This document shows, one piece after another, positions 1 to 64,000 of a stretch of 64,000 nucleotides of DNA. How positions within the stretch are numbered: the stretch's first letter is position 1; every line of letters starts with the position of its first letter. Source of the DNA: a virus. Where the stretch lies: IMG/VR virus record IMGVR_UViG_3300027792_000010, one strand, 5' to 3'. Under the pieces are notes generated by a model, which was given only the letters and a program-made list of their open reading frames with translations, was not told the DNA's origin and searched no databases. The position numbers and the translations under genes are program-made.

Positions 1-1201
1 GACCTATACAAGCATCTTGAAGTCTTATACTTTCTCCACAGGCTTTAATTCCCGACGAACTATCGGTATTTTTAAGTTTAATTAATACATACTTTTCAAG
101 ATTAATAGATGCATTTAAGTCTCTATCTATGACATTTCCACAATCACATATATAAATCCTATCTTCTAAAGTAAGGTCTTCTTTCAAACAACCACAAACA
201 GAACACGTCTTACTTGAAGGAAAGAACCTATCTACTTTAATTATGGAACCTCCATACCAAGAGGTCTTATAGGTTAGTTGCCTTTTAATTTCATTAAAAG
301 AAGCATCTCCTATAGCACCTGCAAGTTTATGATTTTTCATCATACCAGAGACGTTTAAATCTTCTAAAACGATGTATCTTGGTTTGGTTTTCGCCAAAAT
401 ACTTGTCATCTTATGAAGAGTATCTTTTCTTTGACTACTAATTCTTTTATATATCTTTTGTACTTTTAATTTACTCTTTAATCTATTATTACTTGATCTT
501 TTAGTTTCTTTATCAAACTTTTTACGAGCTAAATCCTTTTGAGCATGAGCTAACTTTTTCTTTGATTTTTTAAGATACTTAGGATTTTCAAATATTTGAC
601 AATTAGAACATGTAGCTAATGTTTTAATGCCTACATCAACACCTAAAACAGATTCTATTTGGTTTACTGGTTCTGGTATATCTTGTTCTACTTGAACAGA
701 TATATACCATCTATCAGCTTCTTTGGAGACTGTCATAGAGTTTATTTTAACATCTTTAGTTGTTATATAACCTTTTTCTTTAAGTTTTACATAACCGACT
801 TTAGGAATATTGATTGTTGAATTAGTTATATAGAACCCAAAGGAAATCCTAAAAGAATCTTTGTCTTTATGTTTTGACTTGAACTTAGGGAAACCTACTT
901 TTTTACCTTGTTTCAAACCTCTAAAAAAGTTTTTGAAAGCTGTATCTAAATCCCTTAATGCTTCTTGAGGAGCCATTTTGGATATATCATACATCCAATG
1001 ATAATCAGTTTTCTTCTTACTACATAAAATTTTATGTTGATCTATAGCAGTTAAGGTTTTCTTTTCTGACTTATAAAGTTCTATACGTTCATTTAATCCC
1101 CAATTATAAGCAAAACGAGCACATCCAACACTCTTTTCTAAAAGAGTACGTTGTTTATTATTAGGATTAAGTTCTACTTTATATGCTCTATTTATCTTCA
1201 T
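1..1201 (-). mobile_element. tnpB: TnpB (IS200/IS605 OrfB) RNA-guided nuclease, 3' end runs off the window; no TnpA adjacent
   Basis: Hand translation (absent from ORF track) from ATG at 1201: MKINRAYKVELNPNNKQRTLLEKSVGCARFAYNWGL ... DRFFPSSKTCSVCG ... CDCGNVIDRDLNASINL; HTH_OrfB N-terminus, Zn ribbon and RuvC-III DRDxNA motif. Confidence 0.93.
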
Positions 1202-1296
1202 TTTCTTTATTCTTCTTAGTCATATGACTTCTTCTACCATAAATTTTAGCTGAATAACAAGACATAATAGTTAAGATATCTGTTAGATTCCCTTAA

Positions 1297-2118
1297 TCAA
1301 ATACCTATTTTTAACCCATAGTATTTGAGCTTTAAAGAAGGTTCGTATATATTAATCTTATTATACAATTTTATATGCTCAAGAAATCTTTTATGTTCAA
1401 GTTTCCAGGCTTCCAAAGATTTATGGTTGAAGGTTAATTCTTTTTCTAGCTTTTTGATAGTTAACTCATTCCATTTAAAATGATGAATTTCTATACCAAA
1501 AGAATGAGGGGATAGCTCCTCAAAGTAGGGTTCTGTGTTGCAACCTTTAAAATAGACTCCACCTCTATTTATAAATACGTGACGACCTCCCCCAATATCT
1601 CTACTCATCTTAGCGCATACTATCTTTTTATCCCAACCTTTTAATATTTCTTTTGTTATATATCCACCTATTGGGTACTGGACTTCCAAAGGTATATCTT
1701 TGATTATAGGCGTTAATTCACCAGTAATACATATTCTATCTATCAGCCTGCCCTCAAGGTAATCAAATCCAAGGCGTTTTGCGTTTTTAATGGATGACCT
1801 AATATCTTTAGGATAAAATTGAAATTCATCTATATCCGCATATATAGCCCAGTCGCTATCTTTACGGTAATGGCTACTTATAAGTTTTTCCTGAGCTACC
1901 TTTTCGTCCTCAGAAAATTCTCCTGGCCATTCTTGGAGGACACACAGATTTCTATACTTTTTAACTTTTTCTTTTACAGTATTGTAGGTCTCAGAGTCCT
2001 TTGATGCATTCACTACAATAAGTATCTTTTTAGGTCTAAACTTTTCATAGTGCTGTAAAAACATATCTAATAAGGGAGTATCGAAACAACTTATTGTAGT
2101 TATTACATAGATTCTCAT
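1297..2118 (-). CDS. Glycosyltransferase family 2-like protein
   Basis: N-terminal 'LDMFLQHYEK' segment and DxD motif 'WAIYADIDEF', typical of GT-A fold proteins. Confidence 0.7.
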   Translation of the reverse strand: MRIYVITTISCFDTPLLDMFLQHYEKFRPKKILIVVNASKDSETYNTVKEKVKKYRNLCVLQEWPGEFSEDEKVAQEKLISSHYRKDSDWAIYADIDEFQFYPKDIRSSIKNAKRLGFDYLEGRLIDRICITGELTPIIKDIPLEVQYPIGGYITKEILKGWDKKIVCAKMSRDIGGGRHVFINRGGVYFKGCNTEPYFEELSPHSFGIEIHHFKWNELTIKKLEKELTFNHKSLEAWKLEHKRFLEHIKLYNKINIYEPSLKLKYYGLKIGI

Positions 2119-2153
2119 ATTGTTCCTATCTATGTGTAGCCTATAAAGACTTA

Positions 2154-2330
2154 TTATAGTCGAACATTAAAAACCTCTAATTTAGAGATATCTATTCTTA
2201 AACCTAAATATTGCATACGCTGTACTAGCTTCCCCAAGCACATATCTATATCTATATCTACCCATGGGTCGTCAGCTTTCCATAGATAGGTTGAAGCAGT
2301 CTGGGTTAAAGTTAAAGTTAAATCTTCCAT
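2154..2330 (-). CDS. Small hypothetical protein (58 aa), paralog of 5776..6036
   Basis: Hand translation MEDLTLTLTQTASTYLWKADDPW..., directly downstream of the promoter at 2340-2368; N-terminus nearly identical to ORF 5776..6036. Confidence 0.6.
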   Translation of the reverse strand: MEDLTLTLTQTASTYLWKADDPWVDIDIDMCLGKLVQRMQYLGLRIDISKLEVFNVRL

Positions 2331-2339
2331 CATAAAAAT

Positions 2340-2368
2340 AATATACTTTTTGGAAGTATGAGTTTAAA
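2340..2368 (-). promoter_or_regulatory. Recurrent sigma70-like promoter (representative copy): TTKAHA/TTGMHA-like -35, 17 bp, then AAAAAG or AAATAG abutting TATATT
   Basis: TTTAAA-17-TATATT here. Same -10 context (minus strand) at 6046, 15092, 18474, 21589, 27191, 32805, 33413, 35822, 44521, 45492, 51975, each just upstream of a minus-strand gene. Confidence 0.8.
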
Positions 2369-2376
2369 GTGTAAAA

Positions 2377-2452
2377 TGGCTGGGACACAGGGACTTGAAC
2401 CCCGAACACCCAGAGTCAGAGTCTGGTGCTCTACCAATTGAGCTATGTCCCA
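2377..2452 (-). tRNA. tRNA-Gln(CTG)
   Basis: Cloverleaf: acceptor TGGGACA/TGTCCCA, anticodon arm CCAGA-CTCTGAC-TCTGG, G73, encoded CCA. Confidence 0.95.
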
Positions 2453-2537
2453 CTATATGTCTGTTTATTACTCTTAGCTAATCCTTAAAACTATATAATA
2501 ATAAACTTCTTATTGAGAGTTCTATATTAATAAGTTA

Positions 2538-2608
2538 TGCCCCTAATTGGTCTCGAACCAATGACTCCTGTTTTAGAGACAGTTGTTTTACCACTAAACT
2601 ATAAGGGC
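2538..2608 (-). tRNA. Amber suppressor tRNA (anticodon CTA)
   Basis: Acceptor GCCCTTA/TAGGGGC, D stem GTTT/AAAC, anticodon arm ACTGT-CTCTAAA-ACAGG, T arm ATTGG-TTCGAGA-CCAAT, A73. Confidence 0.88.
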
Positions 2609-2614
2609 ACATAA

Positions 2615-2884
2615 TCACTCTATCACATAGATACCAGTTACGTTGGTTATCCAGTTCTTAGGGTCCTGAATAACTTCAATAGTCCACTGGTCTTCCTTCT
2701 GAATATGATCTCTCTGCCACTCGTAAAACATCTTCTGAGCCATTTTCAGGTCATACGAAGTTTTTACAAGATATGTATGCTCTGAACTTTCTGGTGATAC
2801 GAATTGATATAGCTTGCTAACCATACCATCTCCTTTTGTTATACTAAATGTAGATCTTTGAATATAACTCCTAAATCGAAACAT
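2615..2884 (-). CDS. Hypothetical protein
   Basis: ORF track; true start probably the internal MVSKLY. Confidence 0.5.
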   Translation of the reverse strand: MFRFRSYIQRSTFSITKGDGMVSKLYQFVSPESSEHTYLVKTSYDLKMAQKMFYEWQRDHIQKEDQWTIEVIQDPKNWITNVTGIYVIE

Positions 2885-3150
2885 GCTATCGCTGTCTCTT
2901 GACCATCTAAGTCTGGTTCACGGAATACAGAAAAATACTTGCCTACTGTGGTAAGCTTTTCGTTCCAGGCTCTGAGAGCCAGTAGATTACTGACTCCCAG
3001 AAATACAATCGTCTGATTGCCCCAAATACTGAAAAGACCAGAGTGTTCTAAGGCAAACTGAGAAACCGCATGACACCCTTGGACACAGCGATAAGTTTCT
3101 GCCAGGTCCTTACGGACAAGGACATACATTCGCGGTGTTCGCGTACTCAT
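2839..3150 (-). CDS. Peptidyl-tRNA hydrolase 2-like protein
   Basis: 'MYVLVRKDL...VQGCHA...FREPDLDGQETAIA' matches phage PTH2-like proteins; start placed at MSTRTPR to avoid overlap with the upstream ORF. Confidence 0.75.
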   Translation of the reverse strand: MSTRTPRMYVLVRKDLAETYRCVQGCHAVSQFALEHSGLFSIWGNQTIVFLGVSNLLALRAWNEKLTTVGKYFSVFREPDLDGQETAIACFDLGVIFKDLHLV

Positions 3151-3409
3151 TTTGGATCTCCTGAACAAGTTTGAAATTAGGATAGTTACCTTCCCTTGTA
3201 TATCTTTCAATTTTATCATAACTTCTACCTCTCATTAGACAGTAAGCTATATGCTTATGTCTGGTTATCCAACTTGTACGCCCAATTTCATTATCCAGGT
3301 CTTCTATTTTCCAGGTACCTCTATTACCCTGAGGTCTGTGAGACTTAAGTTCTCTAATCGTTACAGATAACGCTTTCAATTCATTCTTTAATTCACTTAA
3401 TGGTTTCAT
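3110..3409 (-). CDS. Hypothetical phage protein
   Basis: ORF with SD (GGAG); 'RHKHIAYCLMRGRSYDKIE' resembles common phage hypotheticals. Confidence 0.6.
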   Translation of the reverse strand: MKPLSELKNELKALSVTIRELKSHRPQGNRGTWKIEDLDNEIGRTSWITRHKHIAYCLMRGRSYDKIERYTREGNYPNFKLVQEIQNEYANTANVCPCP

Positions 3410-3670
3410 TTCAATCTCCTTAAATTTAGTTGTTATTGTCTTCTTATAGAATAATAGAAAGGCAATAACTTTTAAGGGGGCTTGAAAACCTATGGGAAAT
3501 TAAGAACCTACAGCATACCTACTCCTTAGTCTGTTTTTGAAGGAACTAAAATATATTTACACAATTTCCTCTATACATTTTTAAGTATCCAATTATTTTA
3601 ACACCACGATCTAACTAAAGCTATATTTGCACTAATAATAATTATTTCTAAGTCAGAAAATTAAGTTCCT

Positions 3671-4087
3671 TTACTTAGTTATCCATATTACAGTAAAATC
3701 GGTATCTAATTTAAAGGGCTCTTGACTTACAATGTTTAACTTTGTAGCTCTGACAAGCTTGCTTGTAAAATTGAATAAAAATGCGTATAAATTACCAGCA
3801 TCGGATTTAGCTAAAACTTCCATAAATCCTGAATCGGGAACCATTTTTAAAGTACTTTGCACTAAATAATATTTACTCGCTATTTCAGGCGTTTGATGTA
3901 AAAAGTACCAAGAATCAGACGTATCATTGGTTATATAAAAAGTGTATGTCGAACTCTCCATTACAGTACCCACATACTTCGAATCCTTATCAATAACTAC
4001 CCGGTGGGTAGTAGTAATAGGAGAAATATTTCCTCCAGCAAATAAGAAAGAAAAACCTAACGCAATCAACATCAGAAACTTACTCAT
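3671..4087 (-). CDS. Secreted hypothetical protein
   Basis: Signal-peptide-like N-terminus MSKFLMLIALGFSFLFA. Confidence 0.6.
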   Translation of the reverse strand: MSKFLMLIALGFSFLFAGGNISPITTTHRVVIDKDSKYVGTVMESSTYTFYITNDTSDSWYFLHQTPEIASKYYLVQSTLKMVPDSGFMEVLAKSDAGNLYAFLFNFTSKLVRATKLNIVSQEPFKLDTDFTVIWITK

Positions 4088-4162
4088 ACCATTCTCCTTG
4101 ATTAGATTAATATTATACCTATACCCAACAAATCATAAAAAATTACTACTCAATAGCTACCT

Positions 4163-4396
4163 CTAAATATCTATAATATTCTTTTTCCATACATAACCCA
4201 CCCTCGGATTCCAAGGATCATCACTGAATATCCTTCTATCTTTATATAAGGGATCGATACATAGTGTGAAAATCCAGGCGCTGATATATAGTTTATGATT
4301 TCCAAAGATCATTCTTAATCTCAGTTTGAAAAACAAGTCCAGAGAGATATAAAAATATGATTCTCTACTTTTGTTAAAAGTTATTCCAAATACCAT
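4163..4396 (-). CDS. Small hypothetical protein
   Basis: ORF-track start (4471) lies inside tRNA-Pro; start moved to MVFGITF. Confidence 0.45.
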   Translation of the reverse strand: MVFGITFNKSRESYFYISLDLFFKLRLRMIFGNHKLYISAWIFTLCIDPLYKDRRIFSDDPWNPRVGYVWKKNIIDI

Positions 4397-4422
4397 AGTC
4401 AATTTATCCCCAACAAAAAAAT

Positions 4423-4499
4423 TGGTCGGCAATACTGGATTTGAACCAGTGATCCCTTGCTCCCAAAGCAAGTGCGTTACCAGACTACGCTAATTGCCG
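4423..4499 (-). tRNA. tRNA-Pro(TGG)
   Basis: Acceptor CGGCAAT/ATTGCCG, anticodon arm CTTGC-TTTGGGA-GCAAG, A73, CCA. Confidence 0.95.
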
Positions 4500-4509
4500 A
4501 TAGATAAAC

Positions 4510-4644
4510 AGTAAACCGAACCCAGCCCACATTCAACACCATCTTTTCATTTAAAGGTTACAATTTCCTGCCACCCCGCGAGTAACCACAGGTGGTTGAG
4601 CGATTGCTGGCTGGGTCTTGTTTCTTCGTCAGGTCCGGTTTACT
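4510..4644 (-). ncRNA. Putative structured ncRNA between the RNA ligase gene and tRNA-Pro
   Basis: GC-richer intergenic segment with nested stems AGTAAACCG/CGGTTTACT, GACCCAGCC/GGCTGGGTT (G-U favours the minus strand), TCAA(C)CACC/GGTGTTGA, GGTTAC/GTAACC. Confidence 0.55.
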
Positions 4645-4651
4645 TTTTATT

Positions 4652-5638
4652 TTATAAGTTATTATCCAAATAGCTCATCCAAAATATTCTAGCTTTATTG
4701 GATATAAACGATCCCATCTTTTTAGGATCTATACCATTTTTAATAATGGTATCCTGTTCTTCCTTCATTACATCACTATATACCCACCTTATGTATTCTC
4801 CGGTGGTAGATTTATCCAGAGGATTCCCAAGTTCTTTCATTTTGTCGATGCCTTGCTGCATCCTATTTTCAGTTACAGCATATTCAACAAACTCTTTTAC
4901 ATTTTCTACCTCTTCGGTGTCGATAGAGGCAAGTTTCTTAACTTTACTATTCTGATGCTTCTCACCTTTCACCTTAAAGATATATCTTTTGGTATCATCT
5001 ATATATTCCCAAACTATTCCTTCCCCCAAACCACCTATCCCAAAGTATTTACCCACAGGGCATTCTTCTTCTACTTTTATAGTAAGCTCTACTAGTTTAT
5101 TCTGAGCTATTTCTGGCTTATTGAAGTCTATATCCAGTTCATAGTTCTCAAACTGAAGAATATTGAATATCTTTTTATCCTCATTCTTAAGATGCTTGAA
5201 TTGCTCTATAGGCTTATAGACATCATCTATTCTAATTGCAAAAATTACCCACATGACAGGTAGTTTACTTATAGCTACACATTTTTGTATGCCAGAACCA
5301 CACCACTCTCCATAGATAGCACAACTGTCATTAAATTCTATACCTTCAAAAATCTTGTCTATGTCTCTATTCGTCATGGTAAGCATAAAACGGTAATTAT
5401 CAGATTCTATGCTCAACAACCTATCTTTACTTTGATATTCATAATGTCCATCTTTATATTTAACAATGGCTGAGTTTGTGCCGTGAAGTTTTATGGTCCC
5501 ACGGAACTTTAGAATAGGATAATCAGTCTCATGCCTATAGACAGGAGCACCTGTTTTATCCTCACCTTTATAATCATGGTGAGATTTAACTGCTCTGATA
5601 ACTTCTCTGAATTGTCCTATATCGGTAAATTTTTTCAT
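4652..5638 (-). CDS. RNA ligase, Rnl2 family
   Basis: Motif I 'TIKLHGTN', III 'IYGEWCG', IV 'GEGIVW', V 'FKVKGEKH'. Confidence 0.88.
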   Translation of the reverse strand: MKKFTDIGQFREVIRAVKSHHDYKGEDKTGAPVYRHETDYPILKFRGTIKLHGTNSAIVKYKDGHYEYQSKDRLLSIESDNYRFMLTMTNRDIDKIFEGIEFNDSCAIYGEWCGSGIQKCVAISKLPVMWVIFAIRIDDVYKPIEQFKHLKNEDKKIFNILQFENYELDIDFNKPEIAQNKLVELTIKVEEECPVGKYFGIGGLGEGIVWEYIDDTKRYIFKVKGEKHQNSKVKKLASIDTEEVENVKEFVEYAVTENRMQQGIDKMKELGNPLDKSTTGEYIRWVYSDVMKEEQDTIIKNGIDPKKMGSFISNKARIFWMSYLDNNL

Positions 5639-5775
5639 ATCATATACTCACATTCTGTTTCGTCTTTGAATCTGGTTTTTTAACATTATCTTTTACGAGC
5701 CCGTAGTTAGCATTATTAAACTCACCCATCATTTCAGATAAGATTTCATCAGATACCACAAAAAATCTTTACCTG

Positions 5776-6036
5776 TCATAGGTATCCTCCAAAATGTATA
5801 GGTTTTTGTACATTCATTACACTAACTCCAGATGGATATACTAGCAGGTTTCGGAATATTTTATCTTCTTCTTCTTCCTGTATTTGTTGTACGTGCATGG
5901 ATATTATTTGATCGCTAGCTTCCATCATTTTTTGCCCATATAAAAACCAATCACGCCACGGGTCATCAGCTTCCCACAGGTATTCAGCTTCCCACAGGTA
6001 TGTTGATGTGGTCTGAGTTAAAGTTAAATTTTCCAT
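5776..6036 (-). CDS. Hypothetical protein (WEADDP family)
   Basis: ORF downstream of promoter 6046-6074; internal WEAE/WEAD duplication; paralog at 2154..2330. Confidence 0.6.
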   Translation of the reverse strand: MENLTLTQTTSTYLWEAEYLWEADDPWRDWFLYGQKMMEASDQIISMHVQQIQEEEEDKIFRNLLVYPSGVSVMNVQKPIHFGGYL

Positions 6037-6084
6037 CGTAATGATAATATACTTTTTGGAAGTATGAGTTTAAAGTAAAAAGAG

Positions 6085-6156
6085 CTGGAGTGCAGGGATT
6101 TGAACCCCGATACTTAGATCCAAAATCTAAGATCCTAACCGTTGGATGACACCCCA
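6085..6156 (-). tRNA. tRNA-Gln(TTG)
   Basis: Acceptor TGGGGTG/CACTCCA, anticodon arm TTAGA-TTTTGGA-TCTAA, G73. Confidence 0.92.
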
Positions 6157-6207
6157 GTAAAGTTGATGGCGACTGCGCTCATGATTGGTATCGCCACCGC
6201 TGAAGAT

Positions 6208-6285
6208 TGGTCTAGATGGAGGGATTCGAACCCACGACCCTCGCGCCCCAAACGCGATGCTCTAGCCGGACTGAGCTACATCTAG
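6208..6285 (-). tRNA. tRNA-Pro(TGG)
   Basis: Acceptor CTAGATG/CATCTAG, anticodon arm TCGCG-TTTGGGG-CGCGA, A73, CCA. Confidence 0.95.
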
Positions 6286-6296
6286 AGTTATTAAGG

Positions 6297-6380
6297 CTGA
6301 CACGGAGGGACTTGAACCCCCAAGCTCCTTACGGAGCGAACGGTTAACAGCCGTTTTCCTTGCCATTAGGATACGTGTCA
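6297..6380 (-). tRNA. tRNA-Asn(GTT) with a long variable arm
   Basis: Acceptor TGACACG/CGTGTCA (U1-A72), G73, anticodon arm AACGG-CTGTTAA-CCGTT, extra arm GCTCC-GTAA-GGAGC. Confidence 0.9.
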
Positions 6381-6430
6381 GTAAAAACAAATGTTCTGCA
6401 TTCATCTGTTATATTTAAAAGAACAAAAAT

Positions 6431-6470
6431 AAAAAAGCCTCAGCGATCCTTGGTTCGGTTCGCTGAGGCT
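6431..6470 (-). terminator. Attenuator 1 intrinsic terminator (3:4 hairpin)
   Basis: GCCTCAGCGA...TCGCTGAGGC followed by TTTTTTATTTTT; its 5' arm can instead pair with GGTTTCGCTGAAGG (6512-6525) inside the leader ORF. Confidence 0.9.
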
Positions 6471-6494
6471 CTTTTCAGAGATTTTGGCTGTTAC

Positions 6495-6581
6495 CTAATG
6501 CAAAACAACCACCTTCAGCGAAACCTTATTAGGTTGCTGTGGATTAGGGTTCGGGTTATTTTGATTAGTAACAATAAACAT
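6495..6581 (-). CDS. Attenuator leader peptide 1, MFIVTNQNNPNPNPQQPNKVSLKVVVLH (Asn/Gln/Pro sensor)
   Basis: SD AAAGGA, ATG, 13 consecutive N/Q/P codons, TAG stop 25 nt before the terminator; upstream of tRNA-Asn, Pro, Gln. Confidence 0.9.
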   Translation of the reverse strand: MFIVTNQNNPNPNPQQPNKVSLKVVVLH

Positions 6582-6610
6582 AATTTTTAATCCTTTTAAT
6601 GCTTAACTTT

Positions 6611-6639
6611 AATATACCACTTTGGTATAAGAAGATCAA
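6611..6639 (-). promoter_or_regulatory. Promoter of tRNA operon 1
   Basis: TTGATC-17 bp (ends AAAGTGG)-TATATT; same type at 29615-29643 and 36871-36899. Confidence 0.88.
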
Positions 6640-6653
6640 GAAAAATTATAGTT

Positions 6654-7046
6654 TTATTTTAATTCTTGATATTTAACAATTTTCATTTCCTCTTTTGAGA
6701 CCACTAAAGATTTTTCCAGTAGAAGATTTGACTTCTGTATAACTGTTCCTGCTCCAAGCCAAGGAGCTATTAATTTATATTTCGTTCCTTTTGAGTTCTC
6801 AAAAACAGCCATACAAAAAATTGAATCTATACTAAATCTTATTTCGTCTCTATATATAAACTTCATTACACTACATGTATCATTTACTGGTATGCTGCTT
6901 TTTAATCTCCATCCGTTATTATCTAACTGAGTATTATTCTTATATACCATCATTTGAGGGGTACTATATTGTTTTTCAAAACCCTTATTATTACCACAAG
7001 ACGCTATTACAATAATAGTTGATAATATTAATGCTTTGTATTTCAT
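6654..7046 (-). CDS. Putative lipoprotein
   Basis: Signal peptide with lipobox-like 'IASC'. Confidence 0.6.
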   Translation of the reverse strand: MKYKALILSTIIVIASCGNNKGFEKQYSTPQMMVYKNNTQLDNNGWRLKSSIPVNDTCSVMKFIYRDEIRFSIDSIFCMAVFENSKGTKYKLIAPWLGAGTVIQKSNLLLEKSLVVSKEEMKIVKYQELK

Positions 7047-7975
7047 ATGCCCATTTCCTTTACTTCTTTTTTACCATCTTCAGTAAATTTCTCTACATCT
7101 TTATCATATTTTTTTAGTAATTCTTCTAATTCTGAAACATGTATTTTTTCTTCATTAGCTATGTCCTGTAATACTTTTTTAACCTTACTGTCATCAGTTG
7201 AGTCTACAATTATCTCATACAGATGTATTGCATCCAACTCAGCAGCTATAGATTGTCTAATAACTCTTGTTATCTCTCTTGGATCTAGTTTATTTTCTGG
7301 AGTAAGCGTTGGGGCTATAGTCGAGAAATCCATAGCTTTCTTTTCAATACCCTTTTCCATCTTATCTAATCTATCATAGTAATCAGGTAACTCTTTTAGA
7401 TGCGCTTTTGCTATAACTTTATAAAAATTTTCTTTCGTGATTGGCATCTTTATCTCCAACTTTTTAAAGAACTTACAAAAGAGTTCATATAAATCCTTAT
7501 GCTCTTTTTCTACATTTATCCCTTCTTGAATTTGAGAAGATGCTGAAAGATACATATGTGCTACCTTAAGAGCCATACCAGACTTTTTAATTGAGTTTTT
7601 GTCGGCTGTGTCCATTTGTTGTACCACCTTTCTTGCCCAGGTAAACCCAGGGTCACCTCCCCAAATTAACCAAGCTACGTAACCCCTATCTTTCCAGGGC
7701 TCGTCTTTATGTTTAGGGTCTATGCTTTTGTTCTTTTCGTGTCTTGAAAAGAAACTGAACATTCTTTTGATAGTATCTGGGGAAATCTTATCACGGTTCT
7801 TTAAATTTACAGCTCGTTGAACACCGGAACCTATGCCTTCTTTAGCAGCTTGTTGGGTATTTAGCCCCCCTTTACCTCCAGCTTTTTGACGGTATTCTAA
7901 TCCCTTGTTTGCTGCAGAAGCAACTTCTTTAGGAGGGACAAAATCAATATGTTTGTACTTCTCAAGAATAGACAT
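7043..7975 (-). CDS. Multi-domain phage protein: N-terminal phage domain, DUF5661-like middle, C-terminal ferritin-like (rubrerythrin/encapsulin-cargo type) domain
   Basis: 'VPPKEVASAANKGL...VAWLIWGGDPG'; 'EGINVEKEH...IAKAHLKELPDYYDRL'; 'AIAAE-like ELDAIHLYE...IANEEKIH' ExxH di-iron pattern. Confidence 0.65.
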   Translation of the reverse strand: MSILEKYKHIDFVPPKEVASAANKGLEYRQKAGGKGGLNTQQAAKEGIGSGVQRAVNLKNRDKISPDTIKRMFSFFSRHEKNKSIDPKHKDEPWKDRGYVAWLIWGGDPGFTWARKVVQQMDTADKNSIKKSGMALKVAHMYLSASSQIQEGINVEKEHKDLYELFCKFFKKLEIKMPITKENFYKVIAKAHLKELPDYYDRLDKMEKGIEKKAMDFSTIAPTLTPENKLDPREITRVIRQSIAAELDAIHLYEIIVDSTDDSKVKKVLQDIANEEKIHVSELEELLKKYDKDVEKFTEDGKKEVKEMGI

Positions 7976-8030
7976 AGAAACTCCCTTAATACTTTTAGTA
8001 AGTATTAAGGGATTCTATATTGAAAGATTA

Positions 8031-8318
8031 TTAAGAGGAAGGTTCTATCGCTGTTTTTAGTTTGAGAGGAGGGCCGGAGAGAATGGAGTCTACAACCTCA
8101 CAACGTTCCCTATGCCCAGTAAAAGCTATGGTTTTTCCTTTTGTATGAGCCTTCAAAGTAATATCCATAGCTTTTTCGGGGGTACATCTTGTGGCCTTCA
8201 TTACTTGAGCTACAACAGCATCGAATGGGTTTACATCGTCATTGAACAAAATGACATTATAAGGCTTACCAAGGATATTAGCAACTTTACTTAAATCTTT
8301 GTTTACTGTTAATTCCAT
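8031..8318 (-). CDS. clpS: ClpS-like N-end-rule adaptor
   Basis: 'YNVILFNDDVNPFDAVVAQV...AMDITLKAHTKGK...G..ERCE' ClpS signature. Confidence 0.88.
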   Translation of the reverse strand: MELTVNKDLSKVANILGKPYNVILFNDDVNPFDAVVAQVMKATRCTPEKAMDITLKAHTKGKTIAFTGHRERCEVVDSILSGPPLKLKTAIEPSS

Positions 8319-8482
8319 AACTACTAAACCTTGTCCATCGTTACTTCTGGTTTATCCTCTGGAATTTTTTCAGACTTCTTTTTCTCTGCCTCTTCCATCT
8401 TTCTCACAAGGAAATTATAGATCACTTTTATAGTGATAACTACAGCAACAACAATTGTAATCTTTTTCCACATACTTACTCC

Positions 8483-9424
8483 TTATTCAAAGTGAATACG
8501 TTTGATTGCATCTACAAACATACTTGATACATCGATTGTTTGAATGAACTCCTCTGAGTAATCTATTCCTGGTCTCCAAACTGTATTTGTAACATGTACT
8601 TTATTTATTGGGGATCTCTTCATATCCCATATAGCATCCTTAGTTAGTATTCCGTGTATAGCACAAGCATGAATTTCTATCGCTCCATTTGACTTAAGAA
8701 CTTCTGCAGCCTTTATCATGGACTTACCCGAGGCTATCTCGTCATCAATAATAATGCATATTCTACCTTTAACATTTCCAACTAGACTTGTAATTTGAGG
8801 ATTCTCCGTATCATCAACACGAATTTTACTCATGTATGCTACGGGAAGCTGACATAGCTCAGCGTACTCTGTAACCATTTTAGAGCTACCAGAGTCCAGG
8901 GCAACTAAAGTGGTCTTGTTGAAGGATACCTCTTTCTTAAGGTATTGATAGATTATCTCTTTCGGTACAAGATGATCTGTAGGAATCCTAAAAAATCCCT
9001 GAGTTTGCGGAGAATGTAAATTCATGAACATTGCACGGCTGGCACCTGCGGTTTGAAGAAGATCCGCCAGAAGACGAGCAGTGATAGATGTTCTGGACTC
9101 CCCCCGTTTGTCTGACCTGCAGTACGGATAATAAGGAAGAACGACTGTGATACGTCCGGCGCTTGCGTGCTTGAGAGTATCGATCATTATGAGCAGTTCC
9201 ATTATTCGTTCATTCTGATTAGGATAATTAGGCTGTATGATAAAGATATCATCACCGCGAACAGACTCTTCCACCTTAAATTTGATGTTGTCATTAGAAA
9301 ATATCAAAGAAGTTGTTTTCAATCTGGGAAGATAACTTTCTGTCACCAAATATTCTAACAATTTCGATTCAATCATATTATATAAGGGAAGTTGCTCACA
9401 TCCTGTCATGATGCGAAGTCTCAT
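8483..9424 (-). CDS. prs: Ribose-phosphate pyrophosphokinase family protein
   Basis: 'IKFKVEESVRGDDIFII', 'PYYPYCRSDK', 'LHSPQTQGFF', PRTase loop 'IIIDDEIASGKS'. Confidence 0.93.
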   Translation of the reverse strand: MRLRIMTGCEQLPLYNMIESKLLEYLVTESYLPRLKTTSLIFSNDNIKFKVEESVRGDDIFIIQPNYPNQNERIMELLIMIDTLKHASAGRITVVLPYYPYCRSDKRGESRTSITARLLADLLQTAGASRAMFMNLHSPQTQGFFRIPTDHLVPKEIIYQYLKKEVSFNKTTLVALDSGSSKMVTEYAELCQLPVAYMSKIRVDDTENPQITSLVGNVKGRICIIIDDEIASGKSMIKAAEVLKSNGAIEIHACAIHGILTKDAIWDMKRSPINKVHVTNTVWRPGIDYSEEFIQTIDVSSMFVDAIKRIHFE

Positions 9425-9438
9425 GCCTACCTCCTATT

Positions 9439-10410
9439 TCAATTAACTCTAAAAAGGTTGTCTCCTGATCCAGGCGAAACTTCACATCCTGAATTTTTTT
9501 CACTTGCACTATTAGACCGATTATTTGTTACATCAGTAAGCTTTTCTTCTGGTTTATTAGATTCAGTTTTCTTTTCATCATCTACATGGTTCTGTATACT
9601 GATCAGAATATCTTCTACTTCATAGACTATATTTTGAAACTTTGGAGTTCTTTTCAATTCCGCACTTCTATCACAGGGCAAATCAACGGTCATCTTTTGT
9701 ACAATCTTTCCTGGATTTGCCCTCATAAAGAATATTTCATCCCCGAGGTATACAGCCTCTGAAATGTCGTGCGTAACAAATATAATCGTTGTGCGTATCT
9801 TTGACCAAATTTCACATAACAAATCTTGCATTTTTAAGCGAGTATTCACATCTAGAGCGCCGAAAGGTTCATCCATCAGAAGTATCTCAGGTGCTGAAAC
9901 TAAGCTACGGGCAATAGCTACACGCTGAAGCTGACCACCAGACAATGTGGGGTATTTAGCATATTTACTTTCATGTCCCTCCAGACCTACTAACTTAATC
10001 ATCTCCATAGCTTTTTCATGACGTTCTTTTTTTGGTACCCCTTTGAACTTAAGCCCAAGGGCTACGTTGTCGAGCACACTAAGCCAGGGAAATGAACTAT
10101 ACTGCTGGAACACCATTCCTACTTTGATGCTCTTTTCGATAGTTTTTCCACTAATGAGCACTTCTCCCGACGTAGGTTTTTGCAATCCTGATATATATCT
10201 GAGTAGAGTAGATTTACCAGATCCTGATACGCCTAATATAACTACGAACTTGCCTTTTTCGGAGTTATCCTCTATAAGCAGGTTGAGATCTTGTATAATG
10301 CTGGCACTGCTACCATTATACCTCTGAGATATATCCTTAAGTTCTATAATATCGTGGGCATTTGTATTCGTAAAAATAACATTATCATTGTACATACTAT
10401 ACCTCTTCAT
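9439..10410 (-). CDS. ABC transporter ATP-binding subunit (TauB/NitT/SsuB type)
   Basis: Walker A GVSGSGKS, signature LSGGQLQR, Walker B LLMDEPFGALD, 'FVTHDISEA'. Confidence 0.95.
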   Translation of the reverse strand: MKRYSMYNDNVIFTNTNAHDIIELKDISQRYNGSSASIIQDLNLLIEDNSEKGKFVVILGVSGSGKSTLLRYISGLQKPTSGEVLISGKTIEKSIKVGMVFQQYSSFPWLSVLDNVALGLKFKGVPKKERHEKAMEMIKLVGLEGHESKYAKYPTLSGGQLQRVAIARSLVSAPEILLMDEPFGALDVNTRLKMQDLLCEIWSKIRTTIIFVTHDISEAVYLGDEIFFMRANPGKIVQKMTVDLPCDRSAELKRTPKFQNIVYEVEDILISIQNHVDDEKKTESNKPEEKLTDVTNNRSNSASEKNSGCEVSPGSGDNLFRVN

Positions 10411-10648
10411 CGGTAGGGTATAAAAGTGTAAAAGTTTTAGCAGTTTTTTTAGCAGTTTTTAAAGCTATAAGAATTTTATCTACAGACTCTATTACTTGAA
10501 TTGTATCTCTATTTGTTAATATTGTCGTATACCCATGCCCCTCTGATATGTAGTCTATTTTATCTATAGGTATAATAACCCTTAATCCTTTATCTATTTT
10601 ACCTGTAATAAGTCTTGAGCAAATAAGAAAACCAGAATTTTTACCCAC
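10397..10648 (-). CDS. Small hypothetical protein (weak FlbD-like resemblance)
   Basis: 'IPIDKIDYI...TTILTNRDTIQVIESVDKIL' pattern; recalled resemblance only. Confidence 0.4.
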   Translation of the reverse strand: MGKNSGFLICSRLITGKIDKGLRVIIPIDKIDYISEGHGYTTILTNRDTIQVIESVDKILIALKTAKKTAKTFTLLYPTDEEV

Positions 10649-10659
10649 TTAGTCACCTC

Positions 10660-11469
10660 TCAAATATATTTGTAAGGGAATAGTTTTTTGTCCAACCACA
10701 TAAAGATCCTATCCTGCACAAACCCAATCAAAACTATCATGATCAGGACAGCAAACACTTTGTCGATACGACTCTGACGGGCAGCTGTATAGGCTAATGC
10801 CCCGATACCACCTGACCTATTTACTAGTTCAGCTACAATGATGTATGTCCAGGAAATCGCTACAAGCACTCTAATGTCATCTGATATTTTGGCGAATACT
10901 GAGGGAAAGAAAACACTGAAAATCATCTGCCACCTATTAGCTCCGAGAGTTTTAGCAGTTTGTTGATGAACAACTTCTACTTCATCTATCCTTTGAACAA
11001 CTACTGGAAGCATATAGACTATGATACCGAAAGCCAAGAACTGAACCTTCATATTAGTATCGATACCGAACCATGCAATAAAAACACCAACCACAGCGGT
11101 AAGCGGTATGAATCTGGAAGCACTGATATATCTACTGAAGAGACTACGGAAGAAAGGAAACAATCCGATAGGAAAACCTATCAGGACGGCTATTATTACT
11201 GCTTCTACATATCCTAAGATATTAAGTTTGATAGAAAACAGAGTATTTGTGAATATACTATCTTTAATATACAATTCTTTGAAAGAAGTTATTACCATCC
11301 ACGGCGAAGGAAGCAAGGACTCAGGTATGAGCTTGAGGGATGTTATGATACCCCATATACCCAACAGAACTACAAATCCTGCTATTTCGATAATAAGCAT
11401 TGTTTTCTTGGGGAGTGCTCCACGAATTTCAAACAGATTATCAAGATCTTTCATATAAGTATTCTCCAA
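10660..11469 (-). CDS. ABC transporter permease (TauC/SsuC type)
   Basis: Multiple TM segments, 'LLPSPWMV', EAA-loop 'AKTLGANRWQMIFSV', 'SWTYIIVAELV'. Confidence 0.93.
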   Translation of the reverse strand: MENTYMKDLDNLFEIRGALPKKTMLIIEIAGFVVLLGIWGIITSLKLIPESLLPSPWMVITSFKELYIKDSIFTNTLFSIKLNILGYVEAVIIAVLIGFPIGLFPFFRSLFSRYISASRFIPLTAVVGVFIAWFGIDTNMKVQFLAFGIIVYMLPVVVQRIDEVEVVHQQTAKTLGANRWQMIFSVFFPSVFAKISDDIRVLVAISWTYIIVAELVNRSGGIGALAYTAARQSRIDKVFAVLIMIVLIGFVQDRIFMWLDKKLFPYKYI

Positions 11470-11473
11470 GGGC

Positions 11474-11671
11474 TCAAATTTTGTCTGATAAAGTAATTAC
11501 AGTTACCTCTGAACCTTTTTCTACCTCAGAAGAAACAGCCTGTCCATAATTATAATATTGAGTACCATACTTAGTAATTAAATTTCTCTTATGTTCTATT
11601 GTAGCAGAAGCATAAGATTCTTTTATAACTTCTTCCCCATCTATTGTGATTGAAACTTGTACTACTGACAT
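11474..11671 (-). CDS. Hypothetical protein
   Basis: ORF track, in the operon, with SD. Confidence 0.5.
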   Translation of the reverse strand: MSVVQVSITIDGEEVIKESYASATIEHKRNLITKYGTQYYNYGQAVSSEVEKGSEVTVITLSDKI

Positions 11672-11758
11672 TATTTACCTCAATTTTTTATAAGATATAC
11701 GGTGAGCTAAAGAAAAGCTCCCCAAGCAAAAGTGCATGGGGAGTTTCCAAGGTGGGAC

Positions 11759-13324
11759 TTACTCCCCGAGCAACTCAAACGCTGTATTACGATTCTGCGC
11801 TCGTCCATCCTCAGTATCATTGGTGGCAACAGGCTTATCAGGGCCATTACCTACAACAATGAACCTATTTTTGTCGAAACCCCATCGACTAGTGAGATAC
11901 CCTACAACTGATTTGGCACGGTTCAGGGAAAGAGTTTTATTCATGGTATAGTCACCTGTGTTATCTGTATTGCCTTCCACACGGATACGACACTTTGCAA
12001 AGCTCTTGGCTATATCTGCAAATTCCTTATCAATTTTGTAACGGCACTCATCACATAGTACGTAGGCACCAGTTTCGAAGTTTACGGTAACACGCTTAGT
12101 TGCAAATGCTTCCTTACTTGCTATTGCCGCAGTGGGCTTGGTGAAAGTAGCCGACGCTTCTGCAACTTGTTCTGGCCCGGTTAAGTTAAGGATACTTTTT
12201 AGAATTATTGTGCTAGACACGGTGCGCCATGATGGAACAGTAGACTGGTCGGGCAGTGATTCCTTGAATACTAAGGAAATCTGCGGGATGGCAGTCGCTG
12301 TTTTTTCGTATAAGTCTTCGCCCTTGATGCCATTATAATCACCATTGAGGTTGAAGAACTGAACATTGTCTCCGTAGGTGCAGAGACGGGCATTCAAGAT
12401 ATTCATGACTTCCTCTGGCTGATTAAATGCTGTAGACATTAGTTTCTGAGCAGAAGCGCGTACTGCATCAGAGCTATTGATTTCGGCAGCTGCTTTGAAC
12501 CAACCTTCGGCAAATTTTCTCAAATCATCCTGTCTAGTCAGAAGGACGGAATTTTTGACATAGAAAATATCAGCAATGGTATTGGACGCATCTTTTGTGC
12601 TTCGAAGGATTTTTGAACCTGCGACACTTTTGATACAATCCTGGTCATCAGGTGACCATACAACAGCGGCATCCACTTTACCTGCCTTGAAATAGGAGGC
12701 GGCATCCAAAGCTGTAGGCGCTTTGATTACTTCGATGTCACTATACTTCAGACCGCCTGCAGAGAGTACCCACAAGAGGAGTGTCTGAGAGGGAGTACCA
12801 AAAGCAACAGCAATGCGCTTACCCTTAAGGTCTTGAACATTATTGATACCAGAGGCTACGACGATGACATCACCACCACGGGACCAGTCGATCTGCATGA
12901 AGACTTTTGGTTCTAAATTAACTATGTTCGGGAAGAATGTTGATAGCACATCAGCGGTATTGCATACCACATCGTACTGATCGGCTTTCCAACCGTCGAG
13001 AATGTTCTGGAAGTCGTCATTAATACTGAACTCTACTTCCACACCATCCTGAGTGAATCGGGATGTCGAAGAGGGTTTCAGACCTCCATTGTAGTATACG
13101 CCAGGGGCGAATCCTACCCAGGTATTCAAGCATACCCGGAGTGCTTTGGACTTGCTGCCGCCAAACAGACCTTTGGACGGGGTTTCCGAAGCTGCTTTTG
13201 GTGCAGGTTTTGGAATCCAACCTTGTTTGTTAGCGAACTGGTAGCCGAAGAAACCACCGCCTATTACAAGGGCAATAATGAGAATCTTCGCAAACGGGGT
13301 AAGTTGAGGGGCTTTGTTAGCCAT
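11759..13324 (-). CDS. ABC substrate-binding protein (NMT1/THI5/SsuA-like) fused to a C-terminal OmpA-like peptidoglycan-binding domain
   Basis: TM anchor; 'DWSRGGDVIV...VQDLKGKRIAV'; OmpA 'VNFETG...IRVEGNTDNTG..LSLNRAKSV...G.GPDKPVATN...RAQNR'. Confidence 0.9.
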   Translation of the reverse strand: MANKAPQLTPFAKILIIALVIGGGFFGYQFANKQGWIPKPAPKAASETPSKGLFGGSKSKALRVCLNTWVGFAPGVYYNGGLKPSSTSRFTQDGVEVEFSINDDFQNILDGWKADQYDVVCNTADVLSTFFPNIVNLEPKVFMQIDWSRGGDVIVVASGINNVQDLKGKRIAVAFGTPSQTLLLWVLSAGGLKYSDIEVIKAPTALDAASYFKAGKVDAAVVWSPDDQDCIKSVAGSKILRSTKDASNTIADIFYVKNSVLLTRQDDLRKFAEGWFKAAAEINSSDAVRASAQKLMSTAFNQPEEVMNILNARLCTYGDNVQFFNLNGDYNGIKGEDLYEKTATAIPQISLVFKESLPDQSTVPSWRTVSSTIILKSILNLTGPEQVAEASATFTKPTAAIASKEAFATKRVTVNFETGAYVLCDECRYKIDKEFADIAKSFAKCRIRVEGNTDNTGDYTMNKTLSLNRAKSVVGYLTSRWGFDKNRFIVVGNGPDKPVATNDTEDGRAQNRNTAFELLGE

Positions 13325-13354
13325 AAGTAAAACTCCTTAATAGATTGTGATTAG

Positions 13355-14380
13355 TTATTTGAATAATGTATTATACTGATTTATATGATCTGTATAGCTT
13401 CCAGCTTGTGCCTCTGTATCAAGATTAATAACTTCTTTATCGTCATTGGCCTTATTGATGAGATTGCTCTTATCATCCCCTAGGATAAAGGAATCAGCAT
13501 TCTTTTCCCATTCCTCAAGCATTTTAAGACCCTTCTCCTCAAATACACCATTCTGTAGGTCAATACCTTCCATGAAGTTCTTTGAGACATCCATAAATCT
13601 TTCCATCTCACCAATCTTATTGCTGAGATCAGTTGCCATGAATTCTAAAGCTTGCTCAAATATAGCTCTCTGGTCAGCATTACCATTGACTACGCTCATT
13701 GCAGACTTGATAGCCTTGTGGCTCTGTCGTATGACATTCCACTCGACCTCTTTTTGTTTGATCTGGTCTTCGGTGTCCTCATAGAGGATACCACAGTTTT
13801 CGTACATTTTACTCAACACTCGATAGATGACTTCCATCTTCGTATATAGCTTTTTGTACGTTACGTTGGAGTCACTCATACGACCAGCTTTTCGAGTCTT
13901 AAGAACCATGACGTTCTTCTGACCTCCCTTTTGCGCACGAGCTGCCAGATCAAGATTGTCTTTGATTTCCTTCTCGTTTGCTTCTATAATACTTTGAAGC
14001 TTTCGCATCTGCCCTTTTAGTAGTCCGATCTGCTCATTCATATTCTGAAGATTATCGTATAGCTGTCGAAGATAAGTCTTCAGGATAGAGATAGGATCTA
14101 GTTCAATGATCATCCCAGTCATCTTTCGAATGATTGTCTTGTAGAGATACGAGACAGCGGTACGGAACTTTGGGTCCATAACCAGAACTGCGATACCACC
14201 AATAACTCCAAGAAGTAGCAATAGGTGGAGAGTATTCTGCGCCAAGATGAGAAGAAACGGGAGTGCTTTTGCAAAAGCGTACACACCGCCGACGGCTAGT
14301 AGGGCAGCGATTACTGCACCTACCTTACCTTCTGGCTTTTGCCAAAATGATTTTAGATTCTGAGCATTAACCGGGTCCAT
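13355..14380 (-). CDS. Membrane-anchored coiled-coil protein, PspA/IM30-like
   Basis: Two N-terminal TM helices, 'LDPISILKTYLRQL' and a long coiled coil; inferred family. Confidence 0.6.
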   Translation of the reverse strand: MDPVNAQNLKSFWQKPEGKVGAVIAALLAVGGVYAFAKALPFLLILAQNTLHLLLLLGVIGGIAVLVMDPKFRTAVSYLYKTIIRKMTGMIIELDPISILKTYLRQLYDNLQNMNEQIGLLKGQMRKLQSIIEANEKEIKDNLDLAARAQKGGQKNVMVLKTRKAGRMSDSNVTYKKLYTKMEVIYRVLSKMYENCGILYEDTEDQIKQKEVEWNVIRQSHKAIKSAMSVVNGNADQRAIFEQALEFMATDLSNKIGEMERFMDVSKNFMEGIDLQNGVFEEKGLKMLEEWEKNADSFILGDDKSNLINKANDDKEVINLDTEAQAGSYTDHINQYNTLFK

Positions 14381-14389
14381 CCCTACCTC

Positions 14390-15064
14390 CTATTTTGTCC
14401 CTTGTGGGGTTAGATATGTTTTAATTTTGTCAATATCTGTGGTGATTTTATCTCTGAATGCTTTAAGCATGTTACTGAAGTTCACAGCTGTTCTTTCTAT
14501 TTTGGCTTTGTTATCATTAATTTCAGAAGAGAGCTTAGTCTTATTTTGCTGTAACGTATTAATCTGATTAGAGAGAGCCTGGATCTGACTGGCTACTTTT
14601 GCGATCTCACCATCAATACCATTAAGCTCAGTTTCTTTATCAGTTACATTATATTTCAACTGTTGGGCGGCAGCATCAGAAAACTTCTTATCCTCCTCAT
14701 CTAATACCTTAAGATATGCCTTGGCACTATTTATCAAGGTACCTACTGTAACACCCATTACAGCTGCCGTACTGCCTACGACTTGAAATCGAACACCCTC
14801 TGCTGGAACAGCTACCTTCTGTGCCTCTACTGCATTGATGAACTTCAGATAATCAAACCCAGGGGCGCTCGCACTTTCCATTGCGGTAGCCAGATGGATT
14901 CGAATACTCTCACTATCTTTATCACTCACCATAACAGGGGCTGAAGGTACCGCTGAGACTTGTGATAGTTGTGACGGTTGTACCGCTTTGACAGGCTCTG
15001 CTACTTGGGGACCTTTTTCCTCATCCCCACCTGTCACAAATAGCCCTTTCAGATTGAAAGCCAT
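14390..15064 (-). CDS. Coiled-coil protein co-transcribed with the PspA-like gene
   Basis: Likely start MAFNLK behind promoter 15092-15120; heptad-rich C-terminus. Confidence 0.65.
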   Translation of the reverse strand: MAFNLKGLFVTGGDEEKGPQVAEPVKAVQPSQLSQVSAVPSAPVMVSDKDSESIRIHLATAMESASAPGFDYLKFINAVEAQKVAVPAEGVRFQVVGSTAAVMGVTVGTLINSAKAYLKVLDEEDKKFSDAAAQQLKYNVTDKETELNGIDGEIAKVASQIQALSNQINTLQQNKTKLSSEINDNKAKIERTAVNFSNMLKAFRDKITTDIDKIKTYLTPQGTK

Positions 15065-15116
15065 AAGTATCTCCTTTTTAATATTCAAAATAATATACTT
15101 TTTTGAAAATCTATTA

Positions 15117-15479
15117 TCAAATATTTTTGTTATCATCAGCAGGCATAGTCAGGTCAAGCATATCCAATATACGAAAAAGGGATTCTTTTTCCTGTTCTTT
15201 CTCTTTTGAGGTCTTTATATCAAAAGCTGGAGGAACATAGGACGTAGTAGTATTTGCTTCTGATACCCCAAACATTTCTGTAAGGGCTTCTCTACCCCGA
15301 ATAATGGTTGGATGCTGGTTGGCCTCTTTAATTTCAGAAAGAAGCTCTTCTTTGGTGACCATACCTTTTTGTAGAAGTATCTTCTGAATTGCATAATTAG
15401 TAGCCATTACAGAAGTAACTCTTTTGATCGTGGCTTCCATAAATTTCAAAAGAACATTACTTTCAGAACTGGAGAGCAT
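15117..15479 (-). CDS. Hypothetical protein
   Basis: ORF track, SD GAGG. Confidence 0.55.
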   Translation of the reverse strand: MLSSSESNVLLKFMEATIKRVTSVMATNYAIQKILLQKGMVTKEELLSEIKEANQHPTIIRGREALTEMFGVSEANTTTSYVPPAFDIKTSKEKEQEKESLFRILDMLDLTMPADDNKNI

Positions 15480-15702
15480 AATTACCTCAACATTTTTTTA
15501 TAATTGTTATTCAATAGTGGCTCTTTAGCATAGAAGATTTTGTACTCTAAGATGCCACCGCCAACTACTAACCGAGTCGTGTGAAACTGCTTCGACTCAA
15601 CTTCATTTATAGCGTAGTACTGCATTGCAAAATATCCTTATAATAAGGTTCTCGAAGACTCTCGCAAAAACTGGTATATAACTTTTGACAAATGTGAGCC
15701 GT

Positions 15703-16014
15703 CTACACCAGCACTTCACCGCATTTTGGGCAGTGATTATAACTCGAAGGCCACTCAACCCCACAGCACTCTGGTATAAATGAGGCAATAGGCTTATTAG
15801 ATGCTATAACCGAATCTTTGCCATTTAAGGTAGATAAAGAGTATCCATCTTTTTTACCTTGCTCGCCCCTTGTTAAATGCCATAAAACTCGCTGAGCAGT
15901 AATATCTAATAAAACAGTCATGTGATAGTCAAAATCGTCAGAAACATTATCTTTTGCGAGCAAAACAAATTCGTTAATTGTTTTTATCGCTTTAAAAAGC
16001 TTATTAAAATTCAT
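15703..16014 (-). CDS. Hypothetical protein with C-terminal CxxC motifs (degenerate cassette)
   Basis: ORF track; ends 'YNHCPKCGEVLV'. Confidence 0.5.
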   Translation of the reverse strand: MNFNKLFKAIKTINEFVLLAKDNVSDDFDYHMTVLLDITAQRVLWHLTRGEQGKKDGYSLSTLNGKDSVIASNKPIASFIPECCGVEWPSSYNHCPKCGEVLV

Positions 16015-16841
16015 AAATCCCCAATTTAAAAGTGGTTATTTCGTGGCTGTTATGGATGGTGCTCACTATTTCCCTTGCTTTTTATTAATGCAATCTTCTC
16101 TTTAAATGCGTCATAGGTATGTCCTGATACACCACCGTGTAATGATAGATAACCTGCTAAAAGTTCAAAGTTAGATATCTCTGATAAAGTCCAGCCCCTA
16201 ACTTTTATATATTTAAACAACATAGAAAAGAAATATCTATAATCTTTTTTAATTTCACGTACCCACCACGGTATCTTATTTTTTCTTAATGCAGACTTCT
16301 ATAGCACGAGGCTGTTGTGCATTGTTTGGATGAATTTCCGTAATTTTAGAGATGCAAGATGATTTATAGCACCATACGTTGTCTGGACATTTTATACCAT
16401 GCTGCTCCCCACAATAACTATAACGAAATGGACACTCTTTCATAAGCACCTCCTATTAAATAAAAACTCAAAAAATTATGTCATGTACTGATAATTACTT
16501 AAGAATAAGTACAAAATACATAATCCTTAATGTAAAGCCGTTCCGAGCTGCGGCTGTTGTGCTCGGCCTGTTGTTCGGTGTGGAGCACAGGTTCTGCCAG
16601 TTTAACGCATCCCGGCTCCTTTAGGCACCGATGCCCTGGACTATAAAGTTTGCCACAATAAATACATGGATGCTGCATTTTACCTCCTGCCGCGCCTATC
16701 TGTAAAGACTCAGCGCAGCATTTCTTACAACGTCTCTGCAACTGGTGCTGGAAACGCCTATAATAGAAATCAATCCTTAGTGTCTTGCGTTTCTGGCATC
16801 CCTTGCTGTGTTGGCTGCTGTCTGCCGGTTCTCCGCAATTT

Positions 16842-17223
16842 TCAGGCGCGGCATCTTCCGTAATCCACATGATGTATTGATTTCTCTTTAGTTGGGCCTA
16901 CGTCATACGTACATGATACGCACCCAAATAAAAAATTACCAGATTTTCCGTGAAGAGCGTCTTCAAGAGTTAACATTTTAGATGGTGGAAACTTTTTATC
17001 TATGGAACTATCACTCCACGAGAGTCCCACTTCTATAAGTTCCCTTATAGGGCAATCCTGTAAAGCCTGACGTGCTTTTCCAAATCCATTAGTTTTTGAT
17101 TTATTAATATTTAGTGTTACGCATAAAAGATTGGGCCATCTCCTCATAATATGAGAATCCTCTATAGAATACCCAGCATCCTTGATAATCTTTAATACTG
17201 TATGTCTGGATTTTAATTTCATG
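16842..17223 (-). CDS. Cassette ORF, hypothetical
   Basis: Start moved to MKLKSRH (SD AAGGA) downstream of attC 17272-17331. Confidence 0.55.
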
Positions 17224-17342
17224 GTTTCCTTTCTTGCCGCGCCCCACCAGTTCCAAAAACAGGCAGATTTCAGCCAACGTGTTTCCGCATTGTGCAGTGA
17301 GCTTTGGCATTGCATAATGCGGCTGTTGTAAGATGTAAATTT

Positions 17343-17597
17343 TTATTCATTAGTGCCTTGCGGCGCGTCTTCGTCTGTAATAATCATATGCACCTTTGGT
17401 TCTCCAATAACGGTTATTTTCCTCTGGTGGTGCTTAATTCCACCAATAACGCTTTCTGCATTGATAAATCGCATCTCTGTTTTGAAATCATCCAACGCTT
17501 GCTTGTGTACCTGAGATACCGACGTGCTACCATCCCACACAGAATCGCCGGGAATTTCTAATTCAACAGTTACTGTTGCACGGACTCTTGTTTTCAT
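17343..17597 (-). CDS. Cassette ORF, hypothetical
   Basis: ORF between attC 17638 and attC 17272. Confidence 0.6.
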   Translation of the reverse strand: MKTRVRATVTVELEIPGDSVWDGSTSVSQVHKQALDDFKTEMRFINAESVIGGIKHHQRKITVIGEPKVHMIITDEDAPQGTNE

Positions 17598-17649
17598 CTT
17601 AGCGCCGCCTATAATTTAAGGTTTAAAAATTTATTTCTTACAACGTTTA

Positions 17650-17895
17650 CTAAACGGCTGATAGTTTTGCGTCGATCTGCTCCAAAAGCCCCTTGACACT
17701 ACCCATATCATCAGCACACGCACACTGTTTGGTACGCTGAATAAGCAGCAAAATTTCAGCCTTTAGCTGTTGTAGGCTGTTACCGTTTTCTTCCACTGAT
17801 TTTATGGCGGCATCCCATATATTTTGAGACCCCGGTTGAAAACTGTGTTTTGCGTACCATTCGCTACGGAACTCATCCAATGTTTTGGCCGCCAT
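17650..17895 (-). CDS. Cassette ORF whose C-terminus is encoded by the attC
   Basis: Start MAAKTL (SD GGAGG); 'LQQLKAEI...AKLSAV' spans attC 17638-17775. Confidence 0.65.
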   Translation of the reverse strand: MAAKTLDEFRSEWYAKHSFQPGSQNIWDAAIKSVEENGNSLQQLKAEILLLIQRTKQCACADDMGSVKGLLEQIDAKLSAV

Positions 17896-17956
17896 GTTAT
17901 ACCTCCAGAAAAAACGGTAATTGACTACAACGGTTGACAAATGGCAGTAGTTTGCC

Positions 17957-18202
17957 CTACCACCAAAAATCGCAATACTCACAATGTTTAGACCCATTAC
18001 GCATATCCTTACCTTCACCAGAGCAATTAGGGCAAATTATTGCCTTTGTTTGTTGTTGGCTGTTAAAATTTTCTTCCAATGGTTTTAAAGGCGAAGGCTT
18101 ACAATTCCTTTCCTCTTCAAAATCTGGCATTGGCGAATTTCTAAATGTTTCTTTAAGACGCTTTTTTATCTCTTCTGAGCCTGACATATAATATCCTTTC
18201 AA
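17957..18202 (-). CDS. First cassette ORF of array A (CxxCxG motifs)
   Basis: Follows the attI-like GTT; C-terminus runs inside attC 17925-18058. Confidence 0.55.
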   Translation of the reverse strand: MKGYYMSGSEEIKKRLKETFRNSPMPDFEEERNCKPSPLKPLEENFNSQQQTKAIICPNCSGEGKDMRNGSKHCEYCDFWW

Positions 18203-18223
18203 AATTTTAATGGCCTACAACTA

Positions 18224-18287
18224 TCTATTATACGACAGTACCTTGTGTAACTCTTTGATTTTCTTTTAGATAAAATTTTTGAAATTT
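18224..18287. repeat. 64-bp direct repeat (attI-like), copy 1
   Basis: 63/64 identical to 51598..51661; each copy is immediately followed (minus strand) by the first GTTGT of a cassette array and contains TATAAT. Confidence 0.92.
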
Positions 18288-18467
18288 TCCTGTTATTCTA
18301 CTTAAAGGATAGCCGTCTTGTATTAAAGCTCTAATTACAGCATATCTAATATATTTAGAACGTGAAATTTTTAATTTTCTGCCTTGATGCTCACACCCAT
18401 AAGCTAAAATAGGCTCCAGATAAATCTTATAATCACACCGTATTTTATCAGATAATTTTGCTATCAT
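18228..18467 (-). CDS. Small ribbon-helix-helix-like DNA-binding protein; 3' end overlaps the attI-like site
   Basis: 'ISRSKYIRYAVIRAL' RHH-type helix; behind promoter 18474. Confidence 0.5.
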   Translation of the reverse strand: MIAKLSDKIRCDYKIYLEPILAYGCEHQGRKLKISRSKYIRYAVIRALIQDGYPLSRITGKFQKFYLKENQRVTQGTVV

Positions 18468-18508
18468 ACATATAATATACTTTTTTGAAAGACTTTTATA
18501 AAAAATTA

Positions 18509-18877
18509 TTATTCAAAAATCTTAAAGAGTTGTGGGGATGCTGTAGCTATATGCTTAGGAAGGTCTGTAAATTCTATAGGAGTAATTGTATATAGATTCA
18601 TGTTAACATAATCCAATCTGAAATACTCTATTTCCTCACCAAACCATTTATTCAGAGGAACATATTGTCTTCGCATTCTTTTTTTATGAAAAGTCTTTAG
18701 TATAGATTTTCTGTTTGGATTAGATAGCACTTTAAATCTGATATGATCCTTATAGAAATGAGTAAGCTGTACGGGTATACCAGAAATCTCACTATCATTC
18801 TTTCTAAACATATAAAAGGATTCTCTTTTAAGACCATGAATCTCTGGGTGTAAAATAAGGGCAATATTGTACTTCAT
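18509..18877 (-). CDS. Hypothetical protein
   Basis: ORF track with SD GGAG. Confidence 0.55.
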   Translation of the reverse strand: MKYNIALILHPEIHGLKRESFYMFRKNDSEISGIPVQLTHFYKDHIRFKVLSNPNRKSILKTFHKKRMRRQYVPLNKWFGEEIEYFRLDYVNMNLYTITPIEFTDLPKHIATASPQLFKIFE

Positions 18878-19049
18878 AAGCTCTCCTTAAAATAAGAGCC
18901 GGACTAATCCGGCTTCATATACCTTTGTTGCACTATTAATTTATAACTCAGTTTGAGTATTTTGCCACCCTACCCCTCGATTAGTCTATAAAGGCCGAAG
19001 GACATATCTACAGTAGAGCAATTGGCTACACGCTACATACCCTCCTCCT

Positions 19050-20336
19050 TTATTTAGTGAATGGAAATATAGAAGATAGTGCCGATCTCCTGTTCAAGGA
19101 GGACGGACTATGGTTATTATCGTCAAGATCGTAGTGATCATCACTTGGAATTGTTATCTTTTTGCCCCACGGAACAGAACAGTATTTATTATCAATCAGT
19201 ATCCAAATAACTTCTTTTACACCTATAGGATACTCTACAGTATCCCCCTGACCATCTGTAAGCATAATCAAAGCATTGTATCTACCTTTCACAGCCACAT
19301 CCATAGTAGGTTTGAAAGAAGTCCCACCTCTTCCATGCATCTCAAATTTGATAGCTTTATGCTCAAAAGGTTCAGGCCCGTATGATAAGGCAGCATCATG
19401 CATAACAAGATCTACGGCATAGTGCTCTCTGATAGCATTTACCTCTGCAAGTATTTGAGAAAGCTGTACGTCACTTACCGAGGCTGAGGTATCTACACTT
19501 ACTAGTACCCTATCCATATATTGAGGGCGCATGCCTGGAAAAGGCCATCCATACCGTCTATCAAAAGTCTTTAGATATGGGGTGTTTTTTGCAGATACCA
19601 TCATACCAAGGTACTGTCTTAGTTGATTCTGCCATTGTACTTTAGACCTCTGAGCAGCTCTTATGATAGACTGGCAGTTAGAGGGGACTTTTCCCCATAC
19701 TGCTTCATCCTTCATTAGCTTCTGTACAAGAGACCTTATCTCTGCTTGCGCAGCAGGGCATTCATCCCAATTATCGTGGGTATCAAAACTACCACCCTTT
19801 CCATCTCCGTACCCTATACCAATCTGTGGAAACTGATCATCTTTCAATAGCTTGAAATAGTACTCTAATGGCATATTTTCAGGGAATGGCTTCTTTTTTC
19901 CTAAAGAATCAACTTCATCTAAGTGATAATCGGAAGGTCGTATCCCTTTAAACTTACCCTCAGGCATTTTTCTATAGGTACCATCTGTGAGAATGGAGTT
20001 GATAGCGAGATCCCCCGCTATGTTATGCTTACGTCTACGTGTGACCTCTTCTGACTTTCTATGGGTGCAATGCCCCAGTACAACATGGTAGGTTTCATGT
20101 GTTAGGATATAGCGTACATAAGCGTCATTAAGATTGGAAAGTTCCTTTATAAATTCTGGGTTATAGGTAAGGACGATCTTATTACTGCCCTTTTCTACAT
20201 ATACCCCCATAGTATCTATTTTCGTTGACGGTACTTTCTCTAACCGAAGAAGTATCCGATGTACGAAAGGATCTGATGTAACGAGGAACTGGAGGTTGTA
20301 ATCCAGTATGTCTTCTCCTGTTATACCCTTCTTCAT
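19050..20336 (-). CDS. DUF2201-type metallopeptidase plus VWA domain protein
   Basis: 'LTHETYHVVLGH' HExxH, 'NIAGDLAIN', MIDAS 'VDTSASVS', 'GRGGTSF'. Confidence 0.9.
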   Translation of the reverse strand: MKKGITGEDILDYNLQFLVTSDPFVHRILLRLEKVPSTKIDTMGVYVEKGSNKIVLTYNPEFIKELSNLNDAYVRYILTHETYHVVLGHCTHRKSEEVTRRRKHNIAGDLAINSILTDGTYRKMPEGKFKGIRPSDYHLDEVDSLGKKKPFPENMPLEYYFKLLKDDQFPQIGIGYGDGKGGSFDTHDNWDECPAAQAEIRSLVQKLMKDEAVWGKVPSNCQSIIRAAQRSKVQWQNQLRQYLGMMVSAKNTPYLKTFDRRYGWPFPGMRPQYMDRVLVSVDTSASVSDVQLSQILAEVNAIREHYAVDLVMHDAALSYGPEPFEHKAIKFEMHGRGGTSFKPTMDVAVKGRYNALIMLTDGQGDTVEYPIGVKEVIWILIDNKYCSVPWGKKITIPSDDHYDLDDNNHSPSSLNRRSALSSIFPFTK

Positions 20337-21547
20337 TTCACTTCCTTCGGCTTCATCATTGTATTTATGATCATAGCCACTACTTTGTCGTCACCATCAT
20401 ACCAAGCATCAGCAACATCTCTATTTTTGCTGTTAAAGTTGGTCCAAAAATTCATTAGTATCTCTCTAGGAAGAAGAGTACAAAACTTAAAAAGATTGTC
20501 CGATTGTTTCTTATCAAGTTTTTTCTTTGTTTTTAGAGTCAATTCTATAATTTTATCGTTATAATAGGATAACTCTACTGCCCTTCCACCATCATTAACA
20601 AGAGATTTGATTTGTTCTTCTACCTTATTATCCCATCCATTAATAATCATCTCTGCTGTGAGAGCCTTATATTCTGTGACCACATAGTTCCTCCAAACTT
20701 CCCCGGCATCATCCCCGACGTGGGCGCAAGCAACTTTCAATATAGCAGTTTCTGAAACCTTATCAGACTTATCAATGGGATGTCTTGGCCTTCTTCCCTG
20801 AAGAAAGTCCTGTTCCAACTTTTTGATCGTCATTGAGAGTTTTTCCCAGGCACGTCTGTCATGGACCTTTTTACCTAAGTGCGCCTTAAGAAAGTCATCG
20901 GTAGGGTCCAACCATTCATAATCATTAGCTTTGTGAAATTCTATGATTGAATCATGCACTCCTGCTTCTTTGTAGTACGCCATAGCCTCCTCATGAGAAG
21001 GAGCAAAGTCTAAGTATGCAAAACGGGACATAATAGCAGATTCCATGACCTGTGCTCTATATATCTCCATGTTTGAGTTAATGGCTGAAATCACTCTCCA
21101 ACCATCTGGCATCCTAAAACCGTTCAGAGTCTTCTCTTCGATAAGCTGCATACCCATCTGTTGGATTTCCATGATGGCCCTGTTCCACTCATCAAGAAAC
21201 AGATACCCGTTTTCTCCGAACTCCCCGATAGAAATTTTCTTTGTTACATTGCCGAATAGGATGCGGAGTCTTTCATTATCATCTGACCTGAGAGGAAACC
21301 AATCGGGCGGAGCAAATACAGTTCTACCATCGACTTGATAGGGCATCCCTATGATATCACCAGCCATCTTTTGACTGAGCCGGAGAACTATAACGGGACA
21401 AGGTTCTCCGATAATTTGGCTGCGGACTTTACCTGCCTTGTAACAGCATGAGGTTTTACCCAAACCTTGGTTGCCTCCAAGCATGATACTGATATCAAGG
21501 GGCCAATTGACTATGGCATCGAGACTTTCTTCAAATGTCATTTCCAT
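20333..21547 (-). CDS. MoxR-like AAA+ ATPase (partner of the VWA protein)
   Basis: Walker A 'GNQGLGKT', 'GDIIGMP...PPDWFP', Walker B 'LFLDEWNRA', 'SRFAYL'. Confidence 0.9.
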   Translation of the reverse strand: MEMTFEESLDAIVNWPLDISIMLGGNQGLGKTSCCYKAGKVRSQIIGEPCPVIVLRLSQKMAGDIIGMPYQVDGRTVFAPPDWFPLRSDDNERLRILFGNVTKKISIGEFGENGYLFLDEWNRAIMEIQQMGMQLIEEKTLNGFRMPDGWRVISAINSNMEIYRAQVMESAIMSRFAYLDFAPSHEEAMAYYKEAGVHDSIIEFHKANDYEWLDPTDDFLKAHLGKKVHDRRAWEKLSMTIKKLEQDFLQGRRPRHPIDKSDKVSETAILKVACAHVGDDAGEVWRNYVVTEYKALTAEMIINGWDNKVEEQIKSLVNDGGRAVELSYYNDKIIELTLKTKKKLDKKQSDNLFKFCTLLPREILMNFWTNFNSKNRDVADAWYDGDDKVVAMIINTMMKPKEVK

Positions 21548-21625
21548 GCTAACGTTTCTCCTTCTACGGTGATATTCCCTTCTGCAGTAATATACTTTTT
21601 TAGAAAAAGATTAGCAAGTAAAAAG

Positions 21626-22852
21626 TTAATTAAAAAATGAGCCCACCCAATCAGAGGATTCTTTTTTATACGCCTGAGTAGATAGTGCTTGAAAAATCAT
21701 ACCTAAGTTAGACCAATCAACAAGATTATCCGATAATATTTCTTTTAGTGTTTTTACTTCTACATATGTTCTTTCTGTATCCTCTTCTACACCGTGAATA
21801 TTTTTATCATTTTTCATCTCATTAATTTCTTTATCAGTAAGTTCTACTTTATATAGAAAAGACTTGTGACTGCTTAGAGTTGCTACTAATTGTCTACTTT
21901 CTAGTTTTTCTAACCTATTTTTATTTATTTTTAATCCTGTCTCTTCTTCTAATTCATGTACTATAACTTCTGACATAGATTCTGTACTATCTTTTGATGA
22001 TCCGCCAGGTATCTCATATACATAACCTTCTTTATTAGACACAGTGGTTCTAAATTCTTTAATAAGTAATATTTCTGTACTAAAAATATCATAACTAGGT
22101 TTGTAGGCTACTAAAGAAGATATATTTGTTCTTGAAAAAACAAACTCATTTGTTTTTTGTCTTTTTTCTTTAGTAATATAGATGTCTGCGTGTAATATGT
22201 AGCTAAGTAGTAATTCCTTATTTTTGCCTACTTTAAAAACCCACTCTAAGTAAGCACTTTCAAGTCTGTTTCCTCCTGCTTTAAGGTCACTATACCAGCT
22301 TTTAAATTGATTAGATTTCCATACTTGTATAGGTATAAACCTTTCTCCATCTTTCCTATAACTACCATCACCTATATAGTTTAAAACAGAATTTATAGTT
22401 TCTTCTAAAGTATTTTCTATTGGTACCTTGTATTTTTTAGCCTTATAGTCTAGGTACCTCATTTTATAAGCATCTTTAGGATAACCTAAAATAACCTTAC
22501 CAGATTTCATCCACTCTCCAAATTCTACATTAGTAGTAAAACCTGGAAGTTTTTCATTACGAGGTACCCAAAATAGTATACAATCAGCCATGTTAAGACA
22601 AGTCTGCTCCCATTCTATTTGGTCTTTATAATCTCCTTTAAAAGGTTCTGGTATAAAAACTACTCCATCATAGCCTTTTCTATTTAATATATTACAGGTT
22701 TCTTTTCTCCAATCCGTAATATCTTCTATACTGTCTCTGCTTGAGGGGCCTGCTAAAAAAATTGACTTGCTCCAGCTTTCTGGTATTTTGTCTTTTGTTG
22801 TTATTATTTTCATACTATCTCCTTTATAATAGTTTCTGATAAAGAACTTCAT
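21626..22852 (-). CDS. Nucleoside 2-deoxyribosyltransferase-like domain fused to a Nudix hydrolase
   Basis: 'SIFLAGP...WRKE...QIEWEQTCLNMADCILFWVP...TTNVEFG'; Nudix box 'YEIPGGS...HELEEETG'. Confidence 0.85.
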   Translation of the reverse strand: MKFFIRNYYKGDSMKIITTKDKIPESWSKSIFLAGPSSRDSIEDITDWRKETCNILNRKGYDGVVFIPEPFKGDYKDQIEWEQTCLNMADCILFWVPRNEKLPGFTTNVEFGEWMKSGKVILGYPKDAYKMRYLDYKAKKYKVPIENTLEETINSVLNYIGDGSYRKDGERFIPIQVWKSNQFKSWYSDLKAGGNRLESAYLEWVFKVGKNKELLLSYILHADIYITKEKRQKTNEFVFSRTNISSLVAYKPSYDIFSTEILLIKEFRTTVSNKEGYVYEIPGGSSKDSTESMSEVIVHELEEETGLKINKNRLEKLESRQLVATLSSHKSFLYKVELTDKEINEMKNDKNIHGVEEDTERTYVEVKTLKEILSDNLVDWSNLGMIFQALSTQAYKKESSDWVGSFFN

Positions 22853-23438
22853 TATCTTTACAATAATTTTTTAGTTTATCTAACCATGCCTGAGTTTTGC
22901 ATTTAAACATTCTCGGCATCTCAAACTTCTTTTCTTTCTTTATTTTACATACCAACCCTTCAAAGGTGATCCCAGGCAACTCACTCTTACGGACCTGCTG
23001 CTCTATCTCACGATTAAAGTTACCCCGGAATAGCAGCTTAGCTATATCCAAATGCCCGAACAGCCTAAGGAAATCATCAGGGCCTAGTATCCCTTGTTTA
23101 TAGGGGCTTACATCTATTAAATTCATTATGTGGGGCTCGTTAACATGCTGACCTGCAAAAGAGTTCGGTCCCCAAAATTCAAAGAAAGCCACAGCACTTT
23201 CATATCTCTGCTTAGTGAAGATATCGCTGAGATCTTTTTCCCAGTTACCTTTTATCAAAGGTATAGCTTCGCCCAGATGAGGATGATCCTCACCGAGGAG
23301 TTGGTGACGAGTCCCGAACTTGTAGAATGCTTTTTTCTTGGACCACTCTACACGGATATTGGACCCATCCAACTTATCAAAACCATAAACCAAGGTACCG
23401 TGCTGTTGGTCACGACTTAGCGATGGATATTCCTTCAT
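22824..23438 (-). CDS. RNA ligase-like nucleotidyltransferase
   Basis: 'FDKLDGSN', 'FFEFWG', 'FEGLVCK', 'FKCKT' ligase motifs. Confidence 0.8.
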   Translation of the reverse strand: MKEYPSLSRDQQHGTLVYGFDKLDGSNIRVEWSKKKAFYKFGTRHQLLGEDHPHLGEAIPLIKGNWEKDLSDIFTKQRYESAVAFFEFWGPNSFAGQHVNEPHIMNLIDVSPYKQGILGPDDFLRLFGHLDIAKLLFRGNFNREIEQQVRKSELPGITFEGLVCKIKKEKKFEMPRMFKCKTQAWLDKLKNYCKDNEVLYQKLL

Positions 23439-23608
23439 GTACTCTTAAATCCTATCTTGGGGTGAATATACTTCATAATACCTGTCCCAATCAAAGGTAC
23501 ATGGTTTTGTACTTCCTAAGGGATCATCTGCAAACCATTCATATCTTAACAGATCACATAGTCCCCTAGTATTATCATCTTCTATGCTTTCATACATACA
23601 TAATCCGG

Positions 23609-24238
23609 TCATGCACATACTATAATCTTTTTGTCTATCTTTTGAAATACCCAGAAGTAGCTATGAAATTTTCGTGCATGTTTCTGACTACGTAACTGCC
23701 AGTCCGCTACTATTCGATTTTTTGCCAATAGTATGAAAAGGTCTTTAGCATACCAACCCTTCTCTATGGCTTTATCATGTATGAAGCAGTGACAGAAATA
23801 TTGCTTCCCACTACTTACTTTATCCTGACATTTGAATATTAATATTCCATCTTTTTTACAAACCCTATACAACTCAGATAGAGCTTTGTTGTAGAACTCG
23901 TGGAGTGCCTTCTCATTAGGGTACACCCCGAATCTTTTGTTTATCTTATTGCTATCATTATCTTTTTTCAAAGACCCCCCTGTAGTAGCCAAGAATGGAG
24001 GATCAAACATAATTACTTCTACAGATTCATCCGGTAGAGGAAGACTCTCGGCATTAGCTTGTCTGACTCCCTCAATCTGTGGGTCTATATCAAACTTGAA
24101 CTTTGGAGGATTGAGACCTTGCTTATAGAAGTTTCCTTTGCTATAAGTAGGGTCTAGCTCTATGTCCTTCCCACCGCAGTGAAGGCTAAGTAGTGCGCGT
24201 AATAATAGTTGTTCATTATTGTATGTACTTTTAACCAT
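23609..24238 (-). CDS. SAM-dependent (DNA) methyltransferase-like protein
   Basis: 'LDPTYSKG', 'SLPLPDESVEVIMFDPPF', 'LYRVCKKDGILIFKCQD'. Confidence 0.78.
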   Translation of the reverse strand: MVKSTYNNEQLLLRALLSLHCGGKDIELDPTYSKGNFYKQGLNPPKFKFDIDPQIEGVRQANAESLPLPDESVEVIMFDPPFLATTGGSLKKDNDSNKINKRFGVYPNEKALHEFYNKALSELYRVCKKDGILIFKCQDKVSSGKQYFCHCFIHDKAIEKGWYAKDLFILLAKNRIVADWQLRSQKHARKFHSYFWVFQKIDKKIIVCA

Positions 24239-24239
24239 A

Positions 24240-24473
24240 TTAGTATTTTCCTGTCTTTTCCGTTATCGTATCTAAATTAATAGGGAAAGATACCTCTTCT
24301 TCTTCTGGGCCATCAGGAACCTCGCATCCTATGTAAAAGGTACCGAAGGGATCATCAGCTTCCCATATCCCTTTTGCTGCCAAGTATGCCCATTTGCGAG
24401 AATGAGGATGTAAGCATTCTCCTACACTATCTCCAGAGCTAACTTCCCACCTGCATCTACCTGTATAGCACAT
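24240..24473 (-). CDS. Hypothetical Cys-containing protein with a WEADDP motif
   Basis: ORF track. Confidence 0.5.
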   Translation of the reverse strand: MCYTGRCRWEVSSGDSVGECLHPHSRKWAYLAAKGIWEADDPFGTFYIGCEVPDGPEEEEVSFPINLDTITEKTGKY

Positions 24474-24477
24474 CTTG

Positions 24478-24729
24478 TTATCTATTTTTAAAATCAGGGC
24501 ATAAATCTGCTACTGTATAACCTAATTCCATAAATTCATTTTCTCCATCTCCTGACCATATATGAATATCAGAATATATCTTACATCTTCTGTTTGGCAT
24601 TGAACCAAATTGCATATAATAACAATTAAACATGCAGCTTTTGTGCTCTAAAGTTGGATTTTTAAAATCTACCGGGGCATTATGCCAGTAAGTATTATAA
24701 GGATCTTCTGATCGTATTATTTTAAACAT
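24478..24729 (-). CDS. Hypothetical protein
   Basis: ORF track. Confidence 0.5.
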   Translation of the reverse strand: MFKIIRSEDPYNTYWHNAPVDFKNPTLEHKSCMFNCYYMQFGSMPNRRCKIYSDIHIWSGDGENEFMELGYTVADLCPDFKNR

Positions 24730-25258
24730 AATCTGGATATTTTTTCTTCATCTCAATATCTTCCCAGTTCACAGGAGTACCTTTTTCGTATATAGGTAAA
24801 ACGCTCAAATCTATATAGCACCCCTCACCTAACTGAATAGCCCAAGCCCATCTCCCATGAGGTTTTGGACCTGGATAATCTTTTTCTATCGTACCATTAC
24901 AAGCACCTATAAAAGATTTAACAAATGTTAAAGTATCTGAAGCCTTTTCTGTCCAGGGTACTGCTATCAGGTCAAAATCTCTCTTCATACTACCGTGGAT
25001 CGCCAGGGCATACCCGTGTTCTTTCGATACCTGAGATAGCCATGGATACATCTGAGCATAAAACCAGGGTAGTACCTTTGTATTGTTGACTATTTTAGGC
25101 TGTCCTCTAAGTTGATCTGCCCAAGCTATAGCATCAGACGCATCTTCATGACATTTTTTACAATCCTGTTTTACTGCTTCATATCCTCTATCTCGGCATC
25201 TTTTAAAACCACCACAGACATTGCCTTCGGACGGAGAAACATCTTTTTCACCTACCAT
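24722..25258 (-). CDS. Nucleotidyltransferase-like protein
   Basis: 'GYALAIHGSMKRDFDLIAVPW' GS..D.D pattern. Confidence 0.65.
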   Translation of the reverse strand: MVGEKDVSPSEGNVCGGFKRCRDRGYEAVKQDCKKCHEDASDAIAWADQLRGQPKIVNNTKVLPWFYAQMYPWLSQVSKEHGYALAIHGSMKRDFDLIAVPWTEKASDTLTFVKSFIGACNGTIEKDYPGPKPHGRWAWAIQLGEGCYIDLSVLPIYEKGTPVNWEDIEMKKKYPDYV

Positions 25259-25267
25259 CTTTACTCC

Positions 25268-26608
25268 TCAGTTGATACTGTAGTTTGCCCTAATATACAA
25301 CAATGCTTGTTCTTTTGTTGTAACAGTACCTTCCAATTGTTCAGTGTCTACTGCTTCAAGAATCTCTTTGAATTTAGGTCCGGGTTTGAAACCCATAGCA
25401 ATAAGGTCATTACCATCTACCAATCTATCTGGAAGGATGACCTTACCTCCTGGTTCCTCTGCAAAAGAATCCATAGCTTCTTTAACAAACTGCAAATTAT
25501 CTAATCCTCCATGAGAAGACAAACAATCAGCCTTGTGAAGTTGCAAGTGCTCTTCAAATCTATCCATAGCTATAAATCTCTTAAGCGTGGACTTCCTCAT
25601 GTCCCGTATTACACAGAACTTCATATGGTTCTCAATTAGGGAACAAACCCTATCTATAAAATAATTTGAAAACTTCAACCTGGTTAATAGCTCTCTGGCT
25701 ATATGAGAGCCTTTAATATCATGTCCATTGAACACTAACCGACCTTTCCTATCATCCCAAGCTTTAGTAGTGGGCTTTCCCACATCATGCAACAAAGTAG
25801 CCCACAAAAGCTCTGGGGAGGCTTCTTTTGGGAGGTAATTCAAGGTGAGACAGGTGTGTTTACCGACGCACCCTTCTGGATGAAAGTCCACAGGCTGCTC
25901 ACACCCAAACATATCTTGAATTTCTGGCAGGATATGCTTTAGTATACCAAAATGTTCCAAATCCTTAAGAGCTTCTCCTCTGACTTTACTTTGTTCCAAT
26001 ATTTTTGTCAACTCATCTGCTATTCTCTCTACAGATATTTTCTTGATAAGGATACTATTATCCATTATAGCTTTCTCTGTATCGGAGTCCATAGAGAACC
26101 CCAAACGGTGTTTGAACCTTATGGCCCTCATTAATCTTAAGTGGTCTTCCAATATTCTCTCTTCAGGATCACCTATGAACCTAATTAATTTATCTTCTAT
26201 ATCTTTTCTACCGCCTACGTAATCATAGTACTCCTCAAGGGTAGGGTCATAAAAGATACCATTGATAGTGAGGTCTCTCCTGTTAGCATCCTCTTCCATA
26301 GTAGAAAACTCAACACTTGAAGGATGTCTACCATCCAAGTAAATACCTGCGTCTCTTCTAAAAGTAGCGACCTCAAATTGAATCCCATCAAGTATAACAA
26401 TTATTACGCCAAAAGCTTTCCCTACTTCTATATTATTAGGGAACAGTTCCTGAACTTGGTGAGGAAAAGCAGAGGTAGCTATATCATAATCATGCGGCAT
26501 AACACCCATAATTTGGTCACGATTGCAACCGCCAGCAAATACCGCTTGATATCCTGCGCTCTGTAGAATTTTAATAATACCTACAGCAAGTTCTTTTTGC
26601 TTATCCAT
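25268..26608 (-). CDS. cca: CCA-adding enzyme / class II tRNA nucleotidyltransferase with HD domain
   Basis: 'FAGGCNRD...DYDIAT', 'RRDLTING', 'EDHLRLMRAIRF', HD 'LLHDVGKP'. Confidence 0.9.
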   Translation of the reverse strand: MDKQKELAVGIIKILQSAGYQAVFAGGCNRDQIMGVMPHDYDIATSAFPHQVQELFPNNIEVGKAFGVIIVILDGIQFEVATFRRDAGIYLDGRHPSSVEFSTMEEDANRRDLTINGIFYDPTLEEYYDYVGGRKDIEDKLIRFIGDPEERILEDHLRLMRAIRFKHRLGFSMDSDTEKAIMDNSILIKKISVERIADELTKILEQSKVRGEALKDLEHFGILKHILPEIQDMFGCEQPVDFHPEGCVGKHTCLTLNYLPKEASPELLWATLLHDVGKPTTKAWDDRKGRLVFNGHDIKGSHIARELLTRLKFSNYFIDRVCSLIENHMKFCVIRDMRKSTLKRFIAMDRFEEHLQLHKADCLSSHGGLDNLQFVKEAMDSFAEEPGGKVILPDRLVDGNDLIAMGFKPGPKFKEILEAVDTEQLEGTVTTKEQALLYIRANYSIN

Positions 26609-27165
26609 TAGTTAAGTCCTATTGTACTTTTCAAATATTGTTTAGAGGGTATCCACTCTTTAATATCCATAGAGAATACCTCATCTACATTCCGTATGAT
26701 CTGATATGAATGCGTCGTTAATACTATCTGACAGTTTCGCTCTATAACCTCCTCAAATATTTTAAGCACTTTGACCTGATTAGTCAAAGACAACCCAGCT
26801 TCCGGTTCATCTATAATAAGAATAAGGTCTTTAAACTCTATTGCGGCCTTTAATAATGGCAATATAGCTTCACCATGAGACATAAAATGAGAAGTCACGG
26901 TAAAACGTGCGTTTTTAGAGGACGCCACACTCTGAAACCGAGGATTCATTTTCTCGGTATCCAGGAATCTGGTTTGGACTTTATCTGCCTCTATTCTCTT
27001 TAGCTTCTTATCTGGTTCAGAATTCAACAAGTGTAAAAGGGATGATTTACCTGAGCCATTCTCTCCTACAATTACATTCATCCCAGGATGGAATTTTACC
27101 TCGAATGGAGAAATACCCCGGTAAGGAACCTCTAGGGTAAATGACTTTAAAAAATGGGCGTACAT
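26608..27165 (-). CDS. ABC/SMC-type AAA ATPase
   Basis: 'GENGSGKS', 'MSHGE', 'IIDEPEAGLS', 'LTTHS'. Confidence 0.85.
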   Translation of the reverse strand: MYAHFLKSFTLEVPYRGISPFEVKFHPGMNVIVGENGSGKSSLLHLLNSEPDKKLKRIEADKVQTRFLDTEKMNPRFQSVASSKNARFTVTSHFMSHGEAILPLLKAAIEFKDLILIIDEPEAGLSLTNQVKVLKIFEEVIERNCQIVLTTHSYQIIRNVDEVFSMDIKEWIPSKQYLKSTIGLN

Positions 27166-27306
27166 AAAAAATCCTCCCTTATTAGGAAGTAATATACTAT
27201 TTGGGAATTAAAATTGAAAGTAGGATAAAGATACAGGTCTCTGTAGTTTATATAATCTGCTATGTTTGCTGCAGCTCCGCCTACATAAAGGTATTACAGA
27301 AATAAA

Positions 27307-27380
27307 TACGCTAGGCAAGATTCGAACTTGCGTTGTAGCTTTCGTAGAGCTATGCCTTTAATCCAATAGGCTACTAGCGC
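27307..27380 (-). tRNA. tRNA-Arg(ACG)
   Basis: Acceptor GCGCTAG/CTAGCGT, anticodon arm TAGCT-CTACGAA-AGCTA. Confidence 0.92.
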
Positions 27381-27386
27381 ATATTT

Positions 27387-27875
27387 TCAATACCCTAATA
27401 ATAGTAAAGCTTTATCTATGTCTAAATCAGAAAGCCCTATTAAGCTATCTGTTAGTACTAAATGATCTTTTAAATCTCCCAAATCATGATCCTCATCATC
27501 TATTATTATGTACTTACCCTTAAACTTGTTAGACCTTAACCAACTTTTTATTTCATCACTTCTATTATGGCTTATACGATTAGTATTTTTTAGTCTTACA
27601 CCGCAAGGGATCATTCCTATTATTTTATCTATGGGTACTGTTATAGCATCTACTGCAAAAGGATTGACACCATGTATAGCTCCATTTATCCTAAATATAT
27701 CTTTTAGCTTTTCCAATCCTGTTACATCTGACATCCAGCTACTTGTTATTACTAAGTTAGCATCTGTTATATCAATAAGTCTATTTAGTCTTTTTATAGT
27801 ATCTAAATCAAAATATAAATAGTCAGTATTTGCGGTACACAGCACCCCATCAATGTCTAAAAAGATAATATTCAT
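27387..27875 (-). CDS. HAD-family phosphatase (RNA-repair HAD_SAK_2-like)
   Basis: 'IIFLDIDGVL', 'LVITSSW', 'RSDEIKSWL', 'YIIIDD'; start moved to MNII because the longer ORF overlaps tRNA-Val. Confidence 0.82.
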   Translation of the reverse strand: MNIIFLDIDGVLCTANTDYLYFDLDTIKRLNRLIDITDANLVITSSWMSDVTGLEKLKDIFRINGAIHGVNPFAVDAITVPIDKIIGMIPCGVRLKNTNRISHNRSDEIKSWLRSNKFKGKYIIIDDEDHDLGDLKDHLVLTDSLIGLSDLDIDKALLLLGY

Positions 27876-27895
27876 GTTATCACTTTCTATTTTAA

Positions 27896-27968
27896 TAGGC
27901 TTATTCGGATTCGAACTGAAGACCTCCTGCACGTCGAGCAGGCGCTCTTCCAATTGAGCTATAAGCCC
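27896..27968 (-). tRNA. tRNA-Val(GAC), atypical (C33; one T-stem mismatch)
   Basis: Acceptor GGGCTTA/TAAGCCT, anticodon arm CCTGC-TCGACGT-GCAGG. Confidence 0.82.
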
Positions 27969-28244
27969 AACTAATCTATTTTTTCATGTCTAGATTGTTT
28001 TACTATTTTATAATGACTCCTCGAAGGGTCATAGCTACTTCTAGCCTCTCCGGGCTTACCGACCTCAGCAGCGTAAGACCGTTCAAGTCTATCATACCCA
28101 CGTTTAACAATCTCATCAATTTTCTGGCTACTCATAAATACCTCTACTAAGATTAAAGGTTACTGTTTACTCTTCATATTGTCCTATAAGGTCTTTTGGA
28201 AGGTTTAGTTATCTATAACATCAAAATTCAGTATACTTAAAGAA

Positions 28245-28820
28245 CTAAAGCCCACTATTATTACCCCATAAATAATAACTAAGCATATCGGCGCTATTTA
28301 AAATAACAGATAGTGTAGTCATACTAGTACCTTTGCTATACACTGAGGATAAATCAAAACTATACCCTCCATGATGGTGATCTATAGCCTCAATATGTTT
28401 ATCTGTAAGCTGTATCCCATTCCTAAAGCACTCTGCTACTGCCTTACTATTCTCCGCGTAGGGAGGAATATCTTTTCTATACTCGAATAGTTGATTACTC
28501 TTAGGCTCTTTAAGAAGTTCGTATCGCCATAGTTTATCCAGGTCATGCACAAAGGACACTAAAACTACATCGTCTATGTTAAAATCCTTTATTTCTTCAT
28601 AAGAGGAAGCTGTCTTGTATAAAGAGATGCCTAATTCCATTACTTGTGCTGTATGGTCACCCCACCCAGCTCTCCACCAGTGGTGATACTTTCTGGCTGA
28701 AGGATAGAAATCTATCTTATCCTTCAGGGTATAGTACGCACCTATCAAACTATCAAGGAGCGTACTACTCGTAATGTTATCTTCAAAGATCTTAGGTATG
28801 TCTGTTCCGCGTGGAATCAT
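28245..28820 (-). CDS. HD-domain phosphohydrolase
   Basis: 'YHH...DHTAQV', 'FVHDLDK', 'AIDHHHG', 'ADMLS'. Confidence 0.82.
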   Translation of the reverse strand: MIPRGTDIPKIFEDNITSSTLLDSLIGAYYTLKDKIDFYPSARKYHHWWRAGWGDHTAQVMELGISLYKTASSYEEIKDFNIDDVVLVSFVHDLDKLWRYELLKEPKSNQLFEYRKDIPPYAENSKAVAECFRNGIQLTDKHIEAIDHHHGGYSFDLSSVYSKGTSMTTLSVILNSADMLSYYLWGNNSGL

Positions 28821-28847
28821 TGTTATCCCTACCTTTCAAAAATGTAA

Positions 28848-28920
28848 TAGACGTTGAGGGATTCGAACCCCCGACATCCGCGATGTAAACACGGCACTCT
28901 ACCAACTGAGTTAAACGTCC
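28848..28920 (-). tRNA. tRNA-Val(TAC)
   Basis: Acceptor GGACGTT/AACGTCT, anticodon arm CCGTG-TTTACAT-CGCGG. Confidence 0.93.
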
Positions 28921-29120
28921 ATCAGTTTCTTATTTATTTCTGCGATTTCTTCCTCTTTTTTTCTTTTCTCCCTAACACACTCTCTTCTGGTATGAGTAAG
29001 CCATTCCGGGGCATCTGTAAAAGAATCATCCCAGGTATACCCCTCAATAGAATGATTCAGACTTAGTATTTCATCATATAGCTCACTCTTACGCTCTAAT
29101 AGCTGCTTTCTTTTTTTCAT
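28911..29120 (-). CDS. Small hypothetical protein
   Basis: ORF track; stop overlaps the tRNA-Val 5' end by 10 nt. Confidence 0.45.
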   Translation of the reverse strand: MKKRKQLLERKSELYDEILSLNHSIEGYTWDDSFTDAPEWLTHTRRECVREKRKKEEEIAEINKKLMDV

Positions 29121-29144
29121 TACAATTTTTCCTTAATTATATTG

Positions 29145-29216
29145 TGGGACCGGAGAGATTCGAACTCTCGGTACCCGTATTAAAAGTACGGGGCCTTACC
29201 ACTTGGCTACGATCCC
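29145..29216 (-). tRNA. tRNA-Lys(TTT)
   Basis: Acceptor GGGATCG/CGGTCCC, anticodon arm CCGTA-CTTTTAA-TACGG. Confidence 0.93.
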
Positions 29217-29331
29217 AGAATTTAATCCTGAGTTCGTATAATGGTAACTACAAACTCAGGCTATCGTTTATACCTTTTTAGACGTTTCATAAACAAAACT
29301 ACTTTCATATATAGTTAAATTTTTAAATTAA

Positions 29332-29404
29332 TACCCCTGGAAGGACTCGAACCTTCAACTCCTTGCTTAAGAGGCAAGTACTCTAACCATTGAGTTACAG
29401 AGGC
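29332..29404 (-). tRNA. tRNA-Lys(CTT)
   Basis: Acceptor GCCTCTG/CAGGGGT, anticodon arm CTTGC-CTCTTAA-GCAAG. Confidence 0.93.
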
Positions 29405-29455
29405 GATTTTAGACGTTTCTTATTTTTACTACTTTTCCACACGACCCCATAAAAC

Positions 29456-29486
29456 AAAAAAGCCCCAGAGAAAAATCTCCTGGGGC
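29456..29486 (-). terminator. Attenuator 2 intrinsic terminator
   Basis: GCCCCAGGAGA-TTTT-TCTCTGGGGC then TTTTTTGTTTT; 5' arm alternatively pairs with CCTGGGGTTCTTTTATCT (29517-29534) in the leader. Confidence 0.9.
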
Positions 29487-29514
29487 CTTTATCTAAAGCT
29501 ATTTAGCTTCATGT

Positions 29515-29595
29515 TCAGATAAAAGAACCCCAGGGGCTACCTTTATGGCGCTTTGCTACGACTTTTACCTTTACCACAAACAAACTCATAAACAT
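29515..29595 (-). CDS. Attenuator leader peptide 2, MFMSLFVVKVKVVAKRHKGSPWGSFI (Val/Lys/Arg sensor)
   Basis: SD AAGGAG; codons GTG GTA AAG GTA AAA GTC GTA GCA AAG CGC CAT AAA; upstream of tRNA-Lys x2, Val x2, Arg(ACG). Confidence 0.9.
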   Translation of the reverse strand: MFMSLFVVKVKVVAKRHKGSPWGSFI

Positions 29596-29614
29596 AATAT
29601 ACTCCTTGTATCAT

Positions 29615-29643
29615 AATATACCACTTTGCCGGGTAAAGATCAA
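29615..29643 (-). promoter_or_regulatory. Promoter of tRNA operon 2
   Basis: TTGATC-17 bp (ends AAAGTGG)-TATATT. Confidence 0.88.
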
Positions 29644-29652
29644 AATATTTTT

Positions 29653-30126
29653 TCACTTTTTATATCGCTCAGGTATATTCAAACTTTTAGTACTCTTGGT
29701 AAGCTTTACTTTTGCATCATCATAAGCACGAGCGGCATCGATCTCATCAGGAAATACTCCCAATTCATAATTTTTACCTTTGAAGTGTAAACGGGCTCTC
29801 CACTTAGTCCCATCCTGTTTGGTGACACCACGAAATTTAGATACTGAGGATGTGTGCTTTTTATGGCCTATACCCTGTTTTTTAAGGATAGGTTGTTTTG
29901 TTACAAGATTAAAAGGTTGGGGAGTATCCCCGCTGACGCTATTTAGTATTCCATCAGGAACTACCTCTTCTTTTATATCTGTTTCTAAAGCGTTTCTTAC
30001 TATACAGTCCCCATCATACCCCAACCCATCCAGATAGTCCTGTATACTTTTAATCTCAGTCACACATGCAACTAATCTGCTTTCCAAGGCCGTTTTTACT
30101 ACATCTTTCACGTTTTGCGGTATCAT
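29653..30126 (-). CDS. AP2-domain DNA-binding protein
   Basis: 'SKFRGVT...KWRARL...YELGVFPDEIDAARAYDDA..KL...LN'. Confidence 0.85.
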   Translation of the reverse strand: MIPQNVKDVVKTALESRLVACVTEIKSIQDYLDGLGYDGDCIVRNALETDIKEEVVPDGILNSVSGDTPQPFNLVTKQPILKKQGIGHKKHTSSVSKFRGVTKQDGTKWRARLHFKGKNYELGVFPDEIDAARAYDDAKVKLTKSTKSLNIPERYKK

Positions 30127-30146
30127 ACGCCATCCTTATTGTTAAT

Positions 30147-30758
30147 TTATCCTATAAATACGTAGAACTCATCTTCTGATCGTACCAAAGCCTCTTTCTG
30201 GGACATAGAATAATAACTTCCACGATCTACAAGGATTATCCCAGGTTTTACGCTCCCGCTATCTTCGGAATTGAAGATGTTACTTAGAAGTCTATCCTTA
30301 AGGGGGGAAGAAGCTACCTCACTATCGATTATCGTCTTTATATCGGAAAATAATGCACTACTATTGCACAGAATCCTTGCATTCTGATAATACTTCGCAA
30401 GGTGCAAAAGAAGGCTTGTATTACATGTCCTTCTCGGGAGAGATAAAGAAATACAGCAGAATTCTTTAATATAAGATAGTTTTCCCTTATAACTCTCAAA
30501 CTCTGCCCTACGAGGGCTTGTCAATACTGCCCCGATAGTGGTAGTTATGAGGTCAAAAGCAGATTCATGCATCCCATCTAAGATACTGGATGAGATCCAT
30601 GAGTCAGAGTCATCCTCATTTATTTTATCCATAGTCTTCTCTAAGATACCTATAGTACCCTTGATTAAATTTCTTGCAGCGGTCAAACCTGACTTTGTTA
30701 AATCTGGTATTATTTCGTCTGTAATTTTATTAAGTATCTTATCAGAATTAACTCCCAT
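30147..30758 (-). CDS. Hypothetical protein, possibly a degenerate P-loop
   Basis: 'SLPRRTCNTSLL' resembles PRRxGKT lacking the GK. Confidence 0.45.
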   Translation of the reverse strand: MGVNSDKILNKITDEIIPDLTKSGLTAARNLIKGTIGILEKTMDKINEDDSDSWISSSILDGMHESAFDLITTTIGAVLTSPRRAEFESYKGKLSYIKEFCCISLSLPRRTCNTSLLLHLAKYYQNARILCNSSALFSDIKTIIDSEVASSPLKDRLLSNIFNSEDSGSVKPGIILVDRGSYYSMSQKEALVRSEDEFYVFIG

Positions 30759-30763
30759 ACCGA

Positions 30764-31297
30764 TTACTCCTTGTTATAAAATTTTTCCCATAGTTCTTTT
30801 ATGGCTATGATATGTAGACTTATAGCTTGAGGGGTCATACCTAACGCCTCTGCTATCTCTACACCACTCATACCTTTTGCCGTAAGATCTAATATCTTCT
30901 TTCTTTTACCTGAGACACCACCTGACCTTTGAATTTTATTATAAAAGACTTTCCAATCTATCTCTATATCGGATAGCTCAGAGATAAGATCTTCCTCCCC
31001 GTGAAGAATTTCATCATACTCTATTTTAGTTATGTTATAACCACTCTTATCGCTAGTTTCTCTCTTATGCTCATTCTGCATGAATCTAAACATACAAGTA
31101 GATATGTAGGTTTTAAAGGTTCCCTGTTTCTTGTCAAACCTCGTAAGGACATCATTCTCCAGCATATGAATAATAAGTTTACTAATAAAGTCTTCAATGA
31201 AATCTTGGTTTTTGATGCCAGTCTTCCATATTAACATCTTTCTAAGATCGCCTACGTTCTCTCGGAAGAAAATTTCGTAGTTAGTTGTTTCTTTCAT
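30764..31297 (-). CDS. Sigma-70 family (ECF-like) RNA polymerase sigma factor
   Basis: Region 2-like 'EDFISK...RFDKKQGTFKTYI', region 4 HTH 'GMSGVEIAEALGMTPQAISLHI'. Confidence 0.8.
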   Translation of the reverse strand: MKETTNYEIFFRENVGDLRKMLIWKTGIKNQDFIEDFISKLIIHMLENDVLTRFDKKQGTFKTYISTCMFRFMQNEHKRETSDKSGYNITKIEYDEILHGEEDLISELSDIEIDWKVFYNKIQRSGGVSGKRKKILDLTAKGMSGVEIAEALGMTPQAISLHIIAIKELWEKFYNKE

Positions 31298-31344
31298 TAA
31301 GGTACTCCGAGAGAATATATAATTAGTATCTTCACTATATTAGT

Positions 31345-31995
31345 TTAGAACTTATTTTTTTTCATAGGTGCTGATAACTTATACTCATCTATAAATCTAT
31401 CATATACCATATTGTATATCTGACCATTCTTCGGGTTACGAAGAAGTTCAAACTCTTCTACAGTCCAATGAAACCACCTCATCAAAAATACTCTAATAGC
31501 AATCCCATGAGATACTATAATTACATTATTTGGAAAGTCTCTTTTCTCAAAGTCTCTATGTAAGGTTCCAAAGAATGAAGAGATACGATCAAATACGTCT
31601 GCTCCTGATTCTCCATTTTTTATTCTATAGAAAAAGGTACCATATGAGTCTCTCTCCTTATCTATTTCTCTTAATTCGCTAATATTTCCATAATTACCCC
31701 ATCCCTGTTCTCTTAATCTAGGGTCTTCGTGATATTTTGAAATAATAACTTTTTTATCTTCAAGAGTATCTCTTATAATTTTTGAAGTCTGCTGCGCTCT
31801 GAGCCAGGGAGATATATAAAAAGCAACAGAGATACCGTGAAGGTCAGAATAAAGTTTTTCTGCGGCAGCCTGAGCTTGCGTTATCCCTTTTTCAGTGAGG
31901 GGGACTTTCCAATCAGGTGTGGTCTCATAGATATTTTTATCTACATTGCCTACTGATTCACCATGACGTACTAAAAAAATGTTATAAGGCTTCAT
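31345..31995 (-). CDS. Histidine phosphatase (phosphoglycerate mutase family)
   Basis: 'FLVRHGESVGN', 'SPWLRAQQT', 'DPRLREQ', 'GESGADV', 'IVSHG'. Confidence 0.92.
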   Translation of the reverse strand: MKPYNIFLVRHGESVGNVDKNIYETTPDWKVPLTEKGITQAQAAAEKLYSDLHGISVAFYISPWLRAQQTSKIIRDTLEDKKVIISKYHEDPRLREQGWGNYGNISELREIDKERDSYGTFFYRIKNGESGADVFDRISSFFGTLHRDFEKRDFPNNVIIVSHGIAIRVFLMRWFHWTVEEFELLRNPKNGQIYNMVYDRFIDEYKLSAPMKKNKF

Positions 31996-32015
31996 TTATA
32001 TTACCTATGAAAAAA

Positions 32016-32094
32016 TGGTGGGCCTTGAGGGACTTGAACCCCGCTACTTACTGATTATGAGTCAGCTACTCTAAACCAACTGAGTTAAAGGCCC
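32016..32094 (-). tRNA. tRNA with CAT anticodon, probably Ile2 (lysidine)
   Basis: Acceptor GGGCCTT/AAGGCCC (C4,C5), arm GCTGA-CTCATAA-TCAGT, A73, CCA; one extra base in the T stem. Confidence 0.85.
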
Positions 32095-32103
32095 GTTATC
32101 TAA

Positions 32104-32616
32104 TTAATAAGCTTCACTTTGTGGCACTAATTTTGGTTCACCGTTCTTCATACTTAGATATATAATTCTATATTCCTTGTGTAAAGTAAAAGCCCACCAT
32201 TTATATTGCCTCTTCAACCTTGTAGACTTATAGTAAACAATACGTGTGTCATTCATATCTTTATCTAAATAAGTCTGATAATTCTCAAAAATTAAGGACT
32301 TAAGATACTTACCTGTGGGATCATTAACATAAAACCTATAATAAGTATCATTTACTTTTATTCCTTGGTAAACAGTAATACTGTCATCTTGTAGTTGAAA
32401 AGGAATAACTTTTATCATAGCTACAGGTTCCATCTCGTAGCGATGTGAAGAAACACCTAATGTCGAAGCTAAGAGGGCACCAATAATACTCCCTGCAATA
32501 CTCCCAAAAATGGCACCAACCCAAATGTCATACCTCTGATGGCTATTATTAAACACCAAAACAATATTAGCCCCAAAAATAGCACCAGCAATAAGTCCTA
32601 GTAGTAAGGTGAGCAT
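32104..32616 (-). CDS. Membrane protein (Gly-rich TM hairpin)
   Basis: Two hydrophobic GxxxG-rich segments at the N-terminus. Confidence 0.6.
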   Translation of the reverse strand: MLTLLLGLIAGAIFGANIVLVFNNSHQRYDIWVGAIFGSIAGSIIGALLASTLGVSSHRYEMEPVAMIKVIPFQLQDDSITVYQGIKVNDTYYRFYVNDPTGKYLKSLIFENYQTYLDKDMNDTRIVYYKSTRLKRQYKWWAFTLHKEYRIIYLSMKNGEPKLVPQSEAY

Positions 32617-32888
32617 TTCAACCTATCTCCTTAAAGTCATCAGGAAGAGGTGATGGTAGAGTAGCCTTATATTCTTCCATAGCTTCTGTCATAAGGTTTT
32701 TCAGCTCAGTACCAAAAGTGACTCTATCGTATGACTTTGATTTCTCATCTAAGAAATCAATAAGTTCAAGAATCTTGCTCATATCTACCTCATTGTGTTT
32801 TTACAATATACTTTTTGTTAATAGGCTTTTCAAATTAACAAATTAAATACTTTACAATTTCGACTCTATAGTACCTCATTCTTTAATA

Positions 32889-33377
32889 TTACTTCTGTAT
32901 TTTAACGAGTACTATGGGTTTGGTATTCTTTAGTCTTTTGCACCCTTTGAAGTCTTCTGTCTCTAAACATTTATCACACAAGGTTAGTAAATAGCCTGTA
33001 CCCTTATCTACTGCCCTACCCCCTGGATTACTGCAAGCCTCACAAACTGTGAGGGATCTGCTTTCATATTTTGAAACTAACTCAGTGATTTTATTTTTGT
33101 ATGATGGATTTTTTCCCTGCAGTGTTATATAGTACCTCAACCCAGCAAGCTTCTGCTTTATCTGCTCGACTCTTATTACCTTCTCTGTATCAATAGCCGA
33201 TAATTCTTCAGATAGCTTTTCTATTAGCCCCAACCAACCCTTCCAACATTCAATATGATAACTAGTAATAGGAGGGTCTTCGCTCCTACCAGGGGGAAGA
33301 AAAGTATACTCGAAGAGCGCAGGGTACTTGTTGAAGAGTTCTTTTTGTTTCTTTGCAGAAATACTATAGTTTTTCAT
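32889..33377 (-). CDS. Hypothetical phage protein
   Basis: 'GWLGLIEKL...QIKQKLAGLRYY...TVCEACSNPG' common phage family; behind promoter 33413. Confidence 0.65.
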   Translation of the reverse strand: MKNYSISAKKQKELFNKYPALFEYTFLPPGRSEDPPITSYHIECWKGWLGLIEKLSEELSAIDTEKVIRVEQIKQKLAGLRYYITLQGKNPSYKNKITELVSKYESRSLTVCEACSNPGGRAVDKGTGYLLTLCDKCLETEDFKGCKRLKNTKPIVLVKIQK

Positions 33378-33466
33378 CCAAAGCTCCTGTATTTAGATCT
33401 CAAGTCTTAAATAATATACTATTTGGAGGGGAGAAATTAAAAGAAAAGTAAAAATACACCGTTCCT

Positions 33467-34582
33467 TTAAACTTGGATAAATCCAACTTCATAAGGTTTG
33501 TAACGGGCACCGTACAGCCCCGTAAGAAATCGAGTCAATATGTTCACAGCTCCGATCACGTCGGCGTTGCCTATGTGACCACATTTCAGGCACCGGAACA
33601 CTTGTCCTACTCGATTCCCCCTATTGACATGACCACAGCTTGGGCATGTTTGGCTGGTATAATAAGGAGCTACAGTGCGAAAACTAACACGGTTAGTCTC
33701 GCAAGCTTGCTCAAGCCTTTTTAACCAATACCTATACGCCCAAGTGCCGATAGAACGCCGCATATTTTTACTCAAGCGGCGTTTGAGTTTACTTTTGAAA
33801 TTCATGTTCTTAAGAGCTTCAACCACGACTAAATCGATGTGTTTGAACTCTTTGACAATTTCTTGTACAACTTCATCTATTCTTTGTTTAAAAGCTCTAC
33901 GAGCCTGTTTTTGCCCATTAGAGCCATGAGTGCAGCGTTTGATACGTTCAATACAGGCTTCTGTATCTAAACCAAATTGCTGGCCATTATTAATAGAAGC
34001 AAGTGCTTTTATCCCTGTGTCAATACCGATAGCATTTACACCTTCTTTTTTCTTGCCAGCATCTATTTCGAAAGAGAACTGAACATAGTTATCTGTGAGG
34101 ATGTAGGAATTAAGGCGTTTTCCCTGAAGAGCCAATTTATTATAATGTTTATGAAACTTTATAGGTATATCAAGGATTGTATCTTCACCAATAGACTGGA
34201 GATGGAGCCAAGCATCAAATTCTTTAGAGTCCTCTTTTTCCTGAAGATCAGCTATAGTACAGGAAACATAAGCTCTTTTGCCTTTATGAATGGGCATAGA
34301 GATTTTCCAAGGCTTATCTTTCCATCGTTCTTTTACGGCAGTAATCATATCTATAGCTTCTCTGGCTGCGACCTTTCGGAGCCTAGCGGTGAGCCACGTA
34401 CCATGAGGGATGTCAACAATTTCTTTTAAGAGTTCTGATTTAGAAGGAGTTCCATTCTTCCAGAAGTAATTGATAAAAGTGTTACAGACCCGACCATACT
34501 CAGCGAGGACCTTACGAAGCTCGGAGAGTTTGGAGGCTGTAGCAAATTTAAGACTACATTTAGAAGAACGAATCAGTTTCAT
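33467..34582 (-). mobile_element. tnpB: TnpB RNA-guided nuclease (solo, no TnpA)
   Basis: RuvC-I 'IGIDTG', RuvC-II 'VVEAL', Zn ribbon 'TSQTCPSCG...FRCLKCG', RuvC-III 'NADVIGAVNI'. Confidence 0.93.
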
Positions 34583-34584
34583 AA

Positions 34585-34896
34585 TTAGTCTTTATCTTTA
34601 AACTCAAATTGAATACAGGATACCTCTTCATCTTCAATAACAGGAAGGCCGTATATTTTCATGGACTCTCCTGCTTTTATAGAAATCGCTACAATATCTG
34701 GACAAAATAAAGAAAGCATATTTTTATATGTAGGAGATACTCTAAACCCAGTTAGAATCTTTTTCTGCTCATGAAAACTCTTTTTTACCTCTATCATTTT
34801 ATGCCCAAAATCACACCGTACCAAATTGGCCAAAACTTTAAATTCCGCGGTGCCTGGTAAATCTCTACCGATATTAGAACTCATAAATTCCAGCAT
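34585..34896 (-). CDS. Hypothetical protein
   Basis: ORF track, SD GGAGG. Confidence 0.5.
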   Translation of the reverse strand: MLEFMSSNIGRDLPGTAEFKVLANLVRCDFGHKMIEVKKSFHEQKKILTGFRVSPTYKNMLSLFCPDIVAISIKAGESMKIYGLPVIEDEEVSCIQFEFKDKD

Positions 34897-34983
34897 TGAC
34901 TACCTCCTGTTTTAATATTATTTGAGATTTCTTCTTTTTATTTTTGGCACTTCTACGCCAGTAAATTTTTGAAGAAAACGAAG

Positions 34984-35033
<50 letters not shown>

Positions 35034-35082
35034 ATATCCCCGACCAACTCATTCTCATAACTTTTAGGTAAAGTCTCTTCTA

Positions 35083-35283
35083 CTAATAAGTCAAAACAGT
35101 ACCATTTTCATTTAATGTATCATCTATCACTTTTTTATTATTCTCATATGTATTTTTTGGGCATATAACTAAATTTACTTTATTCTTAACTCTTATACCA
35201 GGTCTATCACCCTTTGGTATAACATATACTAGCATATTTCTATCTTCACTCAACGATAATAAAGCTTGGTGTTTTATGTTCAA
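35083..35283 (-). CDS. Hypothetical protein
   Basis: ORF track; ends with tandem TAG TAG. Confidence 0.5.
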   Translation of the reverse strand: MNIKHQALLSLSEDRNMLVYVIPKGDRPGIRVKNKVNLVICPKNTYENNKKVIDDTLNENGTVLTY

Positions 35284-35325
35284 TATCCGCCTCCTTTTTA
35301 GTGTGAGACGTATTAAAAGCTTATT

Positions 35326-35607
35326 CTATATTTCCACATCCTCTATCAAAGTAGCAAAACAAGGGGTACCATCTCCTACCCACGATCCTATTACGTTAAA
35401 TTCAAAATACTCCTCGGCTTCCTCAGAGGTCATCTTATCCCTCTCCATAAATATTTCTAAACATTTTTTTCTACTAAGGAGGATAAGAGGGGATTGTCCG
35501 AAACGTTCTACCATACCTATGATAGCATCATCTAAATCTGTAGGGTATAAAGCTTCATCATTAATATCACCCATATACTCTAAGAAATCTTTGATCTTAT
35601 TTTCCAT
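35326..35607 (-). CDS. Hypothetical phage protein
   Basis: 'LDDAIIG...MTSEEAEEYFEFNVIGSWVGDGTP' widespread phage family. Confidence 0.7.
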   Translation of the reverse strand: MENKIKDFLEYMGDINDEALYPTDLDDAIIGMVERFGQSPLILLSRKKCLEIFMERDKMTSEEAEEYFEFNVIGSWVGDGTPCFATLIEDVEI

Positions 35608-35629
35608 AATGACCCCCTAATAAAAAAAA

Positions 35630-35732
35630 TACGCCCGGAGTGACTCGAACACTCGACCCATAGCTTCTCTGACAGTCCTACTAACGACTGCCCGAGAAGG
35701 CTATTGCTCTAATCCAACTGAGCTACGGACGC
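35630..35732 (-). tRNA. tRNA-Arg(TCT) with a 28-nt insertion in the anticodon loop
   Basis: Acceptor GCGTCCG/CGGGCGT, normal D and T arms; deleting 35667-35694 restores ATAGC-CTTCTAA-GCTAT. Confidence 0.85.
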
Positions 35733-35738
35733 ATAATT

Positions 35739-35813
35739 TGGAGCGAGGTGCGGGAGTCAAACCCGCCAGATTCACCTTGGAAGGGTGACGCATAATCGAT
35801 CTGCCTACCCCGC
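35739..35813 (-). tRNA. tRNA-Gly(TCC)
   Basis: Acceptor GCGGGGT/ACCTCGC, U73, CCA, arm TCACC-CTTCCAA-GGTGA; T loop TTTGACT. Confidence 0.9.
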
Positions 35814-35853
35814 ATAATTATAATATACTATTTGGTATTCTAACTTTAAAGTA

Positions 35854-35936
35854 TGGAGCCTGGAGAGGGAGTTTCACCCTCTGGTCGCTTTATCCCCGAG
35901 CGAGTGGGGACCCTTAGCTTCAAGAGCTATCCCGGC
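35854..35936 (-). ncRNA. tRNA-like RNA with CCA end and a pseudoknot-capable hairpin replacing the anticodon arm
   Basis: Acceptor GCCGGGA/TCCAGGC + T + CCA; T-like arm GAGGG-TGAAACT-CCCTC; D-like TAGCT/AGCTA; TCCCC-ACTCGCTC-GGGGA whose loop TCGCT can pair with downstream AGCGA. Confidence 0.55.
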
Positions 35937-36209
35937 ATAACTTTCCATCAAAAACTCATTAAACTTTCTCTCCTGCATAGTAAGCTTATCTTTTTTACTC
36001 CAGTTTGCTCTGCGGGGATTTTTACACATAATACAGGAGCAAAGTTTGGTGGTATCCCTTCTTATTTGAGCTTCCTTCTCTATGAAGTCTGCTCTTTCTT
36101 TTTCTGAGGTTAGCCACTTAGCAGTACTGCCGTAATAACCTAATGCACGTTTTTTCCCCAACTTCTTACCGATGAGGAAGCGTTCACGCTTATCTTTTGG
36201 ATGTGACAT
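35874..36209 (-). CDS. Small basic Cys-containing protein; 3' end overlaps the tRNA-like element
   Basis: 'RRDTTKLCSCIMCKNPRR'; ORF track. Confidence 0.6.
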   Translation of the reverse strand: MSHPKDKRERFLIGKKLGKKRALGYYGSTAKWLTSEKERADFIEKEAQIRRDTTKLCSCIMCKNPRRANWSKKDKLTMQERKFNEFLMESYAGIALEAKGPHSLGDKATRG

Positions 36210-36357
36210 AATGTATCCTTTCCTGTATTGCGCCCCTCACGAGCGCATGCTTATGGATTTCATTATGCCCTCCTTTAAAATAAGTTTAATTCGAACCTGG
36301 TAAAGAAGTTCGAAAGCATACCTCTAAAGTACAATTTTAAGTATAAATAAATTACTA

Positions 36358-36430
36358 TGCGGGTGAGGAGAATCGAACTCCTGTCACTACATTGGCAATG
36401 TAGCATACTAAACCGCTGTACTACACCCGC
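36358..36430 (-). tRNA. tRNA-Gly(GCC), A73
   Basis: Acceptor GCGGGTG/CACCCGC, arm CTACA-TTGCCAA-TGTAG. Confidence 0.9.
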
Positions 36431-36444
36431 TTAAAATTACTTTA

Positions 36445-36521
36445 TGGTGGGCTGTGAGGGACTTGAACCCCCGATCTTCTCGTTATGAGCGAGCTTCTTT
36501 AACCAACTAAGATAACAGCCC
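36445..36521 (-). tRNA. tRNA with CAT anticodon (Ile2 favoured, elongator Met possible)
   Basis: Acceptor GGGCTGT/ACAGCCC, loop CTCATAA, C4-G69, U12-A23, A73, CCA; the upstream leader has two ATA codons and no internal ATG. Confidence 0.85.
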
Positions 36522-36534
36522 TTAATAAAAGATA

Positions 36535-36606
36535 TACCCCTGCCCGGAGTCGAACCGGGACGCTGACAATGAAAGTGTCAGGACCTAACCGTTAGTCTAC
36601 AGGGGC
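36535..36606 (-). tRNA. tRNA-Glu(TTC)
   Basis: Acceptor GCCCCTG/CAGGGGT, arm TGACA-CTTTCAT-TGTCA. Confidence 0.93.
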
Positions 36607-36628
36607 GTAATTCAATATTCATAATAGA

Positions 36629-36640
36629 TGTCAAAGATCA
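36629..36640 (-). promoter_or_regulatory. boxA-like antitermination sequence
   Basis: TGATCTTTGACA between attenuator 3 and the first tRNA; resembles rRNA-operon boxA. Weaker TGTTCTTTTAAA in operon 1 (about 6414-6425). Confidence 0.55.
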
Positions 36641-36648
36641 TATAAAAC

Positions 36649-36686
36649 AAAAAACCCCTGCCTGGATTTTATCCTGACAGGGGTTT
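36649..36686 (-). terminator. Attenuator 3 intrinsic terminator
   Basis: CCCCTGTC-A-GGAT-AAA-ATCC-A-GGCAGGGG then TTTTTTGTTTT; 5' arm alternatively pairs with CCTGACGGGG (36712-36721) spanning the leader stop. Confidence 0.9.
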
Positions 36687-36716
36687 GAAGTCTTTGTAAT
36701 GATATTATCATCCCCG

Positions 36717-36785
36717 TCAGGTTGGCTTTAGCCTTCCTTCTCCTTCTCTACCCTCTATACCTATGGTAGCTGGGATGTAAAACAT
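36717..36785 (-). CDS. Attenuator leader peptide 3, MFYIPATIGIEGREGEGRLKPT (Ile/Gly/Glu/Arg sensor)
   Basis: SD AAAGGA; 11 consecutive codons ATA GGT ATA GAG GGT AGA GAA GGA GAA GGA AGG; upstream of tRNA-Glu, CAT, Gly x2, Arg(TCT). Confidence 0.9.
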   Translation of the reverse strand: MFYIPATIGIEGREGEGRLKPT

Positions 36786-36870
36786 GATACTTTCCTTTTT
36801 TATTTGGATAGGTTGCCCGATGGTACCATCCATTTACAATTTATTAACAAATATTATAACTTTCAATATT

Positions 36871-36899
36871 AATATACCATTTTGAGATATAAAGATCAA
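36871..36899 (-). promoter_or_regulatory. Promoter of tRNA operon 3
   Basis: TTGATC-17 bp (ends AAAATGG)-TATATT. Confidence 0.88.
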
Positions 36900-36908
36900 T
36901 AAAAAGTT

Positions 36909-37310
36909 TTATGCTAAAGCACTTAGTCCTTTAGGTAACTTTTTCAGAGTATCTTTACGTACTTCTTCCGCTTGATCTATTAGTTTATTTCTATTTTGAC
37001 CAGCATTGAGTTTACTCAAGTAACGTACTAGGTCATGATATTCTGCATCTAACACGTCTTTAGTCTTTGCGGATTGTATATCTATTAATTTAGCTTCTAC
37101 ATCATTCTTTATTCTATTTTGATTAGTTCCTTCGGCTTGTAAGCTACCTATCATAGATAGAAGTGCTAAAGCCGCCCCGCCTATTACTTTCCCGAACATC
37201 CCTGCTTCAATACTATTTGCAGCAGCATCTAACATTTCAGCTTCTTTAATTAATCCCTTACTTTCAAGTGAGTTTGCGACTACATCTAAAATAGCAATTA
37301 CTTCTTTCAT
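36909..37310 (-). CDS. Probable virion protein with the shared LDxxAxSLExKGxIKEA module and a hydrophobic segment
   Basis: N-terminal module shared with 37307, 37878 (twice) and 49279. Confidence 0.6.
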   Translation of the reverse strand: MKEVIAILDVVANSLESKGLIKEAEMLDAAANSIEAGMFGKVIGGAALALLSMIGSLQAEGTNQNRIKNDVEAKLIDIQSAKTKDVLDAEYHDLVRYLSKLNAGQNRNKLIDQAEEVRKDTLKKLPKGLSALA

Positions 37311-37873
37311 GGCATATCTCCTGTTTTTAACTTTTCAAGGGTATATCTATAAAATAATTTTTCTATTGGTCCTGGTAATTTTTTATCTACTAATAAAAAA
37401 TTTACCATCATAGCAAAAGCCTCATGCGGTGTATTTTTCAAAGGTTTTTCTGCTTCTTCTACGATTTTTGGGGTTATTACATGACTAAAATAAGATCCGT
37501 TACCTAAATACCTATCAAGCCAGTGTCCAAGTTCGTGAGCTACAAAATCTTCTATAGTAGCTCCTATTTTTTTTAGACCTTCAAAGTCTATGTACAGGAC
37601 TCTGTTTTTTAAATCTATATACCCAGGTTCCCCTTTTGATTTAGTTTCATCATACTGTGGGTGTTGATTTGTTCTAAATTCATTTATACCTGGGAATATA
37701 TTAAATACTTTTTTAAAATCATTTATAACTTTTTTAGCTATGCTTTGATAATTAAGATACTCCATAGCATTAGCTGTAATATCTATACTATAGGCTTCTT
37801 TTATAAAACCTTTTTCTTCTATAGATGATGCTATACCATCTAATAGTATTGCTATTTTTTTATAATTTATCAT
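37307..37873 (-). CDS. Shared-module protein with an HExxH metallopeptidase motif
   Basis: N-terminal module; 'FVAHELGHW'. Confidence 0.65.
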   Translation of the reverse strand: MINYKKIAILLDGIASSIEEKGFIKEAYSIDITANAMEYLNYQSIAKKVINDFKKVFNIFPGINEFRTNQHPQYDETKSKGEPGYIDLKNRVLYIDFEGLKKIGATIEDFVAHELGHWLDRYLGNGSYFSHVITPKIVEEAEKPLKNTPHEAFAMMVNFLLVDKKLPGPIEKLFYRYTLEKLKTGDMP

Positions 37874-37877
37874 CTAA

Positions 37878-39140
37878 TTACTTTTTTATCTCATCAAGTA
37901 TCTTTATAACTGTAGTAGGGTGTACATCAGGTATTTCGCCCACAAGAAAATCTTCTAAATCTTGATATTTGCTCATAATATTAGCGGGGAATGCTTCTTC
38001 CATATATGCAAAAGACTTTTCTTGCAATCCTGCTCCATCCTCTGTTTCCATCAATTTAGTATAATTATCCCACCACTTTTTATTAGATAATTTTAATAGA
38101 TTAAGCTCATTACTATCTAATCTATTAAGAAATTCTTTAAATTTAGCCACCTGTACAGGCGTTAGTTTTTTACCCATCCCTGCTGTTTTAGGGACAGATT
38201 TCCAACCTATAGGTTGCTGCTCAGGCATGAGTTTATTCAGATATTTATAAATTTCTGGAAATCTTTTGAAGAACTTATCCTCTGTAATAGATATTCCATC
38301 CCATCTTCTTTCAGAGCTGTTCCATTTCTTCATAAACCTGATACCATCAGGGCCCTCAAACCATTTTTTAAGCATATCTTGCTCTGCTGGACCAAGATTA
38401 GCCCAAAGCTTTATAGGCATCTTATACTGATTCAAAGGATTACCTAAAGAATCCTGATTACTCTTATTTACAACTACTTCTAAAGTATTAGATATAATAT
38501 CAAGTTTTTCGGCTTCTTTTATTAATCCTTTACCCTCAGCATAACTAGCTACTTTATCTAATATTTCTAATTTAACTGCTGTATCTATACTATTATTTGA
38601 TTCTTCTTTTTCTAAGGTATTAGAGATTATATCTAATACCTCGGCTTCTTTTATTAACCCTTTACCCTCTAATGAATCAGATACCTCATCTATCATTGAG
38701 GACATCTTTTTAAATACTATTCCAAATTCTTTTTCCATTTCTTTCCTACCTTTTTGTTCTGACCTTTCAGCCTCTTGTTCTAATTGTTTTCTTTTAGTTT
38801 CTATATCTTCAGGATTTATTTTCTCTAACTGTTTTACATGAGTAGCCTCATGCTCCATAACTATCTTCTGTATATTCCTTTTTATGAGTTCTTTAAGCTT
38901 TTGATTCTCTTCTGGATTTGTAGGATGTATCTTTCCAAAAGACTTTTTTATGTTTTCTGAGCAAAGGTGTATGGTATGTGCATCTGCTCCCGGTATTACG
39001 TACCCTGCTATATCACCCTTACAAGAACGTTCTATTTTTACTTTATAAACGTGCTTGGAGGCTAACTGCCCTATTATCTCATTAAGGGCTTCATTGGCTA
39101 TTTGATCATAACCTTCTATACGAACTGATTTTTTATTCAT
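37878..39140 (-). CDS. HExxH protein carrying two internal copies of the shared module
   Basis: 'MEHEATHVKQ'; 'EGKGLIKEAE.LDIISNTLE' twice. Confidence 0.65.
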   Translation of the reverse strand: MNKKSVRIEGYDQIANEALNEIIGQLASKHVYKVKIERSCKGDIAGYVIPGADAHTIHLCSENIKKSFGKIHPTNPEENQKLKELIKRNIQKIVMEHEATHVKQLEKINPEDIETKRKQLEQEAERSEQKGRKEMEKEFGIVFKKMSSMIDEVSDSLEGKGLIKEAEVLDIISNTLEKEESNNSIDTAVKLEILDKVASYAEGKGLIKEAEKLDIISNTLEVVVNKSNQDSLGNPLNQYKMPIKLWANLGPAEQDMLKKWFEGPDGIRFMKKWNSSERRWDGISITEDKFFKRFPEIYKYLNKLMPEQQPIGWKSVPKTAGMGKKLTPVQVAKFKEFLNRLDSNELNLLKLSNKKWWDNYTKLMETEDGAGLQEKSFAYMEEAFPANIMSKYQDLEDFLVGEIPDVHPTTVIKILDEIKK

Positions 39141-39154
39141 ATAATACCCTAAAG

Positions 39155-39168
39155 ATTAAGAGATTATT
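39155..39168 (-). promoter_or_regulatory. Second promoter-like motif AATAAT-N4-YAAT (representative copy), candidate late promoter
   Basis: Copies at 8019, 39155, 40104, 54813, 57190, 56587 (minus) and 45618, 48571, 49215 (plus), each oriented toward and just upstream of a gene. Confidence 0.65.
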
Positions 39169-40075
39169 ACTCTTTTAGAAGAGTGTAATCTATATCATTT
39201 GAGAGTTCTTCTCCTATCCTCATATACTCTTTTGTGAACTCTATGGCATCCATTTTATCCATCTTCTTGTCTAATCCCATCTTTGTCACTCTTTGAAAAG
39301 TAACATTAGTAAGGGCTTCATCTATAGTATCCATCCATGTAGCCTGCAATAAAGAACTTTGTACCCTAGAAAGGCCGCCATCTACAGGATTCATGTAATA
39401 CTTAACCTGCCTTATATTCTTGTAGTTTTTGGCTTTATTGAATGGTATACTACAGTTACTACTCCCGCAACCAAGAGAAAGGATATGAACTCTTTCTTTA
39501 ATCCATCCCTGCCTACAAACTTCTATAAGGGACTCCATGATAGGACTATTCTCACCACCACAGCCCCCATCCATCCAAACGGATTGGGTTTCCTTGTCTA
39601 CAACAGTCCCAAAATAAAGAGGGGCGGCATATGAACGATCTATAGCCTCACACAACTTTAATGCCCCATCCTTGTTTTCCCAGGATTTGAAGTAGTGGGG
39701 TCTTCCATCGACCATATTTATGCTATTACATATGAATTTTGTTTTACACGCTTCTCTCATAGTCTTACCTGAAGGAATTACCTCAGCCATTATATTCTGT
39801 ACATCTTTTCTATCGTATTTAGGTTCTAATATAGGTATTCTTAGCCTTCGGTCGAAAATTATAGGTAGAGCACCAATAAACTTAGTGCTCAAGTATTCTG
39901 CGCTTATTAATCCGGTACTAAGCATCCCTCCTATAATAGCTCCTACTGATACTCCTATTATGATATCAAATTCCTCATGTATGGGTTTGCCGAGTTTCTC
40001 TTCCATATTTTTCAACATTGTCATAGGAATGGTACCCTTCGCTCCTCCACCATCTATAGCCAAAATTTTACGCAT
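39167..40075 (-). CDS. Patatin-like phospholipase
   Basis: 'ILAIDGGGAKG', GxSxG 'GVSVG', 'SYAAPLYF', 'MDGG'; start MRKILAID. Confidence 0.9.
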   Translation of the reverse strand: MRKILAIDGGGAKGTIPMTMLKNMEEKLGKPIHEEFDIIIGVSVGAIIGGMLSTGLISAEYLSTKFIGALPIIFDRRLRIPILEPKYDRKDVQNIMAEVIPSGKTMREACKTKFICNSINMVDGRPHYFKSWENKDGALKLCEAIDRSYAAPLYFGTVVDKETQSVWMDGGCGGENSPIMESLIEVCRQGWIKERVHILSLGCGSSNCSIPFNKAKNYKNIRQVKYYMNPVDGGLSRVQSSLLQATWMDTIDEALTNVTFQRVTKMGLDKKMDKMDAIEFTKEYMRIGEELSNDIDYTLLKE

Positions 40076-40128
40076 ATGTCCTCCTTTTTTATATGAGAAC
40101 CGCATTAATACATTATTGTTGATATAAA

Positions 40129-40164
40129 AAAGAAGAGGCCGGATTTCTCCGACCTCTTCTTTTT
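40129..40164. terminator. Intrinsic terminator
   Basis: AAAAAAGAAGAGG..CCTCTTCTTTTTT hairpin flanked by A and T runs. Confidence 0.75.
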
Positions 40165-40183
40165 TAGTTAAAATATTCTTTTA

Positions 40184-40651
40184 TTAAGAGTGGCGCTCTA
40201 ACCAGTATTGTACATCATCTACCATGTTGTCTATCAAGCTATCTCTTTTCTGAGATTCCCACATAATATCCAATTCTGAAGCTGTTGGAATGCTTTCAGA
40301 AAACATGAAAGCCCAATCTTCAATACCTAAAAGTGTTTTTCCTGTTTTGAGGTAGTATTGATAACACAAACGAAGTAGGATCATGAGTACTCCGGGTGTA
40401 TCGCACATAGTCATAATAGAAATTGAAAAAAAGAAATCGGTAATAGTAAATGGAAGTTTATAGGCTTTAATTCGTTTGAGGAAAATCTGAACAGGGAAAC
40501 TATCTAGCATTTCTTTTTCTGTTTGATCGAGCGGAACTTCTTTATCTTTTAACATGAGAAGATTAATAACTAGTAATAAGTTCTCTTTACTTAACGGTTC
40601 ACCTTTAAATACGAACTTAGGGAATACTTTTGTATCTTCCATTTGTGTCAC
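40184..40651 (-). CDS. Hypothetical protein
   Basis: ORF track. Confidence 0.55.
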   Translation of the reverse strand: MTQMEDTKVFPKFVFKGEPLSKENLLLVINLLMLKDKEVPLDQTEKEMLDSFPVQIFLKRIKAYKLPFTITDFFFSISIMTMCDTPGVLMILLRLCYQYYLKTGKTLLGIEDWAFMFSESIPTASELDIMWESQKRDSLIDNMVDDVQYWLERHS

Positions 40652-41207
40652 TTTCTCTTATAGGTTTGACCTGTAGATAAGTCGTTTTGCAACCTATCTT
40701 TGTTATGTACCTTCCGTATACATTAGAATCATCTATCAACATATCTATCTTATGCTCTTTACACATCTGTGCTTTAGTCTCATCCCAAACCTCCTGGTCC
40801 ATCCAAGGATTACCTTTTTCATCAAAATGTACTCTTACATCTTTTTTATTTACATGGAAATCCGTTATAGAGAGGAGATGGTCCCACTCCATACCAATTT
40901 CACGTAGCTTCTCTATGAGCTTCGGGGTTATCTTTGCTCCTGTGATGATATAAACGGTATGCCCTCTGCTTCTCAATCTTATGCTGAACTTCGAGAAGAA
41001 CTTAGGTTTGGCATCGATTACTCCATGAATATCGAGTCCTATCTTGAGAGGTTCTACAGACTCTTCTATTATACCGGGTTCCATACCTATATCCCATATT
41101 CTTTTCTTTGTAACTGCAAATTCTTTTTCTAAACAATAGATTTCGAAAAGGGCATTTGCTGCGTTAGCGTCACTTAAAGCTTTTTTAATTATATCAAAGT
41201 TTGCCAT
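40617..41207 (-). CDS. HAD-superfamily (5'-nucleotidase-like) protein
   Basis: 'IGLDIHGVI', 'YIITG', 'KIDMLIDD'. Confidence 0.72.
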   Translation of the reverse strand: MANFDIIKKALSDANAANALFEIYCLEKEFAVTKKRIWDIGMEPGIIEESVEPLKIGLDIHGVIDAKPKFFSKFSIRLRSRGHTVYIITGAKITPKLIEKLREIGMEWDHLLSITDFHVNKKDVRVHFDEKGNPWMDQEVWDETKAQMCKEHKIDMLIDDSNVYGRYITKIGCKTTYLQVKPIRESDTNGRYKSIP

Positions 41208-43116
41208 TCAGAGCCTGCTCTTTCAGATTGTAGTACCCACGAGTCAGATACCAACAATTTAAACTCTCACGTAAATCGAACCCAAAAGCTCTGCGAGTCA
41301 CAGCGAGTACTGGAGGGGCTTGGATACGCTTAGCTACTGCCATGCCTTTAAACAGCTTATACCAGTGTTCTATATCATCTGTGAAAGCTTTTGCTGTAGG
41401 GAATAGCTTGTATACATCCATCCCTTCAGGAACTTTCAACTTATTATTGATTGTACCATTCAGATACCAGTTCAAATTGTCTTCTGGAGTCTTCCGATAC
41501 CAGGACTCTACCCAAGTGTAGAATAGTCTGCTGTGATACCAGTATACGAGAGGATCTCCCTTACCATCATCTACGCTCTGGTTATTCGACAGTTCTGCTG
41601 AAGCAACTACAGTGAAAGCCTCTTCAGGGATAACTGGATAAGTCTTGTTCAAATATTCTCCCAGTTCGTATACCATAGGCTTTCTAAGGTCACCAAGAGC
41701 TGCGAGGAATCCCGCTACATCCCCGTAAAGGGTGGCATAACCTACGGTACCCTCATCCTTATTCCCGTTATTCGTAAAAACACCACCCCAAGCGCTTGAA
41801 AGTGCCGAAAGGATTCGGCTCGAACGATCTCGGGCCTGTACATTCTCCATATGTGTAGGAGTGAGGTTCAGGGTTTTTTTCTCCCACAAAGAGTCACAGT
41901 CAGAATGATAAGGTATAACATAATCAGTATGCATCATTGTTATCTTTTTGAAACGTTTTAGCTCTAAACCATCAATCTGTTTTTTAGTTAGATTTACAGA
42001 ATCTTCTATAGGAATGCTGGTATAGTAGCATTCTATATTCTTTGCTAATTTTCTTGCTATGCTTATCGTAGTCTTTGAATTGTACTTCGAAGGCATGTTA
42101 ACCAGAAGAAGATTCTCCGGTCCTACCACCTGAGCATATAGCGAGGCTGCTACACATGAGTCTATTCCACCCGAGGCACCGATAACAACTCTCTTAGTCC
42201 CGCAGGCTTCCAGATATTTGCCTATGCCATACTTGAGAGCTTCTGCTACTTCGGCTATATCAGATTCGGGAAGGTTACACACCTCTCCAGGAAACATTTG
42301 CTTTGAATAAGTACACCACTCAACATACATCATATGCTCTTTGAACATAGGTGCTTGAGCAATGATTTTACCAGTCTCATCATACACTACCGAAGAACCA
42401 TCAAAAGTATAAATAGTTTTTCCATTATTCTGTATGCCTACAGCATTCACATATATGATAGGCATACCCAAGTATTTGGCATGTCTTTCACCAAATACCC
42501 TGTTTCTGCTGTTGTTTTTACCTATGGTATAAGGCGAACAGCTGATGTTTATCATCAAATCTGCTTCATTCTCTCTGTAGCATTCCATAGGGTTGATGGG
42601 ATAATCGTCATCCCACCCATCTTCACAGATAGTAAGGCCAACTTTGGTGTCCTTGATATTTTGTGGGGTAAAGTATTTCCTTGTTTTAATATCCGACACT
42701 TTAACCTCATATCCTAAAGCAGGTCTGAAATGACGAGGTTCTTCAAACTCTCGATAGTTAGGGAGAAGGGTCTTTATGTAGTATCGAACTGTCCTGTTTG
42801 TTGCACATATTAAAACATTACGTATGATAGATCTTCCATCTGTGTGCTTGATACCCCAATCTACATCTATACTCCCAAAGATGATTGTAATATCATCCGA
42901 AAGAGCTATTACATCATTGTTGTAATCCATACAGTCTTTGAGGAAAGATTCTTCTTCCCACATATCTCCAAGGAGATATCCAGGTATCATTAGTTCTGGG
43001 AATACTACAATATCTGCGTGATTGGCTTTAGCCGTCGATACATACTCCATGACTTTTTTGAAGTTTTTGGAGGGATCTGCAGGGATAATTTCTACTTGTG
43101 CTAATGCTATTTTCAT
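41194..43116 (-). CDS. nadE: Glutamine-dependent NAD+ synthetase (nitrilase plus synthetase domains)
   Basis: 'VVFPEL', 'KTLLPNYREFEEPRHF', 'ICEDGW', 'SGGIDS', 'NVQARDR', 'GYATLYGD', 'SAEL'. Confidence 0.95.
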   Translation of the reverse strand: MKIALAQVEIIPADPSKNFKKVMEYVSTAKANHADIVVFPELMIPGYLLGDMWEEESFLKDCMDYNNDVIALSDDITIIFGSIDVDWGIKHTDGRSIIRNVLICATNRTVRYYIKTLLPNYREFEEPRHFRPALGYEVKVSDIKTRKYFTPQNIKDTKVGLTICEDGWDDDYPINPMECYRENEADLMINISCSPYTIGKNNSRNRVFGERHAKYLGMPIIYVNAVGIQNNGKTIYTFDGSSVVYDETGKIIAQAPMFKEHMMYVEWCTYSKQMFPGEVCNLPESDIAEVAEALKYGIGKYLEACGTKRVVIGASGGIDSCVAASLYAQVVGPENLLLVNMPSKYNSKTTISIARKLAKNIECYYTSIPIEDSVNLTKKQIDGLELKRFKKITMMHTDYVIPYHSDCDSLWEKKTLNLTPTHMENVQARDRSSRILSALSSAWGGVFTNNGNKDEGTVGYATLYGDVAGFLAALGDLRKPMVYELGEYLNKTYPVIPEEAFTVVASAELSNNQSVDDGKGDPLVYWYHSRLFYTWVESWYRKTPEDNLNWYLNGTINNKLKVPEGMDVYKLFPTAKAFTDDIEHWYKLFKGMAVAKRIQAPPVLAVTRRAFGFDLRESLNCWYLTRGYYNLKEQALNGKL

Positions 43117-43122
43117 AAATAC

Positions 43123-44325
43123 TTACTCCGCTATGTGCTTTGCGTAGTTAAGGAATATAAGGTCTTTACACTGTGCCTTCATAGGATCATCGCTGAGTTT
43201 GCAGACAGGACGACCATTGGCTCTGACTATTTTTATGATCTGATTTAAGGCTTTATGTTCTGGTATAGATGGTATATGATTCGAAAGAAAAGTTCCAATA
43301 CCATGCGACACATTTAGGATATGACCAAACTTAGAACTCAGGTCAAAAGCCTTGGTAAAAGTCAAGTTGTCCGAGAATAGCAGAGTTTTATCAGTAGGAT
43401 CAATACCCTCTCTGCTGTAGGCTCTGAGACGCTTCTCGGCCCACTGAAAAGGGTCTCCTGAGTCGTGTCTTTGACCTGTATACTGTATCATAAGCTCTTT
43501 TGTGAAATCTCGGTCCCATTTATTGCTGCCGAGGGTGTCTGTTAGGGCAATACCAAGCCACCCACGGTAGAATTCGATCCAGTCCTCAAGGGCTTTCTTC
43601 TGAGAATCTTCAAGATGGTATAGAGCTTGATAAAACATGGGAAATTCATGAGCCAAGGTACCCACAGCCTTCAATCCGTGAGTTTTAGCAAAAAGCATAT
43701 TAGATGTGCCAACGAGTTGAGTAGGAAAATATCCTTTCAGTTGTTTAACCATCCACCCCTGAAATTCTTGGCATAGTCTGCGTCGTGTCCCGAATTCTGA
43801 GAAAAGAAAGCGCACTTTAGGATTCTGCTCAAGAACCTTCAGGAAATCTTCTATCTTCTTGGATAAGTCTGCTTTTGCCGTATCTACAATTTTTTGAAAC
43901 CCCTGTTCATACTTCTTTCTGAAATAAAGCTCCGAGATGGTATACATCATAGGCATCTCCCAGAGCGAAACTTCTTCTATAGGCCCATCGAAGCATATTT
44001 CAATGCCTGGATTTGTATCGATCTTTTTGATTTGTACTTGTCGGGGATCAAAATGAAACTTTGCAAGAAAATTCACGAGGTAGTCTTGAGTTACCTTCGT
44101 ATTCTCGAATAGCCACTTCTGTTCATCCCTCTGCAGGGTGACATCCGACATAGCTTCAATTTGTTCACACAGGTCATTGTAGATAGGTCGAAGGTCTACC
44201 GAGGTGTCACGACACTTGTAGGCATAGGTAGCGGGGGTCCCACGGAACTTATCCCAGAAGATACATCCCATGTGAAATTTATACACATCATCATCGAGGT
44301 GACTTGTGAAGATCGCATTATTCAT
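43123..44325 (-). CDS. pncB: Nicotinate phosphoribosyltransferase
   Basis: 'LDDDVYKFHM', 'EFGTRRR', 'GTSN', 'GTLAHE', 'ALTDT', 'RHDSGDP', 'KLSDDPMK'. Confidence 0.93.
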   Translation of the reverse strand: MNNAIFTSHLDDDVYKFHMGCIFWDKFRGTPATYAYKCRDTSVDLRPIYNDLCEQIEAMSDVTLQRDEQKWLFENTKVTQDYLVNFLAKFHFDPRQVQIKKIDTNPGIEICFDGPIEEVSLWEMPMMYTISELYFRKKYEQGFQKIVDTAKADLSKKIEDFLKVLEQNPKVRFLFSEFGTRRRLCQEFQGWMVKQLKGYFPTQLVGTSNMLFAKTHGLKAVGTLAHEFPMFYQALYHLEDSQKKALEDWIEFYRGWLGIALTDTLGSNKWDRDFTKELMIQYTGQRHDSGDPFQWAEKRLRAYSREGIDPTDKTLLFSDNLTFTKAFDLSSKFGHILNVSHGIGTFLSNHIPSIPEHKALNQIIKIVRANGRPVCKLSDDPMKAQCKDLIFLNYAKHIAE

Positions 44326-44537
44326 AAATACTACCCTTTCTTGGGTAAACAGGTGTGTATGATTAATTTTGCTTCTGGGTAATCTTTTTGTATTTGTGAT
44401 AATAGGTCATTCTCTATATCAAAATTCTTTTCATTATAAGATTATGCCCTCTTAAATCTAAGCCAGAGCGAGGTAACACCCAACAGTCTATCAAGTATGT
44501 CATAAAATCTCCTCGCCTATAATATACTTTTTTATAT

Positions 44538-45452
44538 TTATGGTTGAAAATCTTTCTTTTCCAAAGCACTTAAAATTAACTGTATTTTAGCATCTATATC
44601 TTTTACAGAAATGTATTCATTTTGCTGATTTTTGGAAGAATCAGTTGAATAATGTTCTTCTAAAATTTCTGTAAGAAGCTTTTTTAAAGCTCCTTCTTGA
44701 GGTTGAGGAGGAAGAGAACATTTTCTTGATAGCTCCGTTACATAATCCATTCTTTTCTGAAATTCTTTATCGAATCTATCAAAATCACCCCACTCTCCAA
44801 CACGCATAACTTTACACTCCTCTTTACATCTCATTAGATCTATATCCCCTGTGGTTAGGATTTGATCTAATTGATCCAATAATCTAAGAGTATGATAAGC
44901 CATTTTTATATCATACCCATATTTCTCTATTATGGCTTTTCTATCTTCCGTCTCAGGATTTCTTTGTCTTATTCTATGCATTTGCCCATTAGCGTAACCT
45001 TTGAAGGAATGAAAAGTTTTCATAGATAAAAATAGTCTTCTGTTATCTCTAAGATACCACCCCATCTTAGTACCTACAGTAACTAGCTCTCTTCTTACAA
45101 ATAGACATTCAATTAGGTTGGGGGAGCCTTTTAGTCCAGCATGTACAAAAAATTCTATAAGAGAGATCCATTCTGCTTCAAAGGGTTTATCTCCTATTAT
45201 AGTCTTTTTTCCTTTTAACTCTTTTCTTTTGAATTCTGGGAGGTTGTCATACCCTAGTATAAATCCGTAATTCTGAGGATATAGGTGTTCGTGTTTTGGC
45301 AGAACTATAGCGGTAATATCATAATCACTCTTATCTGTTTGACATCCGTAGGCATGAGATCCTACTATGGTCTCTAACATGAGATTATCTACAAGCCACT
45401 GCTCATTTTTTTGAAACTTTCCGTTTTGAGCAAACCACTGTGTATAATTCAT
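44538..45452 (-). CDS. Pol beta-superfamily nucleotidyltransferase (RlaP/YcgL-like)
   Basis: 'IVGSHAYG...SDYD', 'GSPNLIECLF', 'SFKGYA', 'YDIKMAYHTLRLL'. Confidence 0.85.
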   Translation of the reverse strand: MNYTQWFAQNGKFQKNEQWLVDNLMLETIVGSHAYGCQTDKSDYDITAIVLPKHEHLYPQNYGFILGYDNLPEFKRKELKGKKTIIGDKPFEAEWISLIEFFVHAGLKGSPNLIECLFVRRELVTVGTKMGWYLRDNRRLFLSMKTFHSFKGYANGQMHRIRQRNPETEDRKAIIEKYGYDIKMAYHTLRLLDQLDQILTTGDIDLMRCKEECKVMRVGEWGDFDRFDKEFQKRMDYVTELSRKCSLPPQPQEGALKKLLTEILEEHYSTDSSKNQQNEYISVKDIDAKIQLILSALEKKDFQP

Positions 45453-45682
45453 TTACTGCTCCTATTATAATAAATTAGAAAATGCCTTAACAATATACTT
45501 TTTAGATATTAAAAATAAAAAAATTATTTTTTACTATAGGTCAAAATCATCGAATTTTTCTTTAAAAAATTGAAAATATCTATTACATTAAAGGAGGTTT
45601 TGTGATGACGTACCCCTAATAATTTTCTAATATAGAGAGTTAGGTACAAAAATAATAAAAATATTAAAATGGAGGAACCAGT

Positions 45683-47671
45683 ATGGAGTATCGGTACATT
45701 CGAGACAGTGAATACATGTTTGAAACAAAATCTTTTTCTTTGTCTGATAACTTTTTAGAGACCTATAAAAACAAACAGCCTAATTGGGGTCCTCTTGGGT
45801 ATATAACTTATAAAAGAACTTATGCTAGAGCGCTTCCGACTGGGGGTACTGAAGAATACTGGCAAACATTGAATAGAGTGATAAATGGTGTTTTTACTAT
45901 CCAAAAACAATGGTGCAAGCAATTAGGACTTCCGTGGCTTGATTCAAAAGCTCAAAAAACAGCTCAGAAAATGTACCAAAAAATGTGGAACTTTAAAATG
46001 CTCGCTCCAGGCAGAGGACTCTGGATCATGGGTACAGAGTTTATAGAAAAGCATGGATCTGCGGCTCTAAATAATTGTGCTTTTACAAGCACTGAGGATA
46101 TTGATATAAAACATTCTAAATCTTTTGAATTTCTTATGGATATGTCAATGTTAGGTGTTGGTGTGGGCTTTGATACTCTTGGGGCAGGGAAAATAACGAT
46201 AAAAGACCCTAAAGACAACGGCACCTATGCGATCCCGGATAGTCGAGAAGGGTGGGTAGAAAGCTTAAAAAAGCTATTAGATTCTTATTTTATTGGGAAG
46301 CCAAAATATGTTTTTGATTATTCGCTTATAAGACCTGCTGGGGCTCCTATTAAAGGTTTTGGTGGGGTTTCTTCAGGTTTTGAACCCTTGAAAAAAATGC
46401 ACGAGAATATAGAATCCTTGCTTATATCTCGTATAGGTCAACCTATAAAATCTACAGACATAGTAGATATTATGAATATGATAGGTTGTTGTGTGGTTTC
46501 TGGTAATGTTAGACGTAGCGCTAGTATAGCTTTAGGTTACCCAGATGATACCGAATTTCTAACTATGAAGCAGGATATAAAAAAGTTAGAAAGTCATAGG
46601 TGGGCTTCTAATAATTCTATATTAGCAAAAATGGGTATGGATTACGGTCCGATAGTGGAGAGTGTGTGGAAGAATGGGGAACCTGGGGTAGTTTGGATGG
46701 AAAATGCCCAAAAATACGGAAGATTAAAAGATGGTATAACTTGGGCAGACAAACTAGCTAAAGGACTTAACCCTTGTGGCGAGCAAACATTAGAGTCCTT
46801 TGAATTATGTTGTCTTGTAGAGACGTTCCCTTCCAATCACGATTCCTATGAGGAATATGAGGATACTTTAAAATTGGCGTATCTTTATGGGAAAACAGTT
46901 ACTTTAGTAAATACTCATTGGGCAGAAACCAATGCAGTAATGCTAAAAAATCGTCGTATGGGGATTTCTCAAACAGGTATCATTAATGCTTTTGGGAAGC
47001 ATGGTTTTAACAATATGATAAGCTGGTGCGATAAAGGATACAAGTATCTAAAAAGTATAGATGAACTGTATTCATCTTGGCTATGCGTTCCTTTATCGAA
47101 GAAGTTAACAACAGTAAAACCTTCCGGTACTGTATCACTGCTGGCTGGGGTTTGTCCTGGTATACATTATCCACATTCAGAATATTATATACGCCGTATA
47201 AGATTTAATAGTAATAGCGAATATCTCCCATTTTTGAAAGATGCAGGATACAAAATCGAGGATGATGTCTATTCAAAAAACTCAGTATGTGTAGAGTTCC
47301 CTATTAAAGAGCCGTTTTTTACAATAGGTAAAAATGATATATCTGTATGGGAGCAACTCGAAAATGCAGCTATCTATCAAAATTTTTGGTCAGATAATCA
47401 AGTTAGTATTACTGTGACGTTTAAGGAGGAAGAAAAAGTTGACTTGAAAAGGGCGCTTAATTATTTTGAACACAGACTCAAAAGTGTTAGTTTACTACCT
47501 TATAAAGATCATGGGTATAAACAAGCTCCTTATGAACAGATTACAGAAGACGAGTACAATATACGGATCAAAAATATAAAACCCTTAATACTCTCGAACA
47601 ATAAGCTATCTTCTGGGTCTGGGGAAAAATTTTGTTCGAACGATTCTTGCGAGATAACATTTAAAAAATAG
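45683..47671 (+). CDS. nrdJ: Class II (B12-dependent) ribonucleoside-triphosphate reductase
   Basis: 'TYKRTYAR', 'PGRGLW', 'NNC', 'GNVRRSA', 'NPCGE...C.LVE', 'TVKPSGTVSLLAG', C-terminal 'FCSNDSC'. Confidence 0.95.
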   Translation: MEYRYIRDSEYMFETKSFSLSDNFLETYKNKQPNWGPLGYITYKRTYARALPTGGTEEYWQTLNRVINGVFTIQKQWCKQLGLPWLDSKAQKTAQKMYQKMWNFKMLAPGRGLWIMGTEFIEKHGSAALNNCAFTSTEDIDIKHSKSFEFLMDMSMLGVGVGFDTLGAGKITIKDPKDNGTYAIPDSREGWVESLKKLLDSYFIGKPKYVFDYSLIRPAGAPIKGFGGVSSGFEPLKKMHENIESLLISRIGQPIKSTDIVDIMNMIGCCVVSGNVRRSASIALGYPDDTEFLTMKQDIKKLESHRWASNNSILAKMGMDYGPIVESVWKNGEPGVVWMENAQKYGRLKDGITWADKLAKGLNPCGEQTLESFELCCLVETFPSNHDSYEEYEDTLKLAYLYGKTVTLVNTHWAETNAVMLKNRRMGISQTGIINAFGKHGFNNMISWCDKGYKYLKSIDELYSSWLCVPLSKKLTTVKPSGTVSLLAGVCPGIHYPHSEYYIRRIRFNSNSEYLPFLKDAGYKIEDDVYSKNSVCVEFPIKEPFFTIGKNDISVWEQLENAAIYQNFWSDNQVSITVTFKEEEKVDLKRALNYFEHRLKSVSLLPYKDHGYKQAPYEQITEDEYNIRIKNIKPLILSNNKLSSGSGEKFCSNDSCEITFKK

Positions 47672-47788
47672 TACAAATGATACCATTAACTTCTGATTCT
47701 TTTGAAAAAAGGCCGTTGAAATACACGGCTCTAAATACAGTTATTCTAAATCAGTATACAGTACCAACAATAAAATAGGAGATATGAT

Positions 47789-48331
47789 ATGTCATCGATT
47801 TATCCGCCGATTTTAGTAAAAAAAGTCTCTCATGAGGCTAAGTTACCAGAGAGAGCTACTCCTACAGAATCTGGTTTAGATGTCTTTGCTTATTCAATAA
47901 CCAAGCACTATACTATTGATGGTTTTGAACTTATGCCGTTTTACACTGAGTCGGAGTACCATAAATGGAAGGTAGGTGATTTAACTTTTACGCTCAAAAA
48001 CGGTGAAAGGATACTTATCAGTACAGGTCTTATGGCTACGGTAGGACCAGGATATGAGATCCAAGTAAGACCTAGGAGTGGTTTGGCTCTAAAGAAGGGA
48101 TTGACTGTACTTAATAGTCCAGGGACAATCGATGAGGGTTATCGAAATATAATTGGGGTGATACTTATAAATCACTCAGGGGTTGATCAGGTGATAAAAT
48201 ATAATGAAAAGATTGCTCAGTTAGTTGTAAGTTCTGTAATACTTTCTGATGTTAAAGAGGTTACGGATCTTTCTGAAACTAAGAGAGGATTAGGTGGGTT
48301 CGGGTCTACTGATGTTAAACAATCAACATAG
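47789..48331 (+). CDS. dut: dUTPase (trimeric)
   Basis: 'GLDV', 'QVRPRSGLA', 'NSPGTIDEGYR', 'KIAQLV', 'RGLGGFGST'. Confidence 0.95.
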   Translation: MSSIYPPILVKKVSHEAKLPERATPTESGLDVFAYSITKHYTIDGFELMPFYTESEYHKWKVGDLTFTLKNGERILISTGLMATVGPGYEIQVRPRSGLALKKGLTVLNSPGTIDEGYRNIIGVILINHSGVDQVIKYNEKIAQLVVSSVILSDVKEVTDLSETKRGLGGFGSTDVKQST

Positions 48332-48667
48332 GGGTTGAAAGATATCTCATGGTTCTTTTTGAAGAAGTCGTAAAAAACATTCCAAAAATCATGTTGTAAC
48401 CAAGATTTCATGCAGGCTCAAACTTTCTATACGCTTTTCAGGTTTGACTCAGTTTACTTTTCCCCAACAAGTTAAACAGCAAAAAAGCCATCATATGTTT
48501 CATCCTGACTTAGTGTGTGAGTGCTTAGACAATCTTGATTTCAGCAGCTATGAATACCCCTACCTTTATTAATAAAGTTCTAATACAATCTCCATCTAAA
48601 AATAACAGTATAAAAAAGAAGGCCCAGGTAGGGCCTTCTCCTACTTCTTTATTGAGGGATGGTACTA

Positions 48668-49179
48668 TGTCATTTGAAAAAGCTTTAGAATTTGTACTTC
48701 GCTGGGAAGGCGGCTATGTAAATCACCCCTCAGATCCTGGTGGTGAAACTAATAAAGGAATTATAAAAAAAGAGTATAATAAGTATAGGTCAGAGAAATC
48801 TTTACCTTTACGCTCTGTTAAAGGGATAGAGGATTCAGAAGTAAAAGATATTTATGAAAATAAATATTGGAAAGTTGGGCACTGTGATGTAATGGGCGAT
48901 AAACTATCTATAGTTCATTTTGACTCTGTTGTTAATACAGGAATCACCCAAGGGGCTAAATTCCTACAACGTTGTTTGAAGGTTAAGGATGATGGAGTTG
49001 TAGGCCCTGAAACGATTAAGGCTTTGACAGTCTCTAACCAGGATTCTTTGGTATCCGAATATATAGGACAAAGAAAAGCTTTCTATCATAAAATTATTAA
49101 GGTGAATCCTAAATTACAGGTATTTCTTAAGGGCTGGTTAAGGAGAATAGATGCTTTAGAAAAAATAGTATCAGAATGA
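48668..49179 (+). CDS. GH108 lysozyme with peptidoglycan-binding domain
   Basis: 'WEGGYVNHPSDPGGETNKGI', 'FDSVVNTG', 'DGVVGPET', 'FLKGWLRR'; approximate start at MSFEKAL. Confidence 0.92.
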
Positions 49180-49278
49180 TATATTTTCGCTATTTTCTGT
49201 GGGCGCATCTTATTAATAATCTACAAATACTACTACTTATTAGTAGATAGTTAGGTCACTTATTAAGGAGTATTTCAT

Positions 49279-49830
49279 ATGCTGCCTAAAATTTCTTCTA
49301 TACTTGATGCCATTGCCGACTCTCTTGAGGCCAAAGGTTTTATTAAAGAAGCCTATGAGATTGATAAAATTGCTGATGCTATTGAAAAACTATCTTGGGA
49401 TATAGATGAAAAACCTTTAATAGTTAAGGTTAAACCTAACAGTACTATACAAGCAGACACATTACTACTCATAGGACAACTTAAAAAAGATATAGCAAAG
49501 GCTCTAAAGGATATAGCATGGGATGCTTCGAACGCTTATACAAATTATTATGATCAAGCAACTGATAAAACTAAAGAGTTAAAATCCAGACTTAGATCTG
49601 AATTAGAAAAAGCTAAAGTTAGGATATGGTCTAAAAATAATCTTTTTAGTGGCTTGGACGTTGATTCTTGGAAATCAGGTAATTATTATGATATCTCTAC
49701 AATATATGACATAGGTGAAGAGATTAGATCCAATATGAAGGGATTTGCAAAGCATAAAAAATCTGTAAAGGGGTTAAATTTACTGGATCTTATAGCAGAA
49801 ACCTATGATAAATCAAATCCATCATTGTAG
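49279..49830 (+). CDS. Shared-module protein (probable virion protein)
   Basis: 'ILDAIADSLEAKGFIKEAYEIDKIADAIE'. Confidence 0.6.
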   Translation: MLPKISSILDAIADSLEAKGFIKEAYEIDKIADAIEKLSWDIDEKPLIVKVKPNSTIQADTLLLIGQLKKDIAKALKDIAWDASNAYTNYYDQATDKTKELKSRLRSELEKAKVRIWSKNNLFSGLDVDSWKSGNYYDISTIYDIGEEIRSNMKGFAKHKKSVKGLNLLDLIAETYDKSNPSL

Positions 49831-49910
49831 TACTAGTGTCAAAGAGCCTCTGTCTTAATTTCTTCGCGCTCGCCTAAATACTCTCAAGCGGGGCGAATTT
49901 CTTACAACGT

Positions 49911-50138
49911 TCACTGCACAGCCGATAGTTGCCGCAAATCCTGGATAAGAAACACAACTTGCCGACTATCCAAACCGTTACTTTTAGCAGCCTCAAGTTG
50001 CTTTGCAAGAGCGGCAATTTTGGCTTGCAATTGTTGTAGGCTGTTTAAAACAGGCTCAACATCAGCCACGTAATAAAACAACCCCTCACTTGTTTGGTAA
50101 GGACATCCGTTATGAAAATCAATTTTTTTTAAAGACAT
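49911..50138 (-). CDS. Cassette ORF reading through its attC
   Basis: 'LQQLQAKIAAL...RQLSAVQ' spans attC 49902-50039. Confidence 0.6.
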   Translation of the reverse strand: MSLKKIDFHNGCPYQTSEGLFYYVADVEPVLNSLQQLQAKIAALAKQLEAAKSNGLDSRQVVFLIQDLRQLSAVQ

Positions 50139-50300
50139 ATAATAACTCCAATTCTAAGTTGAATACAACGGTTGATGTCTGTATGCTGTGCGGGGCCGAC
50201 GGTAGGGCGCTATACCTACACCTCCGGGTGTCCACTGTTTACCAACGGCGACCACTTATACAGTCTTCGCAGGCCCCACATAGCATACTGCATTTGTTAG

Positions 50301-50454
50301 GCGATTTAAGAAGTTGCCTCCGCAGTGTAAAGCGCATTGCCGCTTACTCAAGGCGACTGGACGTTTCGTTGCAAGCTTGCGACCTGTAACACGGTGTCTT
50401 ACTTCCGGTATGTAGAGTAATGCGCCTATAACCATAAAAGCAACCTCTTATTTC
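50301..50454 (-). ncRNA. Structured, probably non-coding cassette 2
   Basis: Ends shared with 51438-51589 (AGGTTGCTTT...GGAGGCAAC); inner stems GCGCATT/AATGCGC and TTACTC/GAGTAA. Confidence 0.45.
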
Positions 50455-50495
50455 GCCCAACGTTTGCCGCACAGATGCAGTGCGGTACGCCCAGG

Positions 50496-50753
50496 TTATG
50501 ATTTAACCGCATTGCACTCTTGCGGCTGTTGTTTGTCTGTGCTGGCCGTTTCCGCATTCTCCTGCGGCGCGTCTTCGATTTCTTCGACTTTTGTTTTAAT
50601 TGGGAACCAAAGGCGCCCCCCACCAAGGCCATCTTTTTCAAGCATTCTGCACACTGCTTCTGCTTGCTTTTTTGTTTCGTGAGTATCAGTTGTTTGGTTA
50701 TCACAAAAGCCGTGCATCGACTCCCATAGTGCTATTGACATATATCTTTTCAT
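50496..50753 (-). CDS. Cassette ORF, hypothetical
   Basis: SD AGGAG; ends within attC 50455-50534. Confidence 0.6.
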   Translation of the reverse strand: MKRYMSIALWESMHGFCDNQTTDTHETKKQAEAVCRMLEKDGLGGGRLWFPIKTKVEEIEDAPQENAETASTDKQQPQECNAVKS

Positions 50754-50835
50754 TCTTTTCTCCTGTTTTCGCGCTGCCTTTCAAATCAAAGAAAATTTCT
50801 AATTGCACACAACGTCCGACAAACGTGTGAAGTGC

Positions 50836-51057
50836 TCATATCGCACCAAGCATAGATTGAAACTCTTCCTCGCACTTGCTGCAACGCACATTTACAACAT
50901 CAACGCCACACTGTGAGCATTTTACACTTTGTTTGTTGGTTGTCTGTTGAGCGAGTTCCACAATTTTTTTTATGCGCTGTAACGCTTCGCGATGATGTGA
51001 CCAAGTGCCGCTATCGTTTGCAATTTTATCTAAAACTTCCAAATCTGCACTTAGCAT
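50836..51057 (-). CDS. Cassette ORF with CxxC motifs encoded in the attC loop
   Basis: SD GGAGG; 'TTNKQSVKCSQCG...CSKC'. Confidence 0.6.
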   Translation of the reverse strand: MLSADLEVLDKIANDSGTWSHHREALQRIKKIVELAQQTTNKQSVKCSQCGVDVVNVRCSKCEEEFQSMLGAI

Positions 51058-51151
51058 AAAACCTCCAATAAAATTAAGAGCGAAATTGCAACCAACGTTC
51101 TCGCAAATGTACGGTCGTTTTAATGCCGTACTTTGCGTGTTGGCTGTTGTT

Positions 51152-51331
51152 TACTTGCGCTCCTTAGCTATCTGAGGTTTTGCGGCCTCCGATAGCACGA
51201 TACACCTTGCAACTCGCAGACCTTCCAAAACACCATCAAGATATGCAGAAGCATGATCGTACATTTTTACCACGTCTGGGCACTCTCCACTAAGCTCCGC
51301 AAGAACAGCTTCCCTTTCGATTAACACCATA
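51152..51331 (-). CDS. Cassette ORF (59 aa) MVLIEREAVLAELSGE..., below the ORF-track cutoff
   Basis: SD GGAGG; hand-translated, ends AKERK-TAA before attC 51090-51145. Confidence 0.55.
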
Positions 51332-51437
51332 GCAAAACCTCCTATAATATAGCCGCAAGTAAATTGACTACAACGTTTGACACATTATGAAGTTGCGCTT
51401 CGCAATTTACGAAGTGAACATAATGCGTTTGTTGTGC

Positions 51438-51589
51438 GATTTAAAAGGTTGCCTCCATACTGTTACTGTGTGCGCCCTGCGGTTTTCGATGTCTAACGGT
51501 ATGATATACATCCGCCACAATTGCGCCCCAGCATTATCCTATTCACGGTAAACGCACACCTCAAATACAAGAAAGCAACCTTTTATTTT
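51438..51589 (-). ncRNA. Structured non-coding cassette 1
   Basis: AGGTTGC/GCAACCT closing stem; GTGTGCG/CGCACAC and GCGG-GATGT/ACATC-CCGC inner stems; no convincing ORF. Confidence 0.45.
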
Positions 51590-51597
51590 GCACAACG

Positions 51598-51661
51598 TCT
51601 ATTATACGACAGTACCTTGTGTAACTCATTGATTTTCTTTTAGATAAAATTTTTGAAATTT
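51598..51661. repeat. 64-bp direct repeat (attI-like), copy 2
   Basis: 63/64 identical to 18224..18287. Confidence 0.92.
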
Positions 51662-51666
51662 CACTA

Positions 51667-51906
51667 TTATTTTGCCTTTTTAATAATGTATACAGTGTCA
51701 TGAACAATTTTAGGAGTGTGACACGAACAGCTTTCGGAATGAATTATGCATATACCGGATTGAGACGTACCGTTAGTAACAATAATATATTCATGACCCT
51801 TAATTTTATACGTATGGATACTACCAACCCCAGTATGACCTAATGAAGGCATCTGTTTAGATGAGCAAATAAATACTAAAGATAAAATAGTTATTATGGC
51901 TTTCAT
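51667..51906 (-). CDS. Small secreted/lipoprotein-like hypothetical
   Basis: Signal-like N-terminus; 'HEYII..G...IIHSESCSC'. Confidence 0.55.
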   Translation of the reverse strand: MKAIITILSLVFICSSKQMPSLGHTGVGSIHTYKIKGHEYIIVTNGTSQSGICIIHSESCSCHTPKIVHDTVYIIKKAK

Positions 51907-52006
51907 ATAAGGGCTCCTCTTATTTTTGTTTTTAGCAAAGGACTATAATTCTCAAACCCACCTAATTATAACATAATATACTATTTGGAATAAAAAAAAA
52001 TAAAAA

Positions 52007-52930
52007 TTAATCTCTTCCCTTTTCGAGATTTAATATTTTTTTGTAGAGGATCAGCATTTCAGGGGTTATGACCTCAGGTGGCTTCTCAATGAAAATTACT
52101 TGTACTTTTCTTGTGAAGATGAAATTAGGTCTTTTGTCGTAGATAATAAACTCTGTTGCCTGGGGCGTAATATCGTACTTTAGGTTTTTACCAAACACTT
52201 CTATGAATCCATAATCTCCTATGAGTCTTTGGACGGGGGTTATTGGAATAAATGTAGTAAAGTAATCGCTGTCTATTTTAAATCTTTCATCTGGTTGTAT
52301 ATTAACTCTTATATGTACGTCTCCTCTTTTACCATTTATATCTTCATTACCTACACCTCTTAGTATCTCACCATGATACCAGTAGTGCTTTAAGTCTAAT
52401 CTAATTTTAAGATTTATAGATTCATTACTTACCCTATTACCCTTACAGTCCTTACATTTTGTACCTTCTAAGATACCAGTACCTTTGCAATATTGGCATG
52501 TTGTACTACCATTTAACATGCTAAGAATCTTATTATTTATACTTCCCTCACCTAAGCAGTAAGGGCATATCCCTTTTTCTTTTAACTCAGAGCCTGTACC
52601 CTCACAACTTTTACATCTATTATTTCTTACAACTGTTAGAATACGTTCCTTTTGGCAGTATACATCATCGAGGGTAGCGTTTATAGATACGTGTATAAAT
52701 CCTGAGGAAGGTCTTATGCTTTGCGGTTTTAGATCTATAAGAAGATTCTTATTATTTTCAAGATATGAAAAGGCAGTATTGATATTCTTGAATCTATCTT
52801 CAGCTTCTTTATCGCCTGGGTTTTTGTCTGGGTGATATTTCTTAGCGAGTTTACGCCATTGATCTTTGACATCATCAAAGGTGATAGGAGGGGAGAGTTC
52901 TAATGATTCTAATAAGTCTGAAATATCCAT
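52007..52930 (-). CDS. dnaJ: DnaJ-like chaperone
   Basis: J domain 'KYHPDKNPGDKEAEDRFK', four CxxCxGxG repeats, C-terminal domain. Confidence 0.9.
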   Translation of the reverse strand: MDISDLLESLELSPPITFDDVKDQWRKLAKKYHPDKNPGDKEAEDRFKNINTAFSYLENNKNLLIDLKPQSIRPSSGFIHVSINATLDDVYCQKERILTVVRNNRCKSCEGTGSELKEKGICPYCLGEGSINNKILSMLNGSTTCQYCKGTGILEGTKCKDCKGNRVSNESINLKIRLDLKHYWYHGEILRGVGNEDINGKRGDVHIRVNIQPDERFKIDSDYFTTFIPITPVQRLIGDYGFIEVFGKNLKYDITPQATEFIIYDKRPNFIFTRKVQVIFIEKPPEVITPEMLILYKKILNLEKGRD

Positions 52931-52974
52931 GTTATCTAATATACGAAAAAGGGAGGTCTCCCTCCCTTTATTTG

Positions 52975-53469
52975 TTATCTTGTTATACTTTTAGGGGCAT
53001 ATCTCAATAAGTCTGAGCCGAAAGTTCCTTTATAATCAGAAGAGAACGGGGAGTTATTAGTCAAATTAGGCTGAGTAACAACTCTAGGCACCTCAAAAGA
53101 TTTAAGTGCAGGGAGAGTACTAAGACTTTGTGTTGCTGAGTACCCTATCAGACGGATAACAAGGGGGGTATTGTAGAATTGTACCCCAAGATCCGATCTT
53201 GCCGTCCATATAAGCGTGTGGGCGGTTCCAGAAGTACCGAAAGTAAGACCTGTAGTAACTGACCCGCTTAATGCCATAGTTGTGTAGGTGACACCACCAT
53301 CAAGAGAATATTCGTAGTCTGTAATCTCTACATCGGATAAGGATGGGTTAGCAGTGCCTACATATGGAATAGTTAAGTTCTGAAAGTCAGCGCTTACAAT
53401 GGGACTACCTATCACAATTTTCAAAGCTATGCAATCAAGTACTGCAAGAAGGTCTTTATTATCAGCCAT
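52975..53469 (-). CDS. Probable structural protein
   Basis: Thr/Ser-rich beta content, 'YEYSLDGGVTY'. Confidence 0.5.
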   Translation of the reverse strand: MADNKDLLAVLDCIALKIVIGSPIVSADFQNLTIPYVGTANPSLSDVEITDYEYSLDGGVTYTTMALSGSVTTGLTFGTSGTAHTLIWTARSDLGVQFYNTPLVIRLIGYSATQSLSTLPALKSFEVPRVVTQPNLTNNSPFSSDYKGTFGSDLLRYAPKSITR

Positions 53470-53472
53470 ATA

Positions 53473-53856
53473 TTACTCCTCTTTCTTTATAGCTATGCCA
53501 GTTTTAGCAAGCTGTTTCTTTAGGGCTTTATCAAGAGCCTCTATCGTTTTTTTATCCTCAAGATTACTATATACGTCACCATGTAATATTTTAGCCGCGT
53601 CTTCATCATTAGGGTCATCTACTGGACCTAACGATATATTCTCTCTCTTATACACTACGAATGCTAAAAGAGTTCTTTTATCCTCAGGTATTATATCTGC
53701 AAGTGCATCTTTTTTATCATTTATATTCTTTTTCACAATACCAATCAGCTTAGGGCCTTTGCTATGCATAGTCCTTATATCGATATCATCAAGACCTATA
53801 CCCTTTTCAAGGATATCCGCTAATTTTCTTATTTTGGAACTTATTATTGTTTTCAT
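53473..53856 (-). CDS. Hypothetical protein
   Basis: ORF track; N-terminal 'IRKLADILEKG' weakly resembles the shared module. Confidence 0.5.
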   Translation of the reverse strand: MKTIISSKIRKLADILEKGIGLDDIDIRTMHSKGPKLIGIVKKNINDKKDALADIIPEDKRTLLAFVVYKRENISLGPVDDPNDEDAAKILHGDVYSNLEDKKTIEALDKALKKQLAKTGIAIKKEE

Positions 53857-53859
53857 ATA

Positions 53860-54300
53860 TTATTCGTAGTCAAATACAAAACGATAGTTAATTGTCCCGC
53901 TACCAACTGCCTGAATATACCCTACCTGGGCATCCAACCAAACATATTCTGGTGCTGATGGGTTAAGAACTAGACCATCCGTAGCCAAAGCCGCGTCTGG
54001 AGCATAGAAGTCACTGACTCCTGATCTCTGAATAAAGTTATCGGAAAGGGCAGAACTTCCTGCAGCAATCCCAGGGATAAATGTCGCATTTTTGTACTTA
54101 CCGAATAAACTATTTGTAAATGATCCTCTGCTCTCAAGGAACAGGGCAAGATGCGTGAAATTAGTCTCAGTCGTTACTACTGGCTTAATTACTATCGGGG
54201 TAGAAGTATGATTACCCTGAATAGTTTTACCAAAATCTACGCCAGTAGCATCATCCACTAAAGGACTGCCTGTGGTTGGATTGTATGTCGTTATTTTCAT
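53860..54300 (-). CDS. Probable structural protein, paralog of 54316..54762
   Basis: Shared 'MKI..Y.P.TG..L.DD.TG', 'YVWLD.QVG', 'INYRF.F.Y'. Confidence 0.6.
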   Translation of the reverse strand: MKITTYNPTTGSPLVDDATGVDFGKTIQGNHTSTPIVIKPVVTTETNFTHLALFLESRGSFTNSLFGKYKNATFIPGIAAGSSALSDNFIQRSGVSDFYAPDAALATDGLVLNPSAPEYVWLDAQVGYIQAVGSGTINYRFVFDYE

Positions 54301-54315
54301 TTTGGTCCTACCTTG

Positions 54316-54762
54316 TTAGTTATACTCGAAAGTGAATCTATAGTTAATATTAGTTGTGCTACCTGTCTCAAGCGCACCTACTTGAACATCTAACCATATA
54401 TAATCTCCGTTACCGTTTCCATCTACGCTTACAGATATACCATCTACTCCAGTAGCCAAAGGATTAAGAGTAAAATGATCTGTTATAAAAACACCATCAG
54501 AGATGGTAGTATCAGAGGTATATGATCGTACATTAGCTACAAATTGGTCGCTGAGAAAATATCCAAACTGAGATTGATTATATCCGCCATTATTCTGTAG
54601 AAACAACTTAATTTCATCAAACGTATCCTCTGTTGTTATTAGAGGTCTAACTACTACAGGTAATGCTCCATGCTTACCCTTCTGTATATTACCATAATTT
54701 ATACCAGTAATATCATCCTGCAAAAGGTTTCCAGTCCTAGGGCTATATGCTCTAATTTTCAT
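54316..54762 (-). CDS. Probable structural protein, paralog of 53860..54300
   Basis: Tandem paralog, downstream of the motif at 54813. Confidence 0.6.
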   Translation of the reverse strand: MKIRAYSPRTGNLLQDDITGINYGNIQKGKHGALPVVVRPLITTEDTFDEIKLFLQNNGGYNQSQFGYFLSDQFVANVRSYTSDTTISDGVFITDHFTLNPLATGVDGISVSVDGNGNGDYIWLDVQVGALETGSTTNINYRFTFEYN

Positions 54763-54824
54763 AAATGTCAGTCCAACAGAGTTTAATAGATTCTATTCTA
54801 TAACAAGCACATATTAATAAATTA

Positions 54825-55868
54825 TTACAGGTCTCTTTGGATGACCTCAAGGATGGAATTTAATCTGTGGGTATAAGAGTGCTTTAAAGCCACTTTTTTG
54901 TAAGCTTTGAATGCTGCTTCCTCTCGTAGCTTATCATCACCTAAATAGCGCTCTATTTGCTTTTGAAGGGTTTTGGAGTCAGAAAAGAAACCTACCTCAT
55001 CTTCTGTGAACACGTCCCTAGCTTCCGAACGGGTATCCTCCAACAATTGAAAACCCTGACACATACCGATCTCATAGGCGCGAGGATTTAAACTTTCCCC
55101 GATAAATCTACTTTTATTATTTGGGTTCTTTTGACTTCTTGTCTTAGGATTCCACTTTATATCTCTCATGATATTAACTACTATTTTAGAACCATTATAA
55201 TAATCTATAGTATCATTGTGGTCTATAGTATCATTTTTAACTACGTACTCCCATAAGGGTGAGCTTTTAGGCATATAGTTCATATGCCCTCCAAGTTTTA
55301 GATTTATATTATTAGCTTTAATAAAGGGTAAGACATCCTCAAACAGCTTACGCCTATTTGGGTACATAGCTCCTATAAATACTATGTCGCTGTGGAATTT
55401 AGGGTCTAATTGGTTCTTAGGTATCTTCTTACATTCAAAGTCATCTGCTGCCGTTGGACAGTAATAAACATTTTTGAACCTACTACTGTTAGCGATACTT
55501 CGCTCATTTGTGAAATAGTAATCTATGTTAGGGAGCTTTTCCATCATAGGTGACCAACAATGAGGGTCTTCAGTAGAGACTACTATCGTCTTAATGTCAT
55601 AAAAACTCTCTAAGATGAAATTTGGGATATTTAATCCGCCTATAAACATGACATGGGTGAACTCATTACTCTTTATCAGAGCAGTAGAGTGAGCCATACT
55701 GTAACAGATGGGAGGTTGAAGAAGCTGGTGAAAACCGTGAAAGGGGTAACCGTCGTGGTCTATCTCTAACTTTTGCATCGCCCTTAAATAACCATGGTAG
55801 ACATCTGTAAGGGCGAAAGGGGTAGGGTCAGAAACAAGAAATATTTTGATCTTATTTTTTGTCGGCAC
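54825..55868 (-). CDS. Glycosyltransferase (CgeB / Glyco_trans_1_2-like)
   Basis: 'SDIVFIGA..PNR', 'YYNGSKIVVN', 'NPRAYEIG.C.GFQL'. Confidence 0.85.
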   Translation of the reverse strand: MPTKNKIKIFLVSDPTPFALTDVYHGYLRAMQKLEIDHDGYPFHGFHQLLQPPICYSMAHSTALIKSNEFTHVMFIGGLNIPNFILESFYDIKTIVVSTEDPHCWSPMMEKLPNIDYYFTNERSIANSSRFKNVYYCPTAADDFECKKIPKNQLDPKFHSDIVFIGAMYPNRRKLFEDVLPFIKANNINLKLGGHMNYMPKSSPLWEYVVKNDTIDHNDTIDYYNGSKIVVNIMRDIKWNPKTRSQKNPNNKSRFIGESLNPRAYEIGMCQGFQLLEDTRSEARDVFTEDEVGFFSDSKTLQKQIERYLGDDKLREEAAFKAYKKVALKHSYTHRLNSILEVIQRDL

Positions 55869-56247
55869 GAGTAGAAATCCTTACCTCACCGGAATCTTCC
55901 ATTACAGAAAAAACGTTCAGTAGTCCTTTTTCCCTATAACCGATATTCCTGGATATTATATTAATTTGTCGGCTATTCATATCGTAACAGCCCCTATGTG
56001 AAAAATGCCAATCATCTGCTGTAATATTTGGGAACTCTTCTTTAGACACATCAATTTTCTTCTCACCATTCCAGTATAGTTCTATCTTTTTGATGAGTTC
56101 TTTATTTATCTCTGACCAATTAGTGGCGCAGGTTTTGTTGAGAGTCTGACTAAAGAAATTTTCTTTTTCTCTTATTTTTCTTCCGTCTTCATAATGGACT
56201 ATGAATCCAGTGAATGTGCTTCTATTCTGATTTTCTTTTTGGGACAT
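55852..56247 (-). CDS. Hypothetical protein
   Basis: ORF track. Confidence 0.55.
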   Translation of the reverse strand: MSQKENQNRSTFTGFIVHYEDGRKIREKENFFSQTLNKTCATNWSEINKELIKKIELYWNGEKKIDVSKEEFPNITADDWHFSHRGCYDMNSRQINIISRNIGYREKGLLNVFSVMEDSGEVRISTRADKK

Positions 56248-56566
56248 GGAATTTTAATCTCTTTATTTTTGGTTTTTTGAACACAGGCTTCTTAAGTTTA
56301 GGATGCGTTATTTTCTTTTTATGAGTTAACCACGAAGGTCTCGTTCTCTTAAATAGCTTCTTAGTCTTATGTAATAGCTTACTTGGGGACTTCTGCCTCT
56401 TCCTTAAGTATTTAATCTTAGTACGGTGCCTTTTATAGTATAGTCTGGCTTTCATCCTATCTATAGGATTTCTTTTTTTAAATGTCTTTACTAATTTCCT
56501 TTTCAAGACGGCGGTAATTATACGTTTTACTATTTCTAGCATTTCAATATCCTTTGATAAATCCAA
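56222..56566 (-). CDS. Highly basic (K/R-rich) protein
   Basis: Lys/Arg-dominated composition. Confidence 0.6.
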   Translation of the reverse strand: MDLSKDIEMLEIVKRIITAVLKRKLVKTFKKRNPIDRMKARLYYKRHRTKIKYLRKRQKSPSKLLHKTKKLFKRTRPSWLTHKKKITHPKLKKPVFKKPKIKRLKFHVPKRKSE

Positions 56567-56598
56567 TAACTTTACAGGGGAATCATATCAAAAGATTA

Positions 56599-57144
56599 TT
56601 AATTTATTAAACCATGATCCTTCTGAAACTTATATAGGTTGTATACTGGAGAATTCACCAACTCCATTTCAATCCTTTTATACTCTTCCATAAGAGGCTG
56701 TGCTTTAGCTGTCGTTATTGTTTTCTTTATAAGCATACTCCTTAGCTTATGTAGCCTTTTTAAGGGCTTTATGACCTCTTGATACTTCTTGGAGCTTCCG
56801 AAGAGAGAGGATGCATTTTTGAGTTTATGACAGTACTTGCATAAGTACCTTTGCTCACATTCCTTATTTTTAGTAGGCATATAGAGCTTTAAACAATTTC
56901 TCCCACATTTAGGGCAGCGGATATACCACCTCACACCACCAAGATGATTAGGGCTTGAGTAATATTCAAATACCTGATTGTTTATAGTAAAGGATTTTAG
57001 GCTTTCCTCCATCCTCACTCTGAATTGCTCTTCATTATCTGTATTAAACTTTTTCCTGATCTCTTTTTTTAAACGATTTATTATCGGAGAGAAGTTAAGA
57101 CAGTCTACAGATTCAAGTGTTACATATTTTGAGTTTGTGCTCAT
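56599..57144 (-). CDS. Zn-finger hypothetical protein
   Basis: 'GGVRWYIRCPKCGRNCLKLY...YLCKYCHKL'. Confidence 0.65.
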   Translation of the reverse strand: MSTNSKYVTLESVDCLNFSPIINRLKKEIRKKFNTDNEEQFRVRMEESLKSFTINNQVFEYYSSPNHLGGVRWYIRCPKCGRNCLKLYMPTKNKECEQRYLCKYCHKLKNASSLFGSSKKYQEVIKPLKRLHKLRSMLIKKTITTAKAQPLMEEYKRIEMELVNSPVYNLYKFQKDHGLIN

Positions 57145-57198
57145 ATTATACCTCTATATGCTATATTATTTATGTAAAAGCACAAAAGTATTAATAGA

Positions 57199-57711
57199 TT
57201 ATTCAATAATATCATTTTCCATAAGATTCTTTCTAGGACCTGTAATAAGTTTTAGCACATTCTCTAGTAAATTTATAGTCCATATAAGTAATTTACCAAA
57301 AATACCAGTATTTTTCTGCGCCTCACTTAGAGACTTATCTAGTACCCACTCATATGCAGCCAATTCCTGGTATTTCTTATACTTTATATTAGGGTCTTGA
57401 AGTTCTGTCTTAAGCTCTAACTCTACAGTCTCTTTAGTCATTTTGCATGCAAAAGCATTACACTCTAAAGGGTTGGTGCATATATCTAATAGATCAAGGT
57501 TAAGATTACCATTCTCAATATCTTTTATATTAACACACCCATATGTGCATAGCTTTATTTTTTGCTGGGATTCAGATTTTGAGCTTATAATAAGACCTTT
57601 CCCATAGACACAGTTATCATGAGATTTCTTACTAGCATCCTGACATTTCTTGTATAGTATCTTTCTATACAACTTTCTATATTGTCTGTAAATCACTCCA
57701 GGACTTCTCAT
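57199..57711 (-). CDS. Cys-rich hypothetical protein
   Basis: ORF track. Confidence 0.55.
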   Translation of the reverse strand: MRSPGVIYRQYRKLYRKILYKKCQDASKKSHDNCVYGKGLIISSKSESQQKIKLCTYGCVNIKDIENGNLNLDLLDICTNPLECNAFACKMTKETVELELKTELQDPNIKYKKYQELAAYEWVLDKSLSEAQKNTGIFGKLLIWTINLLENVLKLITGPRKNLMENDIIE

Positions 57712-57815
57712 AAATTATTCCTTTTATATTTTAGTAGACCGTTCTTTTTTAACCTTATTTAGTCTCTTATCGACTTCTTTCCAAATTTCTATATCGCGGG
57801 TGTACGACTTCAGGA

Positions 57816-58343
57816 TTATTTATTTTCTTCATGTCTTGTATTACCAGACCTTAAATGGTCATAGAAGAAGTTATCGTTTAGGAATCGTATAGTATCTACA
57901 TAATCACAGAACCGTTTATTGAAACTTGAACCTTTCACAGACCACACCTCTACATTTTTACCCTGCCCTTTTAAGTGTTTGCACAAATCTATGAAATCAC
58001 CATCCCCGCTCATAAGTACCCACTTATCAAACTCATTTATACGTCTCATACAATCTACAGCTATAGCCATATCTTGGTCCGTGCCTGTATAACAGACGCT
58101 TCCGTCAGCTTTGGTTCCTTTTATGGCTTTCTTTATTATCAGATTGTAACCTAATGAGTGTAGAAAGTTTTCAAACTTTTTACTTTCTGCGTCAGGGGTC
58201 CTGATAATATAGGCGCACATATCTACGATCTGTGATTCGTTTGCTTTAAAATGCTGAGCCAACTTCAAAAAATCGATTCGTTTCTGTAAGTCTTTTGCTG
58301 AAAAAAATAAATTCTGAACATCTATCTGAATATAGGTTCTCAT
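57816..58343 (-). CDS. NYN-domain (LabA/DUF88) ribonuclease-like protein
   Basis: 'IDVQNL', 'DQDMAIAVD', 'LMSGDGDFIDL'. Confidence 0.88.
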   Translation of the reverse strand: MRTYIQIDVQNLFFSAKDLQKRIDFLKLAQHFKANESQIVDMCAYIIRTPDAESKKFENFLHSLGYNLIIKKAIKGTKADGSVCYTGTDQDMAIAVDCMRRINEFDKWVLMSGDGDFIDLCKHLKGQGKNVEVWSVKGSSFNKRFCDYVDTIRFLNDNFFYDHLRSGNTRHEENK

Positions 58344-58963
58344 GATTTCTTTTCAATGGTTAAAGTACCCTTATTTAACTCTAGCTCAAAATTGTTTTTT
58401 GCATAAGTTGAGAGAGTGGGATTATGCGTAACTACTAGTATATCCATTTTTAACTTCTCAGATAACTGTTTTAAAAGCCTACTAACATTCTCCATATAGG
58501 TGTTATCAACAGCGGCAAAAGTTTCATCCATCATTATAAAGTGAGCCTTTTTAAGCTTTATAATACTCAACAGTCTGAGGAGTACGCTCTCTATGACCTG
58601 AACACTACTTTTAGAATTAGGATCGACGGTCATCCCGTTGTATAAGGTATTCAAATAGATATAAAGTTTTTTTCCTCGTTCCTCAATACTAGACTCGAAC
58701 TTTATATCTCTACCTGTATAAACAGTATTGAGACCATATGTAATAAGCTTATCCATCTTTGTAAGATCCTCTTGAATAAGCTTGTCAGTCAGATGTTTAA
58801 GGACCTTTTCTGTTTTGACTAAAATATCATCCTCAGTTTCTAGCTCTTTGACTACTTTACTGGTCTTCTCAAATTGATCTTTACGGGCTTGATATAATCC
58901 CTCAAGATATTTTATTCTATCTAATACTGAATCTACTTGAGTAGTATCCATTATTTCATCCAC
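58340..58963 (-). CDS. C-terminal half of a split Rad50/SbcC (gp46-like) ATPase
   Basis: Coiled coil then Walker B/D-loop 'FIMMDETFAAVD' and H-loop 'ILVVTH'. Confidence 0.8.
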   Translation of the reverse strand: MDEIMDTTQVDSVLDRIKYLEGLYQARKDQFEKTSKVVKELETEDDILVKTEKVLKHLTDKLIQEDLTKMDKLITYGLNTVYTGRDIKFESSIEERGKKLYIYLNTLYNGMTVDPNSKSSVQVIESVLLRLLSIIKLKKAHFIMMDETFAAVDNTYMENVSRLLKQLSEKLKMDILVVTHNPTLSTYAKNNFELELNKGTLTIEKKS

Positions 58964-60012
58964 TCCAAATATAGTTCTTCTAACTTTTTTACTAACATTT
59001 TTTGTTCATATTTTTCTATAGCTATTCTTTTTGCCTGCTCTCCTACTATCACCCTAAGTTCTGGACATAGAATCATCTTTCTTAGGTACTCATAGTACTC
59101 AGTTACATTATTAGCTATATATCCACCATTACTTATAACTTCTATATGGCCATTGCATATCTTACTTTTATGGCTTATAACTGGTACACCCTTTATCATA
59201 GCTTGCTGTATAGCACTCCCACACATCTCACCATCAAAACGGTAATGAAGGAATAGGTCTAATGAATTAAAAAATCTTTCTACATATCTTTCATCCATAT
59301 TCGCATCAAGAAAAATTATATTCTTTTCTCCTTGTGCTGCTACCTGTACTTCATAACAAGGATTCATAATCAAATAATAGAGCTTATCACACAACCCTTC
59401 ACTACTCACCTTCTTATAAGCATCAATAGCAATAGAGTCAAAGTTACCTGGTCTACCTATCCTACCGCAGACTATAGCATCCTCGGGGATGTTTAAGGAT
59501 ATTCTAAGATTATCTTTCTTATCGGGCACCATAGGTGCTCTGGTTGGATTATACATTATCCAATCACAACCCCCACGGATATCACTTGCATTATTAGATA
59601 TACATATAATCTTATCAACAAATCCACTAAGGTCTGTACAGCCGAATATGTTACTCTCTATATGTAGTTTTGCTAGTCTCTTATCAAAGGGCCACTCATA
59701 ATACCCAGATCGAGCTACATGCAATATATCTAAGGATAGGCCCTGTACTTTGTCGTGAAAGGTACTCCATAAAGGAGTATACCCTTTGTCCTGTCCTGTT
59801 TTACCTCTCGACCTCTTAAAAGGGATTGCATGGTTTGGCTCAAGAAAACTTATTAATTCATCAAGCTTGCTATTTTCCTGACACTCATCCCAATAGAGAG
59901 CGTAGGGCTCGAAGAGGTCTTTATTTAAGACCTCTATTATGTTTAGTAGAATCTGAGATGTCCCAGCATAGTCCCAACTATGTACATAGTATCCTATTTT
60001 TATTCTATTCAT
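58951..60012 (-). CDS. Glycosyltransferase GT-B (GT4-like)
   Basis: 'CGRIGR', 'FFNSLDLFLH..FDGE..G.AIQQAM..GVPVI'. Confidence 0.85.
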   Translation of the reverse strand: MNRIKIGYYVHSWDYAGTSQILLNIIEVLNKDLFEPYALYWDECQENSKLDELISFLEPNHAIPFKRSRGKTGQDKGYTPLWSTFHDKVQGLSLDILHVARSGYYEWPFDKRLAKLHIESNIFGCTDLSGFVDKIICISNNASDIRGGCDWIMYNPTRAPMVPDKKDNLRISLNIPEDAIVCGRIGRPGNFDSIAIDAYKKVSSEGLCDKLYYLIMNPCYEVQVAAQGEKNIIFLDANMDERYVERFFNSLDLFLHYRFDGEMCGSAIQQAMIKGVPVISHKSKICNGHIEVISNGGYIANNVTEYYEYLRKMILCPELRVIVGEQAKRIAIEKYEQKMLVKKLEELYLEWMK

Positions 60013-60312
60013 TATATTTTAATCTTAATTCTTTAGGGATTCTAGGTATTGGTAACCAGTGTGTAACATTTACAACTTCAAGTGTACTATCCTGCCATGC
60101 TTCCATCAAATCATTAAAAAAACAAACTTCATAACGACTGCCGTATGTTTTCCCATTGCGTCTTATATTCCCAAGTACCATCTCTCTTTCTACTATACAA
60201 CAATATTTATCAGGATTTCGCGGTAGGAAGTTTTTTGTAGAAATCCATTTAGCAGTAGATCTCTTATCTAACTTAGGTATTATAATCCTATCATCTATAT
60301 CAACTTTTTTCA
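60005..60312 (-). CDS. DUF551-like small phage protein
   Basis: 'KWIST...LP' and 'VTHWLPIP'; start moved to MKKVDI. Confidence 0.6.
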
Positions 60313-60314
60313 TG

Positions 60315-61475
60315 TTACTGTTTAACCACTCTTGAATAACTACCAACACCAACAACCAAGTACTTCTGATCTTTGAATATTCCAGTCTTATAAACTTTAA
60401 AGAATGGGGCATCGTCATTGATAAACAGCTTAACTGTTCCCTCAGTATCAAGAGAGGACATAATGCTTTTGAAAAGTTTATACCCAACGATATGACTCAC
60501 GGCTTCGTCGTTATCATCCGCCACTTTGGATACTATTAACTTTTCCATGCACTTGAGATTGCCAATAAGAGATAGCTCAAGCCTGGAGCTATCTCCTAAT
60601 CCAGAAAGAGTAACCTGAACACCAGTCCCAACCAAATCTTTAGATGTTGATACAAGGCGATCTAAGGCTTTTAACATCTTATTTTTCTCTATCTCTATAT
60701 GCTTCCCATCTGCTTTTATAAGATCTGTCTTTATCTTAGGGGTTTCAATAGAGGATTTTAGAAATCCAAAAAATATTCCTTTATTTTGACTTTCAACTGC
60801 ATAATACTTTTCTGTTTCAATAAATGAAATTATATCATCCTTCATTACATCTAAAATGCCGTGAAGTATTGGTATAACCATTTTTCTAATCTTCACATTT
60901 TTAAACTCTTTAAACATTTTACAAGCTAAATAACCCATCTTATTCATACCATTAGCACTATAAGCCATATTCTCATTAATCACTAAGAAATCGTACTTTT
61001 TAGACTCTTCTGTCATAGCCGATAAGTAATTGATAGACCATTTTAGAGTATAGGCTAAAAACTCTCGATCAATCGTATATACAGCTACAGGAGTGCTATT
61101 CTCAAAACGAAGCATCTTATCGGGAGGGAAAGACTGTAGCGACGTGAAGGATTCACTGTCCTCAGAAGTATAAACTTTTAGAACTAAATTATTATGATCC
61201 AATTCAAGTTCAATATCTTCATGCTCTATTTTTACAAGGAGTTTCTCCAGAGATTTAGGATCTGCTGTAAAAGAAAAATCTCCATTCTGCTGTTCTATAA
61301 TAGATATAGTACTTGAAGCTCTCAAGTCATTATTTGTCGCCGAGACTGTGAGAGTAGAATCTTTTGGAGTAAAAAGTAAATGTGCTCTTTCTTCTTGAAG
61401 GACTATTTTAGATAGTGCTCTTTTTGCTATCGATATAGCATCCTTAAGTTCTTCTTTTTTTACTTTGATCCTCAT
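60315..61475 (-). CDS. DNA polymerase sliding clamp (DnaN beta-clamp-like)
   Basis: 386 aa, 'LTVSATNND.R', 'ADPKSLEKLL' and repeated clamp-like architecture, in the replication block. Confidence 0.75.
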   Translation of the reverse strand: MRIKVKKEELKDAISIAKRALSKIVLQEERAHLLFTPKDSTLTVSATNNDLRASSTISIIEQQNGDFSFTADPKSLEKLLVKIEHEDIELELDHNNLVLKVYTSEDSESFTSLQSFPPDKMLRFENSTPVAVYTIDREFLAYTLKWSINYLSAMTEESKKYDFLVINENMAYSANGMNKMGYLACKMFKEFKNVKIRKMVIPILHGILDVMKDDIISFIETEKYYAVESQNKGIFFGFLKSSIETPKIKTDLIKADGKHIEIEKNKMLKALDRLVSTSKDLVGTGVQVTLSGLGDSSRLELSLIGNLKCMEKLIVSKVADDNDEAVSHIVGYKLFKSIMSSLDTEGTVKLFINDDAPFFKVYKTGIFKDQKYLVVGVGSYSRVVKQ

Positions 61476-61476
61476 C

Positions 61477-61743
61477 TTAACCCTCTATTTTGCTTAGCTT
61501 TGAAGATACCGCATTTAGTTCGGCCTCAAAAGCTTCTATCGCTTTTTTGATCTCTTCTTCTTTTTTAGAAATAATAGAGGCCAGTTCTTTTGGCTCAAAC
61601 CCCATGTCTCTAATTTCTTTCACAAGAGTTGTAAGTATCTCTTTTTTGCTCTTATACTGCTCTTCTATTCTAATCTTCTTAGTATCGTACTCTTTAAGTA
61701 ACTTCTGCAGCTTCATGAATTTCTCTGCGTCTTGAATAGCCAT
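61477..61743 (-). CDS. Small coiled-coil protein
   Basis: ORF track. Confidence 0.55.
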   Translation of the reverse strand: MAIQDAEKFMKLQKLLKEYDTKKIRIEEQYKSKKEILTTLVKEIRDMGFEPKELASIISKKEEEIKKAIEAFEAELNAVSSKLSKIEG

Positions 61744-61787
61744 GATTGCCTCCTTCTTTAGGTCTTTGGTAATATACTAAATTGTTA

Positions 61788-62633
61788 CTACTTTTTAAAG
61801 CCTACAGTCTGTAGTTCACCATTATAATCTGGGAGGGCAGATTTTTTCCCACGTTTTTCTTTGTTGGCTTCTTTTTTCTGAGTATATTCATCACACTGGT
61901 AACGAAAATCGCACCATTTGCACTGTTTAGATAACCCTATCTTAGCTTCAAACTTAGTATCAGCTTTGATAGCATTTTTGACCAAAGCCAATTTGTTTTT
62001 GAATTTAATGATGGTATCGTATGTGAAATCATAATAAACAATCTGGCGCATCCTCCAATAAAGGATACCTAATAGATCCGGCATCTTTTTATAGTGGATC
62101 AAGTATACTAAAGCATAAAAGTATAGTTGGTCAGCATCTATATTTTTACCTATCTCATCGGTTCCCTTACCGTCCAAAATAGTAACTTTCCCTTGGTTAT
62201 CTTTGTGAATAAAGTCTACCTTAGATACAAGGGAGTCCCCGCTGTTTTTAAGATTAATAATGATTTTCTTTTCAGACTCACTGTGGCGAAAAAAATCGTC
62301 AAATACCTTTAGATTCTCTATTACATCAGAATATGCTTGCTCAAAAAGATCCACAGATGAAAACTTACACCACGGTTCATTCCAGTCTACATAATTATCC
62401 TGGAGGACTTTGTTCCATATGCCCCTAAGATACCCTTTGACTTCTATTTCCGTGAGAACTTTCCCATTTTTGCTATAAAGATTAGAATAAAGTTCAAAAA
62501 ATTTTTGAACGGTTATCCCATACAAAGCAAAATACTTACTTGGAGTGACCGCAGGTTTTACCCTATCTTTTTGATATTTATATTTTTTTGGACAATCTAA
62601 ATAGCTTTTATACTCTGAATAAGATAGTTTCAC
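61788..62633 (-). CDS. PD-(D/E)XK exonuclease, Cas4/RecB-like with Fe-S cysteines
   Basis: 'SYSEYKSYLDCPKKY', 'KVDFI...ILDGK', 'QLYFY', 'CKWCDFRYQC'. Confidence 0.85.
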   Translation of the reverse strand: MKLSYSEYKSYLDCPKKYKYQKDRVKPAVTPSKYFALYGITVQKFFELYSNLYSKNGKVLTEIEVKGYLRGIWNKVLQDNYVDWNEPWCKFSSVDLFEQAYSDVIENLKVFDDFFRHSESEKKIIINLKNSGDSLVSKVDFIHKDNQGKVTILDGKGTDEIGKNIDADQLYFYALVYLIHYKKMPDLLGILYWRMRQIVYYDFTYDTIIKFKNKLALVKNAIKADTKFEAKIGLSKQCKWCDFRYQCDEYTQKKEANKEKRGKKSALPDYNGELQTVGFKK

Positions 62634-63673
62634 TTTACTATTCCTTTTATATAACTGTCAGCTTCACTTATATAGTCTTTAACTCTTTGAACTACTGCTT
62701 TATCTACATTTGCTTTTTCAATCTCATCTTGTATATTATTTTTGTCTATACCTGTATCTGTAGCTACTTCCAATTTAAGAGTATCTACAAACTCCTCTGT
62801 AGCTTTAACTCTTTCTTTCTCAGTCTTTTTTTCTTCGATATTGAATACTTCAGTAGCTGGCTTTACATTAAGCTTAACAGTCTGAGTACTAACTTTCCTA
62901 TCAGGATCTATTGTCACTATACAGATCTTTGGATTACGTCCTATATCATCCTCAACCAGAGATCCACGACTTATAGCTCCAACATTGACAAAATGTTGTT
63001 CTTTACCATTTACACTCAGGACTTCTACACCCTGATCTACGTGATAATGACCAAGGATAAATATATCGTCTCCTAACTGTGCTACCTCTTTATAGGAGTA
63101 AAGTTTGGTTTTAAATAAAGATCCGCCATTTTTAGTAGTATATAAATGAAGCGCACAGACATTTACTGTTTCACTATCTTCTATTACTCGCGAATATGTA
63201 GAGGTAGACTCAAGATTAGGTTCTTCTGTAAAAGGGAATGAACGAAGTCTTACATTCTTAATTTTTCTCTCTGCACCGATTTGTATTAATGCCCCACTTT
63301 CATAAATAACATTTAGTGGTTGCTTATCAAAAGTGATATAGCTATCATTCTTTAGGTCATGGTTGCCCTCAATACAATAAATAGGTGCTGGGAATGACTT
63401 AAATAACTTTATGAGGATTCCTGTTAACTCATGTGAGTTTTTCATTGGGGCTTTGAGATTGAACAAATCTCCAGCACAAACAAAAAAATCTACCTTAAGT
63501 TTCTCCCCGACGAGCTTTATTTGATTGAGTTTATCTATAATATCCTGGCGATAGTCTCCTATTCTGGCTTGAGGGTTCACATCGCTAATATGGACATCTG
63601 TGAATGTAATAAATTTAATGGTGTCAGCCATTATTAGCCTCCAGACTAGCTCCGCATACAGGGCAAGCCTCAA
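62630..63673 (-). CDS. Mre11/SbcD-like (gp47) metallophosphoesterase nuclease
   Basis: 'TDVH', 'AGDLF', 'GNHD', 'LGHYH', 'NVGAISR'. Confidence 0.88.
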   Translation of the reverse strand: MRLALYAELVWRLIMADTIKFITFTDVHISDVNPQARIGDYRQDIIDKLNQIKLVGEKLKVDFFVCAGDLFNLKAPMKNSHELTGILIKLFKSFPAPIYCIEGNHDLKNDSYITFDKQPLNVIYESGALIQIGAERKIKNVRLRSFPFTEEPNLESTSTYSRVIEDSETVNVCALHLYTTKNGGSLFKTKLYSYKEVAQLGDDIFILGHYHVDQGVEVLSVNGKEQHFVNVGAISRGSLVEDDIGRNPKICIVTIDPDRKVSTQTVKLNVKPATEVFNIEEKKTEKERVKATEEFVDTLKLEVATDTGIDKNNIQDEIEKANVDKAVVQRVKDYISEADSYIKGIVK

Positions 63674-64000
63674 ATTTATCTAACTCTTGTTGAGTGTCTT
63701 CTATCTCTTTTGTAACTGTCGCTAAAGAGGTTTTCAAGTCATTAGCTTCCTTAGATGTAACTTGAATATCTTGATAGACTCTTCTCAAATTACCCGCCGT
63801 GTCTAAGTCTACTGTTGGTACCTTTGGGAAAATTAAATCCTCTAGTACTCTTCTCATGCCCTCTACCTCAGAGCTTAAAGCTGTATATTTGCTGTATATA
63901 AATTTGAGTCTATCTATCTCATTAATCTTCTCACCCAACTCATGGGATATTTCGGAAGGAATTACAATATCCTTGTGTCCCTCTAATCGTTTCAAGTCTT
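63624..64000 (-). CDS. End of the N-terminal half of a split Rad50/SbcC (5' truncated by the window edge)
   Basis: Coiled coil ending in Zn-hook 'CPVCG' just before the stop. Confidence 0.7.
   Translation of the reverse strand, partial: DLKRLEGHKDIVIPSEISHELGEKINEIDRLKFIYSKYTALSSEVEGMRRVLEDLIFPKVPTVDLDTAGNLRRVYQDIQVTSKEANDLKTSLATVTKEIEDTQQELDKFEACPVCGASLEANNG

Follow-up and report, generated by a model that had tools for sequence, protein, structure and literature searches.

A putative leader-peptide attenuator in front of a phage tRNA operon: correspondence between leader codons and downstream tRNAs

Leader-peptide attenuation is the textbook mode of control of amino-acid operons. In the enterobacterial leaders thrL (Thr/Ile), ilvL of ilvGMEDA (Ile/Leu/Val), trpL, hisL and pheL, a short translated ORF bearing a Shine–Dalgarno (SD) site lies near the promoter and contains a multi-amino-acid run of control codons; exclusive 1:2, 2:3 and 3:4 helices can form in the transcript, a terminator with a U-run follows, and the position of the ribosome decides between termination and read-through. 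What such attenuators sense is charged, not total, tRNA, as is well established from the trp, his, thr and ilv operons. The principle also extends to an aminoacyl-tRNA synthetase operon, pheST, the leader-peptide attenuator of which is pheM; there, a component of the translation machinery is regulated by stalling at its own cognate codons. In T-box riboswitches, likewise, the status of a tRNA sets read-through into translation-related genes.

The locus described here shares the anatomy of the enterobacterial leaders and, as modelled below, their dependence on the position of the ribosome. It differs from them in that its cargo consists of tRNA genes instead of biosynthetic enzymes, that matching is by codon and isoacceptor, that it is phage-borne, with one element per tRNA block, and that it has no sequence relation to them. 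pheM/pheST acts on a protein enzyme and responds to one amino acid only, whereas the phage unit would regulate the tRNAs themselves; a T-box binds uncharged tRNA directly (specifier codon, T-box sequence) without a leader peptide, whereas the phage unit has an SD site and an ORF. An Rfam search at the gathering threshold and at E ≤ 1 returned tRNA models only, with no His, Thr, Leu or Trp leader and no T-box. E. coli pheV was considered as a tRNA gene with a Phe-rich leader and was rejected, its upstream region being only about 100 nt long and devoid of a leader ORF. A literature search found no publication on leader-peptide attenuation controlling tRNA genes, nor on a virus matching tRNA supply to codon demand by attenuation.

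The unit, designated A3, is small (about 250 nt), has a sigma-70-like promoter and belongs to an uncultured large phage; it was analysed in a 64-kb stretch of DNA (the window), to which all coordinates refer. All elements named for it in the initial annotation (leader, antiterminator, terminator and five tRNAs) were found on the minus strand of the window, on which all parts of the unit lie. The set of an attenuator is complete, comprising promoter, SD site, ORF, control run, predicted 2:3 and 3:4 pairings and U-run, with a short candidate 1:2 pairing. Anatomy, non-randomness, conservation and codon–tRNA match are properties of the sequence itself, and they make it probable that A3 is a ribosome-mediated (leader-peptide) transcription attenuator gating a phage tRNA operon.

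The predicted promoter P1 (36870–36899) consists of a −35 element TTGATC, a 17-nt spacer ending in TGG (extended −10) and a −10 element TATATT. Its motif, TTGATCTT-N8-AAAR-TGGTATATTA, occurs in three copies in the 64-kb window at up to three mismatches (expected number 0), and all three head a leader/terminator/tRNA unit, the further copies of the 30-nt motif being located at 6639–6610 and 29643–29614. P1 is kept in the relatives L155, L195 and L197. When viral contigs were searched, the exact motif gave 0 matches, a loose motif gave 120 unrelated matches, none with a tRNA downstream, and an 18-base motif gave four, all among the same 120 loci. Searches of viral contigs with the neighbour proteins of the unit gave no matches. 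The phage has an RNA ligase gene at 4652–5638. Many RNA-ligase homologues (54–75% identity) were found, on contigs that, where examined, were not syntenic with the tRNA blocks, and P0126, related at 38% to the neighbour protein of 420 aa, is encoded on a contig devoid of tRNAs.

A stem-loop in the 5′-UTR (36805–36833, from folding) lies directly 5′ of the SD site AGGA (36793–36796, from the sequence), which is situated 7 nt 5′ of the leader ATG. The leader ORF MFYIPATIGIEGREGEGRLKPT (36717–36785; ATG at 36785, TGA at 36717) comprises 22 codons plus TGA and has no internal ATG. A 38-aa frame starting from an ATG at 36833 was also considered as leader and was discarded, as it has no SD site and L155 and L197 lack its ATG. 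Within the ORF, 11 consecutive codons (ATA GGT ATA GAG GGT AGA GAA GGA GAA GGA AGG, 36732–36764) can all be read by the five tRNAs encoded downstream. The initial annotation had matched these 11 codons to Glu(TTC), Gly(GCC), Gly(TCC) and Arg(TCT); all are indeed present, and their coincidence is hardly accidental. Codons readable by the five-tRNA block make up 20.2% of the codons in the long ORFs of the window, and a run of 11 decodable codons in a 21-codon frame has P ≤ 2.5×10−7; it is the longest such run in the six frames of the 64-kb window, with the exception of a (GA)n simple repeat. The sampled codons include the commonest Ile codon of the phage (ATA, 42.6 per 1000) and its commonest Arg codon (AGA, 19.3 per 1000). 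Each tRNA is sampled by two or three codons, in comparison with the seven His codons of hisL, and the sensitivity per tRNA may be low with so few codons each.

Region 1 (CATCCC, 36772–36777) is pairable with GGGGATG of region 2 in the minimum free energy structures. This candidate 1:2 helix, of the anti-antiterminator or pause type, is short (6 bp in the window, 7 bp in the relative), the 7-bp region 1 pairing in L155 being due to a synonymous CCA>CCC change. Region 2, CCTGACGGGG (36712–36721), forms the 5′ strand of the antiterminator. It had been proposed that an antiterminator over the stop codon pairs with the terminator, and folding bears this out: CCTGACGGGG spans the TGA and pairs with region 3, CCCCTGTCAGG, the 5′ arm of the terminator (36683–36673), with an energy of −20.1 kcal/mol, as compared with −9.3±2.4 kcal/mol for shuffled sequences, only one of 2000 of which reached the real value. 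For the duplex of the related phage, none of 2000 shuffles reached the real energy. Directly 3′ of region 2 lies a small A/U hairpin, ATGATAATATCAT (36699–36711, from sequence and fold), retained as ATGATATTATCAT in relatives, which is a possible pause element. The intrinsic terminator hairpin (36655–36683, from folding) is built from region 3, a loop and region 4, CCAGGCAGGGG, its 3′ arm (36665–36655), and is followed by the T-run TTTTTTGTTTT (36644–36654, from the sequence). Its stem is G+C-rich, 11 bp long and has an energy of −19.8 kcal/mol; the single A·A mismatch is an A–T pair in relatives, where the stem reaches −24.2 kcal/mol.

The effect of ribosome position was modelled by masked folding. 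When the ribosome was placed upstream and the 3′ arm was left out as still untranscribed, a 2:3 helix of −18.8 kcal/mol formed (−18.2 kcal/mol for the relative). Moving the ribosome to the stop codon leaves the 2:3 helix with only −1.6 kcal/mol, and the terminator forms at −22.2 kcal/mol. Stalling at either of the final two control codons would bring the ribosome within about 12–15 nt of region 2, which it could partly cover.

From this arrangement we infer that the leader is translated, that ribosomes stall on it and that read-through is regulated, as follows. Transcription would be started at P1 by the host RNA polymerase, and a ribosome would then translate the 22-codon leader. With ample aminoacyl-tRNAs for ATA, GGN, GAR and AGR, it would reach the TGA and cover CCTGACGGGG, the terminator hairpin would form, and transcription would end before tRNA-Glu. 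Slow decoding of any control codon would stall the ribosome within codons 8–18; CCTGACGGGG would then be left free to pair with the 5′ arm of the terminator, and the polymerase would continue past it to transcribe Glu(TTC), Ile2(CAT) and Gly(GCC), with Gly(TCC) and Arg(TCT) probably transcribed as well. Because the products are the very tRNAs expected to relieve the stall, the unit would constitute a codon-resolved negative-feedback supply circuit. The phage thus probably makes the five tRNAs only during slow reading of the leader codons. Stalling would be expected from amino-acid starvation as well, which extra tRNA could not cure.

The operon begins with tRNA-Glu(TTC) (36535–36606), followed by the CAT-anticodon tRNA discussed below (36445–36521) and tRNA-Gly(GCC) (36358–36430), all identified with ARAGORN and Rfam. 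An ORF of 111 aa from the ORF list, with no assigned function, is located within the operon (35874–36209); an 89-aa ORF takes its place in the relative. The terminator of the window unit ends 38 nt 5′ of tRNA-Glu, and no promoter was found between the two in this unit. In L155, the gap between U-run and tRNA-Glu amounts to only about 25 nt, which leaves no space for a separate promoter, so tRNA expression must be by read-through. The distal genes, tRNA-Gly(TCC) (35739–35813, ARAGORN and Rfam) and tRNA-Arg(TCT) (35630–35732), would additionally be served by a promoter of their own. A caveat of the initial annotation concerned just such an internal promoter at 35822–35850, and the caveat stands: P2 (TTTAAA-17-TATATT, core AAATAGTATATTA) represents a second class of promoters, described by A[AT]A[AT]AGTATATTA, with ten core copies on the minus strand, and it is retained in the relative L155 with one change. 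P2 may uncouple Gly(TCC) and Arg(TCT) from the switch.

The tRNA-Arg(TCT) gene went undetected under default settings, owing to a 28-nt insert, a hairpin at 35694–35667 directly after the anticodon (35697–35695). With permissive filters, it scored 51.3 bits against the Rfam tRNA model (RF00005; gathering score 29) over model positions 1–71, and the covariance-model alignment assigned a block of 31 inserted nucleotides to the anticodon loop. The gene is 89% identical to L155 5337–5442, with compensatory changes in the extended stem and conservation of the hairpin insert; ARAGORN with introns types this homologue as Arg(tct). The same intron mode called Leu(tag) for 35732–35630 and Thr(agt) for L155 12957–13061. 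Both calls were rejected, in favour of Arg(TCT) and Val(TAC), respectively, on the basis of homology, the covariance-model alignment and the conserved succession of CT, anticodon, insert and AA. Cyanophage tRNA-Arg genes matching the 5′ half of Arg(TCT) were also set aside, the one examined, from Synechococcus phage Sf-CH11, being an ordinary 77-nt tRNA without insert or leader. The tRNA genes of Lak megaphages carry introns described as "enigmatic" (Devoto et al. 2019, PMC6784885). These are likewise short inserts in the anticodon loop, too small for a group I intron, whereas the insert of Arg(TCT) is a 28-nt hairpin base-pairing over the anticodon.

The window contains three units of this design, all with the same promoter, and a related metagenomic phage contains five; homologues of two further units, beyond the window, were seen in the relatives L187, L172 and L132. 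The Logan contig L002, which does not differ from the window, adds no independent information. Leaders of units A1 to A4 were scored against the tRNA blocks; A5 was left out, its tRNA block being only partly visible. In seven of nine leader copies the best match was the leader's own block, with own-block codon counts for A1 to A4 of 13, 10 (13 in the relative), 11 and 19, versus at most 8 for any other block. The match extends to the codon level: Ile ATA and Arg AGR occur in the A3 leader, Ile ATY and Ser AGY in that of A4, and Arg CGN in that of A2.

In three further lineages, the control codons of A3 show synonymous Gly changes only, while the N-terminal leader residues vary among relatives (F/L, Y/H, A/T, T/S). 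SD site and leader start are kept in L155, L195 and L197, and the segment AAAAAAGGAAAG(T/C)ATCATG is present in all relatives. In L155 and L197, both strands of the 5′-UTR stem-loop have changed (GGATGG/CCTATCC vs. GGAGAAG/CTTCTCC) with the stem preserved, the remainder of the 5′-UTR having diverged. Conservation is documented in the three close lineages found, in which stems 2:3 and 3:4 hardly vary. The surroundings are less constant: a neighbouring protein of 133 aa is only 72% identical between window and relative, and four of the five tRNA genes share about 60–73% identity with the relative's counterparts, which makes them as far apart as unrelated tRNAs. Order and decoding specificity of the tRNAs are retained in the relative despite these non-orthologous genes.

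Contigs from RNA libraries cover the leader region, one spanning 36684–36820 and another 36576–36824, the latter bridging the terminator into tRNA-Glu; they carry no strand, end or level information, DNA carry-over is possible, and gaps in coverage are uninformative. A single G>T at 36680 in these contigs (depth 2.2) may be an error. A contig crossing the terminator is also what a leaky terminator would yield. On this alternative explanation, termination is constitutive with some leakage, or the hairpin just marks where a small leader RNA ends; transcription of the tRNAs would be fixed at a low level, the ORF untranslated or irrelevant and the codon match devoid of regulatory meaning. The invariance of the stems among relatives also fits such a terminator, in that it provides no covariation for the alternative pairing. 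We nevertheless hold this explanation to be highly improbable: codon run, anticodon match and antiterminator each lie far beyond chance, the seven leader copies that best match their own blocks all differ in sequence, the SD site is conserved, and the control codons are kept at the codon level while N-terminal residues and 5′-UTR drift.

A second explanation accepts the attenuator and changes what it reports, namely general translation stress or amino-acid starvation sensed through uncharged tRNA (for example, upon host shut-off) in place of specific tRNA pools, the tRNA cargo then being part of an early stress regulon. Any leader-peptide attenuator senses charged rather than total tRNA, and four amino acids are sampled by this leader, both of which are compatible with a stress sensor. 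Yet matching is by codon and isoacceptor instead of amino acid (ATA and not ATY, AGR and not CGN in the run), the remaining codon families are placed in other units, and the cargo consists of tRNAs for the sampled codons, a set kept despite gene replacement. A general stress sensor is on these grounds very unlikely, and attenuation tuned to individual tRNA pools is retained as the preferred reading.

The CAT tRNA (36521–36445, from ARAGORN, Rfam and identity elements) is most likely tRNA-Ile2, reading ATA after putative lysidine modification. Its acceptor stem, GGGCTGT/ACAGCCC, gives G3–C70; C4–G69 is present and positions 5–68 are T–A. In tRNA-Met and tRNA-fMet, the pair is C3–G70, and G3 or A3 with C70 or T70 serves as a negative discriminator against both; C4–G69 and C5–G68 are frequent, not obligatory, in tRNA-Ile(CAT) (Silva et al. 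2006, PMC1635315). The marks of initiator tRNA are A11–T24 and G12–C23 (PMC1635315); with C11–G24 and T12–A23, the phage tRNA lacks both. It is 77% identical to the other CAT tRNA of the window (32094–32016), which itself matches E. coli tRNA-Ile genes at 77–79%, and it shows 73% identity to the relative's tRNA-Ile(TAT) and only 51–53% to the relative's Met-type CAT tRNAs. The same operon slot is occupied by tRNA-Ile(TAT) in L155 (4577–4652) and L195, both with the same ATA-ATA leader.

It is unlikely that the CAT tRNA is instead an elongator tRNA-Met, with the leader ATA codons read by another tRNA such as the one at 32094–32016. That tRNA matches the E. coli tRNA-Ile genes better and has both C4–G69 and C5–G68, whereas the CAT tRNA of A3 has T5–A68 and no E. 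coli match, which would favour such a division of labour. Against it, G3–C70 is reported to exclude both tRNA-Met and tRNA-fMet (PMC1635315), the resemblance is to Ile-type phage tRNAs, the slot is filled by tRNA-Ile(TAT) in the two relatives, and the relative's Met-type CAT tRNAs follow the only leader with an internal ATG. The prediction of the initial annotation, Ile2 and not Met, thus gains support from G3–C70 with C4–G69, from the Ile-type resemblance and from the occupant of the slot in relatives. A search of the 64-kb window for a TilS-like PP-loop protein found none besides NAD synthetase. In Mycoplasma mobile, tRNA-Ile(UAU) replaces tRNA-Ile2(CAU) plus TilS (PMC1635315; PMC3575796). 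There, too, AUA is read either by a lysidine-requiring CAT tRNA or by a TAT tRNA, and the phages differ by CAT or TAT in one slot; the phage exchange, in contrast, is between phage genomes and takes place behind a conserved leader containing ATA.

As a tentative proposal, which we consider possible though doubtful, tRNA operons gated in this way may provide the phage with a counter-defence that is inducible: codon-resolved damage sensors that would switch on replacement tRNAs when anticodon nucleases, other tRNA-depleting immunity or host shut-off remove the tRNAs of the host, with selection acting on the "slot" and not on the tRNA gene. Selection on the slot (the codon sensed and its decoder) would explain non-orthologous or CAT/TAT swaps of tRNAs behind a fixed leader. 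If this reading were true, leader codons could reveal the decoding identity of ambiguous phage tRNAs. If the attenuation is real, it would allow the functional assignment of ambiguous tRNAs from sequence, as in the Ile2 call for the CAT tRNA, which agrees with the published discriminators and with the TAT replacement; large phages would regulate their tRNA sets by direct ribosome feedback, block by block, with implications for why phages encode tRNAs in the first place, be it codon-usage mismatch or defence against tRNA-cleaving immunity.

The window is a section of a 190,913-bp JGI freshwater-sediment metagenome contig with a G+C content of 36.8% and several phage hallmarks (ribonucleotide reductase, NAD synthetase, RNA ligase, CCA-adding enzyme and a TnpB gene). 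Default settings detected 16 tRNA genes, every one of them on the minus strand. The unit under study, A3 (36899-35630, minus strand throughout), begins with the promoter P1 (36899-36870; -35 TTGATC, a 17-nt spacer with TGG at its end, -10 TATATT), followed by a 5'UTR of ~80 nt containing a stem-loop, a Shine-Dalgarno sequence (AGGA, 7 nt upstream of the ATG at 36785) and a leader ORF of 22 codons (MFYIPATIGIEGREGEGRLKPT) that ends with TGA at 36719-36717. The 5' strand of the antiterminator (region 2, CCTGACGGGG) spans the leader stop codon and is separated by a small A/U hairpin from the terminator, in which the 5' arm (region 3, CCCCTGTCAGG), a loop and the 3' arm (region 4, CCAGGCAGGGG) are followed by TTTTTTGTTTT. 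The first tRNA genes start 38 nt past the terminator in the order Glu(TTC), CAT tRNA and Gly(GCC); an ORF of 111 aa, a second promoter-like site (P2, 35850-35822), Gly(TCC) and the 103-nt Arg(TCT) gene complete the unit.

The codons readable by the five A3 tRNAs are of nine kinds and account for 20.2% of the codons in the long ORFs of the window, so that the run of 11 control codons within the short leader frame has P <= 2.5e-7. With the exception of a (GA)n microsatellite, no longer run of this kind occurs in any of the six frames of the window (64 kb). Every tRNA has two or three codons in the run (Glu 3, ATA 2, GGY 2, GGA 2, AGR 2). The (GA)n dinucleotide repeat (~34950-35030) adjoins the TnpB (Cas12f1-like_TNB) gene (33467-34582), and the two lie between the A3 operon and a second CAT tRNA; TnpB occupies the same position in the related contig L155. 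The P1 motif, TTGATCTT-N8-AAAR-TGGTATATTA, was found in exactly three copies in the window at <=3 mismatches, where none is expected, and all three head units of the A3 design: the motif at 6639 (unit A1) is followed by a leader with NQNNPNPNPQQPN and by Asn, Pro and Gln tRNAs, and that at 29643 (unit A2) by a leader with VVKVKVVAKRHK and by two Lys, two Val and one Arg(ACG) tRNA. Of the three leaders, only that of A1 has a TAG stop (6495-6497, minus strand), and a suppressor-type tRNA with the anticodon CTA (2537-2609, minus strand) is situated in the region downstream of A1.

The duplex of regions 2 and 3 was calculated at -20.1 kcal/mol, compared with -9.3 +/- 2.4 kcal/mol for shuffles of the upstream 67 nt, of which 1/2000 reached the real value. 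When the full leader is folded, the terminator is preserved and the GGGGATG of region 2 is paired with CATCCC from codons 3-5. The ribosome was mimicked by masking RNA, an upstream stall being represented by a mask reaching up to 12 nt short of the stop codon with the terminator 3' arm absent. Under the latter conditions the CCTGACGGGG:CCCCTGTCAGG helix forms (-18.8 kcal/mol); with the ribosome on the stop codon the antiterminator helix is blocked (-1.6 kcal/mol) and the terminator forms (-22.2 kcal/mol). The related phage behaved alike in masked folds (antiterminator -18.2 kcal/mol, terminator -27.4 kcal/mol). The classical attenuators of trp, his and thr have this geometry. The A3 switch stems are almost invariant among relatives and thus offer no covariation for the alternative pairing.

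Relatives were collected by scanning metagenomes for an 18-base form of the P1 motif and then detecting tRNAs. The scan yielded a syntenic related phage from another sediment series; tRNA genes were present downstream of the motif in 10 of 68 matching stretches (including contigs L155, L140, L187 and L172, together with L132, which stems from the window's own sample), and all five unit types were represented. Two further A3 lineages (L195/L196 and L197) were obtained by protein look-ups. Promoter, Shine-Dalgarno sequence, leader and terminator of A3 are kept in the relatives, the remaining 5'UTR having diverged with indels; the ATG of a longer, 38-aa frame is absent from L155 and L197, and the neighbouring 133-aa protein is just 72% identical. 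Residue changes in the leader are N-terminal (F/L, Y/H, A/T, T/S), and the 11 control codons show synonymous Gly changes only (GGT>GGA, GGA>GGC), both resulting codons being readable by tRNAs of the A3 block. In L155 the distance from the U-run to tRNA-Glu is just ~25 nt, which leaves no space for a further promoter; tRNAs of this L155 unit can therefore be made only through terminator read-through.

Other elements of the operon were also compared. The 5'UTR stem-loop (36805-36833, upstream of the leader Shine-Dalgarno sequence) carries changes on both strands in relatives that keep the stem, while the flanking UTR diverges. An upstream ORF of 8 codons (36237-36263; MKSISMRS) with a strong Shine-Dalgarno sequence (AAAGGAGG) precedes the 111-aa ORF and is conserved at ~4812-4838 of L155 (MASSSMRP); a G+C-rich segment lies 3' of it. 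At and past the end of the 111-aa ORF, a structured conserved stretch (35845-35925; L155 5150-5232) contains two hairpins, one of which differs on both strands (AGAGGG/CCCTCT vs TGGGTGG/CCCATCT); the ORF stops earlier in L155, so the stretch is non-coding there.

The initial annotation had predicted that the CAT tRNA is Ile2 because the leader has two ATA codons and no internal ATG. Discriminators, identities and the TAT slot described below agree, and this tRNA is very probably Ile2. The pair C3-G70 occurs in tRNA-Met and tRNA-fMet, and G3/C70 is thus a mark of tRNA-Ile(CAT), in which C4-G69 and C5-G68 are frequent; A11-T24 with G12-C23 marks initiators (Silva et al. 2006, PMC1635315). The A3 CAT tRNA has G3-C70, C4-G69, T5-A68, C11-G24 and T12-A23. 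Its identity to tRNAs of the related phage is 73% for Ile(TAT), 64% for Ile(GAT) and only 51-53% for the three other CAT tRNAs. Two of these three could be typed: one has C3-G70, the other the GCGGGGTGGAGCAG start and A11/G12 of initiators. The Met-type CAT tRNAs of the related phage stand behind the sole leader that contains an internal ATG. L155 and L195, which have the same ATA-ATA leader, carry tRNA-Ile(TAT) between Glu and Gly(GCC), an exchange that parallels the CAT-to-TAT replacement in Mycoplasma mobile (PMC1635315; PMC3575796). ATA is the commonest Ile codon of the phage (42.6 per 1000; ATT 22.8, ATC 15.6). No TilS-like protein was found within the window. The window's other CAT tRNA (32094-32016, minus strand; 77% identical to that of A3) has G3-C70, C4-G69 and C5-G68, and its full-length identity to E. 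coli tRNA-Ile genes is 77-79%, so the phage appears to carry two Ile2-type genes. It is located outside all leader units, and its L155 counterpart (8989-9065) is 85% identical.

Among units A1 to A4, as visible in the window and its relatives, the best match of each leader is its own tRNA block (own-block counts 13, 10 (13 in the relative), 11 and 19; other-block counts all <= 8). The A3 leader samples Ile ATA and Arg AGR, that of A2 samples Arg CGN, Lys and Val, and that of the L187 unit samples Ile ATY, Ser AGY, Met, Phe and Asp; a fifth leader (L172/L132) samples mostly other codons. This partition of codon families argues that tRNA species, not amino acids, are matched. A tRNA in L187 (7384-7456), called 'tRNA-Tyr(ata)' by ARAGORN, looks like an initiator tRNA-fMet with the anticodon CAT because of its GCGGGGTGGAGCAG start and GGCTCATAAGCC anticodon arm.

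Sequence orthologues in the window and L155 are Lys(CTT) (99%), Arg(TCT) (89%), Pro(TGG) (88%) and the CAT tRNA at 32094 (85%). The Glu(TTC), Gly(GCC), Gly(TCC) and ATA-decoding tRNAs of A3 are no closer to their L155 counterparts than to unrelated tRNAs (58-73%); tRNA order and decoding specificity are identical, with an extra Glu(CTC) in L155. Preservation of the decoding set while genes are replaced would be expected if leader codons and cargo were functionally coupled. Across the window blocks, L155 and L140, many same-anticodon pairs are at the unrelated level (58-70%) and few at 85-99%; leader codons and block order are kept despite this turnover. An RNA ligase (PF09414, 4652-5638, minus strand) and a CCA-adding enzyme (25268-26608, minus strand) are encoded within or beside tRNA blocks and are candidates for a tRNA repair and maturation toolkit beside the regulated genes.

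A 28-nt insert (35694-35667, minus strand) directly after the anticodon hides the Arg(TCT) gene from default ARAGORN and from the fast Rfam filters; with permissive filters the gene scored 51.3 bits against the tRNA model (gathering score 29), the insertion being placed in the anticodon loop. Its homologue in L155 (5337-5442, 89% identity) was called Arg(tct) with a 28-nt intron. The insert is predicted to lengthen the anticodon stem to a helix of ~18 bp that buries the anticodon. The two genes differ by compensatory changes in both parts of the helix (anticodon stem, T-A to C-G; extension, C-G to A-T), and L155 has G-C pairs in place of one G.A mismatch and one G.T wobble of the window. Val(TAC) of the L155 A2 block (12957-13061) carries a 27-nt insert of the same design. 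The Arg(TCT) insert is below group I intron size; the RNA ligase gene is situated among the tRNA blocks. Phage tRNA 'introns' whose splicing route is unknown were described for Lak megaphages (PMC6784885).

The concern that an internal promoter at 35822-35850 might also serve the distal genes was borne out by the recurrence and conservation of the P2 core (AAATAGTATATTA). The form A[AT]A[AT]AGTATATTA occurs in 10 minus-strand copies (51986, 44532, 35833, 33424, 27202, 21600, 18485, 15103, 6057 and 2351) and no plus-strand copy in the window, mostly upstream of protein genes. The P2 core is conserved in L155 except for a single change, and transcription of Gly(TCC) and Arg(TCT) therefore probably has a second source that does not depend on the attenuator. 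These two genes are also within reach of read-through from P1, as no terminator was found from Gly(GCC) to P2. The P2 class differs from the TTGATC-type P1, found only at the head of tRNA units, and this suggests two temporal or factor classes.

Taken as a whole, A3 is likely to be a ribosome-mediated attenuator: its tRNAs would be made when ATA, GGN, GAR or AGR in the leader is read slowly, and the unit would shut off when the control codons are read fast. The sampling of each tRNA by just 2-3 codons and the closeness of the last control codons to region 2 were counted against this reading, and the RNA libraries gave contigs only, which do not bear directly on transcription. The unit would work like the multivalent leaders of thr and ilv. 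The A3 leader had no match among the curated RNA families of Rfam, and literature searches found no published precedent for leader-peptide attenuation of a tRNA cargo; E. coli pheV, a possible precedent, was checked and is not one. The natural trigger may be codon-usage mismatch, host shut-off or a tRNA-cleaving host defence. The sampled codons ATA, AGA, AGG and GGA belong to the classic rare codons of many bacteria and to the preferred codons of the phage, so the proposed circuit would correct a mismatch between tRNA supply and demand.

Follow-up and report, generated by a model that had tools for sequence, protein, structure and literature searches.

According to the textbook view, the introns of bacterial tRNAs are ribozymes of the self-splicing group I type, and the splicing of tRNAs by protein catalysts is a trait of archaea and eukaryotes. 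The group I introns that occur in the anticodon loops of bacterial and phage tRNAs, e.g. tRNA-Leu(UAA) and tRNA-Arg(CCU), splice themselves and measure about 200 nt or more; we know of no splicing endonuclease in bacteria. The intervening sequences of bacterial 23S rRNA (in Salmonella and others) are excised by RNase III at the base of a helix. A 2-bp staggered cut yielding 2-nt 3' overhangs is the hallmark of RNase III products, and the 3'-OH and 5'-phosphate left by this enzyme are ends that an ATP-dependent RNA ligase joins without healing. Ligases of the Rnl2 type are known as nick-sealing enzymes of duplex RNA rather than of anticodon loops, and to our knowledge the natural substrate of Rnl2 has remained unknown since its discovery in T4. 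The protein-spliced introns of archaeal and eukaryal tRNAs rely on a bulge-helix-bulge motif and lie mostly at position 37/38 (PMC4090602). In phage T4, tRNA-Lys is repaired by Pnkp and Rnl1 after cleavage by PrrC (PMC3400036, PMC7824862). The only phage tRNA introns that we found in print are the 'enigmatic' introns of the Lak megaphages, which are 79-114 nt long and contain a tRNA-like T arm (Devoto et al. 2019, PMC6784885, Table S6). Our full-text literature search returned no published account of tRNA splicing by hairpin cutting and rejoining in bacteria or their viruses, and hairpin tRNA introns are absent from both a 2021 survey and a 2026 review of jumbo phages.

The window analysed here, i.e. 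the whole stretch of 64,000 nucleotides from IMG/VR virus record IMGVR_UViG_3300027792_000010, belongs to a contig of about 190-200 kb assembled from a JGI metagenome and has the gene content of a large phage of a Gram-negative bacterium. It carries 17 tRNA genes (ARAGORN, introns allowed) and also encodes an RlaP nucleotidyltransferase, a class II ribonucleotide reductase and a GH108 lysin with a peptidoglycan-binding domain. An earlier note, made from the sequence alone, had described one of these tRNA genes as a tRNA-Arg(UCU) gene with a 28-nt hairpin inserted between positions 36 and 37, and this description proved right in every detail that could be checked (Table 1). The tRNA model RF00005 matches the gene over all 71 model positions with 51.3 bits (E 4e-10), above the gathering threshold of 29 bits, which makes the gene a member of the family, and the Rfam alignment displays a single 31-nt insertion, located in the anticodon loop. 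The insert itself reads CGGGCAGTCGTTAGTAGGACTGTCAGAG (window 35694-35667, minus strand), as first reported, and occurs once in the whole window. Its placement, T36|A37 in the gene, is unique: when the gene is aligned with its syntenic uninterrupted counterpart in L185 and with nine uninterrupted viral tRNA-Arg(TCT) genes, only an insert between U36 and A37 restores the loop CUUCUAA. In these nine IMG/VR genes, the 28 nt around the anticodon (AGAGCAATAGCCTTCTAAGCTATGGGTC) are identical to those of the window. Once the insert is deleted in silico, ARAGORN calls tRNA-Arg(tct), with the anticodon UCU in a 7-nt loop, as befits a tRNA-Arg(UCU). The D loop, AGUUGGAUUA, has an A at position 20 as read from the sequence, and A20 is an Arg identity element.

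Table 1. Features of the interrupted tRNA-Arg(UCU) gene and of its surroundings in the window (i, insert position).
Feature	Position	Strand	Basis
Interrupted tRNA-Arg(UCU) gene, 103 nt	35732-35630	minus	Rfam RF00005, ARAGORN with introns, ortholog alignment
5' exon, tRNA nucleotides 1-36 (38 nt of the gene), ending in CUUCU with anticodon UCU	35695-35732	minus	alignment with uninterrupted L185 and L006
28-nt hairpin insert (putative mini-intron) between nucleotides 36 and 37	35667-35694	minus	folds, alignment, in-silico removal
3' exon, tRNA nucleotides 37-73	35630-35666	minus	alignment; in-silico insert removal gives tRNA-Arg(tct)
Predicted extended helix: pairs 33-38, 34-37, 35-i28, 36-i27, i1-i26, G.A mismatch, 7 bp, 8-nt loop	35665-35698	minus	folds and pair counts
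T-run after the acceptor/T-arm hairpin; terminator-like operon end	35620-35629	minus	sequence scan
tRNA-Gly(UCC), uninterrupted in the window	35739-35813	minus	tRNA search; alignment to relatives
Promoter-like site TTTAAA-17-TATATT before the Gly(UCC)-Arg(UCU) pair	35822-35850	minus	consensus scan only
22-codon leader ORF MFYIPATIGIEGREGEGRLKPT upstream of the tRNA block, with AGA and AGG	36717-36785	minus	read from sequence
Promoter-like site ahead of the leader ORF	36899-36871	minus	consensus scan
CCA-adding enzyme with HD domain	25268-26608	minus	profile search
Rnl2-family ATP-dependent RNA ligase, 328 aa, candidate sealing enzyme	4652-5638	minus	PF09414 E 5e-10; phrog_548 E 4e-55, full length
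Short ligase-like ORF, 204 aa, nucleotidyltransferase domain only	22824-23438	minus	PF09414 23.2 bits, below cut-off; phrog_548 E 2.5e-12

Note that the gene at 35732-35630 is missed by ARAGORN in its default bacterial mode. With introns allowed, the program places a 28-nt intron two bases off and returns 'Leu(tag)', a call that we rejected because the tRNA body has a 5-nt variable region. Since standard bacterial tRNA finders miss or misname such genes, phage tRNA inventories and codon-usage arguments are biased.

The interrupted gene is the last of a block that opens with a promoter-like site and a leader ORF. Both AGA and AGG, which the earlier note had assigned to this leader, are read in ORF 36785-36717. 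In the 32 long ORFs of the window, AGA (198) and AGG (85) represent 62% of the 459 Arg codons, and the interrupted tRNA-Arg(UCU) is the only tRNA of the window able to read them. The gene ends with GGGCGUA, at once followed by the T-run (35620-35632), and does not encode CCA; the tRNA-Arg genes of the relatives described below all encode it (GGGCGTACCATTTT; e.g. L182:293-305) and have a C-G pair where the window's acceptor stem has a U4.G69 wobble. A CCA-adding enzyme is consequently needed for this tRNA, and the loss of the encoded CCA may be harmless, as the phage encodes such an enzyme.

Several other features surround the tRNA pair. A cloverleaf-like element ending in UCCA (35854-35936, minus strand) lies downstream of a small ORF and upstream of tRNA-Gly(UCC), and overlaps the last ~20 codons of a 111-aa ORF (35874-36209, minus strand). 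It has no tRNA model match, and its fold is no better than those of shuffled sequences (z -0.5); it is kept in four related phages (L185:1485-1566, L188 about 1662-1745 and L199 about 740-822 among them), with a fully paired acceptor-like stem in L185. The ORF it overlaps belongs to a small basic family of about 88 aa (MSHPKDRRERF...RRDTTKLCSCxMCGNPRR...LTMQEKKF, with invariant His and Cys), which has no Pfam family and occurs inside arrays of tRNA genes at all of the 10 IMG/VR phage loci (L189-L198); the window ORF runs about 22 codons further than the family, into the tRNA-like element. Downstream of the tRNA-Arg gene, a 93-aa ORF (35326-35607, minus strand) belongs to phrog_13182, a large phage family, and its closest members (L021-L024) lie within tRNA arrays, flanked by tRNA-His and tRNA-Leu. 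Two TnpB/Cas12f-like ORFs (OrfB_IS605 and TNB domains) are present at 2-1201 and 33467-34582, both on the minus strand; one of them is about 1 kb downstream of the tRNA block, and a Logan contig of the same phage stops just before the second ORF. Elsewhere in the window, the tRNA at 2537-2609 (minus strand) has the anticodon CUA (amber suppressor type; 'Pyl' according to ARAGORN); the ORFs are open under the standard code, and 3 of the 32 long ones end in TAG. Finally, the regions 8483-13324 and 41194-44325 encode a PRPP synthetase, an ABC-transporter ATPase and permease, a substrate-binding/OmpA fusion, an NAD synthase and a nicotinate phosphoribosyltransferase.

In the predicted fold, the insert extends the anticodon stem and the anticodon is entirely base-paired, with the acceptor, D and T arms kept, in line with the earlier description of an extended stem masking the anticodon and of otherwise intact arms. 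The predicted arm consists of (i) the 5-bp anticodon stem followed by a bulged C32; (ii) the helix UUCUC/GAGAA, which corresponds to U33-A38, U34-A37, C35-G(i28), U36-A(i27) and C(i1)-G(i26); (iii) a G.A mismatch; and (iv) the seven pairs of GGCAGUC/GACUGUC, one of which is G.U, closed by an 8-nt loop. Altogether, the helix comprises 13 stacked positions, which together with the anticodon stem makes about 18 bp. The minimum free energy of the whole gene is -44.1 kcal/mol (z -4.6) and that of the arm alone -23.8 kcal/mol (z -5.9), 0 of 200 shuffled sequences being as stable in either case.

This fold, together with the size of the insert, separates it from the described classes of introns. A bulge-helix-bulge intron has two 3-nt bulges and a 4-bp helix; here, where the earlier note had seen no clear one, there is no such motif, both junctions being inside a continuous helix, which is perfect over all 13 bp in the related phage L182. 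A Lak-type intron would be about 80-115 nt long, with a tRNA-like arm and a GGTTCGAATCC-type T loop, and the hairpins described here are 27-28 nt long. The 5' exon ends in U and the insert in G, as read from the sequence, which is reminiscent of group I splice sites; however, the Gly inserts described below end in G after C36, not after U. Moreover, as already pointed out in the note, 28 nt is too short for a group I intron (P3-P8 core, about 200 nt or more) and cannot accommodate a catalytic core, and the gene has no match at E up to 10 to any intron or small self-cleaving ribozyme of Rfam, its matches besides tRNA being two chance-level ones to unrelated sRNAs. A degenerate group I intron or a small self-cleaving ribozyme is thus extremely improbable.

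The predicted shape of the insert does fit an RNase III cut site. In the folds of every member examined, the partner of nucleotide 34 is nucleotide 37, and the insert's last two bases are paired with nucleotides 35 and 36, so that the two junctions lie on opposite strands of one helix with an offset of 2 bp; this holds for the Arg and Gly genes and for the Leu and bacterial genes presented below. Cutting at both junctions would consequently leave 2-nt 3' overhangs, both on the tRNA body (C35, U36) and on the freed hairpin. If an RNase III processing site is taken to be about two turns of double-stranded helix in which the scissile bonds are staggered by 2 bp and 2-nt 3' overhangs result, this geometry is present in the predicted folds of the Arg, Gly, Leu and bacterial genes. 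The inserts are unrelated in sequence and constant in size, and the hypothetical cuts lie 9 and 11 stacked positions from the loop, with the 5-bp anticodon stem prolonging the duplex on their far side.

Relatives of the locus came from the two small ORFs on either side of the tRNA pair, whose homologs were looked up as exact proteins. Other searches were less productive: BLAST of the locus against 50,697 phage records gave no match, BLAST of the tRNA alone against phage DNA gave half-length matches only, and exact-pattern scans of IMG/VR for the insert, or for any 10-45-nt insert in tRNA-Arg, retrieved none. Homologs of the 93-aa ORF were found at 160 loci, mostly non-syntenic, and searches via a 420-aa protein and NadE brought nothing useful beyond G001, a 375-kb phage with an uninterrupted tRNA-Arg(TCT). 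The same phage has a weak tRNA match of 96 nt (36.8 bits; L017:1266-1361, G001:C1:92265-92360) in which the region following the D arm is oversized. A resemblance between the 5' arm of the insert and the 3' half of a cyanophage tRNA-Arg (GCAGTCGTTAGTAGG against GCAGTCGGTCGTAGG) was attributed to chance, the inserts of the relatives being less alike.

Three further phage lineages with the same gene order bear inserts, namely L182/L183, L188 and L199, in which one flanking protein is 82%, 73% and 70% identical to that of the window, respectively. In all three, tRNA-Arg(UCU) contains a 28-nt insert at the same site as in the window, and tRNA-Gly(UCC) contains a 27-nt insert with an unrelated sequence and an identical architecture. 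In a fourth syntenic lineage, L185/L186/L187, both the Arg and the Gly genes are devoid of insert. All the variants fold to the same shape (z -5.6 to -7.1). In the Arg hairpin, the i1:i26 pair is C-G in two of the three distinct genes and A-U in the other one, and two other positions show a single mismatch, in one sequence each; in the tRNA body, the window has U-A at anticodon-stem pair 28:42, where the other insert-bearing genes have C-G. In the three distinct Gly genes, the long helix is 100% paired, 4 of the 7 loop bases vary, and double changes affect the hairpin (A-U to G-C) as well as both the anticodon and T stems. With three distinct sequences per tRNA, 61 of 500 (Arg) and 17 of 500 (Gly) shuffle controls reach the observed covariation score. 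Conserved stems, free loops and a tRNA body that still undergoes compensation are the opposite of what random decay would produce, although the statistics are suggestive at best. The comparison of orthologous Arg(TCT) genes that the earlier note had proposed as a check thus indicates that the insert is kept with compensatory changes rather than decaying at random. As judged from these alignments, the insert is conserved under structural selection, with weak covariation statistics. The window hairpin is the least regular of the three Arg variants (one G.A, one G.U), and this irregularity, the U4.G69 wobble and the loss of CCA could reflect relaxed selection on the window copy.

The L188 operon, whose Gly and Arg genes are both insert-bearing, also includes an HNH_3 endonuclease gene (L188:375-920). 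A link between the inserts and protection from homing endonucleases is therefore possible.

The same design is found in other tRNAs and outside phages. A tRNA model search of ten related IMG/VR records revealed at least one further member among the matches listed: a distant phage, G002, whose homolog of the small protein is 53% identical to the window's, has a 110-nt tRNA-Leu(UAA) gene (locus L201) with a 28-nt hairpin of the same dimensions at 36|37. A single pattern scan of 185,579 species genomes for interrupted tRNA-Arg(UCU) retrieved mostly archaeal genes, as expected for bulge-helix-bulge introns, and also bacterial ones: three Treponema metagenome-assembled genomes, which are not mutually independent (28, 28 and 43 nt), a Chitinophagaceae one (27 nt) and a lake bin (28 nt). 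Ordinary chromosomal genes surround those of Treponema and Chitinophagaceae, namely V-type ATPase subunits, FlaA and RelA/SpoT in one case and a short-chain dehydrogenase and topoisomerase IB in the other. Two of the four bacterial carriers additionally have an Arg(UCU)-type loop free of insert, so that their interrupted copy need not be essential; the other two have no match to our restrictive pattern. The window insert is hence one member of a class of putative hairpin mini-introns that recurs in tRNA genes of phages and of some bacteria. A phage-like array on contigs binned as Deinococcales (L207:1000-5900 and L220) packs 22 tRNA genes into 5 kb; in it, an Arg(UCU)-type gene has a 36-nt insert of different shape and another gene a 154-nt insert.

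If the insert were a selfish or neutral palindromic piece of DNA, then the gene would be inactivated, or on its way to be, and the host tRNA-Arg(UCU) would suffice. Such an origin agrees with the presence of the insert in some relatives and its absence from others, with the mismatch, the wobble and the missing CCA of the window copy, and with the two TnpB-type elements, which point to active mobile DNA in the window. However, the Arg, Gly and Leu inserts, which share length, site and register, are unrelated in sequence and hence are not copies of one element, and compensatory substitutions have occurred in both the hairpin and the tRNA stems of the insert-bearing genes. Furthermore, the Rfam score is still 51 bits and the same design exists in bacterial chromosomal genes, so that we hold this explanation to be doubtful.

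Alternatively, the insert might never be removed, and the tRNA look-alike, with its long anticodon arm, might capture host anticodon nucleases or other factors that bind tRNA, as a decoy or sponge, or might have a regulatory function. Selection for hairpin pairing would be expected for such a structural role as well, the anticodon is fully masked, and jumbo phages have many counter-defence RNA genes (PMC7824862). Yet a perfect 7-nt loop results from exact removal in each of four tRNA species, a syntenic relative has uninterrupted orthologs at the same place, and the D, T and acceptor arms have been kept along with the Arg identity base A20. In addition, the window has no other reader of AGA and AGG, its most used Arg codons. 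Permanent retention of the insert in the RNA thus seems quite unlikely. Among the three readings put forward in the earlier note, the protein-spliced mini-intron is the one favoured by the comparative data (compensatory changes, recurrence and junction geometry); a caged pre-tRNA is compatible with it, as a possible purpose of the insert, and the decoy keeps the low probability just given. To that note, the present analysis adds the RNase III-type stagger and the relatives.

Removal of the insert by proteins would require enzymes that cut and rejoin the tRNA. The earlier note had counted two RNA ligases in the window: one is clear, and the second, a short ORF that falls below the Pfam cut-off, has a phrog_548 match. 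Neither has a PDB sequence match or an NCBIfam match. Besides the window, G002 and all four bacterial carriers encode a PF09414 ligase, compared with 20 of the 81 Treponema-family genomes sampled; two of the four carriers also have RtcB. We regard this co-occurrence as weak support, because such a ligase is a standard repair gene of jumbo phages and because 19 ligase-positive genomes of the Treponema family are devoid of insert. No RNase III gene was detected in the roughly 50 window ORFs scanned or in five related phage records, hence our assumption that the host enzyme is at work.

From these observations, we infer the removal of the insert itself, the enzymes responsible and the reason for its retention. 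Judging from junction geometry and gene co-occurrence, the most likely mechanism is that RNase III makes the cuts and an RNA ligase then reunites the halves. In the transcript, the insert would continue the anticodon stem over 13 stacked positions ending in a 7-8-nt loop, leaving the anticodon paired and unusable. A double-strand-specific endonuclease of the RNase III type, supplied by the host, would then cut both strands at the junctions, which face each other across the helix with a 2-bp offset and 3' overhangs, hence the choice of this enzyme; the cuts would leave U36-3'OH and 5'-phosphate-A37. The phage ATP-dependent Rnl2-family ligase would join the two halves without any end healing to give a 75-nt tRNA, to which the phage CCA-adding enzyme would finally supply CCA.

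Removal could also follow another route, with ends like those generated in classical tRNA splicing and anticodon-nuclease repair (PMC3400036); the CCA-adding enzyme with HD domain and the RlaP nucleotidyltransferase of the window, both linked to RNA repair, would fit in with this. On the other hand, a bulge-helix-bulge is not possible, as illustrated by the perfect L182 helix, the window ORFs scanned yielded neither a polynucleotide kinase-phosphatase nor an RtcB, RtcB is present in two of the four bacterial carriers versus four of four for the ATP-dependent ligase, and the constant 2-bp stagger would be left unexplained. This route therefore appears decidedly unlikely.

As for why the insert is kept under the RNase III-ligase mechanism, it might make tRNA maturation depend on phage enzymes, conceal the anticodon loop from anticodon nucleases or disrupt the DNA site targeted by a homing endonuclease. 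In conclusion, the joint reading that the 103-nt gene is a working tRNA-Arg(UCU) gene carrying a member of the 27-28-nt hairpin mini-intron class, and that this hairpin is cut out and the tRNA rejoined as proposed, has in our estimation about an even chance of being correct. More tentatively, bacteria and large phages might possess a protein-only form of tRNA splicing, in which host RNase III excises 27-28-nt hairpins and an Rnl2-family ligase rejoins the tRNA, and through which phages make the maturation of key tRNAs ligase-dependent or protect the anticodon loop, or the DNA encoding it, against nucleases of the host and of rivals. If true, this would add a third kind of tRNA intron, a hairpin of 28 nt whose precise excision is a prerequisite for decoding by a bacterial-type tRNA; RNase III would thereby gain a function in tRNA maturation, and phage Rnl2-type ligases could have found their long-missing natural substrate.

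Compared with known systems, the inserts share with group I introns their location in the anticodon loop of bacterial-type tRNAs and their sporadic distribution, but group I introns self-splice, whereas the window insert has 28 nt and no catalytic core. Like archaeal and eukaryal tRNA introns, they are short, adjacent to the anticodon and paired with anticodon-loop bases, and their proposed removal depends on proteins; they differ from them by the absence of bulges, by their position at 36/37 and by the bacterial host. The Lak introns are also non-ribozyme elements of phage tRNA anticodon loops, present or absent among relatives and with no known removal mechanism; they are 79-114 nt long with a T arm, instead of plain 27-28-nt hairpins that continue the anticodon stem. 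The intervening sequences of 23S rRNA are likewise extra stem-loops in a stable RNA gene, but the rRNA pieces stay unjoined, whereas a tRNA cut in its anticodon loop must be ligated to decode. Finally, T4 repair uses, and the mechanism proposed here would use, a phage ATP-dependent ligase acting on 3'-OH and 5'-phosphate ends in the anticodon loop; in T4, the break is host-inflicted damage that requires end healing and is sealed by Rnl1, whereas here it would be programmed, would need no healing and would be sealed by a ligase of the Rnl2 family.
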